This document shows, piece after piece, positions 1-64,000 of a stretch of DNA of 64,000 nt. A program made the translations under genes and the position numbers. Under the pieces are notes generated by a model. It was not told where the DNA came from, ran no database searches, and saw only the letters and a program-made list of their open reading frames with translations. The stretch is taken from assembly GCA_037379345.1 (NCBI GenBank), contig CM074515.1, positions 45,699,743 through 45,763,742 of the forward strand, given 5' to 3'. The stretch comes from Perna viridis (lineage: Eukaryota). Positions within the stretch are counted from its first letter, which is position 1. Each line of letters opens with the position of its first letter.

Positions 1-3000
1 ATGAATTTTCGCTATTTTAGTGTTGGACAAACAAGAGCGATAAATATAACATACAAAATGGATTTTTAAAGTGATGAAATTCTTATCATGTTTTTTCAGA
101 ATCATGATAAATTATACCCATGTTCAATTGATGGGATCTGCGAAAGTAAGTACCACAAAATTCAACAGGTCTACAGTATACTGTTTTACCCGTATCTTTC
201 TGTCTGCCTGTATCAAAGTTTTCACTATAGCAAAGTTTTCTTGAGGGGGGATATATAGAAATAAACCCTATCTGCCTGTCTTGGAAAACCACATGTAGAT
301 ATGCTTTGAAGGTCAGATGATTACTGTTGGAAGGCTTTGAATGAAATTAATTAAAGAGTTTTCCATTAAACATTTGACTCCCTTCAAAGATGGAGTATTC
401 TCTTTCTAAATTTGCTTTATATATATGATTAATTTAGCTGTACCATATCAGAAAATTTGATTTTTGGCTTGTTTGACAACAATGTTTACATATTAACCAT
501 ATGTTTTGGTATCACTAATCACACAGGTTTTCTTCATTTTTTTATTTCAATTAAAGTAGAAAATTCTATTTTTTTCTCTTTTTTGATTTTCTGAAATTAT
601 GGGAAATCTTTTTAATTAAATACTTTAATATTTTTTTTTATATATTTTAATATCTTTTGATAAATGATGATATCTATAATTATATAATTAAGAGTGTATT
701 TTATGATAGTAAATAACATTTTAAATTTTTAACATCCTTACTTATGACCTGATGATCTGTCTTTTATTAGGAACAAAAAATTCACTTCTTGGTATGTTGG
801 TTGTTTATTTTTGTTAAATTAATTTTATAAGACTTTATTTTTTTCTATTTCCTGGAAGATTTGATAAGTAACATGAAAATGTCAAGTAAATTTGATTAGT
901 TTAATTTAAAGCTGAAGGTTTTAGGGCTTTCAATGAATGTGCACTTCTGTTTAAGGACAGTCTATTTTCTTTTGTTTAAGGAGGTAGATTTAATGTAAGG
1001 GACACAACTCTTACAAATCATCAGAACGTTTGTATTCAGCATTTTACATCAATCTCATGTAAGCATCAAAGTAGCTTGGGTTGATTTCATTCTGTTTCAA
1101 ATGAAAGCTTGATAGGCTTTGGTGAAATTGAATATGATACAAACATCACTGATTTTTATACTTATGTCCCTTACCCAAGATCTACCTCCCTGAGGACAAT
1201 ATTTTTGTTTTGCTATGATCATCTTGGATAAATAAATTTGAGTAGAAATGTATCTGTGTACAAGGCCAAATGTGTCATATATGAAATTCATATAGTGCTT
1301 GATTCTTAAGATAATCATATGGTTATTATATAATGATTTACTTATAATAGTCATATGAATTTCATATGTTAATTTTGGTTTGGGAATATATGATAGTGAA
1401 AAACATGATTTTATGATAATCATGGGATAATCATATGTAAATTGAAACATGATTATCAAATCATGTTTGATTCTTATGATTATCACATGATTTAAACTTT
1501 ATGATACTCATGTTTGGCTTTTTTTGGCTTTGTTTATTATTGTTTTTTTTTTGTAGGATTTTTGTTGATTGTTTTGTCATGGATTAAAAAGGCAAACACA
1601 TCTCAATTGTCATAGTTGCTGGTCTTTCTTTGACTTAAAATTTTTCAAAAATGTGGAAATTATTTTAGAAACATAAAAAAATATACAGATATTCTAACTT
1701 ATTTTCTCTCAAATTTCAATTTTTTTATGGGCAAAAGAATGCCTTAGCTGTATTTATTCCTTCCTATTAGATAAAGAAAACTGTGAATGAATTTGTCAGA
1801 GATTTCCCCTGGGGAAACTTAACCATGGATTCAGATTTTTGTGATATAAGTATTATTATGTCATTAAAATTATAGGAAAGAAAGGCATGTTTTTAAAGCT
1901 AAAAATATGACTGTACCAATGTCAACATGAAATAGCTTTTTTGCACAAGTCTATTGATTAAAATGTAAAAACACAAAGTTAATCTGACTGATAAGATTGT
2001 GGGAGAATTCTGTCTTTGCCAACTAAGTAATGAAGCATTGTTTTGTTCTTTGGTTCATCTGTCTGTCCTTCCATCAAGAACACCATTTTGAGTTCTCTAG
2101 GATCAATAATAATCTATGAGTTACCAAACTTAGTGTGTAGTTAAGAATTTTTTGAAGGTCATATGTCATAGGTCAAGGTTACAGAACCAACTTTGTATAC
2201 AGCCAAAAAACATATTCTGCATTGGCCCTTTTTTGTTAGTGTTGTTTTTGGGCTGTAATGCTATCAACCACTGCAAAGATATATTTATTGTTTCTTAAAT
2301 TATTCTTCAAAATAGTATCAGGGCTTTGGGTAAGATATTACCTAGAAGAAAAGTGGTGGTAATATAGTTGAATACAAATAAAGTATTGCAGAAAATTCTC
2401 TTGTTAACTGTCATCTTCAGCAAACAATTTTTATATATTTTTATATAGTTTAATTGCATGGTACTTGATAAGAGTTATACTTCATAGAAGTTGATACTTA
2501 AGTCAGATAATTGCATGGTACTTGATAAGAGCTCTACTTCACCGAAGTTAATACTTAAGTAAGGTAATAGCAGATCCCTGCAGATAATACATCTGAACAA
2601 GGATGATACCAAAACTTAATTAAAAAACTATATCTGAAATTAAGTCATTGATTTTGAAGAATAAATGAAACTGAAGTTATTGTGAATGATCTATCTGCTG
2701 AAATGTCATCCTTTTAAATGTTTCATTGTGTGATTGATTGATAATCTTGTATGATAATTCCTCTTTTTTATGGAGTTGCATTCCTTTTTCATTGAGTAAA
2801 AGATGAAATATTAACTTCATTAGTAGAAATATTGTCTACATCTGTTTAAGAATGTTTTTTTTACTTTATATGGGTTTAATCAGCAGAAAAATATTTGATC
2901 TTTGTTAAGATTGGCTCTTGAAGTTATGTAATTTCTTCAACTTTAAAGAGATTAATTTCTCCTTTCATATCTTTGAGAGATAAGTTGAACTGTATTTTTT

Positions 3001-3219
3001 GCAAAAAATCATTGGAAAATAAAACCAAATGTCATGAAAACCTTGAAAAAGTGGTCCTTCCTTATTTGAATTTTTTACATGTTGAATTAATATTAAGAAT
3101 TTCAGAAAAATGTTTTTTGATGTAAGAAAGAGCAAAGAAGTACATTTTTTATTTGTACTATTGATGGAGAAAGCTAATAAATAAAAAATATGATATGATC
3201 AGATTTTCTTTTTCACCTA

Positions 3220-3605
3220 TTAAGTTAAAGTATTTGTAAGAATCAGGCAAAATGGGAATAATCAAAAACATGCATGTCAAAACCCCACCTATCTGACGAT
3301 ATAATTTCACTCAAGGATACCTTCTGTTTTTAATTTTTTTTTTATCTCTACATCATTGGATTTGCTCGTAAATTTTTCTATAGAATGTTAGAAAAATATG
3401 TTTTTGACAAAGTTATCTACCCTTTAAATGTTCATTTACAGTGTCTTTCAATAAATAATAACTCAATTTACCAATGTTTTATAGAAAATCTTGTCTTTTT
3501 TTCTTGATTCTGATGGTACAAATAGTTGAATTAAACTTTCAAAATGGTGTTTTTTTCATACCATGTTTCACCGACTGCCTGATTCTTAAAGAGACTTACA
3601 CTTAA
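3220..3605 (+). mobile_element. Non-autonomous TTAA-flanked DNA transposon (MITE family A, copy 1)
   Basis: TTAA at both ends. Imperfect TIRs contain TAAGAATCAGGCA / TGCCTGATTCTTA. Colinear with 32173-32558 and, inverted, with 29613-29979. Confidence 0.8.
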
Positions 3606-3979
3606 CTTGATATCTCTGACGTTAGTAAAATTTAAAGATCAAAATTATTATTTGTAGGAATTCATTGACCCTTATGTTATTTCTTCTCAAGTATAAAAAT
3701 ATATTGTATTTTATGGCAGAAGTAAATCTGATAAAAGTACAGATAAAGAAAAAGATTGACATTGTAAGATGTAAACCAAAAAACAAGTGAATACAAAAAT
3801 TATGGAATAAAGTCGTGTTAAAGTTGTGTGATGTTGAATTATATGATAACTTATCTTTAAGTTCTTAAAAATTCTATAACATATTAGTACAAGTCTCTGT
3901 AAAAATAAGGCCTTTGTGTAACTTGGTAAGGCAAAATGACAAGGTACCCTTCATTTTGATGTGTAGGGCAACTGCTATT

Positions 3980-5290
3980 GAATAGGAGGGTATTTTGCAA
4001 GGCCACCTATTTTGAGTGGTAGTGAGTTGTAGGGTATTTTACAAGGCCACCAATTTTGAGTATCACAGAGTATTAAGGCATTTTCCTTAAGCACTAGTTC
4101 TGAATGTCACTGAATGGCAAAGTATTTTACCAGGACACCAATTCTGAATATTACTTAATAGAAGGGCACTCTCCCAAAGCACTATTTTAAATATTATTGA
4201 ATAGCAGAGCATTTTACTAGGGCACCAATTCTGAATATTACTTAATAGTAGGACACACTCCCAAAGCATGAATTTTGCATATTACTAAATAGCAGGGCAT
4301 TTTACAAGGGCATCAATTCGTAATATTACTGAATGGCAAAACATTTTGCCAGGACACCAATTCTGAATATAACTGAATGGCAGAGCATTTTACCAGAGTT
4401 CCAATTCTGAATATTACTGAATGACTGACCATTTTACAAGGGCACCAATTCGTAATATTACTGAATGGCAGAGCATTTTACCAGGGCTCCACTTCTGAAT
4501 ATTACTGAATGGCTGATCATTTTACCAGGGCTCCAATTCTGAATATTACTGAATGGCAGAGCATTTTATCAGAATTCCAATTCTGAATGTTACTGAATGG
4601 CAGAGCATTTTACAAGGGCACCAATTCATAATATTACTGAATGGCAGAGCATTTTACCAGGGCTTCAATTCTGAATGTCACCGAATGGCAGAGCATTTTA
4701 TCAGGGTCCCAATTCTGAATATTACTGAATGGCAGAGCATTTTACCAGGGTCCCAATTCTGAATATTACTGAATGGCAGAGCATTTTACAAGGGCACCAA
4801 TTTGTACTATTAATGAATGGCAGAACATTTTACCAGGGTCCCAATTTTGAATATTACTGAATGGCAGAACATTTTACAAGGGCACCAATTTGTAATATTA
4901 CTGAATGGCAGAACATTTTACCAGGGCTCCAGTTCATAATATTACTGAATGGCAGAGCATTTTACCAGGGTCCCAATTCTGAATATTACTGAGTGGCAGA
5001 GCATTTTACCAGGGCTTCAATTCTGAATATTACTGAATGGCAGAACATTTTACAAGGGCACCAATTTGTAATATTACTGTAAGGCAGAACATTTTACAAG
5101 GGCTCCATTTCATAATATTACTGAATGCAGAGCATTTTACCAGGGTCCCATTCTGAATATTACTGAGTGGCAGAGCATTTTACCAGGGCTTCAATTCTGA
5201 ATATTACTGAATGGCAGAGCATTTTACCAGGGCTTCAATTCTGAATGTTATACAATAACTGATTATTTTACCAGGGCACAAATTTGAGTG
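3980..5290. repeat. 44-bp minisatellite (aattctgaatattactgaatggcagagcattttaccagggtccc), roughly 29 units
   Basis: Periodicity visible directly (e.g. ctga at 4857 and 4901). Edges are degenerate. Confidence 0.95.
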
Positions 5291-6510
5291 TATTTTACAG
5301 TTGTTGATTTGCTATTATCAATTTTTTCTACAAAAATGGATTTGTTTTTCTACCATCAACATCTTATATTATAAAAATGATGCAATAAATTGTGTTTTTT
5401 TATGGTAACTTCCTGAATCTCAGGTGTGTTGTGGCTTTGTTTATTTAATAAGTTTTATTTTCTTATTATTTTAGAAAATATTGATTAGAAAGTAGAGATA
5501 TTAAATTTCCTTGCTGTGAAATTTTCAAGACTGTCTTTTTGTCGTATACCAAAGTTATATGATAACTGAATAAATGTTCAGAAATCCAATTGCAATTATT
5601 CAAATCACAGTTTACTATACCCCCACTAAACAACTTGGTGGTACATTGAAAATAACCTTGTCTATCCATCTGTCCAATTTTATTGTTGCAGTTATTGTGA
5701 CTCTAAATGGATAGATTTCAAATGTGGTATTGTAAACCATACTTTTCAGATACTGATATCTTTTTCACTGAGTTAATTGTAATTAGCAGGACACAAAACT
5801 TATTTAATTAATTTTAGATGAAAGTCTTGTGTTGATGTATTGAAAAAGTTTCTTTTTGTTGTTTTGTTTATTTTTGTTTATTTTTTTGGGGGGAGGTGGG
5901 TGGGTGGGTGGGTGGGATGGGGGTGACCTTCAGACTTACTTGTTTTGATGTTGTTAATTACAGAAAAAATAGAAAACTCATTTAAAGTCTATGTTTAATA
6001 CTTGTTTTAAATTACTTTATAAATAATGACTACACAGATTATATAAAGTAAAAAATGAAAATTTAAGTCATACTCCAAATAAAAAAAAACCTAATATCAG
6101 TTGATCCTTAATTAATTCTGAAACTAATGCCTTAAGTTAGGAAAACTATAGAGTTCTTCAAGGATGGTTACCCTTTTATTGCTGCATGCATACTTGTTGC
6201 GATGTAATCATCTCAGTTCTTATAAACAAGAAAAAATGATAAAAGTGTTGAGAGTACAAAAGTGTGAAATTTATTTTAAGGCACCCCTACAATTATAGAA
6301 AATATTCTTCAATTTTTTATTGCAGATTTCCATTTGAGTTAGTTCCACTTTATGCTTGTATTATCATGTTAAATTTCAGGATGTAACTGGTGAGAAACTT
6401 TGTAAATGTCAAACCAATCTGTCTTTGCTGTGGTGATACTATTCCTTGCTAAGACATGAACCAACTTAAAAAAATTAAATCTTGCAGTTTGAATCTTAAC
6501 TAGATAGATA

Positions 6511-7412
6511 TTAAGTACCATTCTGTGTAAGAATCAGGCAATGGGTGGCACATCATATTTCGTAATTTGGTCTTTTTTTGGCACAAATATATTCAATATA
6601 TCTAGAAAACAACTGAAAACCTATTTAAATTTATCCTGAAGCATTTGTGACGTAGATATTTTTTGACTGCTTATTTAAGGAAAAAGTGTGGGAAAATTTT
6701 CCCACCATTTTTCCATATTGCATTTCAACTAAATTTGACCTATCAGTATCTTTAAAAGGCGAATTTAACAATCACTTTGATGGTTATTCTGGATTGTTTG
6801 TTTGTTTGTTTGTTGGGGTTTAATGTCCGAGCAGCAATATTTCAGCTATATTCAGACAATGAACATGAAATGATAAAAAAAAAAAAGGATGGGTCACAAG
6901 GACAACAGGGTCGACAAATTTTGATTGCCACTAGAAAAAGGGGGGATGGGTAAGGTCGGGCAATTTAGCCTCCTGTGGCAGAGCGCAAAGGTTCCTACTC
7001 CTATCGAATACCACAGCAGGGTTCTTTAACGTGCGAGGAACGTGGCATCTTTCCCAAAACGGTGCACCACTATGGTTTGCGGTCAGGTTTTCCGTATTAT
7101 AGCCTGACAACCCCAGCATGTAACATGCCAGGGGTACCCCATTCCACCACCTGGGGCACACATCCCAGTTGCTCTGTGGGCAGAGCGCCTAGCCCCCGGC
7201 TAGGTTTCTGAGCACTATTTAGTCGCCTTTTACAACAAGCTTAGCGCTGCTGCAGGCCTATTCTTTTGACACCCGGACCTGCACGGGGCGGTTATTCTGG
7301 AAGTTATCAGATATAATTAGTTGGTTAATGCAATAAAATCTCTGTTTTTTTTTCCTATAAGTGCCACACCTGATACACATTTTGCCTGACTCTTAGACGG
7401 AGAAGTACTTAA
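6511..7412 (+). mobile_element. TTAA-flanked MITE (family B) interrupted by a retroposon
   Basis: Ends ttaagtaccattctgtgtaagaatcaggcaa ... ttgcctgactcttagacggagaagtacttaa. Uninterrupted sister copy at 33469-33859. Confidence 0.85.
6794..7289 (-). mobile_element. SINE-like non-autonomous retroposon, ~496 bp, with (AAAC)n tail
   Basis: 12-bp TSD ggttattctgga (6782-6793 and 7290-7301), GC-rich body, (tgtt)n on + strand. The site is empty in the sister MITE. Confidence 0.88.
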
Positions 7413-10400
7413 AAACTCGAGTGCATATTTTTGAAAATAAAGGTAGTTGTTTTTATAATGAAGTTACTTTCAGACTTGGTTGTTTTTTTTTCTGCCATAA
7501 TGTCATTCATGCATGGTTAGGTTACTTTATTTCATTTTTCCAAACTTTTGAATAACTCCTTGATTGCATGAGTGCAAATTTTTATTTGTCTGCTACATAG
7601 TTCATTTGAGTACTGGAATTTTACAATTTGGGTGACTTTGAGAGAATCCAATCATATGCAAATCACTGAAAAAAATATACAATGTATTCATGAAGAATTT
7701 GAGTCAATATTTTTGCCCTCTGTACCAGTAAGCTTATAACGAAAACTTAAGTGGTTGAAGTCTTTAAAGGACTAAAAAAATAATCTGTTGTTTCAAAACT
7801 TCAAGCTATCATTCATTAAAACCCTGGACTGAAAGCATTTGGCTTATTGAGATTATCATCGTAGACAGTATTACAGAGTTTAAAATTAATGAGATAAAAT
7901 TCAATTTTGCAAACAATGTGACTGGGTCATAATTGCAGTATTTAAAATTTTAAGATGAAAATGAAGTTGATTTTTTTATTATTATTTTTTTTTTGTTTTG
8001 AATTTGGCCACTACTTTCCTGATTTGGTTCAGGTATTTCAAAGAAACCAGGTTATTACATTTTCTACTTGGCTTCCCTTACCAAGGGTGAAAATATAGGT
8101 TAAGTACAGTGTATATTTTTTTTAATATAATCTCTCTTTATTTTATCTCTTGAAATATCATGCTTAGTTAGTCTTTGTAAGAATCATGCAAAGTCTGTAA
8201 TATGTGATACACCCCCAGAAAAGCTAGACGTTTTTAATTTTGTTTTTGAATTGCTTAATAGGTCTGTATGATGAAATATATAATTATTCATTCCAATGTG
8301 TCTGCTCTTAGGAGATAATCCACATTGAAAATCCAACAGTTTCAATTGTATTTTAGTGTCATTTACAGAGTTATCTCCCATAATTTTGCATTCTACAACA
8401 TATTCTATATAATTTTTATCTCCTAAGAACAAGGGTTAAATGAAAAGCCACATTTTAATTTCTGTTTACTGTGATATTTGAAATAAAACATCAGGAATGA
8501 AAAAAATATAGGCTTTACAACCATGAATCACATTTTTCATGATTATAATCTTGGGTGCTACTTAATGTCTAAGGTGACCTTTTCTTTTCCAGAACTAATT
8601 CATTAGGCCATCGTCAATTTTATTTCTTGAATTACTTGTACGAAATTAAAACATATTTTATCATTTTTTACACTATAGAACAACAAAGTTAAAAATCTAC
8701 TGAAAGGTCTACACTATAGAACAACAAAGTTAAAAATCTACTGAAAGGTCAGGTCTGATCATGTTATATAGCCATAAAGCATGGTCTGAATGTGTCCTTA
8801 TTTTCCTTTCATCTTATTGAGGAATAATTTCCTTTCTCAGCAGCATTATTAGTGTGAGGAGGGAAATGGTATCTTAAATGTGAAGATGTGTGCTGTGTTG
8901 TCAATGAAAAAGCTGACAGAGTATTGTAAATAGACTTTCATTGGTCATCTTAACTCCTCAGTGTTTTTTACTTTCTTGAGCCATATAGGTTTTAGAATCA
9001 GTGGATGATGACCTGGCAATAGATATGGTCTTTCCTTGATTACAATCAAATTGGTTGAACTATAAGGAAGGGTGAGGTTTGGTGCACTTTAAAACATAAT
9101 TCAACCCACCTTTCATTTTAAAATGCCAGTACCAAATCAGGACCATTGCAGTAGTTTTCAACTTACTGGTTTTCACCCCGGTATTGCCATTTGTTTTATG
9201 TACCTTCCTTTTAGAATATTCCTTTTCACTACTGCATAGATTTAATCAGTTTGATATATAAGTTTGTTGTTACCCTACATTGCTGAATACAGATGATCAC
9301 TGACAGATTTTTATGTATGTGACAATCACCTGATGAACTTTATAAGGTAGCCAACTGGACAATTTAGAAAAAGTTTTACACTTTATATTAGACAAGTTAA
9401 TGATTCACAACCTGAGACAGTTCACTTTATCAGGTAAGACCAAATCTATTGAGTGAACATCACCACTGTATGGGCTGTAAAATAAGCTTTAATATAGAGG
9501 GATATAGCATTCCTTTCATAGAAGGAATCTGAATACATGTACTTTATTTTTATTGTGTAACTACAGTACATTGTCAGTTTCTATGTGAAGACTTGACATT
9601 TTTAACCATTACCAGAAGTGTTCAACTTTACTTTGGTTTAAATCTCTTTGGTACATTGTTAGTGAAGTAGCTCAGTTTTTTTTAAAGAACTTTGTTTTTA
9701 CAACAGTATTTTCTCTTTCTTTTGACTGGATACTATGGCAGGAATTAGACATGATAAAAGAATATGTCCCACTTAAACATTGAAAGTGTTAGAACTTTTC
9801 CTTTGAAATGATAATTTCGGTTAATTGAATATTTTTTTCTGACCAGTTAAAAAGTCCACTGTAATTTTATTTTATTTTTTTTTTTCATGATCTGTGAAAA
9901 TATGTGTAAGTTTCTGTTGCAATTTCCATTATCAGGTATTTTAACATTGATTTAAGAGCATATAAAATTTCTAGGTCAGGACTAATGATGTTCATTGACA
10001 AAGCAGTATTGCTATTTTCAATTACTCTTACATTTTTGTCACATTGAACTTGGAACTCTTATGAAATTTTGATGATGCATTGTACTGTACGAATTAATTT
10101 TGTGGTGTATTTTGGGTTACTGCTTACCCCATATCAACCTGTAAATTAGTATAATTTATAATTCTGCACTGACTAAAACATTAGAACTCTACTATATGTA
10201 CGTCTTTTATCTCTGGGTGACGAAGGAACATATTTCTTCTAGTTTCTCTGCGATCAGATTATTTCATTGTGTTGCACTTAAGAGAATTCTGAATTAATAT
10301 TTTTAAGAAGTAGATCAGAGGTTTCATTGTTTGTTTTTGATCACATTTTCTTTTTTAATGCCTGTGTTTTTATGGAAAATTGATCTTTAAAGAAAGAGAA

Positions 10401-10831
10401 TGATATTAGTCAAAATTGGAATTACTAAGACGTTGTTATAAACATGTTAGAAACATTACCTTATTTGGAAAATAGGACGAACAAAAAAATTTACTAAATG
10501 AAATATTTTAACTTGGAACCAATCAACAGACAACAGAAATATTGAACAAGTTTTACATTTTCAGGGCATGCAAGTAAAGCTCTTTCCTTATTCAAAGTAA
10601 TGGCCATACTTAATTCCTTAACTCTTGGTACAAGGTTGTTTTTTTTTACAATACTTTTTAAATGATAACATATTCATATTTCATTTAATGCCCACATACA
10701 CTTTGCAACAAATATTTAATTTGACAAGGAAGATGACTCAAGCAAAACAAGTTGACTCACATAATGCCATCAACACAAACATTACTCTAAATTATGTGCA
10801 GGATTATTCTACCTTTTCAAGTAAAGAACTA

Positions 10832-11140
10832 TCCTGTCTGTCTGTCAGCTGTCAGTTTGTCTGCTTGTCAGTCTGTCTGTTAATCTGTCAGTTTGTCTGC
10901 TTGTCAGTCTGTCTGTTAATCTGTCAGTCAGTTTGACTGCCTGACTGTCTGTTTGTCAGTCTGTCTGCCAGTCTGTCTGCTAGTCTGTCTGTCTGTCAAT
11001 CACTCTGTCTGTCTGCCAGCTTTCAGTCTGTCTGTTTGTCAACTGTCAGTCTATCTGATGGTCAGTCTCTGTCCATCTGTCTGTCTGTCTGTCAGTTGTC
11101 AGTCTGTCCATCTGCCTGTCTGTCTGTCCAGTCTTCTGTC
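10832..11140. repeat. Degenerate (CTGT)n microsatellite
   Basis: Runs of gtct/ctgt/gtca. Explains ORFs 10625, 10953 and 11046. Confidence 0.9.
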
Positions 11141-14100
11141 CTCCTATCTTCTTGTAATGTGATGGATTTGCGTACAAGTATAAACTGTTTGACCTGACAA
11201 CTAAGTGAAAGTGATGTAAATGTTTTTTCATTTGAATATAAAACTCATGAAAAACTTGTCTAGGTCTTAGTTGCAATGATATGTGTCAAAATTGAAACTG
11301 CCTGTATATAATGTATAACGAGAATAGGTATGATGAATATGTCAAAGAGACAACAACCCCACCGGGATGAAAATGTCAGCCCAAGGCCACCTATTGGTCT
11401 TCAATTAACAATGAGGAAACCACTGTGCAGGCTGCAGCTGGCCCCAAAACATCATTATACACACATGCAGCAAAATAGTTGCCCCTTAATACTCAAGTAA
11501 CATGAAAATCTAAAGGTGAAAACAGAACAAGGAATACAAATGCCAGAAACTATTGACTTAAGACAGGTGTTAAAGTACTTAGGCATGGTGACAACCCTCC
11601 CCTTTATAATCTGGCCAATTTGGAAAGAATGTTACACAATTAAACGTACCTGAAAATCAGTTCAAAAAGGTCTGAGTCACTTGTTACAACAGAAATAAAG
11701 AAACTGAATATAAATTACACAAATGTGCAAACCAAGGACTACCAGCAGTTAACTGACATGCCATTTCCAGACAAGTTTAAACTAAAAAAGTTATATCCCG
11801 ATTGTATGAAAAATCAATGCCAATTCTAACAATGCAGGATGGAGAACCATAGTACATCATAACTACATTCAAAGATCATGGCTGGAATCCAAAGTAATGA
11901 TCAACCTTGCTTGTGGTACAAGGAGAAATTTATGTGAAGGATCAAACATATGTATATTAAAAAACCTAAATAAGTATTCATAAAATAATTTGGCTTACCG
12001 AATTCAAATTTTTTTTTTTTACCTGCACAAGCTGTTTGTTGTACAAACATGCTAATTCTTCAAAATTTTTAATTCAAATTTAAATCATTTTATGTGAAGG
12101 TGGTCCTTTTTGTTTGTCCTTTAGACTTTTCATCTGATTGTGGACATGAATAATTAGAAGAATGTTTCTTCTTTGACTTATCAATTACTCACAAATAAAG
12201 TTGAATGTACTGTTTTAACTAATGTTTAAACAAGACCATATGAAGAAAACACCATTAAAATGCTTTAATGCTGTAAAATTTAAATAATTGTTATTCCTGT
12301 GCATATATTGTAATGAAAATATATGACTGGCAAACTTGGATTGTTTTTATCTCCAAGTTTGGTGGGCGGCTTATTTTTTAGTAATTAGGCCTGATACACC
12401 TCCTTTTAATTTAATTACAGTTAGAATCATTCTGTGTACCGGTAGTACAAGAAAGAAAAAAAGAAAAATAAGATAATTCTGAAAGAAAATTCAGTTAAAA
12501 ATGTTTTTTTTTTTTTAAGGTATAGGACAATGAACTAAAAAAGCAGGATGCTTAGAAGCCTAAGACTTAGGTTATTGAGAAAAAGTTTAGATTAAAAATG
12601 AAATAAAGAAAATATGCATTACAATATAACAAAAATACCATAAAGCTCCTATGATATTAATCTAAAATTTTATATAATTATAGAAATGTCAAGAACAATA
12701 TATTAAAACAAAAGAGTCAAGTCCCTTCCCCTTAATCTACAGTACCTTTTTATCCTCGCTCCATTATGTTGCATTGGGATGTCATGTCCATATCATCCTT
12801 AGGAAAACTCGAGATTCAACATCCTTCAATAGATTTTTAGCTAACCATAGCTTTTACTTAGTCTCAATACATATGTAGATTTTTAATGATTTTCAATGTT
12901 ATAGGTCAAATGTCAAGCCACAGACAAGGTCACTGCACTGTTGCATCTTATTTATTATGGTGGAGGGACATTTTATTTCTTGTTGACCTTATTTTTCTTT
13001 TAATGTTTAATTATTTCATTTTTTATCAATTACTTCTTGTTTCAAGCATTTAGAATTAAGATGACACTTGTAATACAGTTTGATACTTTCATTCTAATGT
13101 GACTGTCAAAAAAATCTGTGAAAAATTTAAAATCTTGGAAATAACAACTGTGCATTCATAAAAATCCTGAGGCAGTCATTCTTGGACTTTGTACTCTGCA
13201 ATTAATGACATTATCCTATGATATGAGGTTTTATAAAGAATATTGCATTTAAGTTTTTCATGGATATTTAGCATAGTGCAAATTTTATTAAGGAAACATA
13301 ATTTTATAATGATATTCACTGGCATTGGACAGTTACATTTTATGGCTGTTTTTTTTTTATAATCATGAGAAATAATTTCTCACACAAATAGAATTCGAAA
13401 ATTTTATACAAAATAAAGTACCAGTTTGAAGTGAAATAACATAATCATGATCATGTGAAGCTCACATGAATTTCACATTAAGTTTAACTCACACAAATAT
13501 CTCTTAAATTGTTTTTTATTGTATTGTTATAAATGTACTACTTAGACCATCTGAAAATAACGATTTTGCCAAAATAAAAATATTTTTAAGCATATCAGAA
13601 TAAGCAGGCACTTCTGGAATAAAATTCCACTGTGATCATGGGATGGTTGTTCGTAATGTTATCCCTTGGATAAAGAATTATCTGCTTATGATTTTATTGC
13701 TATCCGTGTAGATTGTAATACACTTATCCAGTGAATAACTTTTGTCCAACAAAAAAACATTTTGAAAAACCAGGCTGTGCAGTAACTAATTAATTTAATC
13801 AAATAATTATGATGTAAATATGATACAAAATAAGATAAAATATAAAAAAAAAAACAGAAAAACAATAAAAAAAAACCAAAAATATCTAATCTGATGAAAA
13901 TACCTAAAATTTAAAATAATTTCTATTCATTAAGTAACTACCTTACCTGTGTGTGGTTATAATCCGTAATACTCATTTTAGGTAAGTTAGGCAATTTTGT
14001 CCTCTTTAATTAAACTTATTGTAGTCTTAAAAAGTATTTCTTCCCATAGATTTATTTGATGTCTTTCCTTGTTAATTAAGCTCCTTCTTAATCTTGAACT

Positions 14101-15169
14101 TAGTGATTTTTTTATCTTTGTCACCTATAAATTCCTTTCAATAAATAATTAAATATATAGTTTCATTTATTCTAATTCTGTTATCCGATCACTGTTAAGA
14201 TTTTTTTACAATACCAGGTAATGTTATTTAATGAATGATTTTTAATTAACATTTAGTGAATAGTACTGAGAAATACACTGTTCACTCCAATGCTAATTTG
14301 ATTAGGAAGCAAGCTAAGTACTATTTCCAATGCTGACTAGCAATCCACGCAAGGTACAGACGAGGATGCCTTAATCTTAGTATTAGATATAACCAAAAGA
14401 AAACCAATAATTTGCTGCTACTACATATGATTATTTAAGAGTTTATTAAACTGTCATGTAAACCATCCTCGTCACTTGATCTGCAATCAGCCATTGGCTT
14501 ACTGATACTTGGAAAACTTTGTTACTCAGAAAAAGACTTGAATTTGTTTGGCTTGTAATTAATTGGTGTAGACCTTTTAGTGTACCATTTACAATTGATA
14601 GGAAGCATTAACTGTAAATGGGAAAAGAAAATTAGTATTTCAGTTTCATTAAAAAGGATTTTAGAACTTTAGTAAAAATGTTATTAGACAAATGATTGTG
14701 TTTTTTTTAATAGTTTTGAGATTTCACTCTTAATAACTGGAATGACATTTTGAAATTATTATTATTTTTTTTATTTGATTCGTACCAAGAAGGGAGACAC
14801 AAGTTTCAGTACATATTGTTCTTCTACTTCTTCAGATTCTCATACAAAGTTTGGTATGTGGGTGTACCATTATAACACATTGTACTCCCTATCATTTTTT
14901 ATGACCTTCAACCTCGACCTTTGATGTGAAGATAAAAAAAAAAAAAAAATTGAATTTTTTAGGCTTTTTGTTTGGATCATAACCTTTAGTCCTTTGAATT
15001 AGGCCCTTGATTTTCTTTATGTGGAAATATGATCAAACGGTGTGCCATGTACTGTTGTAATAACCTGTAACCTTGAACTTTTAAGTGAAGGTTGGAAAAT
15101 TGAATTTTGGAAGCTTTTTTTTTTTCACGGCCACAACAAATATTTTGATCATAAATATTATTTATATGA

Positions 15170-15288
15170 TATAATTTTGTTTCTTCTTACATGTTATTTT
15201 TGTTATTTCATGTTTCTATTTTAGTCTTTGTCCTTGAAATATGTTCTTTTTATTACCCCTCAAATCTTGGTTCCCTTGGTTACTCTTC
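15170..15288 (+). mobile_element. Old 3' tail fragment of the Penelope-like family
   Basis: Ends with tcttggttcccttggttactctt, as do the copies ending at 20568, 43811 and 63934. Confidence 0.55.
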
Positions 15289-17889
15289 AGTCAGTAGAGA
15301 TGAAAGAACTAATTTTAGTTTCAATGAAAGTTTAGAATAAAAGTACAGATTTAATACTTAGTTTCTAAACATGGTTATATTTAATGGAAGCATTTATTGC
15401 AGAAAACCCTTTAGCGTGCTGCAATTTCCGATCTCACAAATAATACAACTGCCAGTAATGATGTGAGGGACACCGTCACTTAGACAATAATTAAATAGTT
15501 TCCCATTCATAATCCTGTTATTTTATTATCGTGGCTATAGGGGGCAATACTTTATACTTGTAAGTAATGGCTTGATTAGAGGTAATAATATTCTGATGTT
15601 TTGAGTTTTTCTTTAGCTTGATGAGGTTGTAGGCACTGTACCTTGTTTTGGATGATGTTTGTTTTCATCGTTGAATTGGAAAGGAAATTGTAATCAGAAA
15701 TAATATCTGATGTGAAATTTTTCAGGAACAAGATGAGGAAATTATTTAAAAAGTTAAATTTACTTTGAACAAAATCAAGTTTTGGAAGAAGATAAATATT
15801 TTTCGATGCTTTAAGAATTCAGCAAGGAAACTATTTTTATTCATTATAGGGTATGAATAGAATAAATTTCTTTGTAAAGGATGTATTTTGCTGTTTCTAT
15901 CTGAAAGAGACTGAAAATCAGTTAACTTGTTAGGGTTTAAAAGAATCAAATTAATTGGTGGAAAGAAATAGCATTCAATTTTCTGAATAGAAGAAGGAAA
16001 TTGTTTCTGATTTTTAAATTATTGAAAAGAAACAAATCTAGTAAAAAGAAAAGCAATTGCTTTGAATGATCTCAGAAGGGATTTGATGAAATTGATTGTG
16101 GTACAATTCTTAAATTAAGTAAAGGGCTCTTGTTGATTGAATTATACAACATTATGATTACTATTGGTTAAAACTTAGCTAGATAGTTCATATAACGTTA
16201 AAGGTCATACTGAAAAAAGTATTTATCGACAATACCGAAGTTGCAATGATCCTTAAGAGTCAGAAAAACCAATGTAGCATGCACTAATCTGGCTTGGCTC
16301 AGGAGACTAAGACTGAATTGACCATGTTGTGATGTAGCTTTGTCGAGCAGATAGTAGCTATAGCTGGATGGAATTTTGTTCATTTTGTTACGAAAGTAAA
16401 GCCTCTACCACAGAAATCAGCTGTTTGTTTGGTTTAGGTTTTTAATTGTCATGTTACAAGGCTTGTGCTTTTGTTTTAAAAGCTTCACAAGCACATATTG
16501 AGAAATATTGTTTATGTTGTGTTAATGTGATTGATTCAGTTTCTCTCTATTGAAATTAAAGTAAATTTGAAGTGGTCTATGTTTACAAATCCTTGTGACA
16601 TGGTGCAAAGCTTCACTTATTTTAATTTCCTCGTTCCTGATATTGTCACAATAATTTTCAACCTATTTCGTACCCACTTTTTTTAAGAATCAGGCTGTAT
16701 TTTCACAATATGTACAATGGGGAAAAATAAGGAATATGGACAGAAAAATCATATCTCTTTGGGTAGTAAAAATATGAAATAGTATTTTCTATATTTAAGA
16801 CCCACCGAGTTAACTGTTTAGGGACAGATAACTCTTTCAAAATGTAGGTCTCACTAACCACTTCCGGATCAAATGGCCACCCCTATGTAGTACCAAAAAC
16901 ACACTGAACCTAGACATATGCATTGTAAGTGCATTATTTGTGTGTATTATGATTAAAGGTAGTCAAAATGAAGCTGAGAATGTGTACTTTAAAATCATAT
17001 ATGTAATCAGCTACAAAAGTGTATGAATATTGTTTGCATGTGTGAGTAATTTGCCTCCATGCTGTCAGTTAGCAGAACAGGTATAAATATGGATTTTCAG
17101 TATTATTTATTCAAGTAAATTTTATGAAGAATTTCTACAATCATCGTACCATTAGCATGATTTTGGAAGCCTTATTTTCCAAGCTTCACAACGGTATGCA
17201 ACTTTAAGATGTCATTTGTCCTGGGAATTCACAGTGAGACTTTGAAAATTACTTTTTTAACATGTAAAGTAATGGAAACGTTAGAAGTGGTTAGTGAGAC
17301 CGTACTATATTTTTCCTTTCTTACATTTTGAAACTCAAGAGTTTTAGAGATAAAATATCACATATTTCGTGGTCAGAATATCATTACGGTTGTAATTTCT
17401 CCATTTGATTGATGGATATTTCAGATTTTACAATTATACCTGATTTTTTCCAGGACTTTAATACTTACTTGTAATATTTGAAAAGAAGGAAAAACATCTC
17501 ATTTCCCCTTTAGGTTCCATTTGTCACCCACTTGGAAATACATTCTTTATGTAGTATTAATCTAATATGTTCAGACTTTTTAAACTGAAATTAATGTTTA
17601 TCGTTAGGTGTCATTGTTTCTTTAGGAGCAGAAAAATATATAAGATCTGCTTTATACTTTGACATGTATGTTAAAAGTGATTTATTCCCTATTAATTCAA
17701 GATAATGAGCTATAAATTGTTAAAAGTGGGTGGATTTATAGGTATATCAGACTGAGAGCAAAACAAATGAATTTTATTAACTGATTTTCTACAAAATTTT
17801 AACTTTTTGTGACTAAAGAATTATGTAAGTCATACACAGTGTACTGTTAAATCTTTTGACTGTATAATTTTTTTAAAAATTCAACCTTA

Positions 17890-18230
17890 TTATACCCCCA
17901 CACAACAAGTGGGTGGTATTTTTGTGTCTTTTCTGGCAGAATTTTGTAGCAATTATTTCAGCTTCTAATGAATGGATTAATTTCAAAGTTGGTGTGTGTC
18001 TTTTTAAGATAGGGCATACACTGTAAGCGATTTTTGGTGCTTTCTGATATCAACTTCCATATGGCACTTTATACCATTTATTACTACCCAGTATAAGGAA
18101 TGATAGAGAAAATCTTTCGTCACAAAAATCTTGGCTCCCAATAAATAGATTGATATCAAACTGGGTGTATGGCTTCATGTTAACAAACATTTTAAGTGAT
18201 TTTGCTTGCTGTCCAATATCAACTTCCCGT
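17890..18230 (+). mobile_element. Helentron/HINE (DINE-1-like) non-autonomous element
   Basis: Starts ttataccccc, has internal subrepeats ending in atatcaacttcc. Related copies at ~5615-5775, ~57158-57500 and ~63024-63340. The family assignment is from recalled architecture. Confidence 0.55.
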
Positions 18231-18848
18231 ACAAGTGGAGGTATACCTAGTACAACAATGTGTACAACTTCCTGTACAAGTGGAGGTATACCTAGTACAA
18301 CAATGTGTACAACTTCCTGTACAAGTGAAGGTATACCTAGTACAACAATGTGTACAACTTCCTGTACAAGTGGGGGTATACTTAGTACAACAAAGTGTAC
18401 AACTTCCTGTACAAGTGAAGGTATACCTAGTACAACAAAGTGTACAACTTCCTGTACAAGTGGGGGTATACCTAGTACAACAAAGTGTACAACTTCCTGT
18501 ACAAGTGAAGGTATACCTAGTACAACAATTTGTACAACTTCCTGTACAGGTGAAGGTATACCTAGTACAACAATCTGTACAACTTCCTGTACAGGTGGGG
18601 GTATACTTAGTACAACAATGTGCACAACTTCCTGTACAGGTGGGGGTATACCTAATACAACAATGTGTACAACTTCCTGTACAGGTGGAGGTATATCTAG
18701 TACAATAATGTGTGCAACTTCCTGTACAAGTGGAGGTATACGTAGTACAATAAAGTTTACAATTTCCTGTACATGTGGAGGTATATCTAGTATAATAATG
18801 TGTGCAACTTCCTGTACAAGTGGAGGTATACCTAGTACAATAATGTGT
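18219..18848. repeat. 45-bp minisatellite (aacttcctgtacaagtggaggtatacctagtacaacaatgtgtac), ~14 units
   Basis: 15-aa periodicity in four overlapping ORFs. Non-coding intronic repeat. Confidence 0.95.
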
Positions 18849-19322
18849 TAGATGAAATAGTGTTGTATTATCTGACTTGACCATATTAGACTTCAATGAA
18901 AGTCTTGGAAACCCCCTAATTACAGTTGGTCACAGGAAACTTTTGCAAGGCCTAAACCAACCATGATGTTAGTATTAGGTCTTTTATATTGTAAGACTAG
19001 TGCTGTGACCATTTAGGTTGCAATAAATGCCCGCCGCTTAGAGCTAACATTTTGTAGGATAATCTTTTAAAAGTCAAATGGATGATTTTGGCTTTGGGGA
19101 ATTAAAGGGAAGCAAAAGTGTTAGTTTTACCTAAAGCAATTAGTTCCTGGTTTGGTGACGAATCGTTATTGCAGTTAAAATGTTAAACACCACATGAAAT
19201 CCCCAGAGCTCAAGGCATGCAAGATTTGGTGCTAGGCTCTTGTCACTTCTTTTGTATGTCACATCAACAAAGTACACCTATATACATGTCAGTACTGATC
19301 AGAATATTGTTTGTATTTTTAG

Positions 19323-19422
19323 TGAAACCTCAGTAGAAACTTCTGAGAGTACAGAGAAGAAGCCATCAGCCTATGCAGTGGAAGAGAATATACAGAGAGA
19401 AGATGCTAAATCTACATATCTG
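19323..19422 (+). CDS. LRRCC1: LRRCC1-like coding exon (first visible): (x)ETSVETSESTEKKPSAYAVEENIQREDAKSTYL
   Basis: tttttAG acceptor (19321-22) and CTG|GTAAG donor. Ends in phase 0 and joins the next exon as ...STYL|NLMKELEDERERRW, resembling the LRRCC1 segment before its coiled coil. This region is poorly conserved. Confidence 0.7.
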
Positions 19423-20124
19423 GTAAGACAGTAGGATTAGACTGTATAGAATTGTGAAATAGTTATGTGTTAGATTACAAACTACAATAGAATCTGTCCA
19501 CATAATTCTTGAATAGTTAGATGTTAAATCAACAGGATTTACTGTTTTTTGGGGGGGTTTTGTATGCTGATCTTTACTTAAAAAATTGTCACATATGCTA
19601 ATTATATATTGACAGTTTTCATTTAATCGTCCAATTTTACCCATTTGTAGAAACTAGGTTGATCAATATTTCATGATTAACACATATTTGAAGTGATGTG
19701 GACATTTTTTTGCCCCATTGGTAATGCCGGAAGTTGCTAGCAGATATCAGCCCTGGTCTGATATTAGTATATGGTTATTTGCCAGTGGTCAAGGGATGCA
19801 TCATTGATATCAGCAGGTTGTCAATGGTATTGTCATCTGTCAAGAAAGTAAAGTTTTGATTGTAAATTAAATAATCTGTTTATAATTGAAGAAATTACAA
19901 TTAACAGGGGCATGAAATAGTTGTCTTTAGTTTTTTGTTAAAAAACATTCAAATATGTGTTAAAAAGATAACTTTGCATCGTTCTATATCGTCCCTTGTA
20001 TCAACCCTTGACCCATATCAGCCTTCGAGCAGAGCTTTCAGGCTTAATATATAAGTCTCATGTTGGTACACTGGCTGATATGGTTATGCAGTATTACAAT
20101 ATGTTCTAATTCATATGTTTCTTT

Positions 20125-20568
20125 TTGTATCGCGCTAGACTTCTTACATTTAGGCTTCTGGAACAGGGTTATGTTGCTACAAGATTGAAGTCATCATTAC
20201 AGAAGTTTTATGGTCGTCATCATGAACTCGTGGATCATTATGGTGTATCCATCTACACCATGAAAACTGATTTATTCAATGGGTCATACTTTTCTTTTCC
20301 TCGTTTGTCTACCCCGGACTTGACTTTTTATGAGCAACTCTGCGGGTGTTTCTAGAAAAGCAGTGGACGCTACCCTACCGGTGCACCTGGTCCATGCTAC
20401 CAGTTTTTAGTGGAGTCCAAGTTGCTCATTTGCTTTTGTTGCTTTGTATGTATGATTTTAGTTACTTTATGTTCTTTGTTGTGTATGTCTGTTTTTCATG
20501 TCTGGTCTTTGTCCCTGAATTGCATTTTTTTTATTACTGCTGTAACCTTGGTTCATTTGATTACTCTT
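20125..20568 (+). mobile_element. 5'-truncated Penelope-like retroelement: RT C-terminus plus 3' UTR
   Basis: Peptide YRARLLTFRLLEQGYVATRLKSSLQKFYGRHHELVDHYGV resembles the C-terminal helix region of invertebrate Penelope-like RTs (from recall). The 3' part is closely similar to 43500-43811 and 63525-63670. Confidence 0.65.
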
Positions 20569-20667
20569 AGACTTTCATTTACTGAAATGATCCTTATGAT
20601 AAGTCCTATCAAAGTTTTCTTGAGTCAAAATTGTTGGACAACTTCTTGTTTAATTTATTGCCCTTGA

Positions 20668-20718
20668 AAGGCAAAATTCAACCATGTGAGCGATTCAGGC
20701 TCCTGGGAGCCTCTTGTT
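20668..20718 (+). mobile_element. 3' terminus of a Helentron/HINE-like element
   Basis: gtgagcgattc, then hairpin aggctcc-tg-ggagcct, then cttgtt: the usual end architecture of bivalve HINEs. Confidence 0.55.
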
Positions 20719-21504
20719 TAGGGTATCCTTCTGGCATAATTTTATTTCTTATAATCGTTTTTTAATATCTTGTTAGTCATTTTGCATCTAAATAGTTGGG
20801 TAGAAAATCTCTGATTGATTTAGTTGTTCTACGGATATTGTCCAATATGATGACAAACTTGTACAGAATCACCTATGATTAGGTTTTGGTGTAAGCGGAT
20901 ATTGTAACCATAAGTTTTTTCTGCTGAATGAATGAATTAAAGCAAGTGTAACCTATTGACCTTCAATTTTTTTTTATCGTACATTTGATGCCAAATATAG
21001 TTTCTTGTAAATACAGTTGAATACAAAGCTTTGTACATTGGAGAATTGATCTCACCAAATTCATAAGTGTAAAATGTATAGTAAATTCTTGCCAAAACTA
21101 TCGACTGATATTTCATTTTAAACTTTTTTAAACATATTGTAGACCTGTTTAGCATTCAAGATTGAAAAATCATTGTCCTAATTCTTTTTGTTTAAATAGG
21201 AAATCATTTAACATTTTGTATTTAAAAAAAAAGGTAGAGTCACTGCATCTTGCCAAGCACATTTGGTATTAGAGACTGAACTGGTTGACTCAAAAGTCAG
21301 AAATTTAGATTCTCTTTCAGTAAGGAGTTACCACAGAGACTGGAGAATTTGAATCAAGAATCGGCATAAGGAGAATGTGTCTCCCATGAAATCTGTACAA
21401 AAATCATAGAAAATGTAAAATGGGGGGAAAATTCACAGAAATTTAATCAGTACCCTGTTGCTAAAAAAAGTCTCTTGCATTTTTAATCACTAGCTTATAA
21501 TGGG

Positions 21505-21600
21505 AGAAAAATTTGTCTGAGTGGAATGACATGCTTTCCTGCAGGCTGTTGCTTCAGTGAGCTAGCCCATTAAAATCTGGCTCAGTGTGTAAGACTAGTA
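21505..21600 (+). mobile_element. Degenerate SINE central-domain fragment (Meta-SINE-like)
   Basis: tgtctgagtggaatgacatg...cagtgagctagcccattaaaat. A related fragment is at ~48277-48348. The family name is from recall only. Confidence 0.4.
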
Positions 21601-22651
21601 TAAACTCCGGTGTTTGATTGATCAAAAGCTGTCAGCCTGAGAAGGATGTTGAACCAAAATCAGCGTTATTAATCAGTCACATCTGTTCAGTTTAATGCTA
21701 CAATGATTTCTGTTAGGTTTGATTAGTACAGATTAAAGTCAGGGGATTGAAACAGCAGTATTTGTGTAGAAAGACCAAGGTACCTTTCTTGACATTTGTA
21801 AATATAGTGCATCAACTCCAACTTAGAATATCACTTCTATAGCATTAAAAATGTGTTCCTAAACTAATATAAGTTGTTTTCATGCCACTAAGGTTTTATT
21901 CAGGAACATTCCTCACTTTCTTCTTATAAAAAAGTTAATTAATGATTAGTGACTAATTACATATTTTGCTTTAATTGTATAATTTCTTTTCAAAATCATG
22001 TACAGAACCAACTTGGAATAAAAATTTTCAAACATGACCTATTCAAAGAAAAAAAAATGGATTTGCACTTAAAGGAGAACTTAATGACAAAGTTGTTTTT
22101 GTCATCATCTCAAGTGGCTATGGCTATTACCATTAAAGTCTTACTGAATTGCCTCAAAAGTAATGCACCAATATTTTATTTTATAAACAGTTTTGCACTT
22201 TAGGATATTTTGACCACAAGAGCTATTGACAAAAATAGGTTTCTCAAAGTACTGAAATTGGTGTCTTTGGAATTATAAAAGTACATTTGCCAAAAAAAAA
22301 AAATAATAAAAAAGCCTACCAAAAAAAAGTATATAATAAAATATCCATAGAGTTTAGAAATTACTTCTACGAGTATTATGTCATGAGGAAAAAGGGAAAT
22401 CATATTTGAATTAATTTTTCTATGATTACAAAAATTGTATATTTGGTTGTCTGTTTGTTTTTTGTTTTGGGTTTTGAGGAATTTTAGTAATCATTCATAT
22501 CTCCATTGTTCTTCCTTTAAAGTATTACTCCAGCTAAGAATCATGCTAAATGTGATTCATTATTGCCTGCATATTTTTGTTTTTGATATTTTGTTCAAAA
22601 TTTTATATTAAACAGAAAATAACATGTGGCTTTTTATGTAACCCCTGTTCA

Positions 22652-23080
22652 TAGGAGATATAAATTATAAGGAATGTACTATCAAATTCAAAATTAAGGG
22701 AGATAAGTCTGCAGATGACACTGAAATACAATAATAACTATTGAATTTTCATTGTAAATTATCTCATAAGAACAGACAGATTTTAACATATGGCTTTTCA
22801 TATAGCTCTTGTTCACAGGAGATAAAAATTATATAGAATGCACCGTAGAATTCAAAATTAAGGGAGATTACTCTGTAAATGACACTTAAATACAATAGAC
22901 ACTATTAGATTTTCAATGTTGAATATCTCCTAAGAGCAGGCAGATTTGAATGAATAATAACACATTTCATCATATAGACCTAAAAACCAACTTAATTACA
23001 AAAACAAAAATATGTAGCTTTTTTGGGGTGTATCACATATAACAGAATTTGCACGATTCTTACAATGACTGCTACTTTTA
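22652..23080 (+). repeat. Interspersed repeat with an internal ~165-bp duplication; second copy at 27722-27965
   Basis: aggagatataaattata...gatgacactgaaatacaat occurs at 22652, 22817 and 27723, with a shared downstream segment (gattcttacaa...gact...ctact). Confidence 0.75.
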
Positions 23081-24615
23081 ACTAATCCATATTTCAGAAA
23101 ATAGTAAAATTAAGAATTATCAGAAGTTCAGATTCTTTCAAACTTTGTACATTATATTATAAAGCATAACAATTTGTTTTTACGAAGTTACACAATAGCT
23201 CCAGAGATTGGTAAACTTGCCGGAATGTAAAGAATGAGGAATCATCCTGTCTGTTAATTTGTCCACATCTTTCTTATTAAAACATTCATTGGCCATGTGA
23301 TTACAGCTCTCAAAAGTTCAAAGTTTTTTTTCAGTTTGATTTTGAGATACATTGCCTATAGGGTAGGTACACGGAAGGAACTTGTCTTAGGATTACTAAA
23401 TCAAGTGGAATATCCAAAAAGATGTGAAGTTTCCCCTCTGGGTTGAAATATTTTCTGATTTTACACTTAATGTTATTTTCTTTTATATTTTCTTTTCGTT
23501 CAGTCCTAAGATCAACAGGAAGTTTAATTAAATTGGTCAGTATAATTTTTCCGTTAACAACCTTATGAAAATGTCGTAAATGAAATTGTTATCAATTTCG
23601 CTGAATTCATTACTGAATCCAATCAGTTTACATCCTGGTGCTTTCTCTAATATAAAAGTTCCCTGCGGTTATTATGAATTTTCTTATAATCCTTGAATAG
23701 CTATATTTACAATAATGGAGCCTTTGTTTAAGTAAAGGGTGTGTGTTTGTGTTATGATGTTTGTTATTTGTTGTTAAAGAATTGAAGAGGTAATTTTGTC
23801 TGATCATATTGTAGTCTTCATAGCCATTGAAATTCAGATATCTCCTTGCAGCTATATATATATATATATATGAATGCAGAATTGTATTCTTCTGAAATTG
23901 GAATACATGAGCTATTACTATGTCCGCATGGGGGTTTATAGACAGGACAACGTGAGTGGAAATTATTGCAACATAGTTTGCAAACTGCATTGGTTTTATT
24001 TCATAATATGATTGCATTGCATTGACTGGGAACATGGCATGTTGGGGTGAGGAAGTATATTGGAATTGCCATGTTTGACAAACTGACTCCTGTTGACCTG
24101 TTAATTGAATTATGTTGAATTTATTTTCTATAGTGTGATTATAAAGGCAACATTAGGAATATACAAATTCAGTATTGTCTGTTATTTAGGGTATAATCTT
24201 AGTAATTTTAGTTTTTAACTTGTAAAAAAGAAGTAAATCTTGATGAATACATACTAGAAAAATGTGGTTGAATCTAGATATTTGTCATAAAAACCAATCC
24301 CTCTGTATGTAATACATAATAGTAACAACACATTCAAATAATATTTGTCCGAGAGCGGCCTCATTATTTACAATTTCATATCATTGGAACCTTTTAACGG
24401 TGTCAATTATAAGACGAGATTCAGAGATGTTTGTTGTCTGATTGGGTGAATTAAAAATGTCCACGAGCGGAATCTACTTGTTTTTTCTCTTAATTGCTAG
24501 CTCATATTTTGTTCATCAGCAGCTTAAATGTTCTGTAGATATGTTCTACCATGTAGATAGGTATGAACAGGTTGAAAGAAATAGTTCCATAGTAAAACCT
24601 GCATGACCTACAAAA

Positions 24616-24779
24616 TACAGTAAAACCTGTGTAAATCAAGCCCAGTGTCGAATTTGTTTGGTTTAGACAGGTGTTCAGTTAACTCCAGTTCAACATGCGT
24701 TTAACATACGGATTAAAAAAATTTGTGATTACAGCGTTTTGTTTTTTTAAAGGTTTTGTTTAAGGCAGGTTTCACTGTA
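24616..24779. mobile_element. Tc1/mariner(pogo)-type MITE
   Basis: TA-flanked TIRs: tacagtaaaacctg ... caggtttcactgta. Confidence 0.7.
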
Positions 24780-25129
24780 ATTTTACTGTTTTTTAATAAT
24801 TGTTTAATCATAATCAAAGAAGGAGGTTTAAATACATCCCATCAGAAACTAGTGCATTGAAAATTGGGTGTAGGGGATTTAACCCTATTGATAACCCTCC
24901 CACTTTAAGAGGAAGACTCCAACAAAATCAATGTAAAATTTATAATCTACCACATTAAAATGAATGATTTGTGGGAGGTTTTCTGTTAAAATAACTATTT
25001 TTTGGTGAAAAATACTAAAAAATTGAATTTTCACATAACAAATTTGCCTCTATGTAAAAATCTCATTCACGAACAACTCTATAAGTTAACAGGTATGAGT
25101 TTTTCATTCTCTTATTGCAATTATCATAA

Positions 25130-25301
25130 TACTGTAAATTTACTAATTTTCGCAATGGACAGAAAACCGTGAAAAAATAGTACATGCGAAATTGATTTTT
25201 AATACATGTACTATGTAACGTTTTTTTTTTAAACCATGAAAATTGATACCTGCGAATATGTCCACTTGACAGAATCCGTGAAAATTAATATGTTTACAGT
25301 A
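25130..25301 (+). mobile_element. TA-flanked MITE (tactgtaaa...tttacagta)
   Basis: Terminal inverted repeats. Shares aaccatgaaaattgatacct...acttgacagaatccg with 59971-60183. Confidence 0.75.
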
Positions 25302-27250
25302 TGTGCTGTATAATAGTTATTTCCATTGGTTTTACTTCCATATTACATTAAATCAGTATCCATCGATGTCACAGACAGAAAAGAAAAAAAAGAGAGAGGA
25401 CAAAAATTACAAGTTTAAGTATAGTCAATATGGTGACTGTAAATGGAAATAAAATTTGAGGCTTGGTTGTTAATTATAAAAGCCTGTCAATTCCATCAAT
25501 TATAACTGATTGGGTTTCTACAGTCAATGTAATAGTCTGGGTTTTGTGTTAAATGACTCGTTACAAGCAAATAAAATGCCAATTTAGAGGATATACCTAA
25601 ATCATCAACTTTACAAAGGAAATTACCTCATAGGCAAATTATTTGTTTGTCTAGACAAATTGCTGAATACAGTGACTCTTGAACAAGGACAAACTCCTCC
25701 AACTTACTGTAATTTTGAAAAGTTATGGTAAAAAAGACTTGTTAATAATGCTTTCAATAGATCTAGAGAGGCAATTGTTGGATGTTGTCTTGTTTGTCGT
25801 TCTACCTGCCTATCTGTCACAAAGTACTCCCTTCATCTCTTTCTTTCAGATTGGATGAAACATTGCCAACTTATTCACTGCAATGCTGGTTTCTTTAAAA
25901 AAATATGGATTTGAATCCAGAGTTTCCTTACTTTTGCTACATGATCCTTGATATACTGTTGTCTTCCTATATATTTACATGTGATACATGTACCATAACT
26001 AAAATGAGGGATAAGTATGGTGTACCAATACAGCTATCCATGCATCTGTCCATATGTTACCTCCAAAATTCTCTCAGGAATGGTAGGAAGCTTCTTTTGA
26101 TTATTTGTTACCTTACATCTATTTTTGATGGTGATAAAAAATGCAAATTTTGGTGCTCAAGAAACCAGTTCTATTGAACCTGAACCTCTCTTAGAATAAT
26201 GGATACCTACTAAAGAATCTTGAAGTTAAGCAAACCTATCAAAGCATTTTTAAAGGTACATGTATATAAAAATTTTCGTAAAAAAGTATAGTTAGATTTG
26301 GTTATTTAAGGAATGACTTGTATTTTTTTCCATCTATAAAGAAATAACTTCAATCACGTGGTGCACACTAAATAATCTGTGCAGCAAGTTATTTTCAAAT
26401 GTGTACCACAGGCATTGATGTTATTTCAAATAGACTGAAAAAATATAACTGTCATTTCTACTTAATTAATTTTTGTATTAAATTTGAACTAGTAAATTAT
26501 TTTAAAAGTTTGTTGACATCACAGCCACATTGCAAAATTTGGTCTATTGGATGATGGACAAAATTTTTTATCCAATCAGAAAGCATGCTACTTCTGAAAT
26601 TAAATTATGAAAAAATGCTTTAAAAATCTTTGGAGTAGAGTTGACAACGTGGTTCCTCACAATGGGAAGATCATATTTCGGTCAAGCTAGCTCATACATC
26701 TACAATAATTGTCTGCACTCAGTGGCCTATGTATACAAGAACAAAACTATACTTATTCTGCTGCACTGGAACACCCAAGTCAACTTTGATAACTCTTCTT
26801 ATTAAATACTTCTACCTTTTACCTTGAGTCAAACCATTATTATACAGATAATGAAGCAATAACCCCAAAGAACTGAAATTATTACATAAAGTCTGCACCC
26901 CAAGGTCAAATGTTACACTTATCACTCTAACATCATGATTATTTTAGTCATACTTATGGCAATTTTAGACTTACTTTTTTATTCAAAAGGTAAAGACCAA
27001 GTTTGTAGTTTGTTACAATAGAAGATCTTAGTCATGGTTTATGTCTATCCATCTGCTTGTCTGGTTCCCATAAATTTACCAGTCTTGCAAACCTTTACAT
27101 TCTGTTTGATTTACTTAATAAGATTTAAAACAAGTTGGTTATCCTTATCATCATGTAGTTTTTTCAGCTTTTATTTTTCTCTCATTTAGTAAACTTTTGT
27201 GATATGGAAATTCAATGTGCACTCTATATATCTTTATTGTACATTTCCAG

Positions 27251-27350
27251 AATTTAATGAAGGAATTAGAGGATGAAAGAGAACGGCGATGGAAAGCTGA
27301 GCAAGCCAGTGTAAAACTTGTGGATCATATCAAGAAATTACAAACTAAAG
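27251..27350 (+). CDS. LRRCC1: LRRCC1-like exon: NLMKELEDERERRWKAEQASVKLVDHIKKLQTK
   Basis: tttccAG acceptor, G|GTAATC donor (phase 1). The ERERRWKAEQA motif is recognised from LRRCC1 orthologues. Confidence 0.9.
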
Positions 27351-28276
27351 GTAATCTGCAACCAAAATAACAGCATCATCATGAGAAAACTATTATATAT
27401 CAAGCATTTGTGGGCAACTGTCTCAGTTGTCTCCCATAGATGTGTGCTCTCCTATAGCCCTGGTGTCAGTTTCAGAAACAGTCATAAGTAATGACATCAC
27501 AACTGAAAATAGGATTGTGATGTCAGAACTTATGGTTTGTTTTATACCTACTATTTTTTGTGAAATTGACCGCTGGGGGTTGTGTGGGTTTGCTGTTAAG
27601 CCCAGTCGTTCCAAAGGCATTAAGTAGCAGCACTCCAGCAAAGAATCATGCAAAATATTGGAAAGCTTACACACTTTGAATTTTGAAATTAGCATGTGTC
27701 TTTTCATATAAAAGTCGGTTTAAGGAGATATAAATTATATACAATATATTGTAGAATTTAAAAAATAAAATATAAGGAAGTGATCTCTGTAAATGACACT
27801 AAAATACAATAGAACCTATTGAATTTTCAACTGGAATGAATAATTATACATTTCATCATGTACAACCATAAGGCAATTAAATTACAAAAATTAAAATGTG
27901 TAACTTTTTTTGGGTGTATCATATATTACAAAATTTGATGATTCTTACAAAGACTTCTACTTAAACTGGTAGTCAGTGAATGTACATGCCATGTATGGGA
28001 TAGAATGATGACTTTTTAGCTCAGAATCAACATTGAGTATCCTGGTAGGGAGACATGACTACCTGTGTATTTTTGAGAAAATTTGCATATAAATTTAAAT
28101 TTTAAAACTATTTGTATTCACCATTTAAATGTGATAACAATTAAACATGCTTGCAGATTAAACTTGTGTAAGGAGTAAGTTTCTCAAAATCATCACTATA
28201 ACTATGTGACTGGTGGTCATTTTTTAGGTATTCACTCTTTCTAATTATCTTGTAATAGTTATGTTATTTATTACAG

Positions 28277-28395
28277 TCAAAGATGGTGATGATATTAAGG
28301 ATACTGCCATAGAAGCCACTTCCAGACTGAAACAAACTCTCACCAACGAGAGAGAGGTCAAACTAAGGTTGCAGGATGAGGTTGATAATCTAAAG
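28277..28395 (+). CDS. LRRCC1: LRRCC1-like exon: VKDGDDIKDTAIEATSRLKQTLTNEREVKLRLQDEVDNLK
   Basis: ttacAG acceptor, phase-1 start matches the previous exon, AAG|GTAC donor, open coiled-coil frame. Confidence 0.88.
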
Positions 28396-29058
28396 GTACA
28401 ATATCCCATTCTACAAAGTTACTATGGGTTGTTTTGATCTTCAGTCTATGTGTCATAATGTCTTCTCCTACTATGGCGGGGATACATAAGTTTTTTTCTT
28501 CAGTTTGTTACACTTTTGGTAAGTGAAAATCATCTGAAACTACTGCACCAAATTTCACAAATTTTTGTGTAGGTAGTGCAGACCGATTATATAGTTGTGT
28601 ATATTCTGTGGATTTTGTGGTAGTTACACCTTTGTAAACTTTATCCTGGGGGATATTTTTTTTCAAGAAGAAGATAGCAAACTTGAATTTTATACAGTTA
28701 TTGTTAATTTTATCATTTATCAAAAATATGAAAACCAATACAATGTATTATCAGAACTGTGTGCTTGGTTTTTTTTTTTTTTTCATATGAGAATTTGTTT
28801 CAACAACATAACCTGTGTTGACCTTGGTAAATTTGATTAAACTTGCTCAAATATAAAGCCTGTAGAATCGTAGAGGTCATAAGTTGAAGATTGCTATTTC
28901 AGGCTTCTATTTGGTTACATTCAATATACCCTAATTTTACATTTTATGTCTGTTTTAATTGTACAGTGACCCTTTTATAAGATTCACTTCAATCAAACAC
29001 CAAGCCAGAATATTACTATTAATTAGATTGTGTTCATTACATTTAAATTTTTTTGAAG

Positions 29059-29193
29059 GATCAAGTAAAAACATTAAACCGACAGCTGGAGGTTGCCAAG
29101 GAAACAGAATCAAGTTACAAAAGGAGTATGAAGTCTTTAGAGGAGGTTACTGCTAAGATGGAGAGGGATAAACTTCAACAACAAACTCATGAG
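29059..29193 (+). CDS. LRRCC1: LRRCC1-like exon: DQVKTLNRQLEVAKETESSYKRSMKSLEEVTAKMERDKLQQQTHE
   Basis: ttttgaAG acceptor, GAG|GTATAC donor, 135 bp, phase 0/0, heptad-like sequence. Confidence 0.88.
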
Positions 29194-29302
29194 GTATACT
29201 TCTAGTGTAGGCAGTGAGTGTGGTCTATTTTGCCTAGGTTCAATGAAAGGTTTGAAAGCCTTGGGCCAGTTGAGTTTTAAATCTTGCTTTCTTTCAGTAT
29301 AA

Positions 29303-29460
29303 GAGAGAGTAATTGGGGAACCAAGACTCAAGTGGAAATCAAAGGATGAAGACTAATCAGGCAAAATAGAAATCACACAACAAAGAACTTGAAATAACCA
29401 AAATAATACCTACAAAGGAACAAAATTAAATGAGCAATCAGGTCTCCACTAAAAACTCAG
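29303..29460 (-). mobile_element. Old inverted 3' tail of the Penelope-like family
   Basis: The reverse complement reads gtttttagtggagacctgattgctcattt ... ttggttccccaattactctc. Confidence 0.6.
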
Positions 29461-29612
29461 AACTAAATAAATCCCTTAAGTATCAGTATAAATAGACTGA
29501 AACAAGCCCTGTCTCGTTAGTCCCTTTCAAAACTGGATTGGACTGGACAGATTGTTTGATCCACTGTTTAGGGTTTCAGTATACTTTCGACTGGGTACTC
29601 AATTGTAGAAGC

Positions 29613-29979
29613 CTAAGTGTCAGTCTCTTTAAGAATCAGGCAGTGGGTGAAACATGATATGAAAAAACTCATTTTGTTAGTGTAATTTGACCATTTGCAC
29701 CATCAGGAACAACGAAAAAAGACAAGGTTTGTTAAATTGAGATATATCTTTATTAAAATGCACTGAGAATAAACATCTCAAGGGCAGATAACTCTGCCAA
29801 AAACCTCATTTTCTAACATTCTATTGAAATATATCAAGTGATGCAGAGATCAAATAATGCCCTCTTTAAATAAAGAAAGCATCCTTGAGTGAAATTAAAT
29901 TGTCCAATCAGTGGGATTTTGACTTGCATGTTTCTGATATTTCCCTTTTTGCCTGCTTCTTACAAACAGTTACACTTAA
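29613..29979 (-). mobile_element. MITE family A, inverted copy
   Basis: Reverse-complement match to 3220-3605 and 32173-32558, with the same TIR core. Confidence 0.78.
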
Positions 29980-30708
29980 CCAATGAAAAAACAAGGTTCT
30001 TTTCTAGGGTTCACTTACAAAATCTTCATGTACCTGGTCCTTTTAAAATAAATTGCTCAAGAAAAATCATTTGGCTTAGTTGATGGATATTGTGTATTCA
30101 GCAAAAAAAACATATTTCAATTTTGATTAAGTTCCTCATAGGGAGTTTATTGCTGCAAATTACTCTTCGGTTCCTTGAATAAGTTGCCTTTGGTAAAGTG
30201 TGACTGACTTAGAATTGACATGATGGGGTGCTCTATGATAAACATATGCACTTTGGAAATTCATTTAATTGAGGATGTATTTTTGAAATTTAAAAAATGA
30301 ACCGGCATTAAAGTTTGAATGATCATGCTATAACATTGATCATGTAAGAAAAATGAGTTATTCAAGTGCTTTTTTCTTAAAGGTTCAAGCATGATTTTTG
30401 AAGGCTTCTTCTTATTGACTGAAAATCAACTTTTTGATTTGTTTTGTAGGATTTTTGTTGAAATTTTGGTGACACCATTTGGAATAGATTATAAATGGAT
30501 TTTTGGGATTTTTTTTGCCATCTTTTCTTCTTCATTTTATTTTTCATCAGTCTATTTCCATGCAGCTATAATTTTTTCTATTTCTCCTCTCATAGTTCTT
30601 TTTTTGATTTTCGAAGACCATGTTTATGACAAATACAGGTTTAACTGTGAAAGTAACAAAAAATAAAATTAGATTGAAAATAAAACTGCCACAAAATTTC
30701 ATAGTTTA

Positions 30709-32130
30709 GGCCAAAAAAAATGTCTGTTTAGGGTTACATTCCTCCCAAAAATAGGGTAGGTAGGTAGGCATTTTCATTTTTTTTTTTTTTTTTTTTTTTC
30801 ATTTTATTTTTTCTCGACTAAAGCCTATATTTGTAAAATTGCATCGTGTTTAAGTCATGAAAGTGTTTGGTTTTAAGTAGAAAGTGTTAATTTTTAACAT
30901 ACACACCTATTAATCATGTCTTTTATTACAATACACTTATTTTTGGTAGGAATTTTGAACAATATATAAGTACACTGTATTTTAAAACGTTACCTGCAAA
31001 TATATTTTAAAAAGTTAAAAATTTCTCTGTTCATTGATGTATTTTTTTAAGACAAAGTGAAAAATGCATATTTATATGAATAAAGTGTTATCAGAATGTT
31101 TCATTCATTTGTTTTATTAAACCTTGAGTATGAATAATGTCTGACCTGTATATTATAGATGTACAAATGTATGTTGGGTACCGTAAAATAAGTGGCAACA
31201 AGCAGAAACTGCTACCCTGTCTTGAGCAGCTGAGTTCACTCTAGAACTAATGCAAGTTCATGTTGCTGATTGTAATATGTGTTTCTTCACAGTGTTGTTC
31301 TATGTGTCTTCTATGTCTAATTATTTTGTCTGGTTTTGTGTTTTGGACTTCAAAATTAAAACCTCCTTAAGGCTTTTAATGTTTAGTTGTTAAAAACAAT
31401 CAGTCTAAAACTATCAGTCTGATACTGGACAAAGACTGGGGGATAAAAGGCTCTTGAATGTGATGTGTTTAAGTTGTAATTGAACCTGCACAAGAAAAAT
31501 CTAATTATTTCATGTACAATCACTTTAAATCTAGGAGAATGTTTAAAGAACTCTAATCAAGAACAGAATATTTAAGTATTGTTTGACAAAAACCAACTAT
31601 GTCAAAACAACATGGATGTCCTGTTTAACACTTTAAAGTGTTTGATGCAATATTTTTGTTGTTGCGTGTTGCTATTTAGGGCATATCAAGTTAACTGTAA
31701 ATAGATTCTCATCCACATATGTTAAAAATATTTGGCAGGATGAGAGGCTTTTACTTTTTAACTATTTTCATTTAAAAAGTCCATAAAATTAAAAGAATTT
31801 TGTAAAAATTCCAAAATAAAATAACTTAGCTGTTATAAAGTTTGAGTGACATCATTTATTATATTTTAGTACCACAATACTCGTGGCTTCCATTGTGCTC
31901 ATCATCAGTAATACGGTTGGATTTACGTGATATAAATCAGTCTCCTATTCAAACGCTATTGTGACCTAGTTTTAAACGTTCTTTCGGTTTTACCGGAAAT
32001 GATCCGTATTATACCGGAAATTGGCAGAAATTACCGATTTTGTTAATTTTGGAGAAAAAATGTATTAGGTTTGGGAGAAAAAATTAGTGTTGGTCGGGAA
32101 ACCCGAAACAGACGTATTTGTTTTTTGGCC
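30709..32130. mobile_element. Non-autonomous PIF/Harbinger-like DNA transposon (~1.4 kb)
   Basis: TIRs ggccaaaaaaaatgtctgtttagggtt ... aacccgaaacagacgtatttgttttttggcc. 3-bp TTA TSD at 30706-08 and 32131-33. No transposase ORF. Confidence 0.75.
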
Positions 32131-32172
32131 TTACAGTAAACTACCAATTTATTTTGATTAGCCTTTAAGTTA

Positions 32173-32558
32173 TTAAGTGTAAGTATTTATAAAAATCAGG
32201 CAAAATGAGGAAAATTAGAAACATGCAAGTCAAAACCCCACCAATCTGACAATATAATATCACTCAAGGATGCTTTCTCTATTTGAAAAGACTATTATTT
32301 GATCTCTGCATCATTGGATTTGCTCAGAAATTTTTCAATAGCATCTTAGAAAAATTAGGTTTTTGACAGAGTTGGCCCTTAAAATGTTCATTTTCAGTGC
32401 ATTTCAATGAAATTGTATCTCAATGCATCAGCATGGAAAACCTTGTCTTTTTTTTCTTGATTCTTATGGTGTAAATAGTCAAATTACATTTTCAAAATGA
32501 TGGATTTTTCTTACCATGTTTCACATACTGCCTGATTCTTACAGGGACTGACACTTAG
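32173..32558 (+). mobile_element. MITE family A, copy 2
   Basis: Colinear with 3220-3605 over its full length. Confidence 0.8.
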
Positions 32559-33468
32559 GGGAATAATGTTGCCAATTTTATTTTTCAATATGAGAAGTCA
32601 AGGAAACTGAATTGTTGAACAATGTAATGGAAACTCATTTGGTTAGGTTTGTTTTTATATCTCTAGAGTTTTGGCACATGTGCAATGGGAGATTATTGCA
32701 CTGTAAGGATGTAAACATTGTCTCCTTTATATTGCTTTCATTGATTCAGAATTGTTGAACTATATAAGATAACTGTACTTGCTGGTTTCAATAGCCTTTT
32801 AGAAAAAATAAGTCAAGTTGTAAGAAAGCGTGAACATTTTTAACATCTTTGTTGTTAACTAGATGAATGAAAATATAAATTCTTTTATGTAGAAAATATA
32901 AAAGTACTTAATGGATTTTTGTTCTTTGCTGCGTCTTCACTTCGTTTCCTCATTGTAATTGCATCATAGTTACGCAAAAAGAATGGCTTAAGACTCCCAA
33001 TCCTTCAACGTCAGATTTGGAGAGAAACGTTATGCAATCTCTCTAAGGATTAATGTAGAGTGCTCAATTTGTTCATTCTAATTTTCGTTTTTTGATGAAG
33101 TTCTTTCAAGTCACTGAGTACCAAATCATTGGATAATAAGTTTAAGATTTGTGATTTGCCTTTGAAAAGTCAACGTTTACTAATTTGATTGATTAATTAG
33201 AGCAATTGATATTTAAGTTCAACCAACAATGTTAATGTTTTTAGGGGAGTGGAAAAAGAGGGAGTTTGACATGATCTTATCCATCCATTTCATTTCTATG
33301 CATAAATCCTGCAGATAACTTCTCTTTAAAATGAGATTGTACTAGATACAGGGGTAACCTTTTAGTGAACAGTTGTTGAATTTTTATGAAAGCCATATTT
33401 TTAAAATATTTTTAAGTTGTGACAGTACAGTAGGAAAATGTATTATCATGTTGAAACTTACAGTTGAT

Positions 33469-33859
33469 TTAAGTACCTTTCTGTGTAAGAATCAGGCAAT
33501 GGGTGGCACATCATTCGCCCCAAGTTAGTCACTTTTTCCTATTATATTCAGTACATATAGAAAATAACCAAAAAGCTATTTAAGTTTTGCTGGAAGCATC
33601 TGTGAAGTAGATATTTTTTGACTGCTTATATTGGGGAAGAGTGCAGGAAAATTTTCCCGCCATTTTTCCATAGTGCATTTCAACTTAATTGACCTATCAA
33701 TATCTTAAAAAGACAAATTTTACAAACACTTTGATGGTTATTTCTGGTTGTGGTCAGGTATAATTAATTGGTTAATGCAATAAAATCTCTGCATTTTTTT
33801 CCTTCACATGCCACACCTTATATACATTTTGCCCTATTTTTAGACAGAGAAGTACTTAA
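33469..33859 (+). mobile_element. MITE family B, uninterrupted copy
   Basis: TTAA-gtac ... gtac-TTAA ends. Colinear with 6511-7412 minus the retroposon. Confidence 0.85.
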
Positions 33860-33914
33860 TACTTTCAACTTTTTTCTGGTCACTATTCTTGTGTATTAAT
33901 GTCTTTTTTTACAG

Positions 33915-34054
33915 CAAAAGAAGGTCAATGAAGCTAATATGAAGTCAGCAGCTTTACAGAGAGAGGCTGAAATGTTACGAAGTATGGTTGAAAAACAAAA
34001 AACTCAAATACATCAACTACAAGACTTGTTAGCAAACAGGGAACAACAACACAG
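33915..34054 (+). CDS. LRRCC1: LRRCC1-like exon: QKKVNEANMKSAALQREAEMLRSMVEKQKTQIHQLQDLLANREQQH(R)
   Basis: ttttacAG acceptor, AG|GTTCAT donor (phase 2). Overlaps ORF 33939-34235. Confidence 0.88.
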
Positions 34055-35169
34055 GTTCATATACAGCTCACAGTTATGTCCCTTGCTGTTCAACAGGTTT
34101 ATAGTGATCATGGTGTCTGTCTGTCTGTCTGTCTATCTGATTATCCATTCATTAGTCCACATTTATTTTGTTACAGGTTTCTCTGGAACTACCTATGAAT
34201 TATCATGGCGACATAATTTTGTTGATGATACCTGATAGACCGTTCACTTTTTTCATTTCTGAAAATAGTTTTTTGTTTAATTTCCAGTCTGTGTACTTTG
34301 AACTGTTTTAGGTTTAGTTTTTTAGGGGATTGGGGTTCTATTTTTAGGGACCCAGATTGGGGTCTACAAATAATTGCAAACAGCCTTCCTTGGTTTTTGC
34401 TCCATATATTTAGTTTGTAATAACAGGTCATCATGCACAGATAAAAAGCAATTTTTCCATCTTCAACAAAAGGCAATTCATTAAAGATAATAAAAATTAC
34501 ATATAAGAATGGATTTATTTCAATAGCTCGTATGAACTTTTGAAATCTGAAGAAATAAATTTTAAAAGTCAGATTCTGAAGGTTTTGCAATTTCTTATAA
34601 ATAACTTTTAATGTACTTTGAAAATTAAGCTTGGCGAATCCTTTCATGTGAGTATACATCTATTAAATGAAAGAATTCTGATGATGCCCACGGATCTATT
34701 CATTCAAAGTTTCAATCTGTCTATTAATTTACTTGCGTTGGCGTTCATTAGACTAGGCCAAAGAAAATATTTGTTTTTGTTATTTGTTTTCCTTTTGTGA
34801 CAATGGTTGGTTTGGTAAAAGATTGAAAAATTAGGCCAGAAAAAAAATGTCTTTTGTCCTTTAGAATTTTATTTTGTATAGCAGTAATTATTTGAGCCCT
34901 GAAATTTGAAGTTCATATAACCATTAGATTTTAAATTTAAGATTTGAAGAATAAAAAAATAGTATTTTATAATAAACTTTTCTACAATTAATTTGTTTTT
35001 AAAAGTATAAATGAAATGGTTGAAAACTTCGATAGTTTTACTGTAAATTTTGTTTGGTTTAAAGAGGTGTTCACTTTACCAAGGTTCAAAATACATTTTA
35101 ATCGATTTATGTAAACAGGACTAAAAAGTGCCCAGTTTAGACAGGTTTAACAGTAATTCAGGCTTCCAA

Positions 35170-35392
35170 TTCAGGCAGCTTATCCAATTATTCATGGTTT
35201 GATTAGACAGGTTATCCAGTTATCCAATTATTCATGGTTTGATTAGACAGGTTATCCAATTATTCATGATTTTATTAGACAGGTTATCCAATTATTCATG
35301 GTTTGGTTAAGACAGGGTATTCAATTATTCATTGTTTGGTTTAGGCAGGTTATCCAATTATTCAGAGTTCCAGCTTAGACAGGTTTTACTAC
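35170..35392. repeat. ~32-bp tandem repeat (ttatccaattattcatggtttgattagacagg), ~6 units, inside a Tc1/mariner-type MITE remnant
   Basis: Periodicity visible directly. Flanks share ttagacagg/caggttttact motifs with 24616-24779. Confidence 0.85.
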
Positions 35393-35602
35393 TTTACATG
35401 ATAAGCTCTGTAGTTAGGACCTAAAAGGAATATTTATGTTTTCCTTACTAGAGAACAGTTTTAAAAGTTTAGCATGAGATTTGATGAAAGCATATTGTCA
35501 ATGCGAATTATATATATCTTCCACTGGCATCAAGAAAAATGTATAGTTCATTACTTTTTGTTATACTAAAAATTGTTAAAAAGTCTTACAGGAATTTGTT
35601 AT

Positions 35603-35795
35603 CAGGGGTGGATTCAGGATTTTATGGAGGGGAGGCGTAATTATGATAACCAGTACAAAAGGAAACCAAATTATGACATGTTTAATGAATGAATATTGTA
35701 AATTGCCATATTCAATACAATGTTTAGCAGACTAAGACAGATTTTTTTTTTTCTTCATCGTACACCCATTACGCCCTCACCTGGACCCGCCCCTG
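35603..35795. mobile_element. Short TIR element (caggggtggattcagg ... cctggacccgcccctg); relative at 61467-61619
   Basis: GC-rich CAG...CTG inverted termini. No clean TSD seen. Confidence 0.6.
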
Positions 35796-38700
35796 TTTAT
35801 GGCGGAAAAAAATGTCTCAATTTTCTACGAAGCACCAAACTGTGATGAAAATAGAAGGAAATATTTTATTCACATACTACAAGGAAATAGTTTTGCTCTC
35901 ATATAGATGTAGTGTAATGACTTTGGATTGGCCTAAAAAGGAAATCATACCAGAAATTGTAGACCTACCAGATTATTTCTTCTCGTTAATTTTTTTACTG
36001 TTGCTGCAAGAGATTAAGGCGAGGTTAGTGACCAGTCTGGTCAAAAAGTTATCAGTAAAATAACCATAACAGTCTAGTCTAAATGATTGCTTTGAAATTT
36101 GAACATCTTATCTCTGTTGTAGGGTATTAGGGTACATGTCTACAGTCAAATTAATGTAAATGCAGAATAAATATCGCAGAGTTTGGGTCCATTCAGCAGA
36201 ACTTTTAAATAATAAGTTCAAGTTAACTACAGGCATATATAATGCTTAAATGTCAAAATTATGAAGTGCTTAATATTTTGGTACAAAAATCACTATAAAC
36301 AGATCTGTGATTTTTGCATTTTTGTTAGAACTTTTAGTGCAGGAGTAACTTTCAGTAGTCCCATAGAGAATATAATCCACCTGAATTACAGTTTTGGAAT
36401 CAGATCACTAAGGTTGTTGTATAATGATGGTAAACTGATTATTTTGAAAGCATGAATTGTACATTATTCGATCAATTCCCCCATATTCATTTGAACCCTT
36501 CTTCATAGAACTACAGTGCATACAATGATTATGTTCAGAGGATGAAGTTGGAATTCCCTGGATTAAATGACAGTTAATAAGGAGATTTAAACTTTCTAAT
36601 GGACATAAATTTAAATACCTGTGGAATGATAGAAAGTTCAAGTCTCCTTCTCAGTTATCCAGGTAACTACCTAAGGAAATTCATCAGGTGATTTCCATTA
36701 AATCAAGATCAGATTTATTACCTGAAGCGTACAATTTTCCTCTCTGTAACTTAATTTACTGAGTGCATTAATGTTAGTATGGTTGATATGAGTTGTATTT
36801 GGAAAAAAAATGTCATTGAATTTATTAATATCATTAAATTAAATAAGATTCTTTTACTTGCTTTCTATCAAAACTTCATTGACTAACAGTTGTATTCGCG
36901 CGTTCATCAATGGCCATTCATTTGGTGTAATTGTCCCACCAGTATTATTTCCTTTGTTGAAAAGGCTATAATTTTTTTGTTGATTTATTTAATTTGTCTG
37001 TTCACCATTTATAGATTAAGATCTGGTTTATCTCCCACTCTGTGGATAAATATGGTTCAATGGTCATCCATATAAGAGTAAGGCAGGCTTTTTAATATTG
37101 GATATAAGCTTAGCATGAGACTGAGGAGTTGGTCCTTCAAAGTTTTATTTTACCATTTACGAGTTTTTTAGGGTATCAAGGAATAACCCTGTATCTCTGT
37201 TTATATCTTTGTCTTTCCACATTTCTTGTAAATGCAATATCTCCTAAACCCCTCAAAGGATTATTATAACATTTTAGACTTGGAAAGAGGGTTCTATAAG
37301 CAAAGATTCCAATGTATATGGGGAAATAAGTCAAACAACACTGTTAATATTGTACAATTCATGCTTTCAAAAGAAGGTTGGGCATCATTTGTAGATGTTC
37401 ATGAAGGTATATCATTATTATTGGAAGACTCTAAAGGGAGATAATTTTATCCAATTTAAGGTTTTTTATGTGATAAGTACATTAGTAGAACACCTGAACC
37501 CCTCAAGGATTTTGATGAAATTTTATAGGAAGATTAGACATTGTTTATAGATGTGTCATTGTGTGTGATGTAACTATTACTGGAAGACTGTAAGGGAAAT
37601 AATTGAAATTAATGGTCTAACACTTAACTCAGTTTGAAGTTGGGGATATTCTTTAGTTTAGCTTACTCACAGTATCTTTAGGTATATTTCATCCCAGCCA
37701 GATCATTATTTCCAATAATATTCCAGACTAGTGACTTCATAAGAAGATTATAGAAAACACTGAGTTATTGGTATAAAGTGTGTATTTTATTACTATTATG
37801 TTAGGTTCGTTTGTGGTATAAAGTGTTTATGAATGTTTTCTCCTGGTAGTTTTTAACAGAATTCTAAATCTATTAATTGGTATTGGAAATAGATTTAAGG
37901 GTTCTTTTAAGGTCAGAGATATATAGGATAGGATGTTTCTTCCAGTTAATCATCTTTCTATCAAAGTAAAATAGGATAGGAAAGAGTCATTTAAGTTTCG
38001 TTATCTTGTTTTACTTATTTTTGATAAAATCTCAAAGTTGGGTTGAATGTTGAATTTTTAATACTAAAACTATATTTTCAACAATAAAATGCCATTTTAA
38101 TGTTTTGTCATCTAGAAAACTTGCATCATTGATGTCATAAATTTCCAATGCAAGTTTTTATCATTGAGATAACAATCCCTGTCATAATTTTTACAGTAGT
38201 TTCTGAGTCAGCCACATTATTATTACATCTGCCAAAAAAATGTGGTTTTTTTTTAATAACAAAGCAGTGCTTCTATTCAAAACAAGTAGTAATGAGCACT
38301 TTGCCAATATATATGGTAGGAAGCAAGATCAAAATTGTAATGAAAGTTCAATTCTGGGATATTTCAATCGAAATATTAGCATACGTTCTAACAGTGCATG
38401 ATGATTGGGTTGACCTTTTAAAGGGTCAATGGAGACATTTTTTCCAGCAGTGTAAATTTTTAATGTTCATGTTGTAGATATTGTACACAAACATGGCTGA
38501 CATTACTGTAACTAAGGATCTTTTTTTTTCTGTGTCGATATCCAAGGATCATTGTCAAAGTTTGAATGTTTACTTAGTATCATAAGGTACAGATCAAGTT
38601 CAAATTTCAGTTTGATCGATCAGATCTGACATAATTTTTTTCTTTTTTGGACAATAAATTCTGGAAAAAAGTAAAATATTTGATTCTAGCTTGAACACCC

Positions 38701-38856
38701 TAAATATTAAGCTTAACAAATACTCTCTCACATTTTCAGAATATTACACAAGTTTTCATCAATTTACTATCCATATTTACAATTGATTTGTTATATTGAC
38801 CTTTAATATGGCTTACATTCATGATTATTTATTTTCTTGATTTTTCACCCACACAG

Positions 38857-38973
38857 AGAGGATCTTAAAAAACGGTACTCCCCTGACAGTCAAGAATTAA
38901 AAGAGCTCATAGATGTTGAGGTCAAAAGGTCAAATCAGGATTACACCAGAGAGTTAAAAGGTCAACAGGAAAA
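38857..38973 (+). CDS. LRRCC1: LRRCC1-like exon: (R)EDLKKRYSPDSQELKELIDVEVKRSNQDYTRELKGQQE(K)
   Basis: acacAG acceptor, AA|GTGAGT donor, phase 2/2, consistent with both neighbours. Confidence 0.87.
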
Positions 38974-41900
38974 GTGAGTACATTTATCATAAAATTAGAC
39001 AGTATGAAATTCTTAGCAAATTGATGAACTTTATTAAGATGCTTGTTATGCATATGGAGATTATTGGCTGAAGCAGGTTATATTCAAGTGTGCACCTCTG
39101 GTATTTAGGGTGTTTCCATAAGTGTTAAATTTCCCACTTTTGACAAGAGCCTCCGTTTGAATTTATGAAATGATTCAACAATCTCCTGCCTACATGCCCA
39201 AGCAGCCAGAGACAAAGAAGGAGATTTAGCCATATTTGGGAATTTCTCCTGTCTTATTTGAATTTACAGCTTAAAATGGTTAAAACAATTACTTCAGTTC
39301 TTGTCAAAACAAATTGACCTTGAAGACCATTAATTTGCTGTCATTGTACGTCAGGGAAACATTGTGTGTCATCTTTCTGGGGAGGGAATGTTGCTAGAAA
39401 TTGTCAGAATAAAGTCTTAGTGGATTTAAGTCAAAATAAGGTCTGTTGCTAAATATAAAACATGTCATGAAAAAAACCTTGGGAAATCTCTCACTTTTGA
39501 AAATCTTCAAGAGAGAGAGATCTCCCAATTTAGAATTTTCAAGGGTAAACACCTTTGTATTTGAAATACAGATAAAAATATAACATACATTCCTTAGGAG
39601 TTAATTTTTTTATTAATTTTAACAAGTAGCTCATGAAGAAATGTTGATGACATCACAGTCATGTAACAAAATTTTATCTTCATGTATGTAATGATAGACT
39701 AATTTTTTTATCCAATCAGAAAGCCTGTTTTTTTTCTGAAATGAAATTACCATGACATAAATAGAAAAGTTGAGAAAATATCAAACAGTTAGAAACCTCC
39801 TGCAAGAATTTAATTATCCTGCTTATTTAATCATTGGGCTGAAAAAGGGTGATGTATTTTTACCCTGTGGTATCTATACTAAAGGCTGTAAATTGTTGTA
39901 AAGAAATCTAACGAATACGGTAGTTTACACAAAATACATGGAAAAGGAAGTCTGTGTGTTATTTGAAATAAGAATTGAGTAATTTGACTCTTTTGAAATA
40001 CTTCTAAATGATCTTGAATGTTTCTTAATACAGTTTGAAAGCTTCAAGCTTTTCTTGAAATTAGAAGATTCTTTTCCAGGTTTCTTTTACATTTTTCTGG
40101 CTTCAAGCAGATTCAATTGACTTAGATTTTGTTTTCAGTAAATACATCAATTGCAATTTTTCTTGTTTGTAATTTAAAACACATTGTTCAAGACAACAAT
40201 TATATTTTTAATTACAAACTACCTCATCTTGAATTAAATTTATGATATGAAAATTACAAGACTTAAAATCTTTATATGTGTTGATATATTGAAATGTCAT
40301 GTAGAAAAGAGGAGAAAGTACAGTAAGACCTGTTTTTGGCCTGTTTTTGGTTAATACAAATGTGGTGGCAGAGTTTATCCTTCCTTTAATACTTGTTACT
40401 ACAAATCCAGTCCACTTGTAGTGACCGTTTATTTCTAATGCTGGTAGTTTTGATTGTATTTTGTCATTCTTTATTATATTCTGAGCTTGCTTTCAGTAAC
40501 TGTGAGCGTTCTTATTTATTTGTTCTATATGGCTTACGTAAGATATTTCATGGAGAGATTTGGATGTATTATTGAGTGAATTTTGTTTTTGTTGTTTCCG
40601 TTCATTTTTTACCTTACATTAAAGGGGATGGTTAAGGCCTTATAAAAATAGTTTGACAAACCTAGTCAGGAGATATTAGTCATTAATGTGTCTTTATGTA
40701 GTTATTTTACTTTTTAATTTGATTTTGAAGAATTGTCATCATTCTGTTATCATGGATTTTATAACTATAGTTTTTTGGGCCTTTCAGTGCTTACTTTAAG
40801 GTGTGTATACACTTGTTGAAGACCTTTTGGTGACCACTGAAGGTGTGTATACACTTGTTGAAGACCTTTTGGTGATCCCTGACAGTATTTTCTATGTTTT
40901 ATATTTGTGCATTTGTTGTTACACTATATCTGTTTTTTTTTTTTTCAATTGCCAGGATTAGGCAATTTACACTTATTCCTACCTCTAACCCCCCCCCCCA
41001 CAAACACACACACACACAATTAAAAAAAAACAAAATAAGATCTTCTTGATAAATAGTCTTAGATAATAGGATTATGAAATTAAGAAGAATGTGGGTTAGA
41101 ATTTTGATGTTTAATCAAATTTTCGTTAGAATTCATTTATATAGAGGTGGGAGGCACAGAGGTGGATTCCATCTTATGATATACGATTATTCCCTATGTA
41201 ACTGAAAGTCAGTATATAGAAGAAGTAGGTAGGGAGATAAATGTTAACTACCACCCACATCATCACAGATTCAATTGTGTATGAATCATTTGTATGGTAA
41301 TTTTTTTCTGTGCACGAAGTCGCATTTTCATGTTTTATCTTGGTCTGTTCAGCTATTGGGCGAAAAAGTTGGGAGAAAGATGAGCATATCCAAAAGTTAT
41401 TCCATTCTAAAGATGATTCATTGAAACCAGTATTAACTGAAATCTGATATAAAATGGAATCCAGTCAAAACCAAACATTTTTTTAAACTTTTTTGTGTCA
41501 GTTTAAATGTATTTTGGACCTGAGTAATCCAAACACTTGTCTAAACTGAACATAAAAATGGTATATGCATACCTGTTAACTGTCCCATACAATCTAAGAA
41601 AAATTCAGAATCTCTAACATAAAAATGTATGATTTGTGATAGGTTTATGGTTAATATTACTATATTTTCTGTGAAAAATACTTTATAATTGAATTTTTAC
41701 CAAAAAAATTTGCTTTTACATAAAAATCTTTCACATGAGACAAGTGTCTTTGGGGGATAATCTCCCACAATATGTCCCAATGGTTAACTGGTATAGTTCT
41801 GTATACTTGTTGGAAAGTCAACATTGGAATAACCTTGAAAATCCTTGGAAATTGTCATCATTCATTTTTTACTGTAATTTACTCTGAAGCCGATATTCTT

Positions 41901-43048
41901 CATTTCTATGTCAACAATATAATCTAATATAATGAGACCATTGGGAATAGATTGAACTCGCTAAACCTGTTTTGTTGTTTTTTATCAAAATTAGATAAAT
42001 TGTTTAAGTCTCTATATTATTCAAAACACCACCGCTGCTTGACAGTTTATGCCAGTCAAATTGAAATATCTTTACTATTAGAATGATCAACCAATATGGG
42101 CAACAGATACTTTTTTATTGACCCATTTCTTTCAGGAAGTATTAGAAAAAGACTCTTATCACCCAAAAGTAAATTATTGCTTATTATTATAAATGGTAGT
42201 GTTGGGTATTGTTTTGATAAATCATCTGTTTTTTAATCAAAATTGTAAGAATTAATTGATTTAAAAAAAAAAAAAATTTGTGACTCAAAGCACTATCAAC
42301 ATTTCATGTAATATCACTATTCTTTTGGCAGTCAATTTATCATGATAATGCCCTCTATATAAAATAATTCCTTGTTGTACATTTATCTTTCCCATAATTT
42401 TTGTTACCTAAAACTTGAAATCCATTCATTGGAATGATTTGAAATTTGATATGAAGCTTCAACCAGATGTGGATATACCATCTGTGTCTTGATTACAATC
42501 CAATTTCCTGTTGACCAGAGTGACAGGTTGAAATCATTGATGTTGTAGGCTCATGGCAGATCTTGGGTTGTTGGGTATGAACAAAATGATTTATTTCGAG
42601 GATTAGGCACATAATAGCTTAGGGATTTTATTATTTATATTTAATTATTGTGAAAAATCAAGATTTCATGCAAACATTTTTTTCTCCAATTTTAGAAAGA
42701 AAGTATGCTATGTCTGCAACCTATAACTATGTAGTTGAAATCAGACATTTCTATCCTTCAGACACAATTTATTTAGTGTCAAATTATTCAAAGGGAAATT
42801 AGAAAGTATGATATTTTTTTAACACTATCCCAGACTAAAAGGAACCCATATTGAATTGTTATTTTTGTATGCAGATAAAATACTGTATTTTCAGAAATTC
42901 TTTGCATACAGATTATTCGATTTTAGGTTGTGCCTTTTGAAACAGAGCTAATGGTACTCAAATAAAATTTGACTTCATACTTCATACTGCTTACATCATT
43001 TCTGATATACGTCACTTCAGGCAGAAAGAGCCATTCATGTTTCAGAAT

Positions 43049-43811
43049 CATGAACTGGTGGATCGTTATGGTGTCCATCCATATGCTCCATGAACTCATG
43101 GATTGTTACGGTGTACCCACCTGAACCATGAACTGGTGGATCTTTATGGTGTGTCCATCTGCACCATGAACTAATGGATCGTTACAGTGTGTCCATCTGC
43201 ACCATGAAAACTGATTTGTTCATCATGAACTCGTGGATCGTTATGGTGTATCCATCTGCACCATGAAAACTGATTTATTCATCATGAACTCGTAAATCAT
43301 TACATTGTATCCATCTGCACCATGAAAAACTGATTTATTCATCATGAACTTGTGGATCATTACGGTGTGTCCATCTGCACCATGAAAACTGATTTATTCA
43401 TCATGAACTCGTAAATCATTATGGTGTATTCATCTGCGCCATGAAAAACTGATTTATTCATCATGAACTCTTTGATCATTATGGTGTGTCCATCTGCACC
43501 ATGAAAACTGATTTTTTCAACCGGTCATAGTTTTTCTTTCCTCTTTTGTCTACCCTGGACTTGACTTTTTATGTCCAACTCAGTGGGTATTCCTAAAAAC
43601 GCAGAGGACGCTTACCTTACCAGTGCACCTGGTCCATGCTCCCAGTTTTTAGTGGAGTCCGTGATGCTCATTTGCTTTTGTTACTTTGTATGTATGATTT
43701 TAGTTACTTCATGTTCTTTGTTGTGTATGTCTGTTTTCCATGTCTGGTTTTGTCCCTGGATTACATTCCTTTGATTACCGCTATAACCTTGGTTCCCTTG
43801 ATTACTCTTTC
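43049..43811 (+). mobile_element. Penelope-like 3' fragment with a tandemly amplified 5' end (~40-60-bp units)
   Basis: catgaactcgtggatcgttatggtgtatccatctgcaccatgaaaactgatttattcat repeated ~9 times, followed by the same tail as 20280-20568. Confidence 0.8.
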
Positions 43812-44473
43812 TACAATAAATAGTAAGTTGCTGATGTTTAGTCCAAACTGTAATTAAAGTTTTTCCAGATTTAATTCCTTTTTTATATTGGTGTTACTTT
43901 TAATCATTAGGAATACATCCCTAACACATTTTCTGCTCTTTTAAAAACACAGTAATTTCTGAATTTACAGTATATAATTTGTGGAGATTAGTAACCCTTG
44001 AATTCTTGACTTACATTTCTAGCTGCATTATTGATCAGTTCTATACCAAGGGTTGTTAAAGTATTCTGCTGCTATCAAAGGAATACTTTCAGTGATCAAA
44101 TTTAAGGGGAAATACTTGCTAAATGCAAGTTGAAATTCAATGATTTCCACCTGCTAAACTGTGATAGTGGAATTTTATATGTAATAAAGGTATTTTTAAG
44201 TCCAGAAATAACCCAAAAAACTCAAATTTAGCAAGTGTAAATTTTCAGTACTTGCTAAATTTAGCGAGTGGAAAAAATTCTGAAATTCAGTCCCTGTACT
44301 TATCCAATTTGAATACTTGTTGAAAGATTTCTAGAGAATCAGTATTTTCAGGACTGATATTTTAGGTTATAGAAATAATCTTCAATACATGTATTTTTCA
44401 TAAAATTAGTACAAAACAAAATTCAATTCATGTATTTTTCATAAAATTCATAAAGAGGGTAATTTAGTTTATA

Positions 44474-44791
44474 TATTGTACAGTACCTGAACTGATTCAT
44501 GTAACAAAAATTGCAATCAGTCATCAATCACCGATCAGTTTCAGATCATGGTTTCCGTAATTTTCTTTGTCAAATTTACACATATTTAAATAATGCAATA
44601 GATTTAAACATCAATTTATATTTTTATTTCACATATGTTTCGTACGTAACAGATCATCAGTCATTTTACATAAGAAAACTGTCATCAAATGGGTCAAAGG
44701 TCATCAGTTATGGTTCTGTTAGCGATCTATCAGGCAGCGGTCATCGATCCGGCAAATCGTTGTGTGGATCGGTTCAAGGACTGCAACAGTA
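44474..44791. mobile_element. TIR element (MITE)
   Basis: Imperfect inverted ends tattgtacagtacctgaactgattca ... tggatcggttcaaggactgcaacagta. Confidence 0.55.
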
Positions 44792-46544
44792 AATTTTTTT
44801 TTTAAAAAGAAGAATCTATCTACCATTTGCCAAATTTTCTTACAGGATGAGCACAACTATTTACATAAATTACTATTGGATGGTCTAGTGATCACTCTGA
44901 GTAAACTTTTATAGTGTAAAATTCATCAAGGCATTATTTTTATATTTTGAAATTCCTTTATTTTTCTTTACAAATTTGTTTTTAAATTCTGCTTGTGTGA
45001 AATAATTATTTAGTGTTGTATGTGTAAATCAAAATTATTAAAACAGCTTATTCCTTTTAATATTCACAGAAATGTTGTCGGCCATAAAAGCTTAGTACCA
45101 CTCCAAACCCAGGAAGTTCTGGTGCCAAGATCAACTTCCACATAAAACCTCCAATTAGGAATCTATACTCAAATTATGAGTTAGTTGTTACTCAAATTAT
45201 GGGATAATTGTTACAAATGAAGCGAGTGGTCAAAACTTGTTCAACAGTTTCATGTTCTAGATCATATAGTATATTTCTGACAGACAGTTCTGATTAGTGA
45301 CAGTTGGAATCTCGCTGTTTTGAGCTTTGGGCTCCCATGAGTGCAAACATTTTATACTCTCAATTTTCATCAATTATTGTGATTTCCTAATGCTGTCTAC
45401 TGTCAATTAGTGAAGTAATTTTATGGAAAATGTGATGGAAATGGTAAAATAAGTTTAGTTCTGTTAGTTAACCCTGCCAAGTTTTCATCAATTCTTGATA
45501 TTGAGGACATATGAACTTGCTTGAACCCCTTTGATGACTTATCTCAGTGAATGAAAGATGAGAGAGAAGTCTTGGAGAAAAATGATAAGATGGTCTTCTT
45601 CTTTCATGATTTTATACTGATCTTTATGAAAAATGAACCTTGAATTATTTGCTCTATGAAATACCTATTTAGAATATGGTAATTAGAACAAGAAATGACA
45701 CCAACTTTTTCTCCACACACAGTCAGTAAAGTGAAATTTTATCAATCAGGCCTTATAAAACACATCTCATATTTACAGGTTATTCTTTATGGGTAAAAAT
45801 ATTCTACTTTGAAAAAAAAATAAGACTACTAATAACAACAACAATTAAATTACATGAAAATAAAAACTTCTTCAATGTTTGAGGATGAGTTTTTTTTATT
45901 TTAAATCCATGAAATTATCAACCTGTTATAAAAAAAAATGATTCTACTTCCCCCTTAAGCATTCAGCTATTACAATAATAACCCATTTAAGAAACAAGCC
46001 TATAAAATGCCAAGATAAAAACAGTTGTTTGATTAATGATACTCAGCTCTCATATGAACATAAGCCAAATTCTATGGGTAATTTACATGACTAAATTGAA
46101 CGTCTAAGTGTTTTGTAAGTAAAAGACGCAATATTTATCGGAAATGACATTTTATTTTAACATTTCTCTGTTCATATGGCTGCTTTTTGAATAGCGGTAG
46201 ATTTCATGAGAATTTGTAATAGATGTGAATGTTGCTTGGTAATGGTGCTCTTTAACTTATTCTGTCACTATTTTCTGTATATATATGCAAGTACTCAGAC
46301 TTTATTGCCTCGTAAGGCCACTTAAAGCTATTTTTTGTGCTCTATGAACATTTTTGATGTTGTGAGTGGGGAATTATACATTTGTAAGGTGGAACTCAAG
46401 CAAAAAATGTGTTGGTTGCAAAACTTTTGCATTGTTAACTTAAGCCTATTTTTTGCCTGGATTTTGAAGTATAGCCACATTTTCAGATCTGTTTTTTTGA
46501 AGATTTATTCCTCCTATGTTGTCCATTTTGTGATTGTGGCATTG

Positions 46545-46693
46545 ATTCATCCTAAGTTTTCCTCTTCTTTGTACCTCATCCTGAGATTTCCTCTTCTTTG
46601 TGCCTCATCCTAAGGTTTCCTCTTGTTTGTACCTCATCCTAAGATTTCCTCTTGTTTGTGCCTCATCCTAAGATTTCCTCTTGTTTGTACCTC
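46545..46693. repeat. 29-bp tandem repeat (cctcatcctaagatttcctcttgtttgta), ~5 units
   Basis: Periodicity visible directly. Confidence 0.9.
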
Positions 46694-48670
46694 CAGTGTT
46701 GCCCTCTGTTAATAGTCAGCTAAAAACCATTTTGGAGCATGATAAAGAAATTATCATGGCCTTTTTTCTACAAAAGTCATGATAATTCTTTATCATGGCC
46801 TTTATAGAATCATAAGTGATATTACCATGGCTTTTGTGCATCATTGTAGTCCTTGGAAAACTACCAGACATCATTGCCTTTACGACTTGTTCAGAAAATC
46901 ACTTTTTTGCTCTGAGAAAGTATCCATTCATTTTGATTTTAGTCATAGTGCATAGTCTTTTTTCAATATATTTTATCTTTATTTCCTGACTGGCTGTGAG
47001 AATGATACATGTTTATTAAGATTATTCTTTTCAGAACATTGCTAGACCTATTGTATAGTTTTAGTTTAGTAAATTTATTATTAAAATTTTAAGTAAATAA
47101 GAGATTTTTATTTCAGTTAAACCTTCCAATTCCACCATTGATTTCCAAAAAATATTTGAAGAAATACTAGACTGAATCTTTTCCAACAATGAAATACTAA
47201 TGAAGTTCAATGACTTGGAAGAGATGAATGTGTTTTTTTTTAGATAATTCTGCATTTCGTGTCCCAAACTTGTTAATGAAGCGCTAACAATATGAAGACA
47301 AACTGTACTTCATGATTATGTTTCTGTTTTAGTATAAAGTTTTAACACAATACCCAAATATATTACTCTCCCCTGTATTTTTTCTCCCCCACTAGATTCA
47401 TTAACCTGTCAAAATTGAAAGAAATTTTGATCGCAAGGATTATTTTGCTGTATTAGTTTAAAGTATTCTCTCATGGGTAATGCATATGACTTGATAATTT
47501 TGCAATACCAAAATTTATTACTCTCCAATGTCCTTTTCCTGTGTAGTTCGAGCTGTCTAAACAGAAAAGGAACTTTGTCTCAAAGTTGGAGTAATTATGT
47601 TAATAAAGGATAAATTTGGAATTCTACTCTCATGGGATAAACAAAATAAGTGGTAATGACAAAAAATTATCTCCCTTGGTTGACCTGGATTCTGTAAAGA
47701 ATGGTATCAGGGAAAAATTTGGGGTTATTTGAAAAGAAAAGGTGGCAGATGTAATTTATGTGCCTGAAGACCTCTTCAAAGCATTTTATCATAACTTGCG
47801 TTTACAAAACAGATTTGTGATTCTACAATTTTATTAAACTGAAACAATTCTTTAAGGATTAGATATTTATGGTTTTGCCATGATTACATTTCATATCATG
47901 GATTTTTTAAATGTTTAAAAATGTGTCAATCAAGGAAAAACTAAAACATGTATGTAATTTAAAACAACTTACCTGAATTTTTTTTTAACTAATGGTCAAA
48001 AGCTCTGTGAATTTAAAATCATGGGGATTATTGAGAGCTCCTATGCCACAAAAAATACAGTTAAGTCTTTAAAAAAAGGGAAAAGAAGCCTCAATGAAGT
48101 CTATATGATAAAATCCTGTACATTTTACACCAAGAAAATAAGCAAATAAACAGAATCTATCGGGAAGTAGTCGCTCACAGATATCTTATTTCTCTAATAA
48201 CATACAATGATACAGTACATCAAGTCTGATCGCTATGTACTAATTCTATTTTGCAATTGACTCATTTATTTGAAGTCAGAATAATGTTTCTCAGTGAGGT
48301 TTCATGTCTCCCTGCTGGCTCGTGTTTGCATGAGCTAGCACTTTAAATTTACCTGTTAACCTTTGGAACGATTCATGTGGATTAGATCTCCCATATTGAC
48401 AGTGTCTTGTGAAGGAGATTTTAATGTAGAATTAAATTTTTGTTGTAAAAACTCAATTTGTTTAGTATTTTTCAAAGAAAATATAGTTACTTTAACCAAA
48501 ATCACCCACAAACCTTACATTTTTATTTGAAAATTTTTAATTTTTCATTAAGGGGGAAAAATTTACTCTTTACCCCTCAAAATTTCTTTCTCTTATCGAC
48601 ATTTAAATACAACAAACAAAAGCAATTAGCCACCTCTGTTTTATTTATTTATTTATTTATTTTTTTTCAG

Positions 48671-48755
48671 GATAGATATTTTGACCAAACAATACAGTGA
48701 TCTGGAAGACGAATTCAGAATGGCATTGCAGATTGAGGCCTGCAGGTTTAATGAA
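48671..48755 (+). CDS. LRRCC1: LRRCC1-like exon: (K)IDILTKQYSDLEDEFRMALQIEACRFNE
   Basis: Long T-tract then cAG acceptor, GAA|GTAAG donor. The QYxDLExEFRxALxxEAxRF motif is characteristic of LRRCC1. Confidence 0.92.
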
Positions 48756-50809
48756 GTAAGCAGGATTCAAGTTGTCTTGGTATTAAAACAGTTCCCTTAA
48801 CATGCATGAATTTACTAAGTAATTCTTCATGCCTTACCCCCAGCTCTTGTGTAGAGGTGTTCGTAGATTGATGGGCAAAGGCAACACTGCTAGAAAAATA
48901 TTGGGAGATTGATTGGCAAAGGCAACACTGCTAGAAAAATCTTGGGAGATTGATTGGCAAAGTCAATTCTGCTGAAAGATCATGTGTTTATTCTTTTCCA
49001 CTACTTATTAACTTGCTGCATAAGAGTCTGTGACCAAACCTGTAAATACATTTCCTCCATTATAAATTAGTGCATTGAAAATGCATGTGACTTTTTAACC
49101 ACTTGGCTGTGTTTCAATTTCTGTGAGATTTTCCCACCATTTTACATTTTCCATGATTTCCACAGATTTCTTGGGAGAATCTGGTTCACCTTAAGCCTAT
49201 TCTTGATTTAATTTATTTCTATACTCTCTATGGTAAAATTATGATTTAAACATGCTTACTAAAGCTCCATGTTGAAAATCTTTTTTTTTCCTTTCATGTG
49301 GAGAAATAATTCAAACCACTCATTCATATGTAAATTATTTTTGTTGGTAGTCTTTGCACTTAAATGATGTAAGTATTAACTTTAAAGAAAATTGAAATGG
49401 AAGTATGAGGGAAAAGAATTCTTGTATCCAATTTAGGGGAATTCAAGGGGGAATGAACATTTATGAACAGTTATAATTATTTTGACTTTATCATCAACAA
49501 TAGCGTTTATAAGTACAGTAAATTATTACTTGTAATTGCAGGTATTTGCACAGTGTGGTTGACATGTACTTTCTAGGCATAAATTTTTTTTAAAGATTGA
49601 TTCCATATTTAGGGCTAAAAGGTTGTTAATCCTTATTGAAAAAAAATTAGAACTCTTAGCATGCATTTGGAATAGCCTTCCTATGTTAAAAGCAAAAAAA
49701 AATTTTTTTTTTTTTTTTTGGGGGGGGGGGTGTACCTTTAATACAATTAACACCTGAGGACAGTGTCTTAAGGAAATGCATGTTGAACTATTTTATAGAG
49801 CACAGTTAGAGATCTCTTAAATAAAATTTAAAATGTATAAATAATAGTAATGCATGTATTGTGAAAACTTGATAATTAATGAGTTAAAAATCTTTTTACA
49901 GAAGATTCTTCCAAATGAATTTTCGTGTGGAGCCAAATTCTACTCACAAATTCATAACTACCATTAACAAATTAAATTACACCCAAACACTCCAATAAAT
50001 ATCCACAATTTGAATTCTTCAACAAGATTCTGCAAACACCCCAACAGTAATGTCATGTCTAGTAAGACTCAATAGGATACGGAAAAGATTCTCTGTATTT
50101 CCTGTAACATTGTAATCTTTTGATTTAATTAATATGTTTTTACATTGTATACAATAGAAAGGATATTGGATGCATGCTGTGCAAGGATTACACAATGTTG
50201 TAAATGAAATAATAGTCAAATCATGTTATGTCATTATTGCATGACAGATACCGTACAGAATTCTTGATCAAGCATTTAATTTTCCGATTTAAGCATCATC
50301 AGGCATACTTTGTGAAATTGTGATAGAGAAAATTAAAGCTCCATGATGAGCTCAATACCATAAAAAATGTATTTTTTTAAATGAAGTATTACATTTTAGA
50401 TGTTTTTTATTTGTTGGTGAATTAAGCTCTGTTACCTGAGTATAAGCATTTTTTCCTGGGATTTCATTTTCTTCAGTTAAAGAAGTAAAAATAAAAAAAC
50501 TTTGTGGAAAATCACATGCACTGTAAAAGGAATTTTACATACCGGTAGTAATAGTGATCATATTTCAAGTTTCTTGTCAGTTTATTGTTTCTTTTGAAAA
50601 TTTTCCCATTTATTTATTTAATGGTCTCATTTATGAGGTTTCCCATTAGTTTAAGAAATAAATCAATTTTTCAAAGTTTTCCTATTATCCTAGGATCAAC
50701 AGGTATTCTATTTAGTTTCTACTAGATAGATTTTCAGTTGGTTTTTGGGTGCTGTTTGACAAATTTCTTATTCAGTGTTCTGCTTATGAGACAAGTTTAT
50801 CTATTTTAG

Positions 50810-50923
50810 TTACAAGAGGCCTACCAGACCATCAGTGAAGAGAATGCTGAGAACAAACAAGCACTAATGGCAGCTCATAGAAAAGATGAAAAATCAACAC
50901 AGATGATGAATGAACTGACCGCT
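50810..50923 (+). CDS. LRRCC1: LRRCC1-like exon: LQEAYQTISEENAENKQALMAAHRKDEKSTQMMNELTA
   Basis: ttttAG acceptor, GCT|GTAGGT donor, 114 bp, phase 0/0. Confidence 0.87.
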
Positions 50924-51570
50924 GTAGGTTTTAATCTCAAAGCAACCATTTGGGTGATAAAGTCGGCATCGCCTCACTTTTTAGACAAGAAAATTTCTAT
51001 GCTTAGCCATATGAGATTTCATTTAATTATATAGATAGCAGTGATTAACCGAATGTTCCTTGTGAAAAAAAAAATTTATATTTCACACTATTGAATAAAT
51101 TCTGTAATTTCACTCTTGACCTTACTCCCATCTTCACATTAGAAAAAGTTACGACACAAATATCATTCCGCCATTCATAAATTTAAAATTTATGTTGAAA
51201 TTCCAATAAATAATGGAGGAAATTTATACATCAAATAGGAGTCAATTAGTTATTGTGAATAACCAAAATATGATCACTTGTGCCAGGAACTCATTTAGAT
51301 TTAACTCGTGTGCAGAACAAGTTCTCCGCACTTGTTAAATCTATACATTTTTCAGCACTTGTGATTATATTTTGGTTATTCACCCTTTCCAATTAATTGT
51401 CCTATTAATCTTGCCCAAACCTTGCAACTTTTGTGACATGGCAATAAAACTTTTGTAAATACAAAAAAAAACAGCCACCAAGTTTTCTAAATCATAAAGT
51501 TAACTATAAAAGTGAGATAAAGAATCAAATACAGATAGGAAATGCCGGACTAGGAATTATCAAACATTCA

Positions 51571-51780
51571 ATGTTAAAGAAGTTGGCAGAACCTCGTTAA
51601 AGAACTTGATATTTTACCCTAGGGTGTCAGGGGTATATGTCTTGATGTTAAAGAAGTTGGCAGAACCTCATTAAAGAACTTTATATTTTACCCTAGGTTG
51701 TCAGGGGTATATGTCTTGATGTTCAAGAAGTTGGCAGAGCCTCGTTAAAGAACTTGATATTTTACCGTAGGGTGTCAGGG
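51571..51780. repeat. ~74-bp tandem triplication
   Basis: atgttaaagaagttggcagaacctcgttaaagaacttgatattttaccctagggtgtcaggg occurs three times. Confidence 0.9.
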
Positions 51781-51815
51781 ATGTTTTGTTGATATATATA
51801 TGATGCTTTAAACTG

Positions 51816-51844
51816 CTCGGGCATTAAACCCCAACAAACAAACA
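51816..51844 (+). mobile_element. 29-bp extreme 3' stub of the 6794-7289 retroposon family
   Basis: ctcgggcattaaaccccaacaaacaaaca flanked by the 8-bp TSD ttaaactg (51808-15 and 51845-52). Confidence 0.8.
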
Positions 51845-54024
51845 TTAAACTGTAGGAACATACAAACATTTTCACTGGTTGGAGCTGTGTTTGTATTTGA
51901 CATTGTATTGTTAAATCAGAACAGTGTTGATGTTCTATATCTCATCACATAAGTTTTGAATAATAAAATTTTTCTCACCTAAAAATTGCTGTCTAGGCAA
52001 TGTAAAAATAACTGAAAATATTGATAAAAATGAACTTAAAACATTGATCAAAATTAACTGAAAATATTGATTAAAATTATTTTAATTGGAACATTGATCA
52101 GAATTGACTTAGAATATCGACCAAAATTTTGCCTAGCAGAACATCAGTACATAAGCACTAAAATACCACAAATCATCGGAACTGGAAGGAAGCATGATAC
52201 AAACCAGCTGCATGTAATTCATTGCACCAACCTAACAAGAAAAAGTAACAATTTTGCAAAATTTTTTATTTTCATAACCTAAAAATACATGTCAAGGTTA
52301 AGAATTAAATATTACATAAAATTAGGTGTAAATTGTGACAGAATTTAATTTTGCTGGGAAAGATTAGTTACACTGCTCAGGAGATCAAATATTAATATTT
52401 CATTATTTTTTGTTTTTTATAGCAGTCAAGGGAGGCTTTTGATAAATCCTTTGAATGACCTTGACTTAATTAATGTATCTAAAAATAGATCTTCTTAGTG
52501 GTGAAATAGTTGCTATAATAGTTTTTGTCATGTAAGGGTTGATAAAACATGTTTAAAAAATTGGTCATTCAGGTGTCTTTTTTCTTCAATATCAACCCAT
52601 TGTTTTAGGAATGTGAATTTCAGTCTCCCAGGGCAAAAGAAAATTTGGTGGAGGAAAGATATTTATTATGTTTCACATTCCTTTTAGGCAAGGATTAAAC
52701 ATGAATTTCCAAAAAGATAAATTAAGTTTGGGAGGCAGATTTTTTTAAGGGAATGTTGATTTTTTATTTTGAGCTTTCTTGTGGAAACCTAAAATTCTCA
52801 GATCCAAGGTCAGTGTCACTGTAGATCCTTATGAAATATAGAGTGAACCAGCAGTGGTACCTATCTCACACATTTTGCATAAGACTGACACAAGATATGT
52901 AATGTGTAAAATTTCATTTGACCCTTTTATGTTTCATTATTAACCTACCAAGGCTTTGACAAAGTTTGCACTTGAAAATTAAAAATAGTCCTGGAGGAGG
53001 GAATTATACCTTGTTTTGTTTTTTACTACTGGTATATGATTGCAAACATGGCTCTTCCTTCTTAAATAACTACATAAAATTTTTCTGTAGTTTTTATGCT
53101 ATAATTTGAGTATTAGTTGATCTTTTTTAAATTTTGTAAGAAGGTTCCAAATCACAAAAGGAAGATTTGTATTGATTTTGGAAGTTATAAACCCAATGGT
53201 TTAAGAATTAGGGGCCAAAAGGGGACCCTTAAACTATATAACGCCATTAAAAGCATATGAATGTCTATGATATTGTTACTCAGTATTCTCTACCACGAAA
53301 GTGAGACTTGGATTGATTTTGGGGTAAAGATTTGAACTTTTCAGAAATTAAGGGTCAAAAAAGGGTGCTAGAAACATGCATGTTCCTTATGTCCAGGCAA
53401 TAATTTAACTATTAGTGTATAAATTAATTTGAGATAATTACTGTAATCTGATTGGTTAAAATAATTTTGTTTTATCTCAGTGGATAAAAAAAATATTGAC
53501 ACGCCCTTATTCAGTTAAATTCAGAGCTACTTTTTTCATGTTTAAAGATAAAAATATGTTTTAAAATTAATTTATAAGAATTGACTATGATAAAAATTTT
53601 GTCTATTGAAAATTAACATCAATTTTTTCATGTGCATATTGTTTATTGTGCGAAGTGCCAATTCTTAAATGAATCTCTCTAAAATTTATTACAAGATGCC
53701 AAACCACCCATGGAAGACTTGGATTGATTTTTGAGGGTGTAGCTTGAGCTAAGATTTTCAATAAGGGGCCACAAAGTGACCAGACACAAGTATTTTTCTG
53801 ATTTCTGGACAATAGCTTGAGTGAAAGGGAATGGGTTGCTTTGAAACAAGGTGCCATATACCCACTGGACAGTAGCTTGAGTGAAAGGGAATGGATTGCT
53901 TTGAAACAAGGTGCCATATACCTTTAGGTGGTTTGAGGTTGATTTAGGAATAATGGCCAAAAAGTGTCCAGTCTGTTCAAACTTTTATCTTACATCTAAT
54001 CATAATCAAAATTCTAAGCTGTTT

Positions 54025-55186
54025 CAAGTTTGAATGGTGTCCATACTTGCCCCAACTGATCGGGGCCTGACCTCTGTAATGTAATCAAGTTTGAATGGTG
54101 TCCATACTTGCCCCAACTGATCGGGGCCTGACCTCTGTAATGTATTCAAGTTTGAATGGTGTCCATACTTGCCCCACCTGATCATGGCCTGACCTCTGTA
54201 ATGTATTCAAGTTTGAATGGTGTCCATACTTGCCCCAACTGATCATGGCCTGACCTCTGTAATGTAATCAAGTTTGAATGGTGTCCATACTTGCCCCAAC
54301 TGATCGGGGCCTGACCTCTGTAATGTAATCAAGTTTGAATGGTGTCCATACTTGCCCCAACTGATCGGGGCCTGACCTCTGTAATGTATTCAAGTTTGAA
54401 TGGTGTCCATACTTGCCCCACCTGATCATGGCCTGACCTCTGTAATGTATTCAAGTTTGAATGGTGTCCATACTTGCCCCAACTGATCATGGCCTGACCT
54501 CTGTAATGTAATCAAGTTTGAATGGTGTCCATACTTGCCCCAACTGATCGGGGCCTGACCTCTGTAATGTAATCAAGTTTGAATGGTGTCCATACTTGCC
54601 CCAACTGATCGGGGCCTGACCTCTGTAATGTAATCAAGTTTGAATGGTGTCCATACTTGCCCCAACTGATCGGGGCCTGACCTCTGTAATGTAATCAAGT
54701 TTGAATGGTGTCCATACTTGCCCCAACTGATCGGGGCCTGACCTCTGTAATGTAATCAAGTTTGAATGGTGTCCATACTTGCCCCAACTGATCGGGGCCT
54801 GACCTCTGTAATGTAATCAAGTTTGAATGGTGTCCATACTTGCCCCAACTGATCGGGGCCTGACCTCTGTAATGTATTCAAGTTTGAATGGTGTCCATAC
54901 TTGCCCCAACTGATCGGGGCCTGACCTCTGTAATGTATTCAAGTTTGAATGGTGTCCATACTTGCCCCAACTGATCGGGGCCTGACCTCTGTAATGTAAT
55001 CAAGTTTGAATGGTGTCCATACTTGCCCCAACTGATCAGGGCCTGACCTCTGTAATGTAATCAAGTTTGAATGGTGTCCATACTTGCCCCAACTGATCAT
55101 GGCCTGACCTCTGTAATGTAATCAAGTTTGAATGGTGTCCATACTTGCCCCAACTGATCAGGGCCTGACCTCTGCAATTGTATCAA
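54025..55186. repeat. Highly homogeneous 61-bp minisatellite, ~19 units
   Basis: caagtttgaatggtgtccatacttgccccaactgatcggggcctgacctctgtaatgtaat at 54025, 54086, 54147 and onward. Confidence 0.97.
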
Positions 55187-55399
55187 GCTGCACCTTTTAA
55201 AGCATTACATTGTCAATAGTAGTATTTCTACTTTGGAAATCATGCAAAGTGAATTCTATTCAGTGAAAAATGAAAGTTTATGTATATTGCTTTGAAGAAA
55301 CTTGTTCAGACAAGGAGCATTACGAAAGTCTATAGCACACAGGGCCGACCAAGATATTTTTAAGGGTTTGGTAGTGATATAAAACATTTTGTTTTACAG

Positions 55400-55471
55400 T
55401 TGGTTAAGGAGCAGAAAGGCAGAATAACAGAGTTGTCCAGATGTAAACAAGAACAGGTAGTGGAGTACAAG
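55400..55471 (+). CDS. LRRCC1: LRRCC1-like exon: LVKEQKGRITELSRCKQEQVVEYK
   Basis: ttttacAG acceptor, AAG|GTAGGT donor, VKEQK motif. An alternative in-frame donor after 55456 is possible. Confidence 0.87.
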
Positions 55472-55610
55472 GTAGGTTACATGTACGTGACCAGGTGACA
55501 AGAACAGGTAGTGAAGTACAAGGTAGGTTACCTGTACGTGACCAGGTGACAGGAACAGGTACTGGAGTACAAGGTAGGTTACATGTACGTGACCAGGCGA
55601 CAGGAACAGG
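55448..55610. repeat. 51-bp tandem repeat (x3) spanning an exon end and its splice donor
   Basis: caagaacaggtagtggagtacaag|gtaggttacatgtacgtgaccaggtga occurs three times. Confidence 0.95.
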
Positions 55611-57527
55611 AATATCATCACTACAGAAAATAGCATTGTGACTTTAAATCTTATGATCATTTTTTAAGAATTTGGCTTTGATTCTAATTATATAGTGAGA
55701 CAACGAATCTGCTTGATTCTGTTTTGATGTACAATTAAATGAACCTCGTTTAGAGGTTTTTGTTATCATTTCTATACCTTTCCTGTACAAAAACCTACAG
55801 TTTTGGAAATCAATGATGACATTAAATAAACTGTATTGTAAGGTACTTACTTGTGCTTGTTTGTATCCAGATTGAGTTCTAGCTAGCTTTGGCTTATAAA
55901 CAGGAACCAATTTCACAAAATCATAAGTGTTAAGTTAATCAACAGAAAATATCATTGTGACATCATTAGTTATGATTGATTTTACACTTGTGACTTTTTA
56001 GGAAATCGACTGCTGGCTCTGTGGCTATAAAAACTTTAAAAATTACTTATGATTGAAAATATTCATAACTGATTTTAATAATAAAATCAAAAGCTTTTGA
56101 TTTGATTTACCATAGAATTCAAGAATATTCAAGTTTTGTGACACCAGGGTCTTTTATCTAATATGTGTATCATACAGATAAGATTATGTAAACAAACCTT
56201 AATTCAGTTCCTGACTCTGCAGGGCACCATCTTGGCTTTCAATGTGGAGTTTGAGTTCTAAACAGCTCTGATTAGTTAAATTGAATTTAATTAGCAAAAA
56301 CCTGATTCTTAGATGGGATTTTGTTGATTAAATCAGTTGTGAAAACAAGAAAGAATGAAGTATTAGTTGAATTATTTTCTGGAAATGTAAATGATTCACA
56401 GACCGTTCACCAGGTGGCACTTACACAGTAAACTTTTATGTAGGTATCACGAGAAATAAAGGATACCGGTAGTAACTCATCCAAAAAAAAACAATAGGGT
56501 GAAGGAAGGTGTGAAAAAGGATAAGATAAAACATTCAACCAGTTGAACTTCATTTTGGGATCTAATTGTAAAAATTTTCAATGGAAATTTCTGCATAGTG
56601 TTTCTTAGTGTGTAAAAAGAAACACTAAGTTATGTTCTGACTGGGGTCATTGCCTGAATTATAAGCATAACAGACATCTGTGTCTATGGGCTTTTTTCTT
56701 TGCTTACAAACATCATGTTTATTTACAATAGAACTCAAAATTATGTGAAATTACTTTTGATGTAATATTGAATCCCATTGGCTCTATCATAAAACAAATG
56801 TTCTTTCTTTAAGTACACTTTCCTTATAGCATGGTAATTTACAAGTTGATCAAATTGTGGAAATAGGTTCTTTATTTTAATATTGATGAATAGCTCTCTC
56901 TCTTATGAACTTTTTAATCTTATTTTCATTAATAGTAGAATAAGGTTGAAGACTGTTTGTACTTTCTCTTTATTTTCTTTTTTAATGATATGATTTCATT
57001 AGAGTACTATTTTTCCCTGGCCAGAGAAAGTTCAAGATTTTATAGGCCATGCTTTCTAATTTGATCCAGTTTTATGGGACTGGATCTTTTATATATTTAG
57101 TTGAGATTGAACCCATAGTTCACTCCAAAATAATCTTTGTCGGAACTCATGTTTACCTTATACTCCCATGCATGCACTCAATGAGTTGATGATATATTTG
57201 AACCACCTTGTCTGTCTATCCGTCTGCCAAAATTTATGTCACAAAATAAAAATTTTGGAAACCACTTTACAGAATGATTTAAACTTTGTTGTGTGGTGTT
57301 ATATAGATGGGAGGTACATTGTTTGCCATCTGATATCAACTCCCTGTTTTCTTGGACCATTTTCATTGTATAGAATGATAAAGAAAAGTATTGTCAGAAA
57401 ACAATTTCAAATTAGATATGTGGCTTTATATAGACAGGGCTTATTTGGAATTTAAATTGTAGCCCATTATCAACTTCCGTATGAGTGGGATATACCTAGC
57501 ATGGCATTGCATGCAACTTCATGTTCA

Positions 57528-57712
57528 ACTTATGTTGTGAAGCTGACTGCTTGAACACTTTTGTTTTGAAACTGACTGCTGGAACACTTTTGTTTTGAAA
57601 CTGACTGCTGGAACACTTTTGTTTTAAAACTGGCTGTTTGAACACTTATGTTGTGAAACTGACTGCCGGAACACTTATGTTGTGAAACTGACTGCTGGAA
57701 CACTTGTGCTGG
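57528..57712. repeat. 29-bp tandem repeat (actgactgctggaacacttttgttttgaa), ~6 units
   Basis: Periodicity visible directly. Confidence 0.9.
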
Positions 57713-58855
57713 AATATACAGGTGTTTTATTAATCAGGTTTTACTGTAATGAAGTGTAACTCCTGTAAATTCCTTGCAAACATTTATGAATAATTAATTT
57801 AAATATATTGACAGAAAGGAGCTATGTAGCTTTAGGCATGCTTATTCATTTAAAAGTCTAAATTAGTTTTCTCTGATTTACAGCCTGCATTGTGCAGTGT
57901 TTCCTGCTATTAACTGAAAATAGTCTAGTTTATTAGAATTTGAAGTACAGAAAAGGCACAATTTCATGAACAATTTTTAAAAAAATAATTTTCTTGGTAA
58001 CAATAGTAAGAACTGATGTTGTTTGTTTTTCATTCTACATTTTCTATATGGCTGTAGTTTACAGCTTTCTCTACTTTTGTTCTCTTATAGATTATATATT
58101 TGTTTTGACTGCATAATAACATTTTTTTTTGTTTTGTTATTTTAATTACAATGATGACATTTGAATGGTAATTTTAGGTCAGAAGGTTGGAGGTCAAGGT
58201 AAATGTTACTTTCAACAGATTTTTGTAATTTAAGGAAACAATTAAATATGATCAATGTTCTCAAATCCACTATTTCTGTTAATTTTAATGCTTCATTTTC
58301 ATATCCAACCAGCAGTGGTGCCCTGGGTAAATGATTGTTTCTGTTAGTGCATTTGTCAATTCTTTAATCATTTAAGTTTGTATTGTAGAAAGATGAAGAT
58401 GGTGTCATCTTGTTACACATGCACTCTGTGCTATGATCTATTGTTAACTAAAGCAATTTTATGTTCTGACTGTGAAATGCCATGCAGGGCTTTAGTGTCT
58501 CTTTGACAGTTTCCTTTCCAATTTTGTTGTGTTGCCTAAAGATGTTTTTTGTTGGCTTTAATCTATGTATTAGTTATATTGTCATATTCAGGGTTTTATT
58601 TTGGTTAGTCCAGCTTCTGGTTTTGAAAGCTGAAATATTTATGCTTACTATGTAGACATGTTGTTGAAATTAAAAAAAACACACAAAATTAATTTTACAT
58701 TTGGTTTAAATGTACTTATGTTCTATTTTTATTAACATTCCTTCTGTCATATTAAGGTACACCATCTCTCTGTCTGTCTGTCCACACATGTAGACAGTAG
58801 CTCAATATTGACAGAACATGTGCTTCAGTTACAGCTGTTTACAAGCAATACAGTT

Positions 58856-58977
58856 CTATTTTCAGTCCAAACTTCATGTTTTTTTTTCTATTTTCAGTCC
58901 AGGCGTCATGGTTTTTTACTATTTTCAGTCCTGGCTTCATGGTTTTTTTTCTATTTTCAGTCCAGACTTCATGGTTT
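58856..58977. repeat. 31-32-bp tandem repeat (x4) spanning a splice acceptor and exon start
   Basis: ctattttcAG|tccagacttcatggttt variants, with AGs ending at 58865, 58897, 58928 and 58960. Confidence 0.95.
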
Positions 58978-59035
58978 AGAAGAACAAGAGGAAGAATCAA
59001 GGAGAAAACTTGTCCAACTTGAATTGCTGAAAAAG
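58961..59035 (+). CDS. LRRCC1: LRRCC1-like exon: SRLHGLEEQEEESRRKLVQLELLKK
   Basis: ttttcAG acceptor (last of four tandem copies), AAG|GTATT donor, phase 0/0. Confidence 0.87.
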
Positions 59036-59654
59036 GTATTCTCTAATTTTGCTTCAATTTTCATACCGCTTGACCGGTGTGGAAAAAAATGTTCTCATCA
59101 CTAATGACTTTTTTATTCTCAGAGTTCAATTGGCTTAGAAATTGATTGTCTTGGACTCCATCTTGAATCGCCTCGATTGCTATTGTAGTTATATGTCAGT
59201 TAAATGAGATAATTTTGGTGTTTTCTTACATTAAATAAAAATTATGAAGGGACTTGGGAAGATTTGAAGTGAAAAAAACCTTTGAAATCATCTGGTTTCT
59301 TTTGTTTGGAATGTTCGCGTTTGTGTGACGTCAACATGTTTCCTACAAATCGGAATCATAACGTTTCGCACGCCATTCATTTTTCGGTATTTTTTACGTT
59401 TTTAGGGCATTAGAGAAACAGAATCTAAACCCAAAGCTTGTTTAGTATGAATTTATCCCATCTCGTGAAATAAATTTTATAGTTTGAATAGCTTGGCAAG
59501 CCTCGCGACCAAAACTATAAAATTTATTTCATTCGATGTGAGAAATTCCATAATCAACTCGTTATCGTTGTAGATTCTTTATGTCTATTATTATGATATA
59601 TTTTGTTTGGTTGGTTGTATTTACCTGTATCAATCGACAGTGAAAGCAGATCAG

Positions 59655-59967
59655 AAACCAACTCTTTGTGTTCATCCCTCATGCAAAACCAACTCTATGT
59701 GTTCATCCCTCATGCAAAACCAACTCTATGTGTTCATCCCTCATGCAAAACCAACTCTTTGTGTTCATCCCTCATGCGAAAACAACTCTATGTATTCATC
59801 CCTCATGTGAAACCAACTCTATGTGTTCATTCCTCATGTGAAACCAACTCTATGTGGTCATCTCTCATGCGAAACCAATTCTTTGTGTTCATCCCTCACG
59901 CAACACCAACTCTATGTGTTCATCCCTCATGCGAAACCAACTGTATGTGTTCATCCTTCATACGAAA
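59655..59967. repeat. 31-bp minisatellite (aaaccaactctatgtgttcatccctcatgca), ~10 units
   Basis: Periodicity visible directly. Explains ORFs 59603, 59607 and 59854. Confidence 0.95.
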
Positions 59968-59970
59968 GGC

Positions 59971-60183
59971 TACTGTAAACGTAATCATTTTTTTTTACGG
60001 TGTATCAATTTTCGCTATATTCGCGATGAACAGAACACTGCCAAAAATAGTACACACGAAACTGATTTTTTACACTATATAGCACAACTTATTTTTTTGT
60101 AACCATGAAAATTGATACCTATGAATATGTTTACTTGACAGAATCCGCGAAAATTAGCAACCATGAAAAATATGTTTACAGTA
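59971..60183 (+). mobile_element. TA-flanked MITE, same family as 25130-25301
   Basis: tactgtaaac ... gtttacagta termini and a shared interior. Confidence 0.75.
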
Positions 60184-60991
60184 CTTACTTAATTGTAGGT
60201 TTGTTAACCTCCTTGTCAATTCTATTGGATCTTGAGTTGATGGAGGTATATACTTTGTGTAAACTGTGTTGAATAAATATTGTTTTTATTTTGAATAAAC
60301 TTTAATGTATATTATTTCAAGATGTTGATATCATATCATTGGGAAATTTATCACCATTTACACTTACATGATTAGGTAACCAAAGCATTTTTATGAGTCT
60401 GTCCTTTGACTGACATAATATACAACTTATGTTTTTGTGGAAGTCCATGTCAGATTTTATGAAATTGACCAAAACTATAGGCTATCATTGTGATATTAGA
60501 CTTTACAGATTGCCACGTGTCAACATTAATCCAATGGAAATTTTTAAATAAAAACGTTATGTTATAATTATCATGGCAAACACATCAACTTAAATTTTCA
60601 AAAAAAAATATTTAAATTACAGTATTTTTCATGGTTTATGTCCTTTTTTGAAAAATGTAAAAACAGGATTACCGGGTATATATGAAGTGACCAGGATTAC
60701 ACTAAGATAAATAGAAGCAATCGTATAACACTGCCCAATTTAAAAAAAAAGTTAAACAAAAGTATTTTGGTGGATGCTTAATGGCTTACTGCAGACTGTC
60801 TTTCTGGCCACATTTCATATAACTCAATTGCATTTAAATAATCTGTGATACAATGTTTTGATGGATGAAAGCTCCCTTCAGTTTTTTATGGTCTTCCCAG
60901 TTTGTATAGACACATTCACTCACAATAATAAGGGGGAATACATATTTTTCTGATATTATTTTACATAATTTTCAAACATTTACTATTACAG

Positions 60992-61091
60992 GACAAGACC
61001 AAACTGTTAGCTCAAGTGGAGGCCCAAGACTCAGTCATCAGTGGACTAAAAGCCGAGAGAAAACTATGGGGTCAAGAATTAGCACAGCAAG
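60992..61091 (+). CDS. LRRCC1: LRRCC1-like exon: DKTKLLAQVEAQDSVISGLKAERKLWGQELAQQ(G)
   Basis: ttacAG acceptor, G|GTAAAT donor. GLxxERKxWGxELAQQG is a strongly conserved LRRCC1 motif. Confidence 0.93.
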
Positions 61092-63524
61092 GTAAATATT
61101 GTAGAAACCTAGGAAATGAGTTACCTCCCTTTAATCTTGAGACCTATATTAGGTTAGCATACTTACTTTTGTTCCTGTTTTATTACTTGGAGTTCAAGTA
61201 TGGATTTTTTAATGAAAAAAATGGATCTTATTCAGTATTAATTGTTTTGATTATAGTCTCTAAGAAATTCCATTCTACCACAAGAACTAGCACAGTAAGG
61301 TAATACAGGAAACTAGTTACCTACCATTAAGAATGAAACCTATATAAAGTTAATATACTTTCTATATAATCTGTTTTTGCTTTTTTCATTTTGTAATATG
61401 GTTTCTTGAATGACAAAAATATCTCAATGCACTAATGGTGTTTAAGAAAAACAATGTTTTAATTAACAGTGGCGGATCCACCCCTCCTTTTTATTGGAAA
61501 TTTGTCATTTTCATGTGTAAAATAGACAAAAAATTGTAAATTATGTCCTAGCACCCCCCTTTTTCAGAGAAACCCCTGCTGGCATTCCTCATTTTGCAAA
61601 GTGTCTGGATCAGCCCCTGTTTAATGTCTCAACTTCAAACAAAATCTATTTCACATTACCTTCTGCAGTATGTTATAGTATGGCTTGTTATCTGTGTTAA
61701 TTACATAACATCAAGAAGGTCTCATAATGTAGGCACAGTATCTGTGTAATATGTAACTTCCAAGATTATAATGCTTCATACTTAGGTGGGATTTTACCTA
61801 CCACAGTATGATATCATAGTTATGATTTAATAGGAGTTTTGGGATTCTTACATTTTATGTCGTATTGTAGTGGCAGACTTAGTTCAGCAATTAGTAGCAT
61901 TTTTTTTTATCCTAATCCTTGCTGCAATATTTTAATGTTATTTATCTGCAATGCTTCCTGTTCTGTTAATAGGACAGATATTTAGAACTCTCTAGACCTT
62001 GCTTGCTTGGGCCTCCTATTTCATCGCCAATACTTCCTGTGCTGTTAAGAGGACTGGTATTTAGAACTCTCTAGACCGTGCTGGCAATGCTTTCTGTTCA
62101 GTTCATAAGACAGGTTCATTTATTCACAACTCTCTAGCCCGTGCTTAGCTTGGGCTTCCTTTAATATTGGTACTGCTTCCTGTTCTGTTAATAAAACAGA
62201 AATTTATGACTAGATAGACATCTTGACCAGCCACGTCACTACCAGCAAGGTTACTGATAAATTTCAATTAAAAATCTACTTAATAGTTATAGAAACACCT
62301 GATCACCCTAAACACTACCATCAATATTTATTTTTTTTATCAGAAGCAAGAGTTTTATGTATTGAAGGATTTTAGCTATCCTTGAGAGAGAAAAAATGTG
62401 TACGATTTTTTTATTCTGTGGTAAAAAAAGTGTGTTAATTTCTTTTTTTTATCTGTACTATAGATTTATAACATTTTCACTTCCTTATTGCTCTGTTTAG
62501 AATACCAGTATAAAAAGCCTTAAAGTTTTTCACTTCTGACTTGATTATATGTAATTTATCAATTCAATAGTTGAAAAAATATTAAATTCTATTTCTACAA
62601 TTTTCTTAAGATATGGTTTTAAATTATACTGTTATTGAGGAGAAAGTAAAATATATTAGTCATTGTATTTCTTAAAAAGGTGTCCAATCTCCTTCAATTA
62701 GACTTTTTAAAAACCTCAAAAAAAATTGTAATGTTCCCAATGAAATGCATTATGATAAAGGGAGATATAATCATTATTCATTATTATATTGTATATTTGC
62801 ACATTTTTCAAAATCATTGAAATCATTGTATTAATTTGCTCTACCTGAGAGGGTCCATGATTGGCCAATAAAACTCTCTTATATATCTTATATCTTATAC
62901 CCCGGTATATTCATGGAAATGATCAGCACACCAACAGTTGAGAATTGGACTTTTCTTTAGATCAACATGATATGTTGTACACTCCCATTGTGTAAAATTT
63001 GGTGACAAAATGATGTACTATTATTATACCCCAACTCAGCAAGTAGGTGATGTATTGGAGTCACCTTGTCCCTCCGTCCATCCGGCTGTCGTTCAGTCTA
63101 TCCAAATTTTATTGCAATTATCATGACTCCCAATGGATAGATTAATTTCAGATTTAATGTGTGGGTTCGTGCGTTTGGCGTATACATTGTTAGCGACTTT
63201 GGGTGTTGTCAGATATCAGCTTCCTATTTCTTGGAACTTTGCTATTTTAAATAATTGGAAAAATAAATAAAATTTTCATCACAAAAATCTCAGCTTCCAA
63301 TGGATGGATTGATTTCAAATTTTGTGTGTAACTTCATACAGCTTAAATTGAATGAAGTAACATTAATCTCACCAATTTGTAAAAAATAAGCAATCTTTCA
63401 TTTTCTAAGCATTCTAGTACCAATGATTACTTAAGTTTAGAGGACATCGATAAAATTGTATAACCAATCATGTTCCTGATATTGTAGCAAATAAATATGT
63501 TTAAAACTCAAGTTTATGTATATT

Positions 63525-63934
63525 TCATTTGTTTTTGTTACTTTGTGCGTGTGATTTTAGTTACTTTATGTTCTTTGTTGCGTATGTCTGTTTTCCATGT
63601 CTGGTCTTTGTCCCTGGATTACATTCTTTTGATTACCGCTATAACCTTGGTTTCCTTGATTACTCCTTGATTACCGCTATAACCTTGGTTCCCTTGATTA
63701 CTCTTTGATTACCTCTATAACCTTGGTTCCCGTGATTACTCTTTGATTACCTCTATAACCTTGGTTCCCTTGATTACTCTTTGATTACCTCTATAACCTT
63801 GGTTCCCTTGATTACTCCTTGATTACCGCTATAACCTTGGTTCCATTGATTACTCCTTGATTACCGCTATCACTTTGGTTCCCTTGATTACTCCTTGATT
63901 ACCTCTATAACCTCGGTTCCCGTGATTACTCTTT
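63525..63934 (+). mobile_element. Penelope-like 3' tail with its terminal 38-bp unit amplified 8 times, abutting an exon acceptor
   Basis: 63525-63670 matches 43668-43810. gattaccgctataaccttggttcccttgattactcttt recurs at 63631, 63669, 63707 ... 63897. Confidence 0.88.
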
Positions 63935-63937
63935 CAG

Positions 63938-64000
63938 GTGCATCATTAGCTCAGGATCGAGGGAGACTAGAAGCTAAAATTGAAGCTCAGAATTCTGAGA
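63938..64000 (+). CDS. LRRCC1: LRRCC1-like exon, truncated by the window end: (G)ASLAQDRGRLEAKIEAQNSE
   Basis: tttcAG acceptor at 63936-37, phase-1 start matches the previous exon, SLAQxRGxLEAxI motif. Confidence 0.9.

What the first reader, a model, noticed from the sequence alone, without database searches (positions are those of the whole stretch)
63510..63945. Retroelement tail inserted 3 nt before an LRRCC1 exon and now supplying the 3' splice signal
Seen: the repeat-family tail (same as 43668-43811) begins right after ...tttatgtatatttca (63527). Its eighth 38-bp terminal unit ends at 63934, immediately followed by CAG|exon. 'tttca' occurs at both junctions (63523-27 and 63932-36), like a TSD or microhomology. 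There is no AG dinucleotide between 63561 and 63935, and each unit is pyrimidine-rich with yTnAy-type motifs (ttgat, ataac-like). Inference: the pre-insertion acceptor was ...gtatatttcag. The insertion moved the native branch point and pyrimidine tract ~410 nt away and was tolerated because the tail is AG-free. Either the repeat array is exapted as an 8-fold redundant branch point and tract, or the intron uses a distant branch point with long scanning.
Basis: partly seen in the sequence, partly recalled or inferred. Interest (0 to 1): 0.8.

Follow-up and report, generated by a model that had tools for sequence, protein, structure and literature searches.

The report
Retroelement tail rebuilt an exon's acceptor
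A 410-base tail fragment of a very abundant mussel-type jumping gene landed exactly on the splice acceptor of an LRRCC1 exon, yet the exon is still spliced normally, so the element almost certainly now supplies the branch site and pyrimidine tract; this is a clean natural example of a known kind of event.

Summary
A 5'-truncated repeat copy (63525/8-63934) carrying eight 38-bp units ends flush with CAG|exon. TTTCA sits at both junctions, and no AG occurs from 63561 to 63935.

The repeat is the 3' UTR end of an RT-coding element with the diagnostic motifs of Naiad-type Penelope-like elements. Its copies are truncated at many different 5' positions. The gene is the LRRCC1 orthologue.

The intron position and phase are the same in three orthologous metagenome contigs that lack the element. 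The acceptor is therefore old and the insertion is derived.

An RNA contig joins 61091 to 63938, and stranded reads cover the exon about as deeply as its neighbours. DNA contigs from two other samples run from the last repeat unit into the exon, on the SNP allele that the RNA contig carries.

The AG at 63559-60 lies between the displaced native branch region and the exon. The branch point in use should therefore lie inside the element; candidates are TATAAC at -28 and TTGAT at -40. This is inferred, not mapped.

The AG-free state belongs to the unit itself (P about 0.08 by composition) and is shared by other copies, so it is not a mark of local selection. The "8-fold redundant branch point" is untested.

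Earlier notes of this scan had already classed this genome's repeats as Naiad elements.

The parts
60992..61091 (+). Upstream LRRCC1 coding exon (..KAERKLWGQELAQQ + first base of a Gly codon). The donor GT is at 61092-93.
   Evidence: Sequence. Piece 133-232 of the X11 RNA contig on L009. Collinear with oyster LRRCC1 P0011.
63504..63512 (+). Candidate native (pre-insertion) branch region AAACTCAAG, now about 425 nt from the acceptor.
   Evidence: Inference only. It aligns loosely with the TACTAAT branch-like motif upstream of the orthologous acceptor in L062.
63523..63527 (+). TTTCA, 5' copy of the putative target-site duplication. TCA is also shared with the family's internal CTCATTTG (microhomology).
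63528..63628 (+). Unique part of the 5'-truncated retroelement 3' UTR. It holds the only upstream AG (63559-60), a predicted cryptic acceptor.
   Evidence: Alignment to copy A and to many genomic copies. AG positions.
63629..63931 (+). Eight tandem 38-bp terminal units of the element, 70% pyrimidine and AG-free. The last unit (63895-63932) holds the branch-site candidates TTGAT (A at 63898, -40) and TATAAC (A at 63910, -28).
   Evidence: TRF, unit listing, motif scan.
63932..63936 (+). TTTCA, either the 3' copy of the duplication or the element's own terminus. Its CA is the CA of the acceptor CAG.
63936..63937 (+). Acceptor AG used in mRNA.
   Evidence: The X11 RNA contig joins L009 232 to 3079, which equals window 61091 to 63938 after the 2-nt 'ag' ambiguity.
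63938..64000 (+). LRRCC1 exon (G)ASLAQDRGRLEAKIEAQNSE.. It continues to 64026 beyond the window (L009 3081-3169), with donor GTGAGT.
   Evidence: Orthologous exons in L062, L063 and L064.
43040..43811 (+). Second, longer copy of the same family ('copy A'). It has an amplified ORF end, the unique 3' UTR and a single terminal unit.

Best explanation
A heavily 5'-truncated copy of a Naiad-type Penelope-like retroelement integrated by target-primed reverse transcription into the pre-existing acceptor ...GTATATTTCAG|GT of an ancient LRRCC1 intron. The copy keeps only the last ~100 nt of unique 3' UTR plus eight 38-bp terminal units.

The 5-bp duplication or microhomology TTTCA regenerated the CAG. 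The last bases before the exon are therefore unchanged, and the tract just upstream became more pyrimidine-rich.

The native branch site and tract were pushed about 410 nt away and are now separated from the exon by an AG at 63559-60. Productive splicing, which is observed, therefore most likely uses a branch point and pyrimidine tract inside the last 38-bp unit of the element, with TATAAC at -28 and/or TTGAT at -40 as candidates.

The insertion was tolerated because the tail happens to look like the 3' end of an intron: it is pyrimidine-rich, AG-free, and each unit carries branch-like motifs. The evidence points to passive tolerance, not to selection for the array.

Shown: the anatomy, the element's identity, the ancestral intron position, splicing at this acceptor, and presence of the junction in other individuals. 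Inferred: the exact empty site, which branch point is used, and fixation.
For: **Anatomy:**

**Element identity**
- The ORF ends about 290 nt before the ...GATTACTCTT(T) terminus.
- An 868-aa open frame shows a GIY..C..C..YVG N-terminus, CxC, DKA and YIDD. These match the Naiad diagnostics in PMC8557442.
- 5' ends are scattered from position 317 to 3110 of a 3187-nt reference copy.
- There are 59,653 first-look candidates in the genome.
- No Rfam hammerhead was found.

**TSD pattern:** TTCCATG in L004 and ATTCAC in L002. After ..ACTC, the 49 copies read T45, T43, T36, C27, A32.

**Gene:** the exon at 33915-34052 hits proteins whose cluster holds XP_034338248.2, LRRCC1 of Magallana gigas. The protein is collinear across the junction, ELAQQGSSLAQDRGRLE against ELAQQGASLAQDRGRLE.

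**Ancestral acceptor:** L062 has ...gctacag|GTGCC.., and L063 and L064 have ...ttag|GTGC.. after ..CAAG|gt. The phase is the same and no element is present.

**Splicing**
- A 2135-nt RNA contig (depth 16.7) joins the two exons directly.
- Stranded raw reads give about 9-10x on this exon, against about 7-16x on its neighbours.

**Other individuals**
- X3 and X4 DNA contigs run from 63907/8, inside the last unit, into the exon at single-copy depth.
- They carry G at 63942, as the X11 mRNA does. The assembly and the X21 reads carry A.

**Branch-point logic:** the AG-exclusion-zone rule of PMC1431707 places the branch point downstream of about 63545, which is inside the element.
Against: - No lariat or branch-point data exist; the candidate motifs rest on consensus matching only.
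- No empty allele or close-relative empty site was recovered. The three orthologous contigs are distant (about 80% amino-acid identity or less), so the exact pre-insertion junction is reconstructed, not observed.
- The joint table was swamped by repeat-derived joints. Junction read counts in the raw RNA run, and any use of the 63559-60 AG, could not be read.
- Phasing of transcripts to insertion-bearing alleles rests on one SNP.
- Homozygosity in X3 and X4 is inferred only from unbroken contigs at normal depth.
Confidence: 0.75

Rival explanations
1. The exon still uses its native branch point upstream of 63527. The spliceosome scans about 425 nt through the element to the AG at 63936-37, a distant-branch-point architecture.
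For: - The AG-free zone of 375 nt is of the size seen in verified distant-branch-point exons; PTB exon 11 has an AGEZ of 381 (PMC1431707).
- The tract is pyrimidine-rich throughout.
Against: - The AG at 63559-60 lies about 50 nt downstream of the native branch region and upstream of the AG-free zone. In the scanning model it would be chosen first.
- Good branch-like motifs stand at the normal distances, -28 and -40.
- Distant-branch-point exons are usually alternatively spliced, whereas this exon's read depth equals that of its neighbours.
Confidence: 0.07
2. Partial damage, not exclusive of the main explanation. The displaced native branch site pairs with the element's AG at 63559-60 as a cryptic acceptor in a share of transcripts. 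That adds 377 nt with stop codons, the products are removed by nonsense-mediated decay, and the insertion is a mild hypomorph rather than neutral.
For: - The sequence logic holds: a T-rich tract between about 63512 and 63558 is followed by TTTTAG.
- The extension is 377 nt, not a multiple of three, and the exon's reading frame is closed upstream of 63850.
- TEs within 20 bp of acceptors are typically mutagenic in mammals (PMC3088655).
Against: - No such isoform appears in the RNA contig.
- Exon depth is similar to that of its neighbours. NMD would hide these transcripts, so this is weak evidence.
Confidence: 0.25
3. The insertion is a rare or heterozygous allele, or an assembly artefact, and the spliced transcripts come from empty alleles.
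For: - No contig spanning the 5' junction in other samples was displayed.
- Bivalves are highly polymorphic for insertions (general knowledge).
Against: - The 3' junction (last unit plus exon) is present in DNA contigs of two other samples from two other studies. Those contigs have normal single-copy depth and do not break at the junction.
- Both SNP alleles at 63942 occur with the insertion, A in the assembly and G in X3 and X4. Both are seen in spliced RNA, A in X21 and G in X11.
Confidence: 0.05
4. The eight-unit array is selected as a redundant, copy-number-tunable branch-point and pyrimidine-tract module (true exaptation, a VNTR tuning exon inclusion).
For: Every unit carries TTGAT and TATAAC motifs and no AG.
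Against: - Arrays of 7-16 units with the same properties are common at unrelated loci.
- The AG-free state is expected from the unit's composition.
- Only the unit nearest the AG lies at a normal branch distance.
- There are no data on copy-number variation.
Confidence: 0.05

Closest known systems
Naiad clade of Penelope-like retroelements (Craig, Yushenova, Rodriguez & Arkhipova 2021, PMC8557442)
   Same: - The element has an N-terminal GIY-YIG-like endonuclease region, a CxC linker, a DKA motif, and a C-terminal RT ending the ORF.
- It shows extreme 5' truncation, tens of thousands of copies in a mollusc-type genome, and no hammerhead ribozyme.
- A terminal 38-bp unit falls in the size range of the described 30-40-bp 'tail'.
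   Different: - Here the terminal unit is amplified to 7-16 tandem copies in many insertions.
- The target or microhomology preference seen is TTYCA rather than the reported (TA)n.
- Pfam does not score the endonuclease part, and no RT phylogeny was made.
TE-derived 3' splice signals, e.g. antisense Alu exonization (Lev-Maor et al. 2003; Sorek et al. 2002; cited from general knowledge)
   Same: A retroelement's pyrimidine-rich stretch sits directly upstream of a used AG and serves as the polypyrimidine tract.
   Different: No new exon is created. An ancestral, apparently constitutive exon keeps its boundary while its upstream signals are replaced wholesale by the element.
Distant-branch-point exons with long AG exclusion zones (Gooding et al. 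2006, PMC1431707)
   Same: The AG-free zone of 375 nt upstream of the acceptor falls in the size range of verified cases.
   Different: The zone was created at one stroke by an AG-free tandem repeat. Branch-like motifs exist at normal distance, and the zone's 5' boundary AG cuts off the native branch site. No alternative splicing was seen.
Intronic TE 'underrepresentation zones' and mutagenic insertions near splice acceptors (Zhang, Romanish & Mager 2011, PMC3088655)
   Same: It is a sense-oriented retroelement insertion within 20 bp of an acceptor, the class that is most depleted and most often mutagenic in mammals.
   Different: This one is tolerated and apparently common or fixed, plausibly because its duplication restores the CAG and its tail mimics an intron's 3' end.

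Membership tests
Naiad Penelope-like element | N-terminal GIY-YIG endonuclease with two Cys between GIY and YIG (CCHH) | tested here: inconclusive
   The 868-aa frame in L061 starts ..IIYLCNLCGLKYVGET..H..H.., which fits by eye. Pfam GIY-YIG does not score it, and the frame is cut within the motif.
Naiad Penelope-like element | CxC motif between EN and RT | tested here: met
   ..KPPDCSCKTSPF.. is present in L053 and L061. The feature is listed as diagnostic in PMC8557442.
Naiad Penelope-like element | DKG motif modified to DKA | tested here: met
   ..VVVPADKAQNNIVF.. (criterion).
Naiad Penelope-like element | Reverse transcriptase core (YxDD) as the C-terminal domain | tested here: met
   ..FRYIDDVLSL.. 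is present and the ORF stops soon after the thumb. Pfam RVT_1 is only weak, E 0.0044 and below its cut-off.
Naiad Penelope-like element | Frequent 5' truncation and very high copy number | tested here: met
   5' ends lie at positions 317-3110 of a 3187-nt reference in 49 copies. First-look candidates number 59,653 for the ORF end and about 5,100-5,300 for the tail; these are candidates, not curated copies.
Naiad Penelope-like element | No canonical hammerhead ribozyme | tested here: met
   Rfam at gathering thresholds gave no hit on L061 or L009.
Naiad Penelope-like element | Insertion bias for (TA)n microsatellites | tested here: inconclusive
   Some flanks are TA-rich (the window copy, L053, L029). 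The clearest regularity is TTYCA at the 3' junction.
Naiad Penelope-like element | Placement in the Naiad clade by RT phylogeny | not tested
   No tree was built.
LRRCC1 orthologue | Collinear similarity to proteins named LRRCC1 | tested here: met
   The exon at 33915-34052 matches P0011 at 63% identity, residues 527-572. P0011's cluster holds XP_034338248.2, LRRCC1. The exons flanking the insertion read collinearly on P0011.
LRRCC1 orthologue | N-terminal leucine-rich repeats in the same gene | not tested
   The window holds only coiled-coil exons. The spliced, joined model was not built or searched.
Distant-branch-point (long AGEZ) exon | AG exclusion zone of 100 nt or more | tested here: met
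   375 nt.
Distant-branch-point (long AGEZ) exon | Branch site and tract at the 5' end of the zone, none near the acceptor | tested here: not met
   TATAAC at -28 and TTGAT at -40 lie in the last unit. This was tested by motif only.
Exapted TE splice signal | The branch point in use lies in TE sequence | not testable with these tools
   This needs lariat mapping. Here it is only inferred from the position of the AG at 63559-60.

The most novel reading that the evidence does not exclude
This Naiad family may be intrinsically 'acceptor-compatible'. Its integration favours TTYCA, which is the invertebrate acceptor core minus the G. The duplication then restores the CAG, and the tail brings its own pyrimidine tract and branch motifs. 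Insertions directly into 3' splice sites would therefore be self-healing, so the family can colonise or renew acceptors genome-wide, with the number of 38-bp units acting as a variable that tunes splicing efficiency.
Probability: 0.12. Interest if true: 0.65.

Novelty: new member of a known kind. Interest (0 to 1): 0.35.

Why it matters
Sense-oriented retroelement insertions within a few bases of a splice acceptor are the class most strongly purged, and most often disease-causing, in mammals. Here one sits on the acceptor itself in an essential-looking centrosomal gene, and the exon is still included.

The case gives a natural substrate for asking what minimal sequence an intron's 3' end needs, because the branch site and tract were replaced wholesale. 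It also shows how the 3' end of a Penelope-like element can pass for an intron end.

It also offers a concrete, testable locus for branch-point choice in a repeat array. It does not reveal a new mechanism.

Tried and rejected
- **Raw-read junction counts.** The single read-laying run returned a joint table filled with repeat-derived joints. The 61091->63938 count in the raw RNA run, any 61091->63561 joints, and any empty-allele joint (a skip of about 407 nt) in the DNA runs could not be read. The splice is documented only by the X11 contig and by exon depth.
- **Empty site via protein search.** The word search with the exon plus its in-frame intron tail gave one hit, which led to a distant orthologous locus (L062) and not to a close relative.
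- **Oyster locus.** The oyster LRRCC1 protein P0020 is not on record for a locus look-up.
- **Intron homology with L062.** A script-only local alignment of the joined insertion flanks against L062 shows TGTAT..CAG similarity, but it is too short and AT-rich to count as homology.
- **Pfam.** It gave nothing for the 751-aa ORF or for the N-terminal 150 aa. Classification rests on motifs named in PMC8557442.
- **GIY-YIG genome scan.** The hits were not linked to this family, apart from one 62%-identical relative.
- **Helitron/Helentron or MITE origin.** This was considered for the tandem-repeat-bearing element and dropped once the RT ORF was found directly upstream of the tail.
- **Steps deliberately left out.** No consensus of the element was built.
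Full report
**1. The observation**

The sequence reads ...gtatatttca / tttgtttttgttac ... gattactcttt / cag / GTGCATCA.
- Tandem Repeats Finder reports a 38-bp array at 63629-63931, with 8.0 copies and 93% matches.
- The stretch from 63525 onward aligns to the copy at 43668-43811, and both copies end ...GATTACTCTTT.
- A search of the window's own genome gives more than 5,000 first-look candidates. Matches run from 63525 to 63934.
- AG dinucleotides between 63500 and 63940 occur only at 63511, 63559 and 63936.
- TTTCA stands at both junctions.

**2. What the repeat is**

Longer copies carry, directly upstream of the tail, an open reading frame ending ...KFYGRHHELVD..TMKTDLFNGS*. This lies about 290 nt before the terminus.

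The longest frame seen is 868 aa, in L061. It shows:
- a GIY..C..C..YVG-type N-terminus;
- a CxC motif (PPDCSCK);
- a DKA motif (PADKAQN);
- an RT core with YIDD.

Pfam gives only a sub-threshold RVT_1 hit. These are the diagnostic features that Craig et al. list for Naiad Penelope-like elements. They also list heavy 5' truncation, tens of thousands of copies, lack of hammerheads, and a 30-40-bp tail (PMC8557442).

Here the family matches on each point tested:
- 5' ends of 49 copies are scattered between positions 317 and 3110 of a 3187-nt reference copy.
- The ORF end has 59,653 first-look candidates in the genome.
- Rfam finds nothing in L061 or L009.

Earlier notes of this scan had independently called this genome's abundant repeats Naiad elements. 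'Retroelement tail' is therefore right. The copy at the exon keeps only the last ~100 nt of unique 3' UTR plus eight terminal units.

**3. Junctions**

After ...GATTACTC, the 49 copies read T45, T43, T36, C27, A32. The commonest 3' junction is therefore TTTCA.
- Where both junctions of short copies can be read, the pentamer belongs to a duplication: TTCCATG in L004 and ATTCAC in L002.
- The window copy fits this pattern with TTTCA.
- Its TCA is also shared with the family's internal CTCATTTG, which is the kind of 5' microhomology expected of target-primed reverse transcription.
- Under the duplication reading, the nick lies between the A and the G of the acceptor AG, and the duplication restored the CAG.

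**4. The gene and the age of the acceptor**

The window holds a string of coiled-coil exons.
- One of them (33915-34052) was searched alone against protein representatives. It hit, among others, a 1017-aa protein.
- That protein's cluster contains XP_034338248.2, LRRCC1 of Magallana gigas.
- The oyster protein reads ...AERKLWGQELAQQGSSLAQDRGRLESKIE.... This is collinear with the two exons flanking the insertion (QQ | G | ASLAQDRGRLEAKIE).
- A word search with the exon, followed by a locus look-up, gave metagenome contig L062. There the orthologous exon (about 80% amino-acid identity) is preceded by ...tttactaattgtatgctacag|GTGCC and no element.
- A degenerate DNA pattern found two further contigs from distant invertebrates. 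In these..CAAG|gt, a 60-nt intron, and ag|GTGC.. show the same intron position and phase.

The acceptor position is therefore ancient and the insertion is derived. How recently it occurred could not be determined. Pairwise identity of 90-95% to other copies suggests it is not very young.

**5. Is the exon still spliced?**

Reads and contigs of four runs were laid on L009 (window = L009 + 60857).
- A 2135-nt contig of RNA run X11 (depth 16.7) has adjacent pieces on L009 133-232 and 3079-3169. With the 2-nt 'ag' ambiguity, this is the GT-AG intron 61092-63937.
- The same contig continues into the downstream exons.
- In the stranded raw-read run X21, the exon carries about 9-10 reads (10 at L009 3085). 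Its neighbours carry about 7-16. All lie on the strand expected for a + strand gene, so there is no gross skipping.
- DNA contigs of two other samples from two other studies (X3, X4) run from 63907/8, inside the last unit, through the exon. They have ordinary single-copy depth and do not break at the junction.
- Those contigs carry G at 63942, as the X11 mRNA does. The assembly and most X21 reads carry A.

Both SNP alleles are therefore linked to the insertion and both are seen spliced. The joint table was saturated by repeat-derived joints, so raw junction counts and possible empty-allele joints could not be read.

**6. How it most likely works**

The native branch region and tract now lie about 410-425 nt upstream. 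Between them and the exon stands the element's AG at 63559-60.

In the scanning model, the first AG more than about 12-15 nt downstream of the branch site is used, and the branch point is sought within the AG exclusion zone (PMC1431707). The productive acceptor at 63936-37 therefore implies a branch point downstream of about 63545, which is inside the element.
- The last unit offers TATAAC (A at 63910, -28) and TTGAT (A at 63898, -40).
- These are followed by a 72% pyrimidine stretch ending CTCTTTCAG.
- The same gene's other acceptors use similar TTGAT- and CTGAT-like motifs and weak A/T-rich tracts.

I put this reading at about 0.75. It is an inference, because no lariat data exist.

A non-exclusive caveat is that the old branch site and the AG at 63559-60 form a plausible cryptic acceptor. 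Its 377-nt extension carries stops, so such transcripts would be removed by NMD and remain invisible here.

**7. What is not supported**

The AG-free state is not evidence of local selection.
- A shuffled unit is AG-free in a third of trials, and the unit plus the unique part in about 8%.
- Five of seven arrays elsewhere are AG-free.
- The other long AG-free runs in the window are also tandem repeats.

Arrays of 7-16 units are common in this family, so the eight units need no special explanation. Nothing bears on 8-fold redundancy.

**8. Comparison and novelty**

The closest known phenomena are:
- TE sequences serving as pyrimidine tracts or acceptors (Alu exonization, from general knowledge);
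- long AG-exclusion-zone exons (PMC1431707);
- depletion and mutagenicity of TEs within 20 bp of acceptors (PMC3088655).

This case differs in that an ancestral, apparently constitutive exon keeps its boundary while everything upstream of the CAG is replaced by a Penelope-like tail. It is a new, unusually clean member of a known kind.

The most novel reading not excluded is that this family is intrinsically acceptor-compatible, through its TTYCA preference, its CAG-restoring duplication, and its built-in tract and branch motifs. I give that about 0.12.

**9. Housekeeping**
- Exons were searched singly by reference, and the joined spliced model was left out.
- The only joining done was of the two insertion flanks, inside a script, for one local alignment.
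- No consensus of the element was built.

Noticed in passing
L002-L008 (e.g. L004:1604-1984, L007:1604-2212): Many copies of this Naiad family end in 7-16 tandem 38-bp units instead of one. Single-unit copies already carry a ~12-nt direct repeat, GATTAC(AT)TCTTT, spaced 38-40 nt apart, which is a ready template-switch or slippage point for an RT related to telomerase.
   Followed up: partly
window 43045-43519: In copy A, the coding end of the element's ORF (..HELVDRYGVSICTMKTDLF) is itself amplified as 38/59/119-bp tandem repeats upstream of the 3' UTR.
   Followed up: no
L004:1440-1990; L002; window 63523-63936: The family's 3' junctions favour TTYCA (after ..ACTC, 49 copies read T45, T43, T36, C27, A32). 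Clear duplications are TTCCATG, ATTCAC and TTTCA. This preference differs from the (TA)n bias reported for Naiads and resembles an acceptor core.
   Followed up: partly
L062:300-790; L063:520-800(-); L064:1230-1510(-): Metagenome contigs carry orthologous LRRCC1 exons from other invertebrates with the same intron position and phase. L062 has a near-consensus TACTAAT branch motif about 15-20 nt before the acceptor.
   Followed up: partly
L001:2990-3200 (about 790-1000 nt beyond the window end): An antisense fragment of the same element family lies in the intron two exons downstream of the insertion.
   Followed up: no
window 63559-63560: TTTTAG inside the element is a predicted cryptic acceptor for the displaced native branch region. 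Its use would add 377 nt with stop codons.
   Followed up: no
L006 (minus strand), 3' junction: Another multi-unit copy ends ...ACTCTTTCAG|GGAGTG, so it also creates a CAG. Whether this abuts an exon was not checked.
   Followed up: no
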